Below, one piece after another: positions 1 to 64,000 of a stretch of DNA of 64,000 nt. The translations under genes were made by a program, and so were the position numbers. The notes beneath the pieces were generated by a model, which saw only the letters and a list, made by a program, of their open reading frames with translations, was not told the DNA's origin and did no database searches. Numbering within the stretch: the first letter of the stretch is position 1; every line of letters starts with the position of its first letter. Origin of the DNA: Somniosus microcephalus (Eukaryota); contig CM126203.1 of assembly GCA_052327205.1 (NCBI GenBank), positions 100,750,001 to 100,814,000 of the forward strand, given 5' to 3'.

Positions 1-355
1 GTTAGAAGAAACTATTGCCTTAGAAATTAAATTAATAGAAACACCTTCATCAGGTCATTGTTACTGCTGCAGTAGGATTAAGGAAACTTGCAGAATATTT
101 GAATGTGCCGAAGAGTCTATTATTTGCAACTGAATGCACTTAAGATTGCTGCAACAATGCAAGAGGAAAATACAATGTATACTGTGCAACTCACTGTGGT
201 GCAAACTTCCCTTATTTAAATATCATTTGAGTGTAAAATATGTAAGCACTAATTTGGAGAGATAATTTAATTGTCTATTTAAAATAAAAATTAGTAACTT
301 CCCCCCCCAAAAAAATATATTCACACAGGTATTACATTTATGCATTGCAACATGA

Positions 356-960
356 TTACAACAACTTGCATTTATATAGTGCCTGAAATGTAGTAAAACA
401 TCCCAATGCACTTCACAGAAGAATTATCAAACAAACTTTGACAACAAGCCACACAAGGAGATATTAGAGCAGATGACCAAAAGCTTGGTCAAAGAGTGCC
501 TTAAAGGTGGAGAGAAAAGTAGAGAGGCATAGAGGTTTAGGAAGGGAGTTACAGAACTTACTTAGGACCTGGGCAGCTAAAGGCACGGTTGCCAATGGTG
601 GAGCGATTAAAATCGGGGATGTGCAAGAGGCCAGAATTTGAGGAGCGCAGAGATCTCGGAGGGTTGTAGGGCTGGAGGAGGTTACAGAGATAGGGAGGGC
701 CGAGTCCCTGGAGGAATTTGAAAACAGGGATGAGAATTTTAAAATTGAGGGGTTGCCACACCGGGAGCGAATGTAAGTTGGCAAGCACAAGGGTGATGGG
801 TGAACGGGACTTCGTCTGAGTTAGGATACATGCAGGAGAGTTTTGCATGAGTTCAAGTTATGGAGGGTGGAAGATGTGAGGCTGGCCAGGAGAGTATTGG
901 AATAGTCAAGTCTAGAGGTAACAAAGGTATGGATGAGGGTTTCAGCAGCAGATGAGCTTA
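356..960 (-). mobile_element. L2-clade LINE 3' fragment (degenerate)
   Basis: The minus strand encodes L2 ORF2 C-terminal motifs (SPITLVLANLHSLPVWQPLNFKILI, PYLCNLLQPYNPPRSLRSS) and ends in an L2-type tail (tataaatgcaagttgttg). The same family occurs at 56280-56932 and 60792-62917. Confidence 0.85.
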
Positions 961-1072
961 TGTTTCTGATAAAAACCATAAATTGCTCATGATGTTTTTG
1001 CCATCAGAATGTTTCACTTGTTACATCCTTCTATCACACTTGCAGCTACGCGTTAACTGTTTTTTATTCTTG

Positions 1073-2470
1073 TATATGGGGATGGTGCCAGGGGACTGGA
1101 GGATTACACATGTTACACCCCTGTTTAAAAAAGGGGAGGGATAAACCCAGCAACTACAGGCCAGCCAGCTTAACATCAGTGGTGAGGAAACTTTGAGAGA
1201 CAATAATCCGGGACAAAATTAATTGGCATTTTGAAAAGTATGGAGTAATAAATAAAAGTCAGCACGATTTGTTAAAGGCAAATCATGTTTGACTAACTTG
1301 ATTGAGTTCTTTGATGAAGTAACAGAGAGGGTTGATGAGAGTAATGCAGTTGATGTGTATATGGACTTTCAAAAGGCGTTTGACAAAGTATCACATTATA
1401 GACTTGTTAGCAAAATTAAAGGACATGAGATTAAAGGGACAGTGGCAGCATGGATACAAAATAGACTAAAGGACAGAAAGCAGAGAGTAGTGGTGAACTG
1501 GAGGGAAGTATACAGTGGTGTTCCCCAGGGGTCGGTATTAGAACCGCTGCTCTTTTTAATATACATTACTGACCTGGAAGTTTGCAGATGATACAAAACT
1601 GGGACAATGAGGCGGATAGTAACAGGCTTCAGGAGAACATAGTCAGACTGGTGAAATGGACAGACACATGACATGAAATTTAACGCAGAGAAATGTAAAG
1701 TGATACATTTTGGTAGGAAGAATGAGAGAGGCAGTATGAACTAAATGGTACAATTTTAAAGGGGATGCAGGAACAGAGAGACCTGGGGTGTGTATGTACA
1801 GAAATCTTTGAAGGTGGAAGGACAAGTTGAGAAAGCTGCTAAAAAAACATATGGGATTCTTGGCTTCATTAATAGAGGAAGAGAGTACAAAAGCAAGGAA
1901 GTTATGCTAAATCTTAATACAACACTGGTCAGGCCTCAGCTGGAGTATTGTGTTCAATTCTGGGTGCCACACTTTCGGAAGGATGTCAAGGCCTTGGAGA
2001 GGATGCAGAAGAGATTGCCTAGAATGGTATCAGGGATGAGGGGTTTCAGTTATGTGGAGAGAATGGAGAATCCGGGGTTGTTCTCCTTAGAGCAGAGAAG
2101 GCTAAGAGGAGATGTGTTAGAGGTGTTCAAAAGCATGAGCGGTTTTGATAGAGTAAATAAGGAGAAACTGCTTCCAATGGCAGAAGGGTCAGTAACCAAA
2201 GGACAGAGATTTAAGGTGATTGGCAAAAGAATCAGGTGACATTTTTTTTTAACACAGCGAGTTGTGGCAATCTGGAATGCACTGCTTGAAAGGGTGGTGG
2301 AAGCAGATTCAATAGTAACATTCAAATGGGAATTGGATAAATACTTGAAGGGGAAAAATATTAGAGCTATGGGGAAAGAGCAGGGGAATGGGATTAATTG
2401 GATAGCTCTACCAAACAGCCAGGACAATGGACCGAATGGCCTCTTTCTGTGATGTATCATTCTATGATTT
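1073..2470 (+). mobile_element. CR1 LINE fragment (RT domain to 3' UTR), frameshifted
   Basis: RT motifs [30 protein letters not shown] and LVRPQLEYCVQFW, LFSLEQRRLRGD are present; the copy ends in a CR1-type ATTCTATGATT tail. Confidence 0.92.
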
Positions 2471-2667
2471 TAGTCACCATTTATGCAAATGGCCACACAT
2501 GCTACTAAAATACTCATCTGAAATCAGTTACAGTCCTTACATAATTTTGGTTTTGTATTACAGTTGTAACATGACTACCTGTGCATTATTCACTATTCAT
2601 AAGTGCACTAGACTGAAATGTTTAACAAAAGGAAGAGGGTTCATTTTCACTTCATCAGCTATAAAAA

Positions 2668-3127
2668 AGAAAAGACTTGCATTTATATAGCGTCTTTCAC
2701 GACCACCAGAGTTCCAAAGCGCTTTACAGCCAATGAAGTACTTTTTGAAGTGTAGTCCCTGTTGTAATGTAGGAAATGCGGCACCCAATTTTCGCACAGC
2801 AAGCTCTCACAAACAGCAATGTGATAATGACCAGATAATCTGTTTTAGTGATGTTGATTGAGGGATAAATATTGGCCAGGACACCAGGGATAACTCCCCT
2901 GCTCTCCTTCGAAATAGTGCCGTGGGATCTTTTATGTCCACCTGAGAGAGCAGACAGGGCCTCGGTTTAATGTCTCATCTGAAAGATGGCACCTCCGACA
3001 GTGCAGCGCTCCCTCAGTACTGCACTGGAGTGTCAGCCTAGATTTTTGTGCTCAAGTCTCTGGAGTGGGACTTGAACCCACAGCCTTCTGACTCAGGCGA
3101 GAGTGCTACCAACTGAGCCACGGCTGA
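2668..3127 (-). mobile_element. tRNA-derived SINE, SacSINE1/Deu-domain type, near full length
   Basis: The minus strand starts with Pol III A box TGGCTCAGTTGG (3109-3120) and B box GGTTCAAGTCC (3068-3078). A Deu-like body follows, then an L2-like 3' tail. A second copy lies at 53539-53945. The family name is from recall. Confidence 0.85.
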
Positions 3128-3175
3128 TGGCTATCGGGGAAAAAAGGACGTGAAAATGTAAGAATTTTGTGTTTT

Positions 3176-3824
3176 ACATAAGTAAGAGCAGGAGTAGGCC
3201 ATACGGTCCCTCGAGCCTGCTCCGCCATTCAATAAGAACATGGCTGATCATCGACCTCAACTCCACTTTCCCACCCGATCTCCATATCCCTTGATTCCCC
3301 TAGAGTCCAAAAATCTATGTATCTCAGCCTTGAATATACTCAAAGACTCAGCATTCACAGCCCTCTGGGGTAGAGAATTCCAAAGATTCACAACCCTCTG
3401 AGTGAAGAAATTCCTCCTCATCTCAGTCTTAAATTGTCTACCCCTTATCCTGAGACTATGCTCCCTAGTTCTAGACACGCTAGCCAGGGGAAACAACCTC
3501 TCAGCATCTACCCTGTCAATCCCCTTCAGAATCTTGTATGTTTCAATGAGATCACCTCTCATTCTTCTAAACTCCAGAGAGTATAGGCCCATTCTACACA
3601 ATCTCTCATCATAGGACAGCCCTCTCATCCCAGGAATCAATCTAGTGAACCTTCGTTGCACCGCCTCCAAGGCAAGTATATCCTTCCTTAGATAAGGAGA
3701 CCAAAACTGTGCACAGTACTCCAGGTGTGATCTCACCAAGGCCCTGTACAATTGTAGCAAGACTTCCTTACTCTTATACTCCAACCCCCTTGCAATAAAG
3801 GTCAACATGCCATTTGCCTTCCTT
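3176..3824 (-). mobile_element. CR1 LINE 3' fragment
   Basis: ORF 3257-3808 encodes the CR1 ORF2 C-terminus (LEYCAQFWSPYLRKDI, RRMRGDLIETYKI, FFTQRVVNLWNSLP) followed by the 3' UTR. Confidence 0.92.
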
Positions 3825-4199
3825 ATTTTGTTTTCCTTCTATTTAAAGTTTAGTACAACAGACTTCATCCCCACAGGACTGGCAAACAGAAAGCCTAGGA
3901 AATTAATATGGAATGAAGCCCATACGTTCCTCCCTTTGCAATTCTGCTTGGATATCTTGGATCACTTTAACACCCAAAAAGACACTGACCCTTTAAGCTA
4001 CAGTGCGTTATCTTCATCCCTTCATTTAAAGCCGTCAATGATTCTCCCCCACCCCCAAAACTAGCATGCTGACAAATCCAAGGTAATTTCTTGTGCTAGT
4101 GGAAGCAAAATATGCAGCTGTAAATGCATGAACCAACCCGAAGTCCAATGAAATATGGTGTGCAGCACTGAGTGACCTGTGACAATTGTTCTTTAAATA

Positions 4200-4604
4200 C
4201 ATAGAATTTACAGCACAGAAACAGGCCATACGGTCCAACAGGTCGATGCTGGTGTTTATGCTCCACACTAGCCTCCTCCTAACCTTACTTCATCTCACCC
4301 TATCAACACATTCTTCTCTTCCTTTCTCCCTCGAGTACTTATGCTATTCACTTCAACCACTTCACGTGGTAGCAAATTCCACATTTTCACCACTCTGAGT
4401 AATCAAGTTTCTCCTGAATTCCTTATTGGTTTGATTAGCGACCATCTTATATTTATGGCCACTGGTTTTGGACTCCCCCACAAGTGAAAATATCTTCTCT
4501 ACATCTACCCTTTCGAACCCCTTCGTAAGTTTAAAGACATCTATCAGGTCACATCTCAGTCTTCTCTTTTCTAGAGAAAAGAGACTCAGCCTCTTCAGTC
4601 CTGT
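4200..4604 (-). mobile_element. CR1 LINE 3' fragment (degenerate)
   Basis: LSLFSLEKRRLRCDLIDVFK motif and a CR1-like tail on the minus strand. Confidence 0.8.
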
Positions 4605-6276
4605 AATGATCAAGGAAACTAGACTGCTGACTGTCTACTCATCTGGCTTACTTGGTTCTCAAAAGACACACATACCACAGGCAACTTGCCTGCATCAATC
4701 ACTAGGAGATGCATGAGAATGATTTTGGACAACACAAGATCCAACTTTCCAATTTATTCAGGGGAAGCGCTTAACCTCCATGTGATGTATTCCCCTAGGC
4801 TTTGAGCAGGAATAAAAGGGGAATCACAAACTCATGTCCCACTATCCCATGCCACAATACTTCTTGCTACAGTAAGGTAAGAAATCCCAAGAGAACCCTT
4901 TTGAGATGGATCCACCCCTTGATTGCAGCTGAGATCTAGATATTGCAGGCACCAAGAAAACTACTTAAAAAATGGTGCAACTACAATATAGAAATCTAAA
5001 CAGCAGATATTTGGCATACAAAGAAATTGTTTATATGGGTTCTCTGTTCTTTCTTGAACTTCTAACATTGTTTTTTACTTGTAACTGGAAAATAGGAAAA
5101 TCACAATCAATTGGAACCAAGAGAGAAAAAGAATTACGATGGGCCTAGGTAGAGAAGAGAGATAAAAACATCAACAGACGCATGCATGCACAACATGGGA
5201 GAGGAAGCACATGCATCAGAAGGAGCTTGTGCCACTTCGCACTGATGTTAGTTAATCTTGCTAAGAATCCAATCAAGGAACATGGAAGTAGCCAAAAACT
5301 GCAGAGTTGAGTTATACAACAGTATTTCTGGTGAACTAACTGTGTTCATAAACCCTGAAAAATATTGGCAATTGTTGTGAGAAATGAATTTCTTAATGCT
5401 ATATTACTTGATAAACATCTCATCTCACATGCAACTAGCTATTTTTTATATCCAGAAAATATGCATTTGACAAATGTGGTCTGAATATCATATCACCACT
5501 GTATATCATTGTTATTTCTGTACTGAGACTTAAGATACACAAGAAAGAAATAGCATTTATCACAAATTTATGTAAGTCCCATCGTCTTTGCTTCTTAGCA
5601 GTAAAGTCGTGACCCAACATCAGACTTCTGTTCTGTGTCACATCAAAAAAAAAGTTAAACAAGAAACTATAGCAATTGGTTATTTCAGGAAGTTTTTCAA
5701 AACATTTACGCTTCTGTTTCATTTCAGTCTGTTTAAGTTTTAAAATTGTCAGCATCTGTTTCTAAAACCACAGACTAAGCACACAATCCAGCAGTTGGTG
5801 TAACATTTGATATTTAAATCCTGTACTTTTTTTTCCCAACAACCATGTTCTAAAAAGCAGTGATTTTAATACCTTACACAAATCATTAGATTGAACTAGA
5901 GTTTCTAACTTTATTTTCTGAACACTTAAAACAACTTTATCCTATATTCTTGCCCTCCCCCAAATCAGTATTATCCCATCAGCAGGAATCAAACTTGCAA
6001 ACTCCTCCCTAGATGCCATTAAGGCCACACTTTGTTTTACCCACACACAGACGCCAATTGACTGGTGTGTGAGTGCTTGGAAGTCCCAGTCCACTACCTT
6101 GTTTTTGGTCTCTACACCTTCCCAAATAACGAAGGAAAGCTTTATGCAGTCCAGTGAGCACAAAACTGCTTCAGAAAAGACAGTCAGCAATTAAATAGAT
6201 GGCTGCCTGCATTTCAGGCCACAAAACTATGTCTTTAGGTGGGTCTCAGAGGCAGCAGTGCTACCACTGAAGTTGG

Positions 6277-6304
6277 TGGGGGGGGGGGGGGGGGGGGCGG
6301 GGGA
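6277..6304 (+). repeat. poly-G tract
   Basis: Run of about 20 G followed by CGGGGG, read directly. Confidence 0.9.
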
Positions 6305-7059
6305 GATGCTTATATTATTAAAGCATTGCAAGACAAATGCAGTATTACAATAGCACAGAATAACTCCCTGTGCCTGAAGAAAGAGTACATACCAATAATC
6401 TCTCTTTTAGTAGTGAAGCAGATTTTCTCGCTTTGCAGTTAAAACATTGTAGGGTGCAATAGATCGAATGCTGCTCTGGTCAGAAGTATCATAGCATTAT
6501 TATTCAATACAAAACTGCCATCCTTCCAAATATAATCATTTTGCCATCTGTGAAAGTTTTTTTTACCGCTTTGCCAAACCATTAAATAATGAATTCCACC
6601 CCACTATGTACAGTACCCCGTCAGACTTTCAAATAAACTGTATGCTCAGAATTCTTTTATGTGCTTGTCACAAAGAGGTCGAGCAATTTATTGACCATCA
6701 CTGGATGCTCTCTGTCAATGCTGAAGGAAATATGAGGGAAGGTTGTGGCTACTGTTGTGGAGCTCATTGATAATGACATACCTGCCTTCACTACCCATTA
6801 TCCATAGTACAAACTACTTAGGGATAACTGAAAAATCAATATCCTCCGAGTGCTGGCTCCTGCCTTTACCCTGTTTGATTGTCAGCTCCTGTCTAGGGCC
6901 CAATCTGACAAGAAAGGGGCTGTGACTACATGATGCCTTCAGAACACCTAACAATACAGAACAACTCAACAGAACAGTAAATTTTGCTTCCATACCCTCC
7001 TCATCAATTAGCCTTGGGTGAGGTCTGCCTGTATGGTGCAGCCTCTCCATTTTAGAATG

Positions 7060-7620
7060 AATACATGCAAGCTAAACACACCACTGCCTTCAGCAGTGAG
7101 CCAGGAAATCCACTGACAGTTTAAACAAAACAGAAAGTTGTAACTGTCATAATCTGCATCACACTTTCACGCCAACAAGGGTGTTATCAGTTGGGGCAAG
7201 CCCTGGAACACATAGCTCAAGCATCCCTGAGTCACCCAGTCATAAATTTTCATGTGAAGTGTGATAAAACACACATGAAATGGTCATGAATTTCCAGGTC
7301 CCTTGCATAACACACTGCAGTCGGAAATATACACAGAGGGCAAAGAGCCACAAAACAGCTCACTTTTCTTTTAACAGGCTGAAAAGATACAGGTTATGAC
7401 ATCTCACAGTAACTTGTCAAAGTAATAGCGTTGAAATTAATCTGAAAGAAATGAAGTTTAAAGGGGGACTATCTTTATTAAAAATGACAATATAGAAGCG
7501 GGTTTGCTAAACACCATAGCTCTCACAATAATGCAAATTGCATTAATGCTTTGCAAAATTACAATGAAAATTATGGCTGGCTGATCCTCCTTTTAAGGAA
7601 TAAAGCCATTGGCACCAAAA
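7060..7620. promoter_or_regulatory. candidate conserved non-coding element/enhancer
   Basis: Non-repetitive block with octamer ATGCAAAT (7531-7538) inside a 17-bp palindrome, plus several TGACA/TGTCA sites. Conservation was not tested. Confidence 0.35.
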
Positions 7621-9949
7621 ATTGTAGGAATGCCTTTTAGGTGGGTGGGGGATGGTTCCATCCCAAATTCCACCCCATGTAACAGCCTGATTGTAAAATT
7701 ACAGCAAAGTGTCTTTTTATTCACAAATTCCACCATCAGTAAAGCTACTACTTTTTTTTACTTCCTACAAACAATCCAAAAATTAATAGCAGCTGAATCT
7801 AGGAATCAAATCTTTAAACAGTAGGGTTTCACTAAATGTAAATTAGAGGAGCTATCAGATTTTTAAAAATTAATTCGTTTCATAAAGAAATTAAGACATT
7901 TAAATCAAAAATTGGAAGTAGCCCACAAAGTAATGATGTGGCTTTTTTCTATGTCGTAACACTGCAGTCCTTAAATAAGGTAAATCTTAGGGAACGGGAG
8001 AGAGGAAAGAGTATTTACCCCATCATAAGCAACGTAAAACAATTGTGTTTTTTCTTTAAAATTCTCAATTAGTACAAGATATCAGAACAATTAGTTTATT
8101 ACTGCTCCACCCTGGAAACCAGCAATTTCAACTTTGCATATTTACAGAAAGCGACTTGGCCGATATCAATAAATGGCTCAGTATGAAAATGCTGATCAGT
8201 ATCTTTTAACCATCCCGAATGCTGATCAGGAACCAAGCTCAGGAAGTTCTGTACCAGTAGTGCTTCGCTGGTACTGCAGTTTCCCTCATCTTGCATGACC
8301 AGTAATCAGTTCAGGATAGAAAAGGATGCAGATTAATGTTATTTCTTATGAAGCTGCTCACTGATGGGATCTGTAGCTGTCATCAGCTGAGTGGCTTCTC
8401 CCAAGTTAGGAGAGGCAAAATTAGGAGTCCCTGGAGTAGGGGAAATTCAAATATTTAGGTTTCTTTAAAACCTAATCTACAGAGTACTCCCCCTACATTC
8501 CTCAACTAAATTGATAACATGGTCTCTAGCAGTGAATGGAATGTCACTTATAGTAGTTGTAATGATTCATTAAACAATGCAAGTTGTATCATAGTTTACT
8601 GCAATATAGCCACTTCATGAAAGTTGTGAAAAGAAATGCAAACATGATCATTAGACTAAAACATTCTGAGGCGACTTGTTGCAGTCTCAGCTTAATGATA
8701 AGCTATGCTTCTGTTAAAATGTCATGTCCCTTTGTGTGCACATCTGATAGTGAAGTGAAAGGCCATGGACAGTGTCCAGCCCAGCAGCCAGATCACTCTG
8801 AAGCAGTCACAGCCATAGATCAAAGTTTTTCACAATCACCAGAACCTAGCTTAAAACCCATCTACCCAGCCCCTCACTGAGCTGACAAGCAGGTCAGTAT
8901 AAAATGAAGGCTTCTTAAAAGCTGCAGATAATAAGGAAAGCAGAAAGGGAAAGATCTAGAAAAACATCAGCACTAGTGAAGTCTGGAACCCTACACCAAA
9001 GAGGCTGCCTTACTGAAAACTTTAGATTTAAAATAAAAAGTTACTTACTAAAAAGAAAATCCAAAGACAGTGCAAAGTAACCCACTTGAAAACATGTATT
9101 ACAAACATCACCAAACACATTTTCCTTGAGCAATTTCTGTTACTAAGATTTTATTATTTCAGAAAGCTGTTTTAACAATTTTCAAAAACTGTAACTAAAT
9201 AAATTAGTTTTGATCTGGTAAAAGTGCACAATTCATGGTAACAGATTCAAGTCTTAGCAATACTGAATTATAGAAACATGTTAATGTGTTATGATGTTTG
9301 GTAATAGACATACCTATTTAAAAGACATTATTTTTTGCAAAAATATGAAAACACAACTTTCAGATTACCCAATCTTTTAGTGCATTTCAGTTATAGCAGT
9401 CAATGGTTGCCTAAAACAGGTTCATAAAAAAACACTAACCTTCTACAGGCTAAGTGATTCAGAGAAGAAGAATGCATTTTAAACAGTTACATAAAGGTTT
9501 TGATCCTAAGCATAAATCAATCCTGCATCAATAAACTAAGCTCCAATGCTATCTTCACATGCCTAGTTTTATTTGTGACATCTCTTTTGTAAACTTCAAA
9601 CACACGAAGGCCTCAAACTTGATGTAATAACAAGCGTGATGATATACCGTTACTGCTGGCAAGTTAGCTGTGCTCAATTTCAGAGGATCCATAAGACAGG
9701 CTGTTATGTTGTTAATGATTATGTAGTTAAAGTGTGACAAAAAAATTTCCACTAATAAACTGTTTCAGTTCAACATAATTAGTTGCTTACGTCTGCAGAA
9801 ATATAAAATTATAACTAATTTTATCTAACTTACACGTGCTACTGAAATGGTGCATCGGATTATTAGCAGCAAACAAAACCACCAGACATACAAAAGGTCA
9901 ATAACCTGACTCAGGCTTGCAGAAGAGGAATATTAGTAAATTTATTTAA

Positions 9950-11295
9950 GAAAGGAGGGGGAGAGAAAACAGGGAACTGCAGACCAGTTAGCCTGACATC
10001 AGTCGTCGGGAAAATGCTGGAATCCATTATTAAGGAAGTGGTAACAGGGCACTTAGAAAATCATAACCTGATTAGTCAGAGTCAGCATGGTTTTATGAAA
10101 AGGAAATCGTGTTTAATAAATTTATTAGAGTTTTTGAGGATGTAACTAGCAGGGTAGATAAAGGGGAACCAGTGGATGTAGTTTTTTGGATTTCCAAAAG
10201 ACATTCGATAAGGTACCACATAAATGATTGCTACGCAAGATAATGGCTCATGGGGTTGTGGGTAATATATTAGCATGGATAGAGGATTGGTTAATGGACA
10301 GAAAACAGAGAGTAGGGATAAACGGGTCATTTTCCAGTTAGCAGGCTGTAACTAGTGGTGTGCCGCAAGGATCAGTGCTTGGGCCTCAGCTATTTACAAT
10401 CTATATTAATGAATTAGATGAAGGGACTGAGTGCAATATATCCAAGTTTGCTGACGATACAAAGCTAGGTGGGAAAGTAAGCTGTGAGGAGGACACAAAG
10501 AGCCTGCAAAGGGATATAGACAGGTTAAGTGAGTGGGCAAGAAGGTGGCAGGTAGGAGTATAATGTGGGGAAATGTGAGGTTATTCACTTTGGTAGGAAG
10601 AACAGGAAAACAGAAAAACATTTAAATGGTGAGAACCTATTAAATGTTGGTGTTCAGAGAGATTTAGGTGTCCTCGTACAGGAAACACAAAGTTAGCATT
10701 CAGGTACAGCCAGCAATTAGGAAGGCAAATGACATGTTGGTCTTTATTGCAAGGGGGTTGAAGTACAAGAGTGAGGAAGTCTTGTTACAATTGCACAGGG
10801 CTTTTGTGAGACCACGCCTGGCTTGCCTTAGAGGCGGTGCAACGAAGGTTCACTCGATTGATCACCGGGATGAGAGGTTGAGTAGATTGGACCTATAGTC
10901 TCTGGAGTTTAAAAGAATGAGAGGTGATCTCATTGAAACATATAGGATTCTGAGGAGGATTGACAGGGTAGATGCTGAGAGGTTGTTTCCCCTGGCTAGG
11001 GAGTCTAGAACTATACAGCATAGTCACAGGATAAGGGGTCGGCCATTTAAGACTGAGATGAGGAGGTATTTCTTCACTCACGAGGGTTGTGAATCTTTGG
11101 AATTCTCCACCAGAAATGGCTGTGGATGCTAAATCATTGAGTATATTCAAGGCAGAGATAGATAGATTTTTGGACTCTAGGGAAATCAAGGGATATGGGG
11201 GAAAGTGGAGTTGAGGTTGAAGATCAGCCATGATCTTATTGAATGGTGGAACAGGCTTGAGGGCCATACTCCTGCTCCTAATTCTTATGTTCTTA
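9950..11295 (+). mobile_element. CR1 LINE fragment (RT to 3' end)
   Basis: [27 protein letters not shown] and MRGDLIETYRI motifs; ends in a TTCTTATGTTCTTA tail. Confidence 0.92.
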
Positions 11296-11776
11296 ATGTT
11301 CTCCTCTTAGCCTCCTCTGCTCCAAGGAGAATAACCCCAGCTTCTCTAGTCTACGCACGTAACTAATTCCTCATCCCTGGAACCATTCCAGTGAATCTCT
11401 TCTGTACCCTCTCCAAAGTCTTCAGGCCCTTCCTAAAGTGTGGTGCCCAGAATTGGACACAACACTTCAGCTGGGTCTGAACGAGTGTTTTATATATGTT
11501 TAGCATAACTTCCTGGCTTGTGTACTCTGTGCCTCTATTTATAATTCCCAGGATCCCATATCCTTTATTAACTGCTTTGTTAACCGGTCGTGCCACCTTC
11601 AGAAATTTGTGCACAAGCACCCCCAGGTCTCTTTGTTATTGCACCCCCTTTAAAATTGCACCATTTAGTGCTAATGGTCTCTCCTCATTCTCCCTACCAA
11701 AATGCATCACCTCACACTTCTCTGCGTTGAATTTCATCTGCCATGTGAACGCCCATTCCACCAGCCTGTCTATGTG
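11296..11776 (-). mobile_element. CR1 LINE fragment, inverted, abutting the previous copy
   Basis: WQMKFNAEKCEVMHFG, YGILGIINRG and CVQFWAPHFRK motifs on the minus strand. Confidence 0.88.
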
Positions 11777-13399
11777 AAGACCAGAAACGGATTTTAAAGT
11801 AGAGCCTGAGTGAGGAAATGATCTACAGGTCATGGAAGCTGAAGAGGGGAATGAAACTCCAACACAATCAGGCCGGGGTTGTCCAGAAACGGCAGTGGAA
11901 AGCCACGAATCTTTGGAGCTGGCAACAGTACAGAGTCAAGATGGGATCAGGAACTGAGTAGGAGAGGGATGCAAGCTATGGACCACGAGAAGGCCAGATA
12001 AACATAGGAGAAATCACAGAAGGGATGCAGCTTTTGACACAAATCTGTGACAGGGAGCCATGACAGGTCAGTGATCAGTTCAGATACTATTAATTCACCA
12101 TCAGCTGACATTACAGGGAAGTGTAAAAAGTATAACAGTTAAGTGTGGACATTTTAACATTGGAATTCCCATAGGAAACATTTATATAGCAGTTGCCAAT
12201 GGAGCTGGTGACTCACATAAAGAGAAAGGTTTGTTTTTAAAAAAAAAAGAAAAAAAAGTTATGCATATATAAAATACTTTAAAAATGATCCATCTGAATT
12301 TTATAGGTGGCTTTTAACAGAACTAAGTTCTCAGCGAAACATCTTTTTAAGAGACCATAATAGCTTGTTGAAAGCCAAGAGTTAATACTTGAGTACACTG
12401 TTAGAAAATTTAGCAAACTAGTTATTTTCGAGCATTCATCAGCACTTAATTAAACATTTAATTTCCAACAAAAAGGACACTTTGCCTGAAGAGTAATCAA
12501 TCAGACAAGTGAATAAGTGTAAATTATTTGCAAATCTCTCAAAATGGTGCCTTGCATTATAATTTAGGCGTTTATAAAGAGTTTTGATGGGCCGAATGGT
12601 CTTCTCCCATCCCTGGCTTTACTTATGATATATTGGGTTAAAATCAGTCAGATCAAATAATTTGTTGTGAAATTATGCTTTAATCAGGATCATTTGTGAC
12701 AAATATTGGAAAAAAATCACATGACATTTTCAATTGAAAGTTTTACTGAACAAAGATCAGAAATTCATCTTTTTGGAAAAAAAACTTTAAAGCTGCATTA
12801 ATATTGTAACCATCAGTCTAACACTGGTAGCTACAGAAATTGAATTGCAGCTGGCAATACTTGATATACGCTCCTTGGCTGTACATCAATCTCTGCATAT
12901 GCGCCTTTAAACGCATGCCTAAAGCTCCATTCCCACCTGTTAAATTGTTTAACATTTTGAGAGTGCCTGCTTTATCAAAACATTTTTTTAAACTCTGTAA
13001 ATCTATAAAGTGCTCCCCACCAATATTTTTTAAACCTGGCCTCACACAGCACTGCCCAAGCAGCCTCCTCTCCAGGAGTATGGTACTGCAGAGCTCCAGA
13101 GTTATATTGGACCTGACTCCTGTGTTACACTCATTTTTGTGTCACTTTGAAGCAGAGTCCACTTGACGGGGGCACAAAAATGATAGTATGACTGCAGTAT
13201 AAGAGTCAAATATCAGGGAAGTACCCAAAGTATATCAAGTGAAAATTTGTAGATTATGATAATAGTACATCTAAATTTTCCATTATTTTATTTTTTGTTA
13301 AAATAATCATTTTTGATCAAGGTACTACCTCTTATTTTACCTTATCTAATTTTTTTAACTAGAGTTCTACTAGAGTGGGTGTGCTATGCGTATCACTCA

Positions 13400-13970
13400 C
13401 ACAAAGGCAAAAGTAATGTTTTAATCCAGATACAAATTATTCCTCACACATTACTGCTATAGTCATTTCTATTATATGCAAATCTATTTAAGATGGCTTT
13501 GTTTATTCCAACCCATCATACAGAACAAGATTCCACTGTATGGCATATGTATTTTTTTTTAAGTTCCCAGCCTTAAAGACAAAATGCAAAAGGCAAAAGT
13601 TCAATATCTTCTTACAGTATGATTTACGACTCAGATACCATACAGTAAATTAATGCACAGTAGTAAAAGGACATTTAAGACAGACATGCCAGATAGTTAA
13701 ATTTACCCAGAAAAATATTTTCTCTTGCAAAAGTAAACAGGATTACAACTGTCAGACAGAGGCACCTACCAAAACCATTAACCAGCCCCAGCAGAGAACG
13801 GAATACTGTATGCATCACTGAATAATTGTTTTTCAAGCCTATACTTTCCCTTCAGCAATTTGAGCTTCATCACTAGCGCAGGAATTTATTAATGTGACAG
13901 GTCAAGACATTAGTATCTCCCCATACTATTTTTCTGTAAATGGCAATGCAGTGCAAGTTTGCAGAGCACA
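13400..13970. promoter_or_regulatory. candidate enhancer (Pbx-Hox, Meis and POU motif cluster)
   Basis: ATGCAAAT at 13476-13483, TGATTTACGA at 13620-13629, CTGTCA at 13749-13754 and TGACAG at 13895-13900. Motif evidence only. Confidence 0.4.
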
Positions 13971-13984
13971 TGGTCCACGGACAA

Positions 13985-14884
13985 AGAATCATAGAATGGT
14001 TACAGCACAGTAGGAGGCCATTCAGCCCATCGAGCCCATGCCGGCTCTCTGCAAGAGGACTTCAGCTCGTCCCACTCCCCCGCCCTTTCCCCGTAGCACT
14101 GAATTTTTGTTTCCTTCAGGTACTTATCCAATTCCCTTTTGAAAGCCATGATTGAATCTGCCTCTACCACCCTTTCAGGCAGTGTGTTCCAGATCATAAC
14201 CACTCGCTGCGTAAAAAAGCTTTTCGTCATGTCGCCATTCTTGTAAATCTTTTCTGCGCCCTCTCTAAGGCCTTCACATCCTTCCTGAAGTGCAGTGCCC
14301 AGAATTGGACACAATCCTCCAGTTGAGGCCGAACCAGTTTTTTATAAAGATTCATCATAACTTCCTTGCGTTTGTACTCTATGCCTCTATTTATAAAACC
14401 CAGGATCCCATATGCGTTTTGTAACTGCTTTCTCAACCTGCCCTGCCACCTTCAACGAGTTGTGCATATATACACCCCTTGTCTCTCTGTTCCTCCACCC
14501 CTTTTAGAATTGTACTCTTTAGTTTATATTGCCTCGTCACATTCTTCCAACCAAAATGTATCACTTCGCACTTTTCTGCGTTAAATTTTATCTGTCACGT
14601 CTGGCCATTCCACCAGCCTGTCAATGTCCTCTTGAGATCTATCACTATCCTCCACACTGTTCACTATACTTCAAAGTTTTGTGTCATCTGCAAATTTTGA
14701 AATTGTGCACTGTACACCCAAGTCATTAATATACATTAAGAAAAGCAGTGGTTCTAGTACCGACCCCGGGAAACACCACTGTATACCTTCCTCCAGTCCG
14801 AAAAACAACCATTCACCACTACTCTCTGTTTCCTGTCACTTAGCCAATTTCATATCCATGCTGCCACTGTCCCTTTTATTCATT
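13985..14884 (-). mobile_element. CR1 LINE 3' fragment with internal deletion
   Basis: AYGILGFINRGIEYK, LVRPQLEDCVQFW and FFTQRVVMIWNTLP motifs; the tail reads as gaatcatagaat on the plus strand. Confidence 0.9.
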
Positions 14885-17329
14885 AGCAGGTCAGACTCCA
14901 GCAACATGTAAAAGTAAAACTGAAAACACAGGTAATTATATAACCAGTGTATAGATAATATTCAGCTGCTGCGCCATACCTTAAAATCATGCACATGTTA
15001 AAGCCAAGTAAGTTATTATCTCATCTTTAAAAATTACTAAACATAAAAAAAATTCAAGAATGAATTTCTTTGCCACGTCATCCAATTGCATGTCATGTGA
15101 TGATATCACAATTGACAACAGATAGCACTTTAAGAAAAAGCTTTTACAGTGATGTCACTGGAACCACACTGCAAAGTGAACAGTGAATACAATTTATACA
15201 TTTAAAATTGATATTCCATCTATCTTTTCTCATTTAAATGACCAAGATATGATATAAACAAAGTATACAATGTAAAGCTGAGCGATTGTATGTGACACCT
15301 TTTGGATCAGTCCCTGCCTGGAATACAAGTGATATCATATAGCTCCTCGTCACATATCCTCTATACACTGAGAAAACAGTTTATTGACTTTATTTGTAAC
15401 ACTCTCAAATGGAATTTAAAAGTTTAGTTGTGCACCATTGTAAATTCAAATTTATGAATCCAGATTTTGGTCATTTATTATGGTTATAAATTGCAACCTT
15501 TCAACTATTCTATGATTTGGCAACAAAACTTTTTTGTATTTTTCAAGATAGTCATGTTTTATTACAATTAACAATTTGAAAAGTACTACTGCTTAAATTT
15601 AGAACTAGGTACCATTTCTCCAACTAAAAACACTGCTTTTTGGTGCACAGATTATTTTATAGTAGTTGACTGGTTAGAAGTGAAGTTTTATTTGAAATGA
15701 GTAGGAACTTTATCAACCCCAAAATTGCTAGGCTTGACAGAACCTCAACATTTAATGTATGTATCTAAAAGCCTTCACATTTTCTTTAAATTTAGTTGAA
15801 TTGTTGGCAAACTAAATCAATCATATTTTTCTCTCACAAATTTCAAATATCAAAGCTTCAGCAACAAGCTCAAAAATATTTAAATCATTAAAATGACTTC
15901 ACTAGTCTTAACTTTATTGTTTGTTGTATCATAATGTTCTGAATTTGTCTGGTTTGCCCAGTTACAAAAATGAAATGTGCACTATTCATCCCAGTACGAA
16001 AGCTGTCACCATCATGTGAAACAATCATCAGTTTACATCAATGTGCTTGTCTGTTGGCACTGTACAGCTCAAAGTGTTTCATACTAATGGTATTCTTTGT
16101 GCCAGCTGATCATCATATTGGAGAAAAAATGGACTGGAATGGTTGATCTGAGTATACATTTAAGCTGTGTTATAATTGCCCAGAGATTATTACATTACAT
16201 TGAAGAATTTCCAATCTTCAATCAGATGCTGCTCTGGTCAGGACACTTAGAACAGAGTCTGTATCTGTTTTTTGAACACAGAATACACATTTCAGATACA
16301 GAAAAATATATAAATATAAGTAAAATGTGAATAAAATCAATATTCAGTATGTATTATAGAGTCCTCTCAATTGTTTTAACTGGCTTAAATCTCACTGCTG
16401 CTAATATAGATAGGTACATGAATCATGAAGTAGCACAATGTACCACACACTTGTGTCAACACTAATGAAGGTCAAAATGATGAACGACCATAATATAATG
16501 CACCCATATTAGCAAACCACACATTGCTAAAAATTAAAGCTGTAGGAATGCTACAGTACTTATAAACAATTAGATCAGGATTGCAATTTGTTTTTCCAAA
16601 GATACTTTTTCAAAAAATGTAGTAGCAGTCATACAGAGCACCACAGCTTTGATGAAACTAAAACATGTAAAATCCCCAAACTATAAAAGTGTTAAAGAAA
16701 AAAATTCTCTTGAATCACAACAGAAAAGTTGCAAGATGCTTATTTTAAAAAACTAAATTCTGACACGTCACAAAAAAGCTAACAATTCATTAAATTTTGC
16801 AGATTAGCTTCATCCAAAGAAAATGGGAAAAACAATGTTATACGCAATTAACAAAATAATCACACAGTGCATGCTTCTGATGTAATACTACTCTGTACTC
16901 ACATTTGCCTTGGTTATTCAAACATACATAAAAAGTAGACAAGTATACATTAAACGGTTAAACTGGTAAAACAACTAGAAGTTTTAGCCATCAAAAACTA
17001 GCACCCCAGTATTGATGAAGAAAGGTTAGATTTTAGCAGCCATTTAGTTACCTCATTTTCCTTTCCCAGGTCCTTCATATTTAATGAAACAGCTACAAAA
17101 CAAAAGGAGTTTTAATGTGGTAATATAACCCAAATCAGTATATCCTTTTAAGAATCATATTAGCACATTAAACTGCTTTGTATACAACATGATCTTTCAT
17201 CTGCTAGAAGGCCAAAGTAATTTCAATAAAAGACAATTGTAATCTTTCTGAACTGCAACCAAGATAGGGCAAAAATATTATGCTGTCTTTAAAATAATTG
17301 CTAACAAAACACTGATAAATGGCAGTAAA

Positions 17330-18320
17330 TTTCCCTTAATTATTGGTCAAAAAATAGTCCAGTGCTATTTGGCACCTTAGATTATTGAGTAGGACCATGC
17401 CAATAAAAGGTACCAACACTTACCACTATTATGTTAAAATATTGCAGCAATGTCATCACCTGTCCAGTCTGAATAAAGTGTGTGTGGGGACCGGCTGTCT
17501 TATTTACATTTTAGCTCAATCTCACCCCCCTCTGGATTTGTGTGCTTTTCCTAAGACCTCGCAGATAAAGGTGCTGCTCCTCCCTGCTATAATACACACC
17601 ATAAACACAGGGTAAGCTAAACAAACATGTTGTGGAGCAACCAAAGAGAAAGTCCAGCCTCTCATAATGTATTTATTGTCAGGGAGCAGACCTCCTCCTC
17701 CCCAGGCTCATTAGTTGAAGTATGATGAGAGGTGGTAAAGAGTGAATGCAGTTCAATTCATTGAGGGCTTTCAAGTGGCTCTCAAGATGGAGCGCTCTTT
17801 CTGTTTCTGTCTCCCTCACTCATTCTCTCTGTACAGAATCCTGTTCTAGCGGCCTGCCAATTTCTATTTAATGCACCCTCAAGGAAGTGCTGATGGACTC
17901 AAAAAAACCAACATCGTGCTAAAGGGTGGCAAGGCTCTTCAATTACAGCTTCTGATACGGTCGCCTTTAATTATTCATGCTAAGAAGACTGCTTTCACAG
18001 GATTTGTGCCGATAACGTTTTCATAGCAATATGGTAACAGTTCCAGAGCCAGCACACCTTTAAATCATATGGAGTTCACATTGTCAATGCATTTAAGTAA
18101 ATAATTTAATATTCCTTTCTATTTAGCTTTACAAACCCATATAATACCACGAATTCGGGGCTGTTATATGCAGTGCATTGAGTGGAGCCATTATGTGCCG
18201 TGAAAATCCGTAATGAAAAGTGCGATTAAGGAAGGATACTTTGGTTGAAGGACTCTTGAATTAATTGACGCCTCCCTGAAAACGGCGGGACTGATCGTTT
18301 GGATGTTGGTTACATTACCA
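17330..18320. promoter_or_regulatory. candidate upstream conserved regulatory block of MAB21L2
   Basis: Unique, repeat-free sequence 1.5-2.5 kb upstream of the promoter, rich in TAAT/ATTA, TGTCA and ATTGT motifs. This is an inference only. Confidence 0.35.
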
Positions 18321-19429
18321 ACGCCATCAGTAGCTCCTAAACATAGCTAGGGATATTGAATTATAAGGATTGCAACAAATCAGCCGTTTCAAATAATTCT
18401 TAGTAAATGGCCTTTCGTACCTTAAATTAAGTATGTGTTTTTTTTTAAGGTTATACTTTTTTTTGTTTGTTTAGTACAACTTTATCAAAGTCCGCCTTTA
18501 AAATCAGAGAACCCTCTGGAATTGCCCCACAGCAGTCAGTCTGTGCCTTTTCAGCGTGGGCTCAAGGCTCCGCCGGCTGTCGTCAGCTGGAAACATTCAG
18601 CCTCGCATCCTGCAGCAACAACGTGGCTTGAAGAGGTTTGTTTTAGCAAAATATTAAATGAAACAAGTTGGTGAAAAGGAGACGAGACAAATCTATGGCT
18701 GAGTCCGTATGTTTGGCGCAACTACAAGGCGGCTGGAAAGTAAAGCCCGCCGGCCTGTCCATGGCCACGGACAAGCCCACAGAAAGAGCGGTGTCGCGGC
18801 CAGGGTCTGAACACACCAGCCCGCCCGAGAAGGAAACGGGAAAGAGCTCCGTTCGAAGATTAGTAATGTTTGACCTAGATTGAAACTACCGCCGCTCGTC
18901 ACCCAGTTACAGCAGCATAAAATCTTTCAATGTACAATGTTCGAACCTCCAAAAGTTCTGTCTTAAACTTTATTTTGAAGTACCATTTTTATATACCCAC
19001 CAATTCATTATCAGGGCTCGGTGTCAAACACGAATCTCAATTTTAATGTCATATGTGCAGGCATGTACTTCCAAAAATGATTTCATTCCAATTTTTCGGA
19101 ATGCACTGGATATTCACGGAAACAAATGTAAACTGCAAACCCGTCCAAAGTAGATAGATGTATCCATTTGATTTTTGAAGTCTATGTACAGAGATATGAA
19201 AATGCATTTCCAAAAGTAGACAATCCCAGTTTGAAAATTCAGTTCGTTTCGTTTCGTTTCTATTTGTGGCCGCACTCACAAAATGTATGTTTTTAAAAAT
19301 CAACATTTAGCATAGCTATTAAGATCGCTCTCAATAGATCGCAAATTCTTCAATTTATTTTGCTATACGTGCAAAATAATAAACATTGGTATAAAAGATT
19401 GGATATAAAGGAGTAAATTAAACCCGCTC

Positions 19430-19700
19430 CAGCCTGCCCGCCCGAGCTCCCTGCTCAGTCCCAGCCCGCCCGAGCTCCCTGCTCAGCCCCAGCCCGCCCG
19501 AGCTCCCTGCTCAGCCCCAGCCCGCCCGAGCTCCCTGCTCAGCCCCAGCCCGCCCGCCCGAGCTCCCTGCTCAGCCCCAGCCCGCCCGCCCGAGCTCCCT
19601 GCTCAGCCCCAGCCCGCCCGCCCGAGCTCCCTGCTCAGTCCCCGCCCGCCCGAGCTCCCTGCTCAGCCCCAGCCCGCCCGCGCCCCCTGCCCTGCCCAGC
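19430..19700. repeat. GC-rich minisatellite, 8 copies of a 28/32-bp unit
   Basis: Core GAGCTCCCTGCTCAG starts at 19444, 19472, 19500, 19528, 19560, 19592, 19624 and 19652 (spacings 28,28,28,32,32,32,28). Units differ by one CCCG. Confidence 0.97.
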
Positions 19701-19749
19701 CTCAGTGTGCAAGATGTGGCAGACACGGCAAGAGTTGCTTTTTTTTTAA

Positions 19750-19930
19750 CCCGCTGTATCCAATCTCCGTCCCCACCGCGCCCATTGGTCAGAGTCTTGA
19801 CAGCTCGCCGCGAATTGGTCGACTTCAGCAGCACGTGCGCGTCGGGTTCGGCCTCCCGGCGTTCAGAGCGCATGCTCAGCTTGGCAGGGACCATTCATAA
19901 ACTAAACTCTTACACACTTCCTGAGCGTGG
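19750..19930 (+). promoter_or_regulatory. probable MAB21L2 core promoter (CpG-rich)
   Basis: CCAAT at 19760-19764, reverse CCAAT (ATTGG) at 19784-19788 and 19814-19818, E-box CACGTG at 19832-19837, an NRF1-like GCGCATGC near 19868 and TATA-like CATAAA at 19896-19901. It lies about 400 bp upstream of the ATG. Confidence 0.6.
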
Positions 19931-19972
19931 GGAAAAGTGGTCACAGGAATAAAAACAGTCAAAATCAGGGGC

Positions 19973-19992
19973 AGAGAGAGAGAGAGAGAGAG
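19973..19992 (+). repeat. (AG)n microsatellite in the putative 5' UTR
   Basis: About 10 AG units, read directly. Confidence 0.9.
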
Positions 19993-19994
19993 CA

Positions 19995-20096
19995 ATGAAA
20001 GATAACAGCCAAACTTCGTCACTTACATTTAATGCTTCAAAACAGCGACAATCGCCACTGCTTAAAACAATTCATTTTGAAGAAACAAGTTGTTGA
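19995..20096 (+). other. putative upstream ORF, 33 aa (MKDNSQTSSLTFNASKQRQSPLLKTIHFEETSC)
   Basis: ATG at 19995 (gcaATGa) to TGA at 20094-20096. It is a uORF only if transcription starts near 19920-19930. Confidence 0.35.
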
Positions 20097-20286
20097 TTTT
20101 GGAGGACTTAGTTGACATTTGTATTTTGACTTCCTCACTTCTCTCTCCCCTCTATCACATTAAATTCAATGCACTTGTTTCAGGTTTGTACCAGTTAAAA
20201 AGTGGGTGCCCACGGAACACCAGTAAGCATTGGATCCCTCAACCTATTGCGAGACTCCGGTGTACAGCCCGGACCTGAGTCCCAAC

Positions 20287-21366
20287 ATGATCGCGGCTCA
20301 AGCCAAGCTGGTCTACCAGCTGAACAAGTACTACAACGAGCGATGCCAGGCTAGGAAAGCCGCGATCGCTAAGACCATTCGAGAGGTGTGCAAGGTGGTC
20401 TCCGATGTCCTTAAAGAAGTGGAAGTCCAAGAGCCTCGCTTCATCAGCTCTCTTAGCGAGATCGAAACGCGCTTCGAAGGGTTGGAGGTGATCGCTCCAA
20501 CAGAATTTGAGGTGGTCCTCTACCTGAACCAAATGGGGGTCTTCAACTTCGTGGACGATGGCTCGCTGCCTGGCTGCGCTGTGCTAAAACTAAGCGACGG
20601 GCGCAAGAGGAGCATGTCCCTTTGGGTCGAGTTCATTACAGCTTCGGGCTACCTGTCAGCCCGGAAGATCCGTTCCAGATTTCAGACCCTGGTGGCACAG
20701 GCAGTGGACAAATGCAGTTATCGAGATGTGGTGAAGATGGTGGCGGACACGAGCGAGGTAAAGCTAAGGATCAGGGAGCGTTACGTGGTGCAGATCACGC
20801 CAGCTTTCAAATGTACAGGCATCTGGCCCAGGAGTGCGGCTCAGTGGCCCATGCCACACATCCCCTGGCCCGGGCCGAACCGGGTGGCCGAAGTCAAGGC
20901 TGAAGGCTTCAACCTCCTGTCTAAAGAGTGCTATTCCCTGACAGGCAAGCAGAGCTCGGCCGAGAGCGACGCTTGGGTTTTACAGTTCGGCGAAGCGGAG
21001 AACCGGCTACTTATGGGGGGCTGCAGGAAAAAGTGCCTATCCGTTTTAAAGACTTTGCGCGATCGACACCTCGAATTGCCAGGGCAGCCCCTCAATAACT
21101 ACCATATGAAGACACTACTACTCTACGAATGCGAGAAACACCCCAGAGAAACCGACTGGGACGAGTCATGCCTCGGCGACCGCCTCAACGGCATTCTGCT
21201 CCAGCTCATCTCCTGTCTCCAGTGCCGGAGGTGTCCTCATTACTTTCTTCCAAACCTAGATCTTTTTCAAGGAAAGCCTCATTCCGCTCTGGAAAGCGCG
21301 GCTAAACAGACATGGCGATTGGCGAGAGAAATTCTTACCAATGCAAAAAGCCTCGATAAGCTATAG
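20287..21366 (+). CDS. MAB21L2: Protein mab-21-like 2 (cGAS/Mab-21 nucleotidyltransferase-fold developmental regulator), single coding exon, 359 aa
   Basis: The ORF runs MIAAQAKLVYQLNKYY...KSLDKL, 1080 nt from ATG 20287 (aacATGa). Residues match L2 rather than L1: YQLNK, SLSEI, RERY, AQWPMP, CYSLTG, QFGEAENRLL, LLLYE, RETDW, LESAA, SLDKL. It is nested antisense in LRBA. The ORF-track start at 20230 is a TTG. Confidence 0.97.
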   Translation: MIAAQAKLVYQLNKYYNERCQARKAAIAKTIREVCKVVSDVLKEVEVQEPRFISSLSEIETRFEGLEVIAPTEFEVVLYLNQMGVFNFVDDGSLPGCAVLKLSDGRKRSMSLWVEFITASGYLSARKIRSRFQTLVAQAVDKCSYRDVVKMVADTSEVKLRIRERYVVQITPAFKCTGIWPRSAAQWPMPHIPWPGPNRVAEVKAEGFNLLSKECYSLTGKQSSAESDAWVLQFGEAENRLLMGGCRKKCLSVLKTLRDRHLELPGQPLNNYHMKTLLLYECEKHPRETDWDESCLGDRLNGILLQLISCLQCRRCPHYFLPNLDLFQGKPHSALESAAKQTWRLAREILTNAKSLDKL

Positions 21367-21953
21367 TAGAACTTACACTCCCAGCAAACCTACTCAACAA
21401 TTATTGCAAGGCACAAAATTTGAACTCACTAAATGATTAAAACAAAAAGACTTTAAAAGAAGCAAACGGACTTGACGTGAAACAGATCCAAGGTACATTT
21501 TAAACTAAATGTGACAGTTTTGTTTAGATGTTGTCAGCCTGTGAGGAACCTTTATTTAAGTATGCACAGTCTTTTAAAGGCCAAGAAAATTTCTGTTGTA
21601 AAATGTATTTTGCGTGCCAACTTCAGACTCTGTGCCCCTAAAAGAAACGTGTAATAATGGTAATAAAATTATTTACCTTACCTGCACTTTTTGTCAGTTA
21701 ATTTACATCGGAATAGATTCGTTTGGTTATGTTATTGATATATTTATTGTGCTTTTGAAATTGTTATTTCAGAGTTACATTTTCCCCACAATATTAAAGA
21801 GTTTGCAAGTAAAATTTTATATACACGTAGGAGAAAAATTACAATATAAAATGGCCTCGATCAATCTTTAAAGTTTTTTTTAAACTGCAAGAATTTAGCG
21901 AATGTTAGTGGTTCGATTCCCTTCATCACTTTTTATAATTGCATATTAAATTC

Positions 21954-21959
21954 AATAAA
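21954..21959 (+). terminator. candidate polyadenylation signal for MAB21L2 (AATAAA)
   Basis: AATAAA about 590 nt after the stop, followed by T-rich sequence. An alternative AATAAA lies at 21662-21667. Confidence 0.4.
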
Positions 21960-24900
21960 TGCCATTTATGTTTAACACTATAACTAAAACTAAAAAAAAC
22001 TTTAATTTTCTTCCTTTAATTTTTTTTAGACGTTGCATCGATTTGTTTTAGAATTATTCCAGACCCCTAACGCTACTAATGAGAAAAAAACTTCGCACAG
22101 CATTAAGCCGCCGAGAAATAATTACTCAAGACATTACTGCAGAATTACTTTCAAGAAGCAATAGGTCACGATTGCAAGGATCTTAGAATAAACGCATAAA
22201 TTTTTCTTTGTCTAGCACGTTCTGATGTCTTCAGGAAAAAAAGGGGGGGAACTGAATTAGGACGGGAAGTAGTCGGTCAGGCTACAACTGTACAGTATAC
22301 ACTAAATTCAGGATAAAGGCAGCACCTCTAACGAGAGGAACAACACCCAAAGGCGCATAGAGCCATTAGATGCCACTGAAGAGGCTGCATCGTCATAGTT
22401 TTGAAGTGCCAGAAAAACTTCCAATCTAGGCAAAAATAAAAGCCTCTCTAACAATGGCGCCAGAGAACAACTATAATCTACAAGGCCGAATCTTTAGAGT
22501 TAGGCCGCACTCTTACAAAATGTCTTGTCTTGCAGTCCATTACTTGGAATATACATTGTGACTTAGTTTTCATTTGGCATTACTTTAATACAAAGAATAA
22601 GATCCGGGAATGTTGCAGCGTGGTGAGTTATTTGATATTGCCAGAAACTTCAAGGGCGGTGAAATCATTTCAATGTTACAGCTCCACTGTATCGTCCACA
22701 GGTGTATTTATTTTTTTAAAGTTAACATTGAACTGAACTTTTGCCTCAAAAAAACAGCTGCTGAATAATGGAAACGGTGGTACAGTATATTACTCGGTTG
22801 AAATTACAAACCATAAATGTCAGTCCGATTATAGTAACTAAAGATGCAATTGCAGAGGTCAATGTATTAAACAGTGATTTGGGAATTTGTGGAGCGTTTC
22901 CATTTAAAAAACGAACTGGCAGTGTCTTTTAATACTTGAAAGTCCTGGTGATCGCCATCTATGTTTATAGTGAGGGCTTAGGTTGCCGTTTTAATATTGC
23001 GGTACCACCTTAAATTTGTGTAATTTTCTTGTTCAGTAACATCCTGCAAACCGGATTTCACAATACTGACATTTTTATATCTAAATAATGTAAATTCCCC
23101 AAATAAAAATATTTTAAAAATAATATTAAGACCGGGGACGTACGATAAATTCTTCAAATTTTACTGACTTATAGCAAAATCTTCACTTGCATCGAAAGAT
23201 CAAGTAATGGGTAAACTGTCCAAATCAGAAAAGTCCTTCTTTCGTCTAATTTACTTTTACGTGTCGTTACACTGACGTTGTCATTTTTAGCCTTTCAAAT
23301 AACCGAACAACAATTGTTTATTTACGTAGAGCAATTCCGGCATTCAACAGGCTTCAGAGCTCGTCTCATTTCAGTTCTCCAGCTACTGTCGGTAATTAAA
23401 ACACCAAACTGGTGTAAGTGTGAAGCCTGAGGTTATCAGCAAATCTTATCAGAGACTCAGATCTGGTAAGAGCTTGTCAGTCTGTTTTGGTTTCTGGTGT
23501 TAAGGACAAACAACAGCAATTTTAAAAAATGCCCAAAATGTCACGATTGGGAAGAGAGGGAAAGGAAAACCATGCTTTAAGATTAAGCTTCAAGTCGACA
23601 GAATTGAATATCATAATTTAATTCTTGCATTGGTGATCCGTGCATTTATTCTGTATGTTTACTACAGACATATTATGAAATTAAGCCATGTTGATGACTG
23701 ATAAAGCAGAACTATTTTATTAAGTATTCTTACGGAGTAGGAAGGGCGCTGTGGTCTTAATTTTAGAAATTGGTTATATGCATGACTGAAGCCTGGCCTG
23801 CGTTGTTATGTAAATTTCAACTGAAATCCAATTTAGGTATAGGCCCAGATGAGATAAAAATTTTTATCGTCCATTACAACCAATCTCTGGCGCTGAGGTG
23901 TTAGCTTTTTCCTTCGACGATGTGAACATTCAATTCCAGAAACAAGTTATCCTAATGTGTTAAAAAATATATATGTACAACAATACTTTGAATATATTTT
24001 CCCCCCAAGATGATCGGAAGCGCCAGATCGCTTTCTGGCTCTTTGGATTTTTCTGTTTGATCTTACCACCGTTTTACATTGAAAGTTGTACAAGTCTAGA
24101 TTTCCCCTCAAATCCCGAAACCAGGCAAATGTTAAGCATCAATAATAATAGATATGAATTAGATCCTTAAAACACATTTATATTCCCAATAATTTTTAAA
24201 GATGTAATAAGGAAAACCTGGCAGCAAGTCCTGCTCTGCCACAATAGTTTACACTTTATCTCAACGTGCCCTGTTAAATATACAAATGTGGAAGAACCTG
24301 CAATCTCCAGTCCAAATACACAAACACAGCGGCTTGCTTTAACTTAAATTGAGATGCGTCCATGTTTCAGACTGGTACTGCACGCAATCCAAATCATTAA
24401 TGATATTTAAAAGCAAACATTACTATTTTAATTCATTTTAAACAGGTTTAGAATTATTTTGTGCATTAACAACACGCTTTCCCGACTTTGTTTTTTGACA
24501 GAGCCCCCGGCGTAGAACAGTACCAGCCATCCTGTGACCTTGCACAATAAATTTAAGCGTTGTGACATAAATGTATTATTTTCCAAACTGAAAGACACAA
24601 AATACCTTTCAAATCCAAATACATCATGAAAAAGTCAGACCATTTACCCATCCCCCGCCCCGCAACCCTCAAAATTAAGAACACGTAAAAGTACCATGAG
24701 ATTGAGCACCATCAGCAATACCAGAAAAATTCAATCACAAAATCTAAGATGTTTCCATAGCTATTTTTTTAAAGCGAAATGCTGGCCTAAACGCCACAGC
24801 TATCCAAAACGGCCAGAGTACAAAACCTTGGTGGATACCGCGGAAGTGTCAGCTAGATGGCCCCGCAATGGCACTATGGTGAAGAACATTCCAACCTGTT

Positions 24901-25813
24901 GGGTGATTTTAGATACAATGCAATATTTTGCAATTTCAGAAACCGTTATTAGTGCTCATGAATTTTACAATGGGACACTGATATTCAAGTAAGGTCGATA
25001 CAATGAAATTAACTTTTAAAATCATTGGGACTCATTCGAAACGTAATTAATTATGGGCTTCATTCTTGCTGTTGTCAATGTTTCCAAAATGTAACTATAA
25101 ACCAAATAACAGGAACAACCTTAACTAAGGGAGGTTACAGGAAGCGTTGCTGAGCACAAAAAAGCGCTTTAATCGTAAACACGCTGGACTTTTGTGCTTG
25201 ATGAGCGAATATAAGTCGAGGGGAACCTCTGGTATTATGATGACCGAAAGAGGTAGAATCTGGTAATTACGGCTATGATTCGCAAGGTATTGGCATTTCA
25301 AATGTATTTTCCACTGGGTATACAAGATACATTTTAAATTCCCAATGAATACCTTTGTTTCTCAAGTCAAGTAACTACACGCATAAAACTTAGGACCGGT
25401 CAAAAGGCAACATTTTCAAAATAAAAGTGATAATTTAACATATTGCAATGCTGCAGACCGATAAAAATATGGTTTAAAACATTCAAAGCAGACAAAAGTG
25501 ACCAGCTCAACTTTTAAAAGCTGTATATTTAACAGACGAACTGAATTCTGTAACAGAAATCAGAATCGGTATTGAATAAATATTGCATTTTCTTCAAAAT
25601 GTATACAACAAAATATCTATTGCAATTATAGTGGCATCTGTATGGTAGCTAAGTCGTTGCTATTTTGCTACTTTCTAATGAATGCAAGAGGTCCTGCCCT
25701 CTGATGTATACGAGGCAACGTTATGTGTATCAGCAGCTGCTCTGGGGTTAAAATTTGGTGTATTTAAGAGCTGTCATTTAAACACAGTCCCAGATGTGTC
25801 AGCGCCGTCTTAC

Positions 25814-25950
25814 CTTGGGGTCTAGTTTTTTATAACTGGGATCTTCGTCGTCCACCTCGAAGTAGAGCTCGGAAGAGGTGATTGACAGGGTTCCCTTAGC
25901 AACTACAGCCGGAGCGATGAGCTGGACAGCAGTGGTGAAATTCACAGGTC
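25814..25950 (-). CDS. LRBA: LRBA internal coding exon (137 bp; start of the PH domain preceding BEACH)
   Basis: Acceptor ctattcccAG and donor AAG|GTAAG. It encodes (G)PVNFTTAVQLIAPAVVAKGTLSITSSELYFEVDDEDPSYKKLDPK. SSELYFEVDxEDP is LRBA-like (NBEA has TTEIYFEVDEDD, from recall), and the nested paralog is MAB21L2. Confidence 0.93.
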
Positions 25951-27029
25951 CTGGGAATAGGTGAACAGGATAGCTTACTAACAATTGTTCGTTTTATTCA
26001 TATCAAGTAAGAAAAAGCTTCATCAAAAATATGATTTTCAAGCAAATATAGAGAGGCAGTAAGAAAGACATCCACAAATAAATCTGAAATTTAAACAAAT
26101 CACAATACACCGTGTGTAAACATTACACTAGTGATGTATTGAGAATTAAAAACGATTGGTTTTAGCACAGCCGGGCCTGTACATATTCAGAATTTGCAAA
26201 GGAATTTGCTGTAATTATAATCACTTCGTTTACACATTTTGATTTAACAACCTGTAGGATGACCCGTTAAAATGTAGCTATCTTATTTACCAATACTTAA
26301 TACTCACATAACTTACACTACAGCTAAAATGTATATTTTGCTTAATACGTTTGGAAATGGTCAATGCACTAGAATTGGAACAATGATTGCTTAAGAAAAT
26401 CACATTTTAACTCTATACGCGGAACAGCTTTTATGGGAATTGCCGTTGTTTTGAGATGCCGGGAATGCACATTTCACAGCTGCCCAGTTGGTTTACAGCT
26501 GAATGCACTTCATTGTAATAATCACTAAGTACAAAGGGATTTATAGAAGGGATATCATTTCGCAACAAGAGCATTGAGCCATTAGCTATAAACATACAAA
26601 ACCGATATAAGTGTTTTATCTGATGTGCTCCAAAAGACAGAATTATGAAAGCTATGTTAAGGGAAAAGGTGAAGGGAAAACATAGATCTAATAATGCACA
26701 CAGCATGTTTAACGCATTTACGTCATAAAATATTTTATATATTGGAAGCAACTTATAGGCTGAAATACAGTAGTAACCATTATTTTGTTATACGTTTATT
26801 TTTAATATTTGATTTAGGAAATGTATAAACTATCGCTGACCATGGTAACTGATATCGTGAAATTTAACGAGGACAATAGAGCTTTCGCAACAACCCAATA
26901 TGAATTTACTGAAAGAAGCAGCGCTCCTGGGCCATATCTCATACTGCGGCCTGTGCAGATTTCAGAAGCGCTAAAGTTCGCTACTACACTGATGGCTTTA
27001 TATTAAAAAAAATATACACGACATCAAAT

Positions 27030-27570
27030 CAGGTTCACTCGACGAACTGGTGGAGGTAATCATTCTGTGAGTAATTGCCAAAAAATTTCCAAATTAATTG
27101 TCATTTTCATTGATTGCTTAGACCCGAGTAGTCTTTAATCTCTCATCAATCTTAATGTATGCCACCTCGACAATAGCGGGCGATTCTCATGTGAGATTAG
27201 AGCAGGATTTGCCCTCTATTCCCAGTCTACAATATACTGTGTTTGCAGATGGTCAGCAGATAGATACAAAACCGCCTTGATTTCCCCAAGCTCTTTCAAA
27301 AATGGATGGAATCACCATCTCGTGTTCTCTGCCGTCTCGCCGTGCCCTTAATGCATTAACATGTAATACAGGAGAGAAATAACATTTTTCAATCACGGTG
27401 AGACATTCAATTACAATGAGAACACAGCAGCCATCTGCAATGATCTGGCATTGCACACAGCCCATGGGCTCCTATAGGAGACCCCTGATAACTTCCAGTT
27501 AATTTACACTACAGACTTTATTAGAAAGGATTACTGCTTAATCCTATTCCCAATGTCAAGATTTTATAAT
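27030..27570. promoter_or_regulatory. candidate enhancer with K50-homeodomain (Otx/Crx/Pitx-type) site cluster
   Basis: GGATTA-N5-TAATCC at 27528-27544, TAATCT at 27136-27141, AGATTA at 27194-27199, and several TAAT cores in unique intronic DNA. Confidence 0.45.
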
Positions 27571-28019
27571 TAAACCCTGCTCTCACCCCTTTACACTGTC
27601 TACTGCGGATATCTGCGCTGTATTGGGAAAGTGGCTACATCGCAAAATAATTTCACACTTGTTACTTTAGTTGAGGGCGAAGTTGAAAACAAAATTTAAA
27701 CAGCAAATAGTGTTATTTACCTATACATCTGTAGATGAAATCATTTTAAATGAACAGTTCCAAAGTCAAGCACTATACAACGCATTTTTAATGAACGTGG
27801 CTGTTTCCATGTCGTGTTGTAATACAGAAGATCCCAAACACTAAATGTATAATTTATAAATGTGTTACCGCATACATGGTATAGACATAACACGTCGCTG
27901 GGTTTTATTTCCTCGAATTATGTTTACTATAAATACGGTTTCAAACACTAATTTGATGATGTCAATAATTGCTAATCTCTATTACCACTTTAGGAACATT
28001 TCCCTCTGTACTACAAGCT

Positions 28020-28490
28020 ATCTTCCCCCCTTTGCCTTCAGACGAGCAGCCCCCTCTCCCCCGCACCTGACCACAGAAAGTATTCTCAGTCTACTTTTTT
28101 TTCTGCCCCCTCTCGCAGCGGTGGCAGCAATCCGGTTCCAACCGCACCCTAGCGGAAAGATCAATCCTCCTTCCTTGCACCCAGCATTGGCAGCTATCCC
28201 CTTCCCTCTCCAGCGCTGCTCCTCGTTTCCCCTTTCCAATTGCCAGTGTGGTGACATCCGAGCTCCCTCCCCACCCTCCACGGCCGGAGATGGCAGCAAA
28301 TCGTCGCCCACCTGCCCTGAAATTCAGTCACAGAGTCGGTCGCTATGTACAGGGGCATCCTAAAGAATGTGATATCGCGAAACATATCGACCAGATCAGT
28401 TTTTCCTTTTGTAGTCTTGAGAAACCTTCGGCCAAGTTCCCATCTGTCCCGAGTTATTCCTGGAGTTATCTACCGGGAGGCGACTGCATT
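28020..28490. other. small GC/CpG-rich intronic island
   Basis: C-rich, CpG-dense patch between the two LRBA exons; the overlapping ORFs show no recognisable homology. Confidence 0.4.
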
Positions 28491-29372
28491 TAAAAAAAAC
28501 TCATTCTCATGCGATATGAAACCAATTTATTTATTATGGACGTTATTTTCCCTAATTTAACTGTTATCAAGTAGTTAAGACATTACTCCACAGATAACTG
28601 GTGGAAGGTGAGGAATGGGGAAATACTACAGATGTCAGCTATAAAGTGAAATCCCAAGTTGAAGTAATTTGTTTTGCTATTAAACAATAAGGGCACACGC
28701 CATGCGGACTTTTTGAGTATCACATCTGAATGATGTGGACGATAACTTGTAAACGCATTTTGTTCAACTAAATAATACGATCAAGAAGGGGAACTTGTTT
28801 CTATTTACAATTTGTGGCTTGATGGCTTTTCGCCGTATTTCTAAAGTCAGATTTGACCAAACCTAATTGCATTTTACGATGATTGAGCGTCTGTATGAAC
28901 CGAATCAGGTAACCATTATGTGGTTGGATAGGCAATGGGCAACGCTGGCACTGACTCGCCCTCCGCTTGCTTTTTTCATAGAAAGAGCTGGTTCTTAGGT
29001 TGTGGGGAGTCGGGTCCGAACATAAAGTTATAAAGTTATAGACGGCAAGAACTACCATCAGTCACTGTCGTTCTGGGCACTTAAAAATCTCTCGACAAGC
29101 CATGTCATTTCATTGCAAACTTTTCAAGGTGAGTAGAAATGAAGTGCAAGGAGACAACCCAGGCACACAGGGAAATGCGGAAAGTCAAATGCTAATGTAA
29201 TGTTGGAGCTTCTGATACAATTGCGAAGGAAAATGATATTTTTATTGGCTTCATTAGGATCAGGCCAATTCATCACTGTCCCAGCAACAGTCCCCGGACT
29301 GAGCTTGTGAAATTACACAAGGAGCTTTAGTTGGAACGTTAGGCTGGTGTAAAGAAAGGCAAATTATTTTAC

Positions 29373-29519
29373 CCGCCATGTTATCAATCTCCTTCTCTTC
29401 CAGTGAAGTGAGCGTATCGTCGTCTCCCTCCAGCAGAATCTCGCTCTCGGAGTTCTGGTTGCCCACAGCCTGGGTCCGAATGGACTGTCTGCCTTTAACC
29501 AGCACATCCTCTTCAGAAC
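29373..29519 (-). CDS. LRBA: LRBA internal coding exon (147 bp, phase 1-1)
   Basis: Acceptor tgttggcAG and donor G|GTAAAA. It encodes SEEDVLVKGRQSIRTQAVGNQNSESEILLEGDDDTLTSLEEKEIDNMA(G) and splices in frame (G|GA = Gly) to the 25814-25950 exon. Confidence 0.93.
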
Positions 29520-32500
29520 CTGCCAACACACACAGCCCAGGCCGATGAGAAACTAAGCAACAGTCAAAAATCTAAATCATCACAATAAAAACCACCGCTT
29601 ATAGGCGATTAGTTCAATATTTCATTAAAAAATAACGAGACATTTCCACCCTCTTCAACGTTTGATAATCTCTACTTCAAAAATAGTTGGTTTTATGCGA
29701 AGTTCCACTGCTGGTACTAGAAGCTGCCATGTTTCTGTGCGGTTTTCAACTAATTTTATTTAAGCAGATCTAGAAGAGCGTTGCTCACATTTGAATTTGA
29801 TTATTTCGTCTTCATTTTAATAACTCTTATTTTTCTATGGATTTATAACGCATCCGATATTAAAATCGAATGGTGTTCACCAGATCCCAAGTTATGGATT
29901 TCTACTGTGTACAGAGAACCGGCTTACTACCAGGCTATAGCTTTATGGAGAACAGTTGTGCTTTCTTCAATCTATTTTATATCACAATAAATCTGCATTT
30001 CACACAAATAGGGGACGCTATAGAGCGGCGTGAACATTCATACAACCGTCACTCGCACTGAACAAAATAAAACAAAACACACCGACAAGAGAAGCAGCAT
30101 TGCATAAACACCAGGACAATATAAAGCGAGTAATTATTATTCATGGGTTGTATGCGATAGACTGGTAAAGCGATTTCCCTTTTTAAAAAGGAAACTTGTT
30201 ACGAAACTTCAACACTTTATTCCAGGTAATATTTAATACGCAAGACTAAAGTTAACACACTGCAAACCTTAGGCTTCGGCTCCTTAACCGCCCTCCGCCA
30301 CAGGTTTCATGTGAGAACAAATGACCATTAACTGACGAAGGCTTCGTTTCAGCAGCTATCTAAAACTTGGTACTTTTTCACCGACTCCAATTGTTAAGTA
30401 TTTGCTCTGAGGTCTTCCAATTGTAATTACAAAAACAAAGCATTTACAATACTTCAAAACAATTTAACGCCACGGAGATTAAGGGAAGGAAGTCAGCTCA
30501 AGATTTACCGTGTAGAAACGCTACCAACTCTTGCTCTATTTGGCAAAATGATTAAAATTCTGAAAGTCAACCTCCTATTAAACTCAGTTCATAATGATTT
30601 TAGATACAAAGGCGTAAGTCAGAATGACAAACCAGCTATATGGCAGTTCACTTTTTGTTGTTCTTTATTAATACGCGATAACTTTTATGAAATGCAAGGA
30701 AGACTTCAATGAAACCCTCCTTGGGACAAGTCATTTAATTTAGCACAGTAGTTTAACGTATAAAAAGTTGTCTAAAACGCTAAAGTTTTTTGTCTGCGGT
30801 ACACGAATGAAACATCAAATCTTATATTATATGCTAAAATAGATAAGATTTATGTATTAAAGAGGGAGTTGAAACACTTGTAAAAATCCTATTCACGTGG
30901 TGATTCTAACAGGCAAACACTCCTTAAATGCTGATTTAGTACTCAGCAGTTTTATAACATTTTGTTTTGGAATTTCTTGCGTTCAAAAAAGCGTTTAGAT
31001 TGGATCACAAACTATATCTAAATAAAGGCAATGCCATAAATGAAAATTAAAATGTGCACCTAAAACATAACATTTCCATCAATATTAGTGAGGATGAAGG
31101 GCTGAAACAACAGATGGTGCGCCACCTTGACTGCATTCTCCCTTCCAATTCTAACACATTTAAATATGCTTCCACAAAACAAGTTCCAGAAAGTGCTGAA
31201 CAGTTTGCCAGAAACAGCTCAAGCCCATAATTCCTCATAGTTAGGGTTATTATGAATACTTAATTGCAGTATTTTAAAACATCATCCAAATCGTTTTATT
31301 AATAAACCCAACACACTATTCTACAGGGTGAGCACCAAGTCCTACAAAACTGGATCACATTTTTAAATTATACTTTCCCTTTAACTTCATGCCATTACCC
31401 CTCGTTAGAACATCATGTCACATTGCTAAAATTCCTAAAAGACTAATCCTCAGGAAAGTCGAGGAGAAATATCAAAACAATTACAACGCTTAGATTTCTG
31501 ACATTTCAAAAACTAAAAACACATCCCAAAGTTTCCTAACTGTGGTTAATCCCAATTTTGCGACATGTACAATGTGGATCTTATTTACTAAAATGTTTTC
31601 CTACCATTTCAACTTTTAATATGTTAGCTTTTCTATTAGGCATTGCACTGGCAGATATTCAAACATCTCTTCACACAATATTAGCCTTCTTGTTAGAATA
31701 TCAAATATTTAGCAATATCTTACATACTTCCACTCTTCAGCAAATTAAACAAAATACAACCACAATCATGCCCTAACTCCTTGCTCTCCATTATGGGCTC
31801 TTGGTAGTGCAGGTACACTCCTTAGAGGAATGCAAAGCATCAGTACTGAATTATACGTCTGTCTCTCACTGCTCTCTACCAGGGCAATGTAGTGCTCTGT
31901 ACATTATTACTTAATGCACAAGCAGAGCTCATGTACACCACATGCTCATCAACATCAGGTTGCCAGCGAATTTTTAAAAATGAGTAAACGGTGAGCATGG
32001 TCATGTTGATGTTTGAACATTAAAATGTAAATGCGGTTCATGAGATCTCTACATTAAAAAATTTACTTCACCCGTATTTCAATTACACTGTAGCAGATAT
32101 GGAGCCCAAAAGGAGAGACTAACTTCTTCAGATGATGTCAAACTGCTTGTTGAAACACAAATTGCCTTCAAAGTAAGTATACTGCATCAATGCAAAGCAG
32201 TTCTGCAGAAACTGCGATATGACTTTCTTATTATGATCCAAATTTAACTATATTATGTGATACCAAATGATCCAAACCTATCACATTTCAATTATTCACC
32301 ATTTGCTAAACTATTTAATTGGTCTTCATTGTCGTTTTTTTCTCTCTCTTCCTTCACTCTAGCTTTAATACCTGGAAGAAGCATTAAATTTCTTATAATT
32401 ACGGAGCTAGGGCCTCGACTGTCTCTAAAATACAACAAACACAAACATTACATCATATTTTGGTTCATTCCAGTCTAGCAAAGCTGTGTTTAGTTTACCA

Positions 32501-33391
32501 AAGTCTTGCTTGCCACAAAAAATATGCAATTTGACTGTGATTATCTCATGAAAACAAAGCAATTCAATCAATTAGCATACCACAGTAATACAGTCCCCCG
32601 TGGCATGCTAAATCAGTCACATTTCAAATTTGGCTTCCAAATACAATGCAGTTCTTTTTCCAGATTGCTTTACAACATACAGGTAAATATTACAATTTAA
32701 TTTGGTTAATTAAAAACTCAAATGGTCTCCAAAATTCCACTCAATTGCAGTAAGTTCACTTTTTAAAAAATCTACATAAAATAGCAAATTATCAAAGGTC
32801 TGAAAAAGCAATTAGTAGGACATGAAATACTTAAACCAAGCTGCTCAGTTTGTGTAGGGAAGACAAATTGTCAAGGATTTTTGTAAATTGTTAATTCAAA
32901 GATAAAAAATTGCTTGCTGTGAGAAAAAAAATCCCGTACAAATATTTAACATGGTCTTCCTGCAACTAAATGTCCCTTGAGATTCTTCATTTAGCAGCAG
33001 TATTACAGTATCCCAATATATACCACATGCAAGGCTAGTTACAGCTCATAGCCAGCACTGGGTTACAACACTTTTAGTACTTTTAATATTTTATTAAAAA
33101 ATCCTGACCTGCCAGTGTTAGAGCAAATAAAATCTAACATGCCTTTATAATAAACATTTCAATGAGAAGTATTTTCAGCTTTAGATAGACAAAAAATGTG
33201 TAGTTAACTCAAAAGTCAAGTCACCACAATCAAATTCTGGCAAGCGGTGCAAACTGCATTGAAGAGATTGTCTCACATGCTCGCGCTTTGCACCAGCTGC
33301 AGTACAACTCTTACCAGTACAAACTGAAGATTAAAAAAGGTTAAAAAAAATGAAGTTATAAAAAGTCATTTCCTTATCAACATTAAAAATA

Positions 33392-33900
33392 TCTCTCTCT
33401 CTCTTAGGCAGTCCCTCGGAACCGAGGATGACTTGCTTCCACAATAAAAATGAGTTCGCAGGTGACTGATGAGTCCAATGCGGGACCTACAGTCTCTGTC
33501 ACAGGTGGGGCAGACGGTGGTTGAAGGGGCGGGTGGGTGAGGTGCTTGGGTTGATGTGCGCTCTTTGTGCTGCCTGCGCTTGGCTTCCGCTTGCTCCCGG
33601 CGAAGAGACTCGAGGTGTTCGGCACCTTCCCGGGTGCTTCTCCTCCACTTTGTGCGGTCTTGGGCCAGGGATTCCCAAGTGTCAGTGGGGATGTTACACT
33701 TTTTCAAGGAGGCTTTGAGGGTGTCCTTGAAGCATTTCCTCTGCCCACCTGGGGCTCTCTTGCCGTGCCAGAGCTCCGAGTAGAGCGCTTGTTTTGGGAG
33801 TCTCGTATCGGGCTTGCGGACAGTGTGACCCGTCCATCGGAGCTGATTGAGCGTGGTCAAAGCTTCGATGCTGGGGATGTTGGCCTGAGCAAGAACACTG
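33392..33900 (-). mobile_element. RTE-clade LINE 3' fragment
   Basis: QLRWTGHTVRKPDTRLPKQALYSEL...GGQRKCFKDTLK motif, a C-terminal C2H2-like finger CPTCDRDCRSRIGLISHLRTH, and a short (GA)n tail. Confidence 0.88.
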
Positions 33901-35711
33901 ATGTATTAAAAATATAACCAGTATTTGGATGCCAGTGATTGGGGCTCCATACATACAAGTTCTACTTGTTTAACCAGAGAGAAATGCTGAGTTGGCAACA
34001 TAACTCAGCTTGCTGTTGTTCTGAGATGATGCCTGTATCTACAGTATAACCACCATAGAACAAAGTCCAAAATAACAAATCCAGCATTAGGTACTAAATT
34101 CTAATGCATATAATACATTTAGGAAAACAATAAAAAAAATAACAGAATAATGAACAATTTATATTGTGTGAAACAGAACAAAGTAATCCATGTAGCACAC
34201 AGATAGTGAAGCACAAATAGCAGCAATAGTTACAACACAAAAGGATCCATGCATTTTCTTTTACCAGTGTCCTTTAAATTCTCTTAAAATCAGCCCTGGG
34301 AAATGCAATTAAATTGTCAGAATTAACAAATTTGTTTTTAACAAGAGAGTGGCCTGAAGTACAATGGTGGGTCTGGTATTGATCGGCAGCACAGGGAACA
34401 TTACTCTTCAGGTATTTACTCTGCCACCTCCACACCAGAGGCCTTACTTCAGACCAAATCAATCCCAAGAAAAGATGGCTCTTTTCAGCAATAAATACAT
34501 AACTAGCCTCAGCAGAACTACATTGCTCTGGGATATTTTATAGTAAACTGTTCTAAAGTTCTAGCCTGGTTTAAACAATTGCATATATACCCAGGTCCAT
34601 AGACAGAAAGCAGATCTCTCTAAAAAGCTACTGTTAAAACAAGAAAGAACATTGTAAAGAAAATGAACGTTTTGCAGAAATCCTTTTCGTTATTAAACAA
34701 GGTAAACAGGTAAAGGTAAATGCCATAATTTATACACATTTACAGATGGTAAGACATTGCAACCTAAATAAGACAATTTAACAGGGAAACCTTTCTAAAT
34801 CCTTTCATCTGTTGAGCAGCGTCTTCCCTGTAAATATAATCTAATTTCTAAACAAATCTATGTAATATTGGTTCATATTCACAAATTCAAACACCAACTC
34901 AATATGCTGTGTACTTGGTATTATAAAGTAACAAGGCCACCCGTAAAAAAATGAAAGCAGGAAATTTGAATATCTTAAAATAAAAGTGTGTAAAAATGCT
35001 GATTTACACATTTATAAGTAAAAATATTCAAAACTTACTGCTATAATTTTATGTGGCCGTACTACCTTTTAACACCAAGTACACAGTGCATTGAGTTGGA
35101 GTTTGAACTTAGGTATATAATGCCACAGTTACCATTTCACACTGTTATGATTTTGAGAATGATGTGGACATGATGCACTGTACTCGGAACAGGAAAATCG
35201 GAGTTCTGTCCATGTGTTCGTAAATGTATCCACAGAGCTCTACTTACCAGTGTCAAAATGCTGGGCAATTTGCTGTTTGCTGGTGCTAGAATATTCATGA
35301 AATATTTGATGTCAGAAAGGAATCAGTCAGCTCTTTGCTAACATTAAAAATGTTATTTAATGCTGGGCTAAAGCTCTAATTTTCTGATTAGTCATATTAC
35401 TATACGTGAGTTGAAGTGGACAAACTATTTTACTAAAAAAAACCTGTGATTTGTCTTCTGTAGGCAACTAGAGGGCCAGAGAAAGAAATAGACACAAAGG
35501 AGACACCACAAAACACTCAAAATATACAAGTACTGAGGATGTGGTTCCTCAATCCTTTTTCTTCCCAACTCATTTTACAGACCTGGGTTCTACCGTGGTG
35601 TCTAAGCACTCGGATACTGGGTTCGTTTTTTGTGAACAACGTAGAAAAGCTTTTGTGAGTATTTGGTAGGATTAAAAGTAGAAGTTAAAACCCACTACAA
35701 TTGTTCTAGTC

Positions 35712-35888
35712 AACAACAGCAACAACTTGTATTTATATAGCGCCTTTAACATAGTAAACGCCTTTAACGTAGTAAAACATCCCAAAGCGCCTTTAACGTA
35801 GTAAAACATCATAAAGCGCTTCACAGGAGTTTATAAAACAAAATTTGACACCAAGCCACAAAAGGAGAAATTAGGGCAGATGACCAAT
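35712..35888 (-). mobile_element. L2 3' tail fragment with a local tandem duplication
   Basis: Matches the L2 tails at 356 and 60792; GCCTTTAAC(A/G)TAGTAAA occurs three times. Confidence 0.75.
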
Positions 35889-35946
35889 AGTCAGCTACTG
35901 TTATATTTAAGCCAGGGAAACAGTGGCACAGTGGGTTAATATATTA

Positions 35947-36018
35947 CAAAAGCAAAATACTGCAGATGCTGGAAATACTCAGGTCAGGCAGCATCTGTAC
36001 AGCGAGAAACAGAGTTAA
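35947..36018. mobile_element. Penelope-associated terminal fragment, left part (continues at 37786-37818)
   Basis: Similar to 41350-41480 (gatgctggaaat...ggcagcatc...gagaaacagagttaa...tttcaggtcga...cagaact); interrupted by the Harbinger-like element. Confidence 0.6.
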
Positions 36019-37785
36019 GGGCCGAGATTTTGAGGGGGTCAGTGGCTGCGATTGGTGGCGGGGCGGGTGGGAAAGTGGTTTTTCTCCCCAGCGGGTCAGG
36101 ACCCCGCTGACACATGCCTTTCCCTGATGTCGGGTCGGTCAGCGCCGAGCAGACCCGACACGCAGCGGCAGGGGACCCAATTCAGGTAATTATGACCTTG
36201 TTTAGAGATCATTAAGAACACATTTGAGCTCACCTTTTGATTTTACGTGCTCACCCATGTGGTTCTTGCTGCTCGGGGACCACGTCCGTTAAGCTGAGGC
36301 GGGAGTTCAGTGGTCATTGAATCAGTTGTTGAGTTGACAGCTTCAAATGTACAGTAAAAGCTCCCACCTTACAGAGATATCTTCCCTTAGCCATAAGCTC
36401 TTCCTCACTGCATTTCACAGATTCACCATGCTGCAAGTCTTTACACAAGTCTCCATCCAGTCTGACTTCATTCCCTCTCTCACCATTGACAGATCACTTC
36501 TGTCATCTCTACTTCACCTGCCATCTATTCCATCAGCATGGGTGCCCTTTATAATCTCTCACCTTGGTCCTCAGAATCCCACCACAATCAGCCCCAACAC
36601 CAGCAGCACCAGGCACACCAACAGCACCAGCACCACCGCCAACCTTCTCTGCAATCAACTGATGCTACACAGGACAGAGGGCATCAGCACCCAACCACAT
36701 TGCTGCCCAGGAGGCCAGGGATGGCCTCACCATGGCCAGATTTACTTCACTTGATGCTGTACACCCTGGCTGCCACATGATGCACCAGGTTAGCACCACC
36801 CCACACCACCACCATAAAGCATCCCAACAATGCCCAAGCCATTCCTTTCACACTCATCACCATTGTGGGGGGTACCGTTATGTTACACCATTCACTGCAA
36901 CTCACGAAGCCACTTCCAAAGGTGCACACAAATCTGTCCAAGAACTCAAAAGTGTTGAAAATAAAGGTTTCAATGTTTGGCACCACATTAACAGAAACTT
37001 TACATGAACATTGCATAAAACACCCAAGTGCCTACCCTCGTGTGTTGTTAGTTGGTATGATTGCACTAGGATGAGGGTGAGTGTAAGGAGTGGCTAGTGA
37101 GATGGAGATGTGATAATATAGATAGCGAGGGATGGGTGGAGGTCCAAGGTACGTTGGTGTGAGTAAGGATGTGTAAATAGGGAAGGCAGAGTGATGGGGA
37201 TGTGATCAGAGGCACAGCAGGATGAGGTTGAGTGTGGCTTTGTACTAATGTTCCGTGATCTACTGCGATCATTGAAACGTTGGTGGCACTGCAGCCTGGT
37301 CCTCCGGACGACATCCCTGCTTGTGTCCTCCTGTGCAATGTGCAACCAGGCTGTGCTGATCTCCTGGGGAGGTCTCTTCCGCCCATGGGAAGGGAAAAGG
37401 ACCTCCCTGCATGCTGTGACTTATGCTTATGGAGGGAGTCATGGGAGAGCCTGGATGCAGCCCTGCACCTCTGTGCAGTCATTGTCAGTGTTTGCAGCAC
37501 TTCAATGCCGTAGAACAGTGACAGCACAAATGTCAAAATAAATTTGGACATGGTCCTTTTAAGGAAACCAGCTGATGACGTGTCATCAAATGACGTCACC
37601 AGACCTGCTTCCTCTAATTGGCCAGGAAACGCACTGGGCGGGCTTAACAAGCCCAATCAAGGTAAATTAATTTCAGACAGCGGGATGGAGCCAGCAATGG
37701 GGTCGGGACCCACTACCGACGATGCCCGCCACTCGCTACCAACGATGCCAGCCACAGACCCGCCGAGGTAAGCAAAGTCGCGGCC
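36019..37785. mobile_element. PIF/Harbinger-type DNA transposon, internally deleted
   Basis: Imperfect TIRs (GGGCCGAGATTT ... AAAGTCGCGGCC), inserted after TAA. The minus strand at about 37250-37490 holds a frameshifted Myb/SANT-like remnant (REVLFPSHGRKRPP...AWLHIAQE...RRTRLQCHQRFND). The plus strand has a possible transposase C-terminus (AAQEARDGLTMARF, about 36700-36745). Confidence 0.72.
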
Positions 37786-37829
37786 AACATTTCAGGTCGA
37801 TGACCTTTCATCAGAACTCAATAAATAAA

Positions 37830-38130
37830 GGGTTGATATATTGTTCTCTCACTTGAGGGACATGGTTTGAATCCAGTCCAAATAGATGTGAGAAAAATCT
37901 CCCTTTGATGATGGATCTTTAGGGTCATAAGTGAAATGAATATAGGCTGTCTCAAATCTAACTCCCAGTGGATATGAGCCCAGGGTATAAAACTGCACAT
38001 AATTCACCGCTAATTGTGCAACTTCACTCAAAAAGGCTACAGGAATAGATGGTGTGAGAAACAGAAATATCTTTCAGAATGTTTTAGTTAAAGAGCAACT
38101 ACATAGAGGGCCAAAGAATGAAGAACCTTA
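37830..38130 (+). mobile_element. LF-SINE-like ancient SINE remnant
   Basis: A B-box-like GGTTTGAATCCAG is followed by ordered blocks GTGAAATGA, GTCTC...CCCAGTGGA and AAAAC...CTAATTG that resemble my recollection of the LF-SINE consensus. Confidence 0.5.
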
Positions 38131-38367
38131 ATGCTAAACCATCAAGGACCATTGCTATCTCGACTAGCATTTGTTTCACAAATCACAGTTAATATAATAT
38201 GGTTTGAGGTATAATTTACAAAACAAACACATCTCAACTGTTAAAAGAAACATGATTTTTTTGTGCCAATAATAAACTATTAGGAAGTAAAGGTGTAATA
38301 GGGCCATTTTATCTTCAGTTTATAATATAGAGATGCTCCTTAACAACTTAAGCTGGAAGAATAGTAA

Positions 38368-38525
38368 CACTTGAAAGGGAACTGGATAAATACTTGAAGG
38401 GAAAAGATTTACAGGGCTATGAGGAAAGATCAGGGGAGTGGGATTAATTGGATAGCTCTACCAAAGAGCTGGCACAGGCACGGTGGGCCGAATGGCCTTC
38501 TTCTGTGCTGTATTATTCTATGATT
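38368..38525 (+). mobile_element. CR1 3' end fragment
   Basis: Closely similar to 2320-2470; ATTCTATGATTC tail. Confidence 0.85.
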
Positions 38526-39589
38526 CAAATAACCAGCCACATTCTGCGGGAAGGTCTGCTTTACTGCTGTGCAGCAACCGGAACATTTTGGATATACAGC
38601 TTGAAGAATACACAACACAAAGGATCTAATTCAAAGGAAACAGAGTGTGAGAAAAGCAAAGAAAGATTGAAGCAGAGTACAAAAATGGGAGACTGAAGAG
38701 TAAAAAATTAAGGCTGCTAAAGAAAAAATTATAGAATACATAGCTGGTACAGAAAAATCAACATATGATATATGAAAAATTGAAAGGATGGTGGAGAAAA
38801 TGTAAAACTGTCTGAAAAAAACCCAGAGAATGCAGAATACAACTTAAGTGGCTGTGACAAAATAAGCAAATTTTAACAAAAAGATCTAGAATGTAAAGAA
38901 ATTCAATGAAATCTCACCATCTTGGCATAAAAAGAGCATGAGTGTTGTATTCTAATTAGCACAATTTTTATGTACCTATATTACTTTTGAACAGTGAATT
39001 TGTTCTAAATGAAATCAATAGCTGCCACAGAAACAAGAATTTACAAAGCAAAAATATGGACGTCAATTATCAATTGAAAATGACTACCCCATTATACAGG
39101 TGCATTAGGGAGTTCTGCTGGTGCAGCGAGGTTGGTGCTCGTGCAGGAAAGTTCTATAATGCAACCAAACTTGTAGCATATTGAACTTGTTTGGGACATT
39201 TCTTTAGTTTATATATTATACACATAAATACATATGTACACTCATACATACACACAAAGTTGATGCTACTCATGGTGAGTTTGAGCTCTTATATGAACAG
39301 GGATATCAGGCCAAATAGTACAATCAGGTACAGTGATTTATCAACATGGGGGTGGGGGAGTGATCACTACCACCTGAGGCCAAGGTCTGCCAGCAATGAT
39401 ATGAAGTCTTTTGGTCCAGCAGTGCTTTAAGTGGGGCTCTGGGGTCTGGGAGCATCACACATATAGGGTCTGGGAGCATGGGTCAGGTCATGGGATCTGA
39501 GACCACTGCGAGATGGGAACTGGGAGTATTAGGGGTGGTTCTAGGATCCAAGAGATAGATAGATACAGGTACACGTACACACACATCTG

Positions 39590-39946
39590 CCCTAACTACG
39601 ATTCTTTCCCCTGCTCTTCTGAAGATGCCGAGTTGTGCTACAACACACGTCCACCCACAGCCGCTCTCTAGTCCTTATCCAAGTGGCCATTCTTCATTGT
39701 GACCTATGTGACCTAGATGCCAAGAGAACAAGCACTGGAAGGACTTATTGGTTGTTGGAAAGCATCACAACCAAATCCAACCTGACCCCAATGGACATTC
39801 ACACATACACACTCACCAACTGCAGTTACTGGACAGCAATCTGTTGCACTGGCTAATTTTTCCCTTTCTCAGTTCCTGGCTACAGAGCATTTATAGAGCT
39901 TCAGCTTCTAGCCTGGCTGAGATCAGCTAACTCAACACAAGACCTG
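39590..39946 (-). mobile_element. old SINE-like repeat remnant (family unassigned)
   Basis: The minus strand GAGTTAGCTGATCTCAGCC block resembles the degenerate plus-strand segment at about 51205-51375, which has a tRNA-like head. Confidence 0.4.
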
Positions 39947-41349
39947 ACACTCAGCAGCACACTTACTATTTAAGATATTCTGGAGGTAAACAATTAGAAA
40001 TTATAAACAGTAACAGTAAAATGTTCACAGTGGTACAAGTTACTGAAAATCAGTACTTGTGATAGATTGATTACTCACCAGTCAAGTCTTGTATGTTACT
40101 TTAGTGTGCATCAACACAAGCCTTATGCCAGATCCGTCAAAGGCTATTGTAAGACCGGAAAATAGTAGATAAGTTGGAACATCTAGATAAGCATGACAAT
40201 GACCTAAACATGAATGTATATGTGCCTGTAAGCACTGCATTACAATAGAGTTCAAAGAACAAGTATGTGCAATATCTACACCAACTGGATGTCAATTAGC
40301 ATCCTACTCTTTAATCAGCAATGTTGACAAGTAGAAGTCGTGGTGTACTATGTGCACAGCCTCTAAAACTGCTAACATCCAAGAATCTAATGATTTCATC
40401 ACCAACCAAACTGTCAAAGGTGATCCTAAGACAAAATAGAGAATCTATTTTTCTGGTTTGCACATAGATTTTGACTTGGATTCTGCAATTATTCCATATG
40501 ATTATTAAAATACATCAAGCCTTCACTTCCTTTTGCTGTTCTTGTCCACCTCATGTGCTTTCTCTTTTTTGTGTCTTTTCTATTCTCTCCAACACAAATA
40601 GTTTCCATGATACACTCAATCTAGTTGCAATTGCAAATGGGAAAACATTTACTTGTAAATAGCAGCATTTCATTTGATCTGAAGTTCTGGTGTTTGAAAG
40701 GTGAAGGTGTAAATGCATCTCTCTTCAACTTTGCTCAACTCCCAGTGCAGGGATACAAATACTCAAATTGGAGGCCAGCATGTTTTGCTATTCAGTCTGC
40801 TGCTAATGAAACTGCCCTATCATAATCTGGTTTCACCAACAGGTGGGAAACCTCCTCACCCAAGATTTACAGAGACGCTTTTAAAGCATCTCTGTACAGG
40901 TACTACAAAATGGGTATTTTTTTAAATGAGAAACCAAGGTGAAGGGTAGAAGGCACATGGTGCAGGATGCCAACAAGGGTCAAAATAGTAAAGGAAAAAT
41001 GGTAAATCATGAAGTAGTGACTGGATAGGTGGCACCAAACTTGGGCTTTGAAAGCCTGATAATTTGAGAAGCAGTGAAAGGCTGAAGAGGTAAAGAACCC
41101 AACAGATTTTACAATAGGAAGCTTTGCAGTGAGTTGAATTCAACAGAATGAAGTTTTAAAGAGAAGAGCATGTAGCTCAGCATATTTGGAGTTTAAAGGA
41201 AGCAAGAGAGGAAAGTACTGAGAAGCACAGGCCGTAGTAATGATGCGAAAAAGCCAAGAAAGGTTGTGAGAGAAAGGGGGTGGGGTGGGCAAGAGGTTGG
41301 AGTCTGGAGGTGAGAGGGGAAATGTTTATCAGACAGGCTTTTTTTTATG

Positions 41350-42048
41350 ATAGCAAACTATTGCGGATGCTGGAAATCCGAAATAACAACAGAAAACGCT
41401 GGAAAAACTCAGCAGGCCAGGCAACATCCGTGGAGAGAGAAAGAGTCAATGTTTCGGGTCGAAACCCTTCTACAGAACTGAGAGAAAAGGCAGGAAATGA
41501 AACAAAAGGCAGTTTGGGGGCTGGGAAATGGGGGAGGGGATGAAAGAAGAGACATTAAGAGATATTCAAGGTGAGATGAGATAGTAATAGGACAGGTAAA
41601 GAAACAGACAGTGGCTCTAGATGAAATGTGAAATGCGCTGGCAGAGTGAAAGACAGCTGCCGTGTGGGAGAGAGAGGAAAAAAAAGGGAAAAGTCACAAA
41701 CAAAAATTGTAGATAAAAAATATAATATAATAGGGGCCAAAGTTATGATCTGAAGTTATTGAACTCGATATCGAGTCCGTAAGGCTGTAAAGTGCCTAAT
41801 CAGAAGATGAGGTGCTGTTCCTCGAGTTTACGGTGAGCTTCCGTGGAACAATGCAAGAGGCCGCAGATGGTGAGGTCCGAGTGGGAATGGAGCGGTGAAT
41901 TGAAATGACAGGTGACCGGAAGCTTGGGGTCACACCCTTACGGACTGAATGGAGGTGTTCCGCAAAGCGGTCACCCAATCTGCGTTTGGTCTCCCCAATG
42001 TAGAGGAGACCACATCGTGAGCAGCGAATACAGTATACTAAATTGCAA
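41350..42048 (-). mobile_element. Penelope-like retroelement fragment (GIY-YIG endonuclease C-terminus plus 3' region)
   Basis: The minus strand reads NLVYCIRCSRCGLLYIGETKRRLGDRFAEH, a GIY-YIG motif with the PLE-type CxxC insert. Confidence 0.88.
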
Positions 42049-42214
42049 GAATTTTTTATACCTTGTTCAGGTGTATTAGAGAGGTGCTAGAAGAGGCTCA
42101 CTGGATATGGGAGAAGTAATCAAGTCTTGGACAAACAACTTTCTACAAATTCAGAATAGCTGAGGGGGAAAAGTATGTACACAATATTACAATAAATCTC
42201 GCATTTATATTTGT

Positions 42215-44364
42215 TATTAGTTCATGGGATGTGGATGTCGCTGGCAAGGCCATGGTGAGCCGCCTTCTTGAACCACTGCAGTCTGTGAGGTGAAGGTACT
42301 CCCAATGCTGTTAGGGAGGGAGTTCCAGGATTTTGACCCAGCAATGATGAAGGAACGGCGATATATTTCCAAGTCAGGACGGTGTGTAACTTGGAGGGGA
42401 ACCTGGGAGGTTCCCATGCACCTGCTGCCCTTGTCCTTCTAGATGGTAGAGATCACAGATTTGGGAGGTGCTGTTGAAGAAGCCTTGGCGAGTTGCTGCA
42501 ATGCATCTTATAGATGGTGCACACTGCAGACACGGTGTGCCCGTGGTAGAGGGAGTGAATGTTTAAGCTGGTGGATGGGGTGCCAATCAAGTGGGCTGCT
42601 TTGTCCTGGATGGTGTTGAGCTTCTTGAATGTTGTTGGAGCTGCACTTATCTGGGCAAGTGGAGATTATTCCATCACACTCCTGACTTGTGCCTTGTAGA
42701 TGGTGGAAAGGCTTTGGGGGTCGGGAGAATACTGCAGAATACCCAGCCTCTAACCTGCTCTTGTAGCCACAGTATTTATGTGGCTGGTCCAGTTAAGTTT
42801 CTGGTCAATGGCGACCCCCCCAGGATGTTGATGGTGGGGATTTGGCAATTGTAATGCCGTTGAATGTCAAGGGGCGGTGTTAGACTCTCTCTTGTTGGAG
42901 ATAGTCATTGACTGGCACTTGTGTGGCACAAATGTTACTTGCCACTTATCAGCCCAAGCCTGAATGTTGTCCAGGTTTTGCTGCATGCGGGCATGGACTG
43001 CTTCATTACCTGAGGAGTTGCGAATGGAACTGAACATTGTGCAATCATCAGCGAACATGCCCACTTCTGACCCTATGATGGAGGGAATGTCATTGATGAA
43101 ACAGCTGAAGATGGTTGGGCCAAGGACACTGCCATGAGGAACCCCTGCAGTGATGTCCTGGGGCCGTGATGATTGGCCTCCAACAACCACAACCATCTTC
43201 CTTTGTGCTAGGTATGACTCCAGCCAGTGGAGCATTTCCCCCGATTCTCATTTACTTCAATTTTACTAGTGCTCCTTGATGCCACATTTGGTCAAATGCT
43301 GCCATGATGTCAAGGGCAGTCACTCTGACCTCACCTTTGGAATTCAGCTCTTTTGTCCATGTTTGGATTAAGGCTGCAATGTGGTGTGGCGCTGAGTGGC
43401 CCTGGCGGATCCCAAATTGAGCATCGGTTAGCAGTAAGTGCCACTTGATAGCACTGTTGATGACACTTTCCATCACTTTGCTGATGATTGAGAGTAGACT
43501 GATGGGGCGGTAATTGGCCAGATTAGATTTGTCCTGCTTTTCATGGACAGGATATACCTGGGCAATTTTCCACATTGTCAGATAGATGCTAGTGTTGTAG
43601 CTGTACTGGAACAGCTTGGCTACAGGCATGCTTAGTTCTAGAGCACAAATTTTCAGCACGACAGCCGGGATGTTGTCGGGGCCCATAGCCTTTGCTGTAT
43701 CCCGTACACTCAACCATTTTGTGATATCACGTGGTGTGAAACGATTTGGATGCAGATGGTGGGGACCTCAGGAGGAGGCCGAGATAGGTAATCCACTCAG
43801 TACTTCTGGCTGAAGACGGTTGCGAATGCTTTAGCTTTGTCTTTTGCACTCACGTGCTGGGCTCCGTCATCATTGAAGATGGGGATGTTAATGGAGCCTC
43901 CTCCTCCCATTAGTTGTTTAATTGTCCACCACCATTCATGACTGGATGTGGCAGGACTGCAGAGCTTTGATCTGATAGGTTGGTTGTGGGATCACTTAGC
44001 TCTGTCTATAGCATGCTGTTTCCACTGTTTAGCATGTATGCAGTCCTGTGTTGTAGCTTCACCAGGTTGGCACTTAATTTTTTAGGTACACCTGAGGCTG
44101 GTCCTGGCATGCAGTAGTGGTGCTACCGAGCCACTCTGGGTGATGGACATTGAAGTCCCCCACCCAGAGTACATTCTGTGCCCTTGCTACCCTCAATGCT
44201 TCTTCCAAGTGGTGTTCAACATGGAGGAGTACTGATTCATCAGCTGAGGGAGGGTGGTAGGTGGTAATCAGCTGGAGGTTTCCTTGCACATGTTTGACCT
44301 GATGCCATGAGACTTCATGGGGTCCGGATTCAATGTTAAAGACTCACGAGGCCACTCCCTCCAG
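42215..44364 (-). mobile_element. CR1/L2-group LINE remnant with APE endonuclease and RT pieces, heavily deleted
   Basis: APE motifs TTYHPP and VGDFNVHH; RT motifs KAMGPDNIP, NYRPISLLS, ALDIMAAFDQMW, GVPHGSVLGP and MFADD. It is a different family from the main CR1 copies. Confidence 0.88.
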
Positions 44365-44386
44365 ATATATATATATATATATATAT
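44365..44386. repeat. (TA)n microsatellite
   Basis: About 11 TA units at the 5' break of the LINE. Confidence 0.9.
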
Positions 44387-45174
44387 CGCCTCATCATGCC
44401 AAATGTCTCATCATTAACACAATGGGGTAGATTTTAGACTTTCACCTGAACTGGACACAACAACGGCAGAGTGGGTGCGCCAACTAGCCAATGCCAGCCC
44501 AATTTATGGGTTTTGGCCTTACTTAAATCCCACCGGTGAGCTGTGGGCACCTCACAGCAGCGTGCCAGTTGTGGGAGGGTGGGAAATTGGCTGGATTCCA
44601 TGCTGAGCTGGGTCTGGAGGGGTGTGGACTTGCCAAAGTTTTTGGTGGGCTCAGGGGGAGCCAAAAAAAAGTTCAATTTGAGTAAAGGAAGGCTGACATA
44701 TGAAGAAAGGCTGAGGGTGAAGCCCAAGAGAACATGCAATAGCAATTGGCTATATTTGCAAGATATATGAAGAAACTGTCTAAGAAGACAAAGTTTTCAT
44801 TAAAGGGCACAAGAAATTAAAATAGAATGATTCAGCCACTGCAGTGCAAAAGGATTGGAGGGCATCACATTGGTAATTATGAATTAGCCAGAACATTCAA
44901 GGTGATCGATAATATGATGGTTAATAGCTTCCATAAGTTTAGAAAGTGCAGGGCTAGGGCTAAAAGGGAAAAATCACCTTTCTTAAGGATATGGAAACTT
45001 CCAAGGACAATGAAAGATGTAAAAAAATAACACGTTTCAAAACCTTAAACAATACACTGAAGCTATATTATGCTGCGTTGGTAAGTGACAGGACATGGAA
45101 TTATACTAATGATTCCTGACAAGTTAGTTGTCTGATTAGCGTGACAGGAAATAATTCAGGTTTCTTACAAAGAA

Positions 45175-45677
45175 AATACACGGAAGTTACAATATGAAAA
45201 CAGGCCATTTGGCCCAGTCCGTGTTGGCGCTTTATTGAAAAGGACCCAAATTATCAAGTTTTTAAAAATATTTTTATTTCCTCATAAGGCAGCATCCTAG
45301 TGAATCTGCGCTATATCCTCTTGAAAGCCTCAATATCCTTCCTATATTGTGGAGCCCAATACTGCACATAGAATCATAGAATAGTTACAGCACAGAAGGA
45401 GGCCATTTGGCCCGTCGAGCCCATGCCAGCTCTGCACGAGCACTTCAGCTACAGTGCCACTCCCCTGCCCTTTCCCCGTAGCCCTGCAATTTTTTTCCTT
45501 CAGGTTCTTATCCAATTCCCTTTTGAAAGCCACGATTGAATCTGCCTCCACCACCCTCTCAGGCAGTGCATTCCAGATCTTAACCACTCGTGTAAAAATG
45601 TTTTTCCTCTTGTCGCCTTTGGTTCTTCTGCCAACCACCTTAAATCTGTGTCCTCTCATGTGAACTTATCCAAACCT
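45175..45677 (-). mobile_element. CR1 3' fragments
   Basis: RGHRFKVVGRR...RVVKIWNALPERVVEADS motif; the tail reads catagaatcatagaat at about 45367. Confidence 0.85.
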
Positions 45678-46383
45678 CTGCTGCCCGTATCCTAACCCGC
45701 ACTAAGTTCCGCTCACTCATTACCCCTGTGCTCGCTGTCCTACATCGGCTCTCAGTCTACCAACACCGATTTTAACATTCACATTCCCTTGTTCAAAATC
45801 CCCCATGGCCTCACCCCTCCCTATCACTGGAAGCTCCTCTAGCCCTATGAGGTATCTGCGCCCCTCCAGTTCTGGCCTCTTGCGCATCCCCGATTTTAAT
45901 CGCTCCTCCTTGGCGACATATTTCCTATGTCAACTTGCATTTCTATAGCATGCAACATAATACATAACCCCAAGTGCTTCACAGAAGAGAAACAAACAAG
46001 CAGTAATAGAAGAATGCATGTACAGGAAACTACAGTATGAATACCAAAGTGTACAGATTGAGATGCAAGGCTGAACAAGGTTGCAGCGATAGGTTGGGGT
46101 AATGTCATGGATGGATTTATAAATAAGGACACAGTTTTTGAATTAAATGCATTGGGAGTCAGGGAGCCAACAGAGGTTACCAAGGATAGATGTGATGGGT
46201 GAGTGGGACTTAGGATGTGGGCAGCCAAATTTTTGATGAGTTGGCATTTCTGCAGGGTGCAAGTCAGGAGGCCGGTGAGGAAAACATTCGAGAAGTAAAG
46301 CCTGGAGGTAACAAAAGTGTGGATAAGTCTTCCCAGTGGCAGTAGGGTGACGCAAGGACAGAGGCAGCTGATGTTGCAGAGGT
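45678..46383. mobile_element. two L2 fragments in opposite orientation (45678-45915 plus; about 45930-46383 minus)
   Basis: Both resemble the L2 3' region at 356-960 and 56280-56932. Confidence 0.7.
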
Positions 46384-47751
46384 TTCCTTTATGTGTAATA
46401 ATGTTTGCAAATGACTGACTGGTTCCTTGTGACTAGGATCAGCAAGGTAGCAGAGATAAGCAAAGATACCAAAAAGAAATCACATTTCTTTCAAAAATAT
46501 TAGAACCAAACTTGTTAAATAATATACTAATAATTCATTAGAGGTAAGAAAAATGGAATCATGTATCACTTGTGTTAAAACTGGTAATTAAAAATGTTAT
46601 TTCAACATAGTCATACTTCAAGAACTTCCTTGCCGACCCCCATTACTCTTCTACTTTTTCTAGTATGACATGCATTCTCAAATGATGTGAGCGAAGCTTG
46701 ATCTACTTAGTGCCAATTACTAACCTTGTGAGGCTCTCTTGCACTCCTCAAACTGGATCTGATTCAGTCCTGCCGTGCTGACATTCCTGCCTGCCCCAAA
46801 TCATATCCAGTCCCCTTTCTATTTAGTTCTACATTTCCAATCTTGTACCAGATTCTAATATGGCCACTATCCTTTAGCAGCCTCTGTTCTACACGAGCTA
46901 TTCAAAGTCAGTAAAATAGTCTTTCATATTTTATGTAAGTTCATTATGTGTAAGTCAAATAACTGGAGAGATCAGTACATGAAACTGAGACTACTGCTCA
47001 CACTGCAAATGTGTGGGTTGCAGTCAGAAAGAGTGGATAGACTACTTGAAGAATGGAAAGAGATATAGAAAAACTAAGTATGAATTTTGTATAATGTATT
47101 TTTGTATATCAATTTTTAGCGAAGGGATAATGTATGTACTTTCTTCCGTCCCCTAGTCTCCCTGTACTGCAGAGCTCCTTCAATCAAGAGGACAGACGAG
47201 GACCTACTTCCAGATAACAACATCTCATCTATAGGCTCCCAGCAGCAAATGGCTCCATAGGTTTTCTTTTTGGACTTGGATTTCAATTAGCAGGTGCCCA
47301 AAACTAGCAAATTCACAAGCAAACTGCTTGATGTTCTAATCTCAGATGCTCCTGATTGAGCTTGAAGACTGAAAATGATGCAGAGTACATGAAAATTTAA
47401 GGAGTTTAGTGCTGCTGAGAGACCATAATCAAGGTACAGTTCGGTGTAGGTAGGTCTCCAGCCGTTCCTGTTGGGATCTGGATGGAGAATGTGCAGGGTA
47501 ACTAAGACTTTTAAACTTAGATTTTCAAATTGGCATTATTTAAATACTGATTTTAACCTTTTAAAAAAAAAAATGGGTTGGCTTTGACATTAAAACAGCA
47601 CTAACTGGAAAATCCAGGCTGTAGTATCTGATCTACAACCAAAGTTTAGACAGTTAATTTGTGGAAACAAATATTAATCTTGTTCAGAAATTTGGATAAA
47701 CACAGTCAGTGCATTGGTGCCTTAAAGTGTGAGAACAGTCTGACCAAAATA

Positions 47752-48663
47752 TAACATAAGAAATAGGAGCTAGAGTAGGCCATTTGGCCTTCAAGCCTGC
47801 TCCGCCATTCAATAAGATCATGGCTCATCTTCTACCTCAATCCACCTTCCCGCACTATCTCCATATCCCATAATTCCCTTAGTTCCCAAATATGTATCGA
47901 CCCGTCTTGAATATACTCAACGACTGAGCATCCACACCTCTCTGGGGTAGAGAATTCCAAAGATTCACAACCCTTTGAGTGAAGAAATTTCTATCAGTCC
48001 TAAATGGCCGACCCCTTATTCTGAGACTGTGACCCCGTGTTCTAGATTCCCCAGCCAGGGGAAACATTTTCTCAGCATTAACCCCGTCAAGCCCCTTAAG
48101 AATTTTATATGTTTCAATTAGATCACCTCTCATTCTTCTAAACTCTAGGGACTACAGGCCTAGTCTACTTAATCGCTCCTCATAGGGCAATCCCTCATCC
48201 CTGGAACCAGTCTAGTGAACATTCGTTGCACTCCCTCTAAGGCAAGTATGTCTTTCCTTAGGTGAGGAGACCAGAACTGTACAGATTACTCCAGGTGTGG
48301 CCTCACCAATGTCCTGTATAATTGCAGTAAGACTTCTTTACTCTTATACTCTAATCCCTTTGTAACAAAAGCTAACATACCATTTGCTTTCCTAATTGCT
48401 TGCTGTATCTGCATGTTAACGTTCTGTGATTCATGTACAAGGACATCCAGGTCCCTCTGAATGCAAACATTTCCCAATCTCTCACCATTAAAAAAATATT
48501 CTGCTTTTTTGTTGTTCCTACCAAAGTGGAGAACTTCACACTTCCCCACATTATATTCCATTTTCCATGTTCTTGTCCACTCAGTCAACCTGTATATATC
48601 TCTCTGTAGCCTCTTTGCGTTCGCCTCACAGCTTACTTTCCCACCTAACTTGTATCATCAGTA
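47752..48663 (-). mobile_element. CR1 LINE 3' fragment
   Basis: [27 protein letters not shown] and MRGDLIETYKI motifs; same subfamily as 3176-3824 and 9950-11295. Confidence 0.92.
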
Positions 48664-48829
48664 AAGTTAGTGAGTATCCTGGTCTTTGAGGAGATCCACT
48701 TCCCAGAATATGTGTGTGTTTCTGTACGCATGTGCATTGAGGTTATAAGTTTAAAAAATGTTTTAAAACTAGCGATGATCACAATTGGCATGAGGAACTG
48801 CCATTTTGCTGCCATAGCATAGCGGAAGA

Positions 48830-49712
48830 AATAGAGTCATAACAGCACAGAAGGAGGCTATTCAGCCCATCGAGTCCATGCCGGCTCTTTGCAGAGCAAT
48901 ACAGTCAGTCCCATTCCCCCGCTCTATCCCCGTAGCCCTGCAAGTTTATTTCCTTCAAGTGCCTATCCAGTCTCCCCTTGAAAACATTGATTGTCTCCAC
49001 TTCCACCACTTCTGTCGGCAGCGAGTTCCAGGTCCTCACCACTCGCTATGTAAAAAAGTTTTCCCTTACATCCCCCCTGTATCTCTTGCCCAAAACCTTA
49101 AATCTGTGTCCCCTAGTCCTTGTACCATCAACTAGTGGGGAACAGCTTTTCCCCGGTCTAGCCTACCCACAACCCGTCATAATCTTGTACACCTCTATCA
49201 AATCACCCCTCAATCTCCTTTGCTCTAACGAAAACAAATCCAGCTTCTCCAACCTGTCCTTGAAGCGAAGATCCCCCATCCCTGGAACCATTCTGGTAAA
49301 TCTTCTCTGCACCCTCTCAAGGGCCTTCACATCCTTCCTAAAGTGTGGTGACCAGAACTGGACGCAATACTCCAGTTGTGGCCTAACCAGCGCTTTATAA
49401 AGATTCAGCATAACTTCTCTACTTTTGTACTCAATACCTCTATTTATGAAGCCCAAGATCCCATATGCTTTGCTAACCACTCTCAATATGTCCTGCCACC
49501 TTCAGGGACCTATGCACATTAACTCCCAGGTCCCTCTGTCCCTGCACACTCTTTAAAACTGTGCCATTAAGTGTATATTGCCTCTCCCTGTTCCTTCTGC
49601 CAAAATGCATCACCTCACACTTCTCTGTATTAAATTCCGTCTGCCCATTCTGCTAGCCTTTCTATGTCCTGTTGCAGTCGATTGGTATCATCCTCACTGT
49701 TTGCCACCCCCC
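48830..49712 (-). mobile_element. CR1 LINE 3' fragment
   Basis: KAYGILGFINRGIEYKSREVMLNLYKALVRPQLEYCVQFWSPH motif. Confidence 0.92.
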
Positions 49713-52199
49713 CATTAAAGGAAACATATATTGTAGAACACTAAATCTATGCTGCAGCTAAAGATCAAAATAATGCCTTATTCTGCACTCTGTTTTGAGT
49801 AGGAAGGGGAGGGGGGGAAGAGAGGAAGGAAGGGGGGTTAGCGGAAGGTTGATGGAACTGATTTTAGACGGATCTCGATGATCCTTAGATACCAGACTGC
49901 AAATTTCTTCCATTTATTATTATAGATCTACTGAGTAGTGAGACTTCCATGAAGTCATAATGGTGCAAATAACCTAGTGGTTACCCTCGACACTCAATTG
50001 GTCCCTTTCTATAAATCAACTTGTCAGTTGAAGGCTAGCTGGGACACAATACTTACTGGGCTTTTCTTTTGAATGCCAGGATCCTCTGACTGTATGGTGA
50101 TCACATTTTGACACAGGAAAACACCTGAGACAGCTCAGTATCTCAACGAAGAACAAATAAAAGAGCAACTTTTGTGGGTGACATGAAACGAATATGATGA
50201 ACTTGGAATCCTCTTTCCTCATCTTTAAAGTTACTCTACTAATTAGAGAGAACATTTATAGGAAACTGCCTCCTAGGAGTATTGTCACTTAATTGTCTGC
50301 AATATCTCAAGATCTTTGCTTCGGGATTTTAACATACTCGAATAATGGCATTATTAAAAAAAAGAGTTAAAGAGATGGGTCACCTATTGATGCATATATC
50401 TACACATGGGACTGAATAATTTTCTTATTAAGCAGGACTACTGTCACTGTGTTCTGTTATTGATGAGCATTGAACTCTAATTTGTGTCTCTGGCATTTGT
50501 CCAATATTTACAGCATCCTTGCAGAAAGGGTCAGTAATGTTATCACACCCTGTTGGTTTACACATTTCATTTTTAGGGTGTATTCCCACAGTAGGATGGA
50601 CTGACCTCAGATCGAATGTTGGATGTATTTAACGGCAAATCAGAGAACTTCGTTGTAGCTATAGCAGTTGGTCAGACAATGGTACCATTTCATAGACAGC
50701 AAGGAGGCATCACTAGGATTAGAGGGTGATAGCTTTCACAGTCACAGGCCTGTCACAACTTTGAAGAGAAGAAGTGACCTAAGTTAGAGATGCAGCCCAA
50801 ATCTATGGTCTGATATATTGTATTTAAAATTGTAAGACATAGACATAGTAGAACATTTTCAAATGTGGTAAGCAAAGATGGCTCCAGGCTTTAGATCATA
50901 GAGCTGCAAAGAGGCCATTTGATTTCAATCTTTCCTTATTAGACAAAGCATGCATGTGTTGAAAGTAGGGATTGGGGGGAAATGTGCAAGACCATAACTC
51001 CAATTTTTAAAGTCATGATAAAAGAAATCAATAACACGGATGAGAAGAGAGATTTTGTGTAAAGCCAAGATATCATTTTAAGCAAAGTGTGTGGTAAACA
51101 GACGTCAAAAGTCAACTTCTTTAATACGGACTTCGATTATATAGATTGCTGCCTAGCACAACAAAGATGACTAATTTCAAGAACTCAAAATGGTCATCTT
51201 TACCAACGGCTTAGTGGGTAAATACACTATGTGGTGTGTTGCTAAATCATGCAGACAGGAAAATCACAAGTTGAATGCCTGGGTATGTTTTGATTTAGAT
51301 GATGTCAGCTATGGCAGCAGTGGGCACTACAATTGGTCGCAGTGGACTAGGGTGGGAAACGAGAAAAAAAAGTCACTAGAACCAAATTAATATTAGATAT
51401 ACCCCTGTAATATTTTTCAACAATATAACTGTGCTGATCTGTATCCATGAATTTATATTCAATAGTTTTTGCCCTCTTGGGTTCTCTCTACTTTTGGGGG
51501 TAAAAGACTAGCAGAATGATATCATTGGGACACCTATACTGTAGAGCTATAGACTATCTGAACCTTTTTACAGCTTATTTGTAGAATTATGCAGAGGACT
51601 TTCAAACTCTATGATGGTGTATTTTGGCTGTGAAAAATTGCTCCTTAATTTTAAGTTTTGAGTGCTGTTGGCTTTTCTGTGAAGCTCAGCTCTTGGAAAT
51701 AACCCCAAGCCGATTATAATAGACTGACTATGCTTGGGAATTTTCCATTGGACTGCAGGAGCCAAATGCCTATATTGTGCAGTACAGATTGCTTACCAGT
51801 AGAGGGCTGTCTGCCATATAATTGCATAATCCTTTTTACTTGCATAACATCTGACCTGGAATGTATGGTATTGAGCAACACTTGAAGAATCCAAAACAAA
51901 AGAGCACATGATCTTGTTACTTTGAGTTTTTTGGTCTTTCATTGTAATTGTTCTTTGCTTATAAAATACATTACAATCAAAGTATAATAATACATAGCAT
52001 TAGCATAGATGGCTATAGCATATTGCACAGTGAGCGGTTGGGATTTCTGCCAATGCTCGAGACCAATTCCAGGGAATGGCATTGACATTAGATTTTACTG
52101 CTGTGGTAGTGCCTGGTGGATTTTGGTTGTGAAACTTCAGCTTGGACATTTACTCTATTCAGGTGGGTCAGGGCATACTCCAGATGCTTGGTGTATGAC

Positions 52200-52800
52200 G
52201 ATTGAAGAACTGTTGACCAGAAGCTGACACTTGTCCAGAAAGAAGAACCAGATTTCAAATAATTTCTCCAATTTCAGCCTCAGAGTGCATTATTTTCTCA
52301 GACTTGGCTAATTTCTGAAGTGAATCAACCCATATTGACCAGGTGGGGAGATTCTCCTGTCACCACCTTAGTGGGATGTACAAAATAGCTGTAGTGAGGA
52401 GGAAACTTAAGGTCTTGCTGGGATTGGGGGGCGGGGGTGTTGGGAAGAGCAAAGAGAGAGGCAAGGCCGATGAGGCAGTGTGCCACACCCAATTCAAGGG
52501 GATGCCTAGTGTTTTTTTGGATGTTAAAAAGGCATCTTTTGCAATAGGGCTTGATTTTTGGGCACAACCAGAAAACATGGGGGACTATGCCCTTCCTACC
52601 AAAGTGTCTCCAGGATTCCAACTCTGCAGACCGACAGGGAGATGGTATGTCCTTAGGTTAATTTTAATTTGCCTTTTTATTACAGGTTCAGACCGTGAGT
52701 GCTGCTTTAGAAATGGAATGTCAATAGATGGTTAAGGTTCATTCCGAGGCAGGTTTTTGTAAACTCTGCTGGAAACCCATCAGGTTCCAAGGCTTTGAAT
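52200..52800 (-). mobile_element. L1/Tx1-clade LINE C-terminal remnant (highly decayed)
   Basis: HVFWLCPKIKPY resembles the HxFWxCP part of the L1/Tx1 CCHC zinc-knuckle region. Confidence 0.5.
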
Positions 52801-53538
52801 TTATCAGACACAACACATCTTAGTGCAGCTTCCAGGTTATTAATCCAGCAGTTGCAAGCGATACTTTGACTTCATCAGAGTGATTGCTGAGAATGCTGAC
52901 TTGCACAAAGAGTTGTGCCAGACCCACCCCTGCTCTACATCCAGAATGAGATTGGATGCTGCTTGCCCTTTGCCATGGCGTGCCCGGTTGGAGCTGCCCA
53001 TTACTGGTTGGGCTTTCTTTCTTCTGCTGGCATGGAACGGTTATTCTGATTGGTTGAACTGACCAAGATCACAGCTTCTCCCCCCACCCCCCTTCCATAC
53101 AATGTTACTGGTGTTTCCACAGTACTAAAGTCCAGTGTATTCACCCATGTTACACACCATTATAGCAGATAACCAGTAAGTAGTAACCAAGGAAGTAAAG
53201 TACATGCAACAATCAAAAAATACTTGCACCCGTAGCTTTTCGTCTTACCATTTTACCAACAAATGCAGAAAAAGGATGAAGTACACATGCACACACCATG
53301 CAAATATAATATTGAGATCACATGCCCAACTGATGGTGACTATTACTCAATTATTATTTGCTAATCAAAAATGCATCTGGATTCTCAATTAGCCATGTGG
53401 GTCGTGACGAACGTACTGGACAACACTGATCTAGTGTAATGGGAGAGTCGAGCTTTTCCCTCGCCATCTCATTCAGTTGGGAGATCAGCAGGGTGGCCAA
53501 GTATTCATGATGCTCTTTGTTTAACCTGTGGATTCAGT

Positions 53539-53945
53539 TGTCAGCCTTGGCTCAGTGGTAGCACTTGCACCCAAGTTAGAAGTTTGGGGGTTCAAGTCCC
53601 ACTGCGGATACTTGAGCACATAATCTAGGCTGACATTTCAATGTAGTACTGAGGGAATACTGCACAGTTGGAGGTGTGGTCTTTCAGATGATACATTAAT
53701 TTGAGACCCCATCTGTCCTCTCAGGTGGACGTAAAAAAAATCCCATAGCACTATTCAAAGTTCTCCTGGTGTCTTGGCCAAACATTTATTCCTCAACCAA
53801 ACAGATCAACTGGTCATTTATCTCTCTGTTGTTTGTAGGATCTTGCTGTGTGAAAATTGGCTGCCGTATTTCCCTTCATGGCAGCAGTGACTACACTTCA
53901 AAAAGTAATCCTATGGGATGTCCTGAAAACCGCTATATAATGCAC
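53539..53945 (+). mobile_element. SacSINE1/Deu-type tRNA SINE, more diverged copy
   Basis: A box TGGCTCAGTGG and B box GGTTCAAGTCC; colinear with the reverse complement of 2668-3127. Confidence 0.85.
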
Positions 53946-56279
53946 ATTCTTACACAGATTTCTAAATACATTTTCAATTTCCAATTGATCACCTTGGGGT
54001 CGTAGGATATGGTACCGTTGTTAGTGCACATTCTTCTACCCTGGTTGCTGAGTTCAACAATTTTCTGCAATAAGCACAGGGCCTCATGAATCACCATACC
54101 GTTTGCATGTACACCCTATTAAGCAGCAGTCACTAGTAGAGAGCCTGCCCCTGGATCACCATCAGGCGAGAATAGCACATGGAGCACATCTACCGCAAGA
54201 CAAAAGCATGCAGAAACTGCTATTCTCATCTGATGAGGCAGTCTTGATGTGCATCTCTGCTGCTTCTTTGTGGTTCTCTACCTATACTGAAGATCTATCC
54301 TTTCTTTTCACTTCAGTCCCATTGTTCATTTCAATCCTGTTGTTCATGTCCTCTGATCTTGGCAAACATTGCTGCTGACTTAAGTGGGTCTTTTCCAGTG
54401 AGTGCTGGATAGGGTGCTATGCCCTGTGCCCCTGCTCTCTATCAGCCCTGGGTAGGGGAGGTGGTGTTGAGCCTTTACAATGGCTGTGCTGCCTTTTTCT
54501 GAAGCTGAAGTATCTGGTTCTTTGCAATGTTGTTGAAACTTCTGGGGTTTTGTGTAACAGTTCTAGCCTGGGTTGCTGCAGGACTGGGGCGGTGGCTGTA
54601 CCTTTTGTTGATAGCAACCGTGGCTCCACGTTCTGCTTTAAAAGGCAGAGGCTTTCTTGTGTCCTGCCAGTGCTCTAGATTTTACAACTGTATGGTTGTG
54701 TAGCTCTCTGTCCTAGTCTTACTTTACTGGAGCTTTTCATTTTATTACAATCAATTGCTTGTGCCTGCTGAGCAGCATTCTGCAAATCAGACAGGGAACA
54801 GATCAAGAGCTTAGTGGCCCTCCAGAGGTGCTGTATGGTCGCAAATTTGTCAGTACTGTGTCCATTCGGCAAGGAGGGGTGTGCATCTTCCGTGACGGCG
54901 ATTGAAACTTTAATTCACACAAAAAAAATTCTGGAAAAAATGGCAAACTCCAACACTATATACCCTGACAAATAAAATTTAAAACAAATTTAAATATTAA
55001 AAAAAAAAAAATCACACATCTACCAATGAAACTAGGTCCAACTTTCTCCCTCCCCCTACCATAAGGACAACAAATGATGCCACTCCTCTGAACATCAGGG
55101 GCTCAGTGTACATCCAACTCCCCCAAGCTTCACAATTTGCTAGCTTATTCATCATCTTCTGATGTAACAACTCCAATGGAGAGATTTCAAACTGTGCATA
55201 CACATAACTCGTATGTAACAGACTACAATTCCCAAAAGTCTGGGTTCCCGCACATCCACAAAGGATGCTGCTTCTTTCCAACTCACTGGAGCATTACAGA
55301 CATGCTGGGGACTCAAAGTACACAACTGCTAGCCATGATTTCTTTACATAAATAGTAATTTCATCCTCCTTTATTAGTTAAATTTTACAGGAATGTTAGT
55401 CTTTCTTTACCACCAAAAATGAGTTTGCGCCCAATTTGATCTTTACTTTCAAAAAAGCACGTGTGTGCAATTTGCCCTGTTCGTATATATGGTTTTGTTT
55501 ATTGCTTAAAGCCAAACTTGAACAACAAACACCTTTTCCTTTTTAGATAGAAAGAAATTTTAGTTTAAAGTTTGGCATTTTTTAGTTATGGGATATTTTT
55601 GTCTGTAGTTATAGAGTTCCTCTCTTTGTGCTACATTACCTTGCTTCAAAAGAGGTTATTTTAACCAAGATGCTACCCTTAAAGTGGGGCTTCTGTAACC
55701 ACATGCTGGAAAATAGGCTTCTTCCTTTTGTCTTTACATGAAGTATCTCAGAAAACAAGCCAGTCATGCCAAATACTGTTGAATAATACTTCACGCACGC
55801 ATCTGGGAAAATAATCACACAAGTACTAGAAAAACTAAATGTGCATCATCTAGCTATTATGCAGCACTATAATCTAATCAGGATAGTCCTAGCATAGACA
55901 GCAAGTCACATACCATATGTGGCATTTGGGTATATGTTATGGAAGTTGCTATTCATGGTTTGATTAAAGTGCTTCTGTCTTGCAGGTTGATTTCTCAAAG
56001 GCAAAGCTATATTCGAAGGGTTTTACGGATATTAGGATCAGACATTTTTGATATACCATTTAGTGATGGTTTTGACATTGGTGCAGCAGTTGTGGAGGCA
56101 AGACACAACTTCACAGGGAAATACCTATGTAACTCCAAGAAAGACTAACTGGTAGAGATTGAGTGGCTACTACCTTTCTGTAGTGTTTATCGACTTTGTT
56201 TGAAAGATCTGCAAAGAAAGCCATTCTAAAGAACTTAACTGATGGGTTTGTCTCTAACTCTTCATGCACTGGTTAAGGC

Positions 56280-56932
56280 TGTGAGGTTGAACCACACTGT
56301 TCACAACTTTGGTGTCATATTTGACCCCGACATGAGACTCTGACCACATACCTGCGCCATCACGAAGACCGCCTATTTACACATCCGGAACATCGCACGA
56401 CTCCACCCCTGCCTCAGCTCGTCTGCCTTTGCTATCTCTGCCCATGTCCTAACTCGCATCAAGTCCCGTTCACCCATCACCCCTGTGCTCGCTGACCTAC
56501 ATTGGCTCTCGGTTAAGCAACGCTTCGATTTAAAAATTCTTATCCTTGTTTTTAAATTCCTCCATGGCTTTGCACCTCCCCATCTCTAATCTCCTCCAGC
56601 CCCACAACCCATCCAAGATATCTGCGCTCTTCTAATTCTGGCCTCTTGAGCATCCCTGATTTTAATCACTACACCATTGGTGGCGGTGCCTTCAGCTGTC
56701 AAGGTCCTAAACTCTGGAAATTCCCTACCTAAATCTCTGCACCTCTCTACCTCTCTTTCCTCCTTTAAGACGCTCCTTAAAACCTACATCTTTGACCAAG
56801 CTTTTTGTCATCTGCCCTAATATCTCCGTATGTGGCTTGGTGTCAAATTTTGTTTTATAACGCTCCTGTAAAGCGCTTTGGGACGTTTTACCATGTTAAA
56901 GACGCTACAGTATATAAATACAAGTTGTTGTT
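56280..56932 (+). mobile_element. L2 LINE 3' fragment
   Basis: Colinear with the reverse complement of the 60792-61520 L2 region; tail aaatacaagttgttgtt. Confidence 0.88.
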
Positions 56933-57261
56933 ACTCAGACTGACTACAACTCACTTTTACCACTTGCTGTTGTAAAATTTGTAAATAAACCCATTTAGTC
57001 ATTTTGTCTGGTACAAAATTGTGTGGCACGACCAATGTTCTCTCTAATTTTTTTTTCGCGCACGGTCCCTTTAAATTTGCTGTGCCCATCTTCCAGCGCT
57101 AACAGCTTGTGAGCGGCATGTGCGGGACCTCCCGATTGATGCTCGCCCGCACACCTTGGGCATGACCAACATTAAGTATCTTCTAAAGTGACATGGGTCC
57201 ATAGTGCAAATCCTACATGCAATCCAAGGACATCCTATAGCAGCTTATTTTGTATATTTCT

Positions 57262-58090
57262 CTATCCCTCCACTGCCTTTGTGCTGTCAGAGTGCTCGTC
57301 TCTGGATGAGCTGCAATTAAACATTAGAAAGAGTAAAGCCATCTTCTTCAGCCGTTGTCACAAACTTCCTACGCTCACTATGGATTTCATCTCACTCCCC
57401 AGCCACCGTCCCAGGTTAATCCAAACTGCTTGTAACTATGCCATCCTGTTTGACCCGGAGATGAGCTTCTGATCCCATTTTCTCCCCGTCACATAGACTG
57501 CTTACATCTACCTCAGCCCAGCTGCTGCTGAAACTCTAATCCATGCCTTTTTGTCACTTCCAGACTTGACTATTCCAATGCTCTCCTGGCCAGCCTCCCC
57601 ATGCGCCATAAACGCGAACTCATGCAAAACTCGTAACCTGCACCAACTCCCGCTTATCCATCACCCCAGTGTTCGCTGACCTACATTGGCTTCCGGGCCA
57701 CCAATGCCTCAGATTTAAATTTCTCATCCTTGTGTTTAAATATTGTCACGGACTCACCCCTCCCGATTTCATCTCCAACCCTACAACCCTCCAAGAACTC
57801 TGCGTTCATCTAACTCTGGCCTCCTTCTTGTGTATCCCCCATTCCTTTTGCCCCACTATTGATAGACGTGCCTTTAGTGGTCTAGGTTTTCAGCTCATGA
57901 ATTCTATCCCTAAACCTCTCCAACTCCCTCTCATCCTTTAAGATCCACCTTAAAACCCACACCTTTGACCAAGCTTTTAGCACCCATTCTAAAGGCCCCT
58001 TCTTTTGCTTGGCATCCATTTTTTGTCTGATTACACCTCTGTGAAGTACTTTACATTTTTCTACATTAAAAGCACGACATAAATGTTGTT
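57262..58090 (+). mobile_element. L2 LINE 3' fragment (older)
   Basis: LQLNIRKSKAIFF and ADLHWLPGHQCLRFKFLILVFK motifs plus an L2 tail. Confidence 0.85.
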
Positions 58091-58802
58091 CATTCCAATG
58101 AAAGCTTCTGGGAATTGACCTTTGCATTTGACATGTGAAAAATGATTTGCAGAACCGTAAACTTTAATAATTACATTGATTGTTCCCTGGTATAATGTTC
58201 CAACTGCTATAAAATTCTAAGTACCTCTGACTCACCAGGAGCAACACCACAGGAGAGCCACTATTTTAAAAAATGTGTTGAATGTTGCAAGTATCTTCAG
58301 TGTCACTGAGCGAGCTGAGATAGCCTATGGACCAGCGATAAACATTGATCAAGCTATGTCAGAATTTGCTTCACTCATTCTCCTAAGGGACGTTTTCAAC
58401 AAATATTACTTTGCAAAGATAAGCATAATATTAATGAAACTACCAGAATATCATTACATTCATCATATTTTAATAGTCTGAAAAATTTGGATTACCAGTT
58501 TTTATACCTCCTAAAATCTGTAATATTGGACATAGTGTAAGAAAGGGGGAAATCTTCATTTCAGAGTCTCTCTAACTAACCTGAGCCTAAATCAATTGAT
58601 TCTATTCTTAATTGTAGTTTAAAGATTTCATTATGTTATTGCTATACTTCTACTTGCAAATCCTGTTGTAATATGCCCTGGGTAGACTCGGTTAGATTTT
58701 GAAATGGAAGAGACCGAACCACTAGGCCTTGGTTGGCCAAATTAAAGATAAAGTCAGCAGCCTTCCTGCCACACAAACAGCTAGCCTGGGAAGCAAGGTC
58801 AT

Positions 58803-58928
58803 ATTTGCAGGGCTACAGGAAAACGGCAGGGGAGTGGGACTAGCTGAAGTGCTCTTGCAGAGAGCTGGCATAGGCTCGATGGGCTGGATGGCCTCCTTCT
58901 GTGCTGTAACCATTCTATGATTCTATGA
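58803..58928 (+). mobile_element. CR1 3' UTR fragment
   Basis: GGCCTCCTTCTGTGCTGTAACCATTCTATGATTCTATGAT tail. Confidence 0.8.
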
Positions 58929-59756
58929 TATGTGACTGCCACTGTGCTGGAATGTTATAACATCCACAGTGAATTAAAAACATAGGCAAATGGCAAGGAC
59001 ACCATATCTCTACACATGGAGACATGTTCAGTTTGTATTACCATAACTACCCCAGATATGAGTCATGATGGTCAAAAACCAGACGATAACAGGGTGTAAT
59101 GAGATGAGGACCTGACAGGGGTAGGCGGGATCATTAGGTACGTGGCATCCCTGTAACTGGACGGGGGGGGGGGGCGGGGGGGGGAGAAGGTGGTTTCAGT
59201 TGTAAGTCAATGATTGGGTTAACTGGTCCCCATAGGCTTTGCTGGGAAGTAGTAGTATAAGAAGGGGTCTTGCAAATACTTAGGTTGTAGAGGCATTCAG
59301 CAAGAAGCTTGGGAACATTCTCCAGATGAGCCGAGGAGGGTTTCGGGTTGCCGGAGGACCCACACACGTCGCATTGGGTGGACAAGCAAGCCGAGAGGCC
59401 AGGTCCAATGGGAGCTGACCCGTGGAGATTGTGTCTTCTACCCAGGGCCCAACGGGTAATATAAACCTTGATTGTGCCTCGTTTAACTACAACTCAGATG
59501 CTGTAATGTATCAAGTCTCATTTTCACTGAATAAAATATAATTACCATCACCAATACGGGTCAAGTCGAATCTTTCGGAACTTAGGAGTGAAAGGGTTAA
59601 TTGGCACAGACCCAGAAACTGAACAATAGTTCAACAGGAATTACCCCTCTCACTGTCTAATGTCCCTCTTCCATTATAGCATCACTGCAGCATGTTAAAT
59701 CAGGCCTGTGGTTATCTGGATACATAAAAAGCTGGGAGTGTCTGGCCATAATGATT

Positions 59757-60500
59757 GGGCCGTAATTTGCGACCCCACGGGTGCGTACGCGCCCGTAGGG
59801 GCCACACAAGTTCCAGGTTTAGGCATCCAAAGCACATGCGCGAAAACCCGGAACTTGCGATCTGTCGAGAATTCTCGACAGATCATCCGCATCCCCAGGA
59901 AAAGGGCCTCTGCGGGTGGAGAGTTGCGCTATTTGCCCAACTTCTGCCCAGCGAATGCCCTTGAAATTCTTACGCCTGGTAAAAGCAAGCGTAAGGTCCG
60001 CTCTTACCAGTATAAGAGTTTTAAAAAATAGTAAATAAAATGTTATATACTTTAAAAGCCATGTTCAATCAGGTAAGTTTATTTTTAGCCCTGTTAAAAC
60101 ATACAATTATTTTTCCAAAAAATTACATTTTTGTTTAATATATTTAATTAAATGGCATTTTAATTAATTTTAACTATGTAATTAAAAAATATATATATTT
60201 CATATGTTCATGTATTTTTCAAGTGATCCCCATTCATACTTATGGGGATTCCGTTTGTATGGAACTCCCAGAGTATGAATGGGGATTCCCTTCTTTTATT
60301 GGTTGGGCTGGCCCACGTGATCCCAGGAGCGCTTGCGAACCGCCTGCGCCCCTGGGATACGTGGGCCTCTGCCCTCGAGTACCCGGAGAGGCCCAGGAGC
60401 CCGAATCTCCGTACTTGCTGGACCACCAGGTAAATTAGTAGATTTTTTACAGGTCGGAGGCATCCGCCCGCGGGAAGCCTCTGACTGCAAATTTTGGGCC
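59757..60500. mobile_element. MITE, probably Harbinger-type
   Basis: TIRs GGGCCGTAATTTGCG / TGCAAATTTTGGGCC (11 of 15 match), flanked by a 3-bp direct repeat ATT (59754-59756 and 60501-60503). CpG-rich arms surround an AT-rich core with internal hairpins. Confidence 0.7.
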
Positions 60501-60629
60501 ATTGTGCATGATATCTTGGGTACAGCAGTAAGCTGAGTGGGAGTGTGGCGAGTAAAAGAGTGACTATAATTGGTGGTTATGATCATTTGAAATAGTTCCA
60601 ATGTTTTAAAAAATATCCAGGAGTGAGAT

Positions 60630-60791
60630 GAGGGGATTATAGAAAGTGCAGGAGTGAAATTAAAAAGGAAATTAGGAAAGGAAAGAGAGGGCATGAAAAA
60701 ATATTGGCGAGAAAAATCAAGGAAAACCCAAAGATGTTTTATAAATACATAAAGAGCAAGAGGATAACTAAAGAAAGAGAAGAGCCTATTA
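60630..60791 (+). mobile_element. CR1 ORF2 fragment, left of the L2 insertion
   Basis: Encodes KIKENPKMFYKYIKSKRITKEREEPI and continues in frame at about 62920. Confidence 0.8.
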
Positions 60792-62917
60792 TAACAGCAA
60801 CTTATATTTATATAGCGCCTTTAACGTAATAAAACGCCCCAAGGCGCTTCACAGGAGTGTTATAAAAAAAACACAAAATGAGAGTGAGCCATATAAGGAG
60901 ATGTTAGGACAGATGACCAAAAGCTTGGTCGAAGAGATAGGGTTTAAGGAGCGTCTTAAAAGGAGGAAAGAGAAGTGGAGAGACTTAGGTCGGGAATTCC
61001 AGAGCTTAGGACCTAGGCAGCTGAAGGCATGACCGCCAATGGTGGTGCAATTAAAATCGGGGATGTTCAAAAGGCCAGAATAGGCGGAGCACAGAGGTCT
61101 AGGGGGATTATAGGGCTGGAAGAGATTACAGAGATAAGGAGGAGCGACGCCATGGAAGGATTTGAAAACAAGGATGAGAATTTTAAAATTGAGGCATTGC
61201 TTAACTGGGAGCCACTGTAGGTCAGCAAGCACAGGGGAGGTGGTGAGCAGGACTTGGTGCGAGTTAGTACACGGGCGGCAGAGTTTTGGATGACCTCAAG
61301 TTTATGGAGGGTAAAACTTGGGAGGCTGGCCAGGAGTGCATTGGAATAGTCAAGTCTAGAGGTGAAAAAGGCATGGATGAGAGTTTCAGCAGCAGATAAG
61401 TTGAGCTAAGAGTGGAGATGGGCGATATTACGAAGGTGGAAATGGGCAGTCTTAGTGATAAAACGGATATAAGGTAGGGAGCTCAATTTGTGATCAAATA
61501 TGACACCAAGGTTGCGAACAGACTTGGTCAGCCTGAGACAGTTGTCAGGGAGAGAGATCGAATCAGTGGAAAGGGAATGGAGTTTGTGGCGTGAGCCGAA
61601 GACAATGGCTTCGGTCTTCCCAATATTTAATTGGAGGAAATTTCTACTTATGCAGTGCTGGATGTCGGACGAGCAGTCTGATAGTATAGAGGCGGTGGAG
61701 GGTTCAAGAGAGGTGGAGGAGAGGTAAGTAGAGCTGGGTATCATCAATGTACAATGAAAACTCACATTGTGTTGCCGGATGATACCACCGAGGGGGGAGC
61801 ATGTAGATGAGAAATAGGAGGGGGCCAAGGATAGATCCTTGGGGGATACCAGAGGTGACAGTGCAGGATTAGGAAGAGAAGCCATTGCAGGTGATTCTAT
61901 GGTTACGTCTGGAAAGATGGGAATGAAACCAGGCGAGTGCCGTCCCATCCAGCTGGGTAACGGTGGAGAGGCGTTGGAGCAGGATTTTGTGGTCAACCGT
62001 GTCAAAGGCTGCAGGCAGGCCCAGAAGGATGAGAAGGGATAGATTATCTGTGTCATAGTCAATTAGGATGTCATTTGCGACCTTGGTAAGAGCAGTTTCG
62101 GTACTGTGGCAACGGCGGAAGCCTGATTGGACGGATTCAAACATGGAGTTCTGGGAAAGATGGGCACAGATTTGGGAGGCGACAACATGTTCAAGAACGT
62201 TAGAGAGAAAAAGGAGGTTGCAGATGGGGCAATAGTTTGCAAGGACGGAGGGGTCAAGGGTTGTTTTTTTTGAGAGGGGTGATGACAGCAGATTTGAAGG
62301 AAAGGGGGACAATACCAGAGGAGAGAACCTTTAACAATATCCGTTAACATGGGAGCCAGGAAGGAAAGTTGGGTTGTCAGCAATTTAGCAGAAATAGGGT
62401 CGAGAGAGCAGGAGGTCAGTCTCATTGACAAGATGAGCTTTGAAAGGGCAAGGGGGGAAACAGGAGAGAAATTAGAGAAATATGCAAATTTAGGGTTAGG
62501 GCAGGGGGAAAACGGAGAGGAAGTAAGGTCCGGTGGGCTAGGGGAAGGGAGGGAATTGAAAGCAGAAGCATTGGATGGATGTTGTTAATCTTTTTAACAA
62601 ATAAGTCCATGAGCTCCTCACATTTATTGTTCGAGGTGAGGGAGGAGGAGGCAGGGGAGGGTGGTTTGAGAAGATGGTAAGTGGTGAAGAGAAGCCTGGT
62701 GTTATTTTTGCCATTCTGAATGACCTTAGAATAGTGGGCGGTTTTAGTGATGGAGTGCAGGACCCGGTAAAGCTTTATATGTTCTAGCCAAATCTGGTGA
62801 TGGATGGTTAGATCAGTTGTCTGCCAAAGACATTCAAGTCTGCGTCTCTTGGACTTAAGGGAGCGGGGATGAGGGGTATACCAGTGGAACGACTAGGGTG
62901 AGAGAGTGTAATGATTT
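60792..62917 (-). mobile_element. L2 LINE, 5'-truncated about 2.1 kb copy, inserted into a CR1
   Basis: RT motifs (QSGFRRCHSTETAL, AAFDTVDH, NFLQLNIGKTEAIVFG, LQWLPVKQCLNFKIL), tail at 60792, and a flanking TATTA duplication. Confidence 0.9.
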
Positions 62918-63145
62918 TATTAAAGACCAAAAAGGTAACTTGTGTGTGGAGGCTGAAGACGTGGGTATGGTTCTTAATGAATACTTTGCATTTATCTTCA
63001 TAAAAGAGAGGGACATTGTAGTTAAGGAGGAAGAGTGTGAAATATTAGATGAGATAAACAAAGCGAGAGAGGATATATTAAAAGGTTTAGCATCTTTGAA
63101 AGTAGATAAATCGTCAGGCCCGGATGAAGTGTGTCCCAGACTCTG
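62918..63145 (+). mobile_element. CR1 ORF2 fragment, right of the L2 insertion
   Basis: IKDQKGNLCVEAEDVGMVLNEYFA...LKVDKSSGPDEVCPR. Confidence 0.85.
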
Positions 63146-63149
63146 GCCA

Positions 63150-64000
63150 TCATTCTAATGATAGGGGATAGATAGCGTCCTCTGTAGCCAAGAACGAGAA
63201 TCCCGAAAGGTGTGTTGCCTACCCGGTGCCAGGGTAAGGGATATCTCATGGCGGCTGGAGAGGAACTTGGAAAGGGAGGGGGTAAATCCAGTTTGTCATA
63301 GTTCATGTTGGAACAAACGACACAGGTAGGAATAGGGAGGAGGTCCTGCTGAGGGAGTATCAGGAGTTAGTAGCTAAATTAAAAAGCAGGACCTCAAGGG
63401 TAATAATCTCTGGATTATTGCCTGAGCCACGTGCAAATTGGCATAGAAACAGTCAGATCAGGAGAATTAACACATGGCTAAAGGGCTGGTGTGGGAAAGA
63501 GGGGTTCCTTTTCATGGGACACTGGCACCAGTACTGGGACAGGAAGGAGTTGTACCGAGGGGACAGGCTCCACCTGAACCGGGATGGGACCCGTGACCTA
63601 GCGGAAAGGGTAAATAGGGAGGTGGCAAAGGCTTTAAAACTAGTAAGACAGGTGGAGGGATCTAAAAGAAATGAAACCAGCCTAAATATAAACAAAACAG
63701 GAAAGGAGAGCATAGGAAAGAATAAAGTAAGGGAGGACATTGATGGCCAGGGCGTTATAGGATAAGAGTTTAAAAAGATGGCTAAAAATGAGAGGAACTG
63801 CTATTAAAATTAGTTAAACTGTCTGTACACACACAGTATTCGTAATAAAACAGGGGAGCTGGAGGCAGTCATGCATTGCAAGGAACCAGACATAGTAAGG
63901 ATTACTGAGACATGGCTACAGGAAAATCAGGGCTGGCAATTAAACATTGTAGTGTATTACATATTTAGAAAAGATAGAGGGGGAAAAGGGGGAGCTGGAA
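63150..64000 (+). mobile_element. CR1 LINE ORF1 (SGNH/GDSL esterase-like) and ORF2 endonuclease N-terminus, running off the window
   Basis: ORF1 motifs VCCLPGARVRDI and INTWLKGWC...LYRGDRLHLN, then ORF2 motifs SIRNKTGELE, DIVRITETWL and IFRKDR. Confidence 0.87.

Follow-up and report, generated by a model that had tools for sequence, protein, structure and literature searches.

We consider it likely, judging from sequence comparisons, that the 19 codons directly upstream of the annotated AUG of MAB21L2 are a coding-type extension conserved in jawed vertebrates, which gives rise to a minor UUG-initiated form of 378 aa in addition to the main AUG form of 359 aa. The gene was found in the window, that is, the whole stretch of 64,000 nt analysed here. 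The first-pass annotation suggested that the long form, if conserved, would be an unannotated regulatory isoform, but it is not new, because both human genes, MAB21L2 and MAB21L1, are already rows in a table of PMC9789052. The extension is thus a candidate already tabulated for human in 2022, and the present analysis adds deeper evolutionary support and homology between the extensions of the two paralogues.

The MAB21L2 coding sequence of the annotated type (20287..21366, forward strand) is intronless, encodes 359 aa and ends with TAG at 21364-21366. It was recognised from the open reading frame and from relatives that match PDB 5EOG (MAB21L1), a structure that begins at the annotated start and represents the AUG form only. 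The window protein fell inside the MAB21L2 clade (tree support 0.925), with 94–97% identity to L2 proteins and 91–94% to L1. A search of its own genome gave two matches among six candidates, namely the window gene and a paralogue on contig C10 (locus L002) that is 99.7% identical to shark MAB21L1 proteins, as would fit a cartilaginous fish. BEACH-domain exons were found on the strand opposite to MAB21L2, 84–274 kb away on contig C2, and a mirror layout was observed for the paralogue on C10. The position of both genes antisense to BEACH-domain exon clusters, putatively those of LRBA and NBEA, agrees with the Mab21 and Lrba/Nbea nesting cited in PMC11511899.

Inspection of the reading frame ahead of the AUG showed that the extension is limited upstream by an in-frame TAA (codon -21, 20224..20226, forward strand), and that 20 sense codons (20227-20286) lie between this stop and the ATG at 20287. 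The second of them is TTG (codon -19, 20230-20232), a candidate near-cognate start in the context gcaTTGg (20227..20233, forward strand), with G at -3 (20227) and G at +4 (20233). Initiation at this codon would add an N-terminal extension of 19 codons (20230..20286, forward strand) and ∼2.1 kDa, from 40.9 to 43.0 kDa. The translation from the TTG is (L/M)DPSTYCETPVYSPDLSPN, 19 residues with TP, SP and SP motifs and two Tyr. The length of the open frame, the position and context of the TTG, the 19 added residues and the motifs had all been described exactly in the first-pass annotation. The main AUG lies in the context aacATGa, in which the -3 purine is present and the +4 G is absent; the A at -3 is shared by the paralogue. 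Within the window sequence, the interval from the TTG to the main ATG contains no ATG in any frame. The closest ATG further upstream, at 20169, is in another frame and opens an ORF that ends 91 nt short of the main ATG. The stop at -21 makes TTG -19 the sole near-cognate codon ahead of the conserved MAB21L2 peptide, GTG -9 and CTG -4 being located within it. Taken alone, an open stretch of 20 codons that includes a TTG matches the chance expectation.

Several other features of the region were observed. Five upstream ATGs are located less than 600 bases from the main ATG (19714, 19872, 19995, 20032 and 20169; span 19714-20199), all of them closed before the TTG. On the coding strand, both paralogues carry a GA dinucleotide repeat ∼260–310 bases before the AUG (window 19974-19993; L002:2062-2088), and in the window it is immediately followed by the upstream ATG at 19995, which opens 33 codons. 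About 600 bases upstream of the ATG there is a GC-rich tandem array (19429-19681) with a unit of ∼28–32 bp, 8.4 copies and 91% matches. Elsewhere in the window, short ORFs at 3257-3808, 42867-43686, 61406-62425 and other positions have translations that resemble LINE-type reverse transcriptase fragments.

The DNA-level coding test consisted of one paralogue pair, MAB21L2 of the window and MAB21L1 (L002) of the same genome, aligned ungapped from the AUG. It was found that GCA TTG GAT (codons -20 to -18) is identical in both paralogues and that the similarity between them begins exactly at GCA TTG. Over codons -19 to -1, 48 of 57 bases were identical (84%), compared with 80% in the coding sequence, and in 60-nt blocks further upstream the identity was 35% (codons -40 to -21) and 32% (codons -60 to -41). 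By the binomial test at 30% background, the probability of 48/57 identical bases is ∼3e-17. Unlike the bare open frame, the paralogue conservation of the extension is beyond chance. Because the extension is shared by both paralogues, it would predate the L1/L2 split. The 19 codons comprised 12 identical, 4 synonymous and 3 non-synonymous ones. The nine base differences were distributed 2/1/6 over the codon positions, giving a third-position bias of 6/9 (P = 0.042), and this bias, together with the positive published PhyloCSF scores, agrees with the change of synonymous type that had been proposed as a check. Synonymous differences, on the other hand, were fewer than in the coding sequence: 4 were observed among the 15 same-residue codons against 8.3 expected (P = 0.016). 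This low rate indicates that a nucleotide-level constraint also acts on the extension. Codons -14 to -8 (20245..20267, forward strand) form a run that is DNA-identical in both paralogues. A weak hairpin may form at about 20247-20285, and its 5' arm and loop share bases with this run.

With the first 45 residues as query, 24 proteins were retrieved from 26 candidates; 10 of these proteins covered 96–100% of that query at 83–93% identity. Residues ahead of the vertebrate-type start were present in 45 of 360 proteins, and 42 proteins carried at least 19 such residues. In these read-through models, a set selected for intact frames, [LM]DPxxYC was found in 40/42 and the end PD[LIV]CPN in 42/42; the two models without [LM]DPxxYC enter the peptide part-way. 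The set is biased in that orthologues whose frame is broken by a stop or frameshift would yield no read-through model, and two members (P0001 and P0043) resemble L2/L1 chimeras and are not independent. Among 11 distinct variants, 11 of the 18 positions after the start were invariant. The MAB21L2 models came from gecko, arapaima (two copies) and catfish, and those of MAB21L1 from 17 named species including catshark, teleosts, frog, newt, snake, birds and mammals. The conservation in vertebrate MAB21L1/2, which had been put forward tentatively, was thus borne out by the paralogue DNA, the read-through proteins and the tree. Preservation of the frame was likewise observed, within a protein set biased to intact frames: all length changes were in frame, with +1 residue in catfish (P0010 and P0062) and +22 in P0213. 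Both conserved ends of the P0213 extension are retained, DPSAYCE on one side and PDLCPN on the other.

P0213 is a divergent MAB21L1-like protein with a 22-residue His/Pro/Gly-rich in-frame insert between these conserved ends. It was placed on a long branch near MAB21L1 with support of 0.77, and because of the long branch and the weak support it is unusable for dating the extension beyond jawed vertebrates.

Predicted proteins were found that start exactly at -19 (378 aa; P0039 on 322 contigs) or, in MAB21L1, at -27 (386 aa), where the read-through models have Leu. Provided that the gene callers take ATG, GTG and TTG as starts, a start at a Leu position implies TTG. The TTG was seen directly in both genes of the window genome and is tabulated for human MAB21L2; for other species it was deduced from the gene-caller starts. 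An AUG at -19, verified in DNA, was found in no orthologue.

The present analysis adds a second conserved UUG to MAB21L1, as indicated by sequence conservation. In the paralogue L002 there is no stop at -21, and a second in-frame TTG is located at codon -27 in the context aagTTGg (L002:1858-1884, minus strand, codons -28 to -20). The KLAP segment at this region was conserved in read-through models of fish, frog, birds and mammals. In PMC9789052, the table row of human MAB21L1 gives the Ribo-seq prediction "TTG; 991-1072", which is 27 codons upstream.

The three S/T-P motifs of the window peptide were not conserved as a cluster. The first site was present in 10/11 variants, the second in 5/11, and the third in 1/11, the window only. 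A proline-directed phospho-degron tail with three S/T-P sites, as had been supposed, was rejected, for all 10 other variants have Cys at the third site and MAB21L1 has NP at the second. One conserved S/T-P site may still be of this kind. Codon -3 of the window (20278-20280) is AGT (Ser), as against Cys in 42/42 other read-through proteins, and it represents either a lineage-specific change or a sequence error. Of the sequencing runs listed, 20/24 hold part of the stretch, and no RNA run is among them.

The low synonymous rate bears on another reading, that the segment is an untranslated cis-element beside the start codon (an RNA hairpin, an RNA-binding-protein site or a DNA element) and the peptide a by-product. 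The stronger conservation of synonymous sites relative to the coding sequence (4 differences against 8.3 expected, P = 0.016), the identity of codons -14 to -8 in both paralogues and a similar hairpin drawable in both genes would fit this explanation, as would the zero proteomics count for extension peptides in the table of PMC9789052. However, only 1/6 windows beat shuffled sequences in RNA folding, namely that of the paralogue hairpin (z = -3.24), which was picked after the fold had been seen. The z-scores were -1.27 (not significant) for the window hairpin, which was likewise picked afterwards, +0.23 for the whole extension and -0.58 for a 121-nt window, and the Rfam search gave no match at E ≤ 1. 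Moreover, a cis-element accounts neither for the bias towards third positions nor for length changes that all keep the frame (one of them +22 residues), and it leaves unexplained why the boundary falls on a TTG in good context and why the PhyloCSF scores are positive. We therefore regard a cis-element with a by-product peptide as improbable. The cis-element and the translated extension can, nevertheless, both hold together.

Evidence of translation was sought in published human data. In Supplementary Data 1A of PMC9789052 (2022), MAB21L2 and MAB21L1 are already candidates of PhyloSET and RiboSET_ext, the former a set of 60 genes and the latter a relaxed one; both genes are in the top-5000 Ribo-seq set. 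The row of MAB21L2 lists a 20-codon extension, a PhyloCSF score of 291.6 and "TTG; 1052-1109; rank 4331; cov 7.14", and that of MAB21L1 lists 36 codons, a PhyloCSF score of 228.3, rank 1950 and cov 40.9; the PhyloCSF scores were computed over 120 mammals. The proposal that the TTG serves as a candidate start is supported by the Ribo-seq prediction for human MAB21L2, which falls on the same codon -19. Ribo-seq support in these rows was weak, with coverage of 7% for MAB21L2 and 41% for MAB21L1, and the proteomics count was 0 for both genes. MAB21 is unnamed in the main text of PMC9789052, and neither gene is among the reannotated genes listed there. The searched supplements of four other translation or proteomics studies, PMC9943669, PMC5749180 (9 files), PMC11317171 (together with its main text) and PMC12718117, contained no MAB21L1/L2 rows, which may be due to low expression. 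In full-text literature, with most subscription journals outside its scope, nothing was found linking MAB21L2 with non-AUG initiation, and for MAB21L1 only a CAG-repeat paper was found.

Another possibility is that expressing tissues make chiefly the UUG-started long form, in which the annotated Met is mostly an internal residue. The extension is nearly as conserved as the protein body, and many arthropod and mollusc homologues start 6–9 residues upstream at a Met, some of them without a Met at the vertebrate start. Nevertheless, an A occupies position -3 of the AUG in both paralogues, and UUG is generally inefficient as a start codon. The low Ribo-seq coverage of the extension in the tabulated human rows also argues against such a main product. 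According to PMC11511899 and PMC8238893, human MAB21L2 c.1A>C is likely pathogenic or a presumed loss of function; the ClinVar row overlapped with the extension in the PMC9789052 table is this same c.1A>C, at the base right after the extension. A single 41-kDa band was described in PMC545073 for mouse embryo brain extract and for cells expressing a myc fusion. As the myc-tagged protein ran at the same 41-kDa size, a difference of 2 kDa may be unresolved there; the single band points either to a prevailing AUG form or to insufficient resolution. Taken together, the single band and the likely pathogenic c.1A>C speak for a long form that is minor and not exclusive, and we hold a main product started at UUG to be quite improbable.

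It is very improbable that translation of the codons begins at an AUG in an upstream exon joined by splicing to an acceptor just before them: AG dinucleotides occur at 20222-23 and 20226-27, numerous automatic gene models extend into the region from upstream, and a pyrimidine-rich run of the paralogue ends in AG just before codon -27, but a pyrimidine tract is absent before the window AGs, the upstream parts of the gene models have no shared sequence across species, and human principal transcripts carry the extension as a single uninterrupted genomic block of the leader.

For the favoured minor UUG-initiated form, leaky scanning is the most likely route. A fraction of the scanning ribosomes would start at the UUG of codon -19, and most of them would pass on to the AUG with its A at -3. 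The weak hairpin ∼20 nt after the UUG, drawable in both paralogues, might aid the UUG start, which would also explain the low synonymous rate. The conserved features of the tail are D-P, Y-C, one [TS]-P, V-Y, P-D and C-P-N. Tentatively, the tail preceding the spine helix may be a short and largely unstructured motif, D-P-x-x-Y-C-[ED]-[TS]-P-V-Y-x-P-D-L-C-P-N. The AlphaFold2 model from a 49-sequence alignment was poor (mean pLDDT 64.6, pTM 0.43; residues 1-8 and 10-13 below 50), and the packing of the tail on the core cannot be placed from it. The UUG start would turn the N-terminus from Met-Ile to Met-Asp, and these two termini take different acetyltransferase and degradation routes. The change would be likely to tune stability or partner binding and not the fold. 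Our working guess is that the short motif alters N-terminal processing, stability or partner binding.

MAB21L1 and MAB21L2 are highly conserved eye-malformation genes. If the long form exists, variants in the 57–81 bases before the AUG would be missense and not UTR changes, start-loss alleles may be partial in effect, and constructs with an N-terminal tag that begin at the annotated Met would omit a conserved segment. In PMC8238893, MAB21L1 c.-68T>C is given as a non-coding variant of uncertain significance. By its counterpart in L002, c.-68 is the middle base of codon -23 of MAB21L1; this codon is Leu in the sheep and bat models, consistent with the reference T at c.-68. If the UUG at -27 were used in human, c.-68T>C would equal a missense change. 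A wider proposal, which on present comparisons we judge rather unlikely, is that a UUG-gated long proteoform has been kept since before the duplication, with a Cys/Tyr/Pro tail essential in eye and neural development and with MAB21L1 using both UUG -27 and UUG -19. If this were true, the "5' UTR" of both disease genes would be coding, the long form would escape MAB21L2 c.1A>C, and a regulatory segment would be lacking from all structural and cell studies of the 359-aa protein.

Outside vertebrates, the vertebrate motif was absent from the invertebrate-type proteins and loci examined. A metagenome scan, in which 80 loci of 172 relatives were kept (54–83% identical), revealed the motif in 0 of 54 distinct upstream frames and thus yielded no vertebrate DNA. 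Many arthropod and mollusc homologues have a Met-started leader of 6–9 residues ending in Pro/Ser-Asp; such a leader is absent from the amphioxus and hemichordate models examined, and an in-frame stop lies 1–3 codons upstream at some invertebrate loci. The arthropod and mollusc Mab-21 leaders (MLVPPD- and MLLEGSSPD- types) resemble the vertebrate tail as a short Pro/Asp-ending segment ahead of the vertebrate Met position. They are, however, 6–9 residues long, Met-initiated and without DPxxYC, and any homology to the vertebrate tail would be conjectural.

Among known systems, the tNOX-type case is similar in that an in-frame near-cognate start in good context lies upstream of the AUG and shows coding-type conservation, as here. 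In tNOX, non-mammalian orthologues start the extension at AUG, whereas no DNA-verified case of this kind was found here; MAB21 is unnamed in the main text of the paper behind the comparison. The closest counterparts are the human rows of PMC9789052. Human MAB21L2 is the same gene, with a 20-codon open stretch and a TTG at codon -19 as in the window, and the TTG predicted 27 codons upstream in human MAB21L1 corresponds to the second TTG of the paralogue in the window genome. The evidence in those table rows is mammalian only, whereas the present comparison extends to a cartilaginous fish and to the homology of both paralogue extensions.
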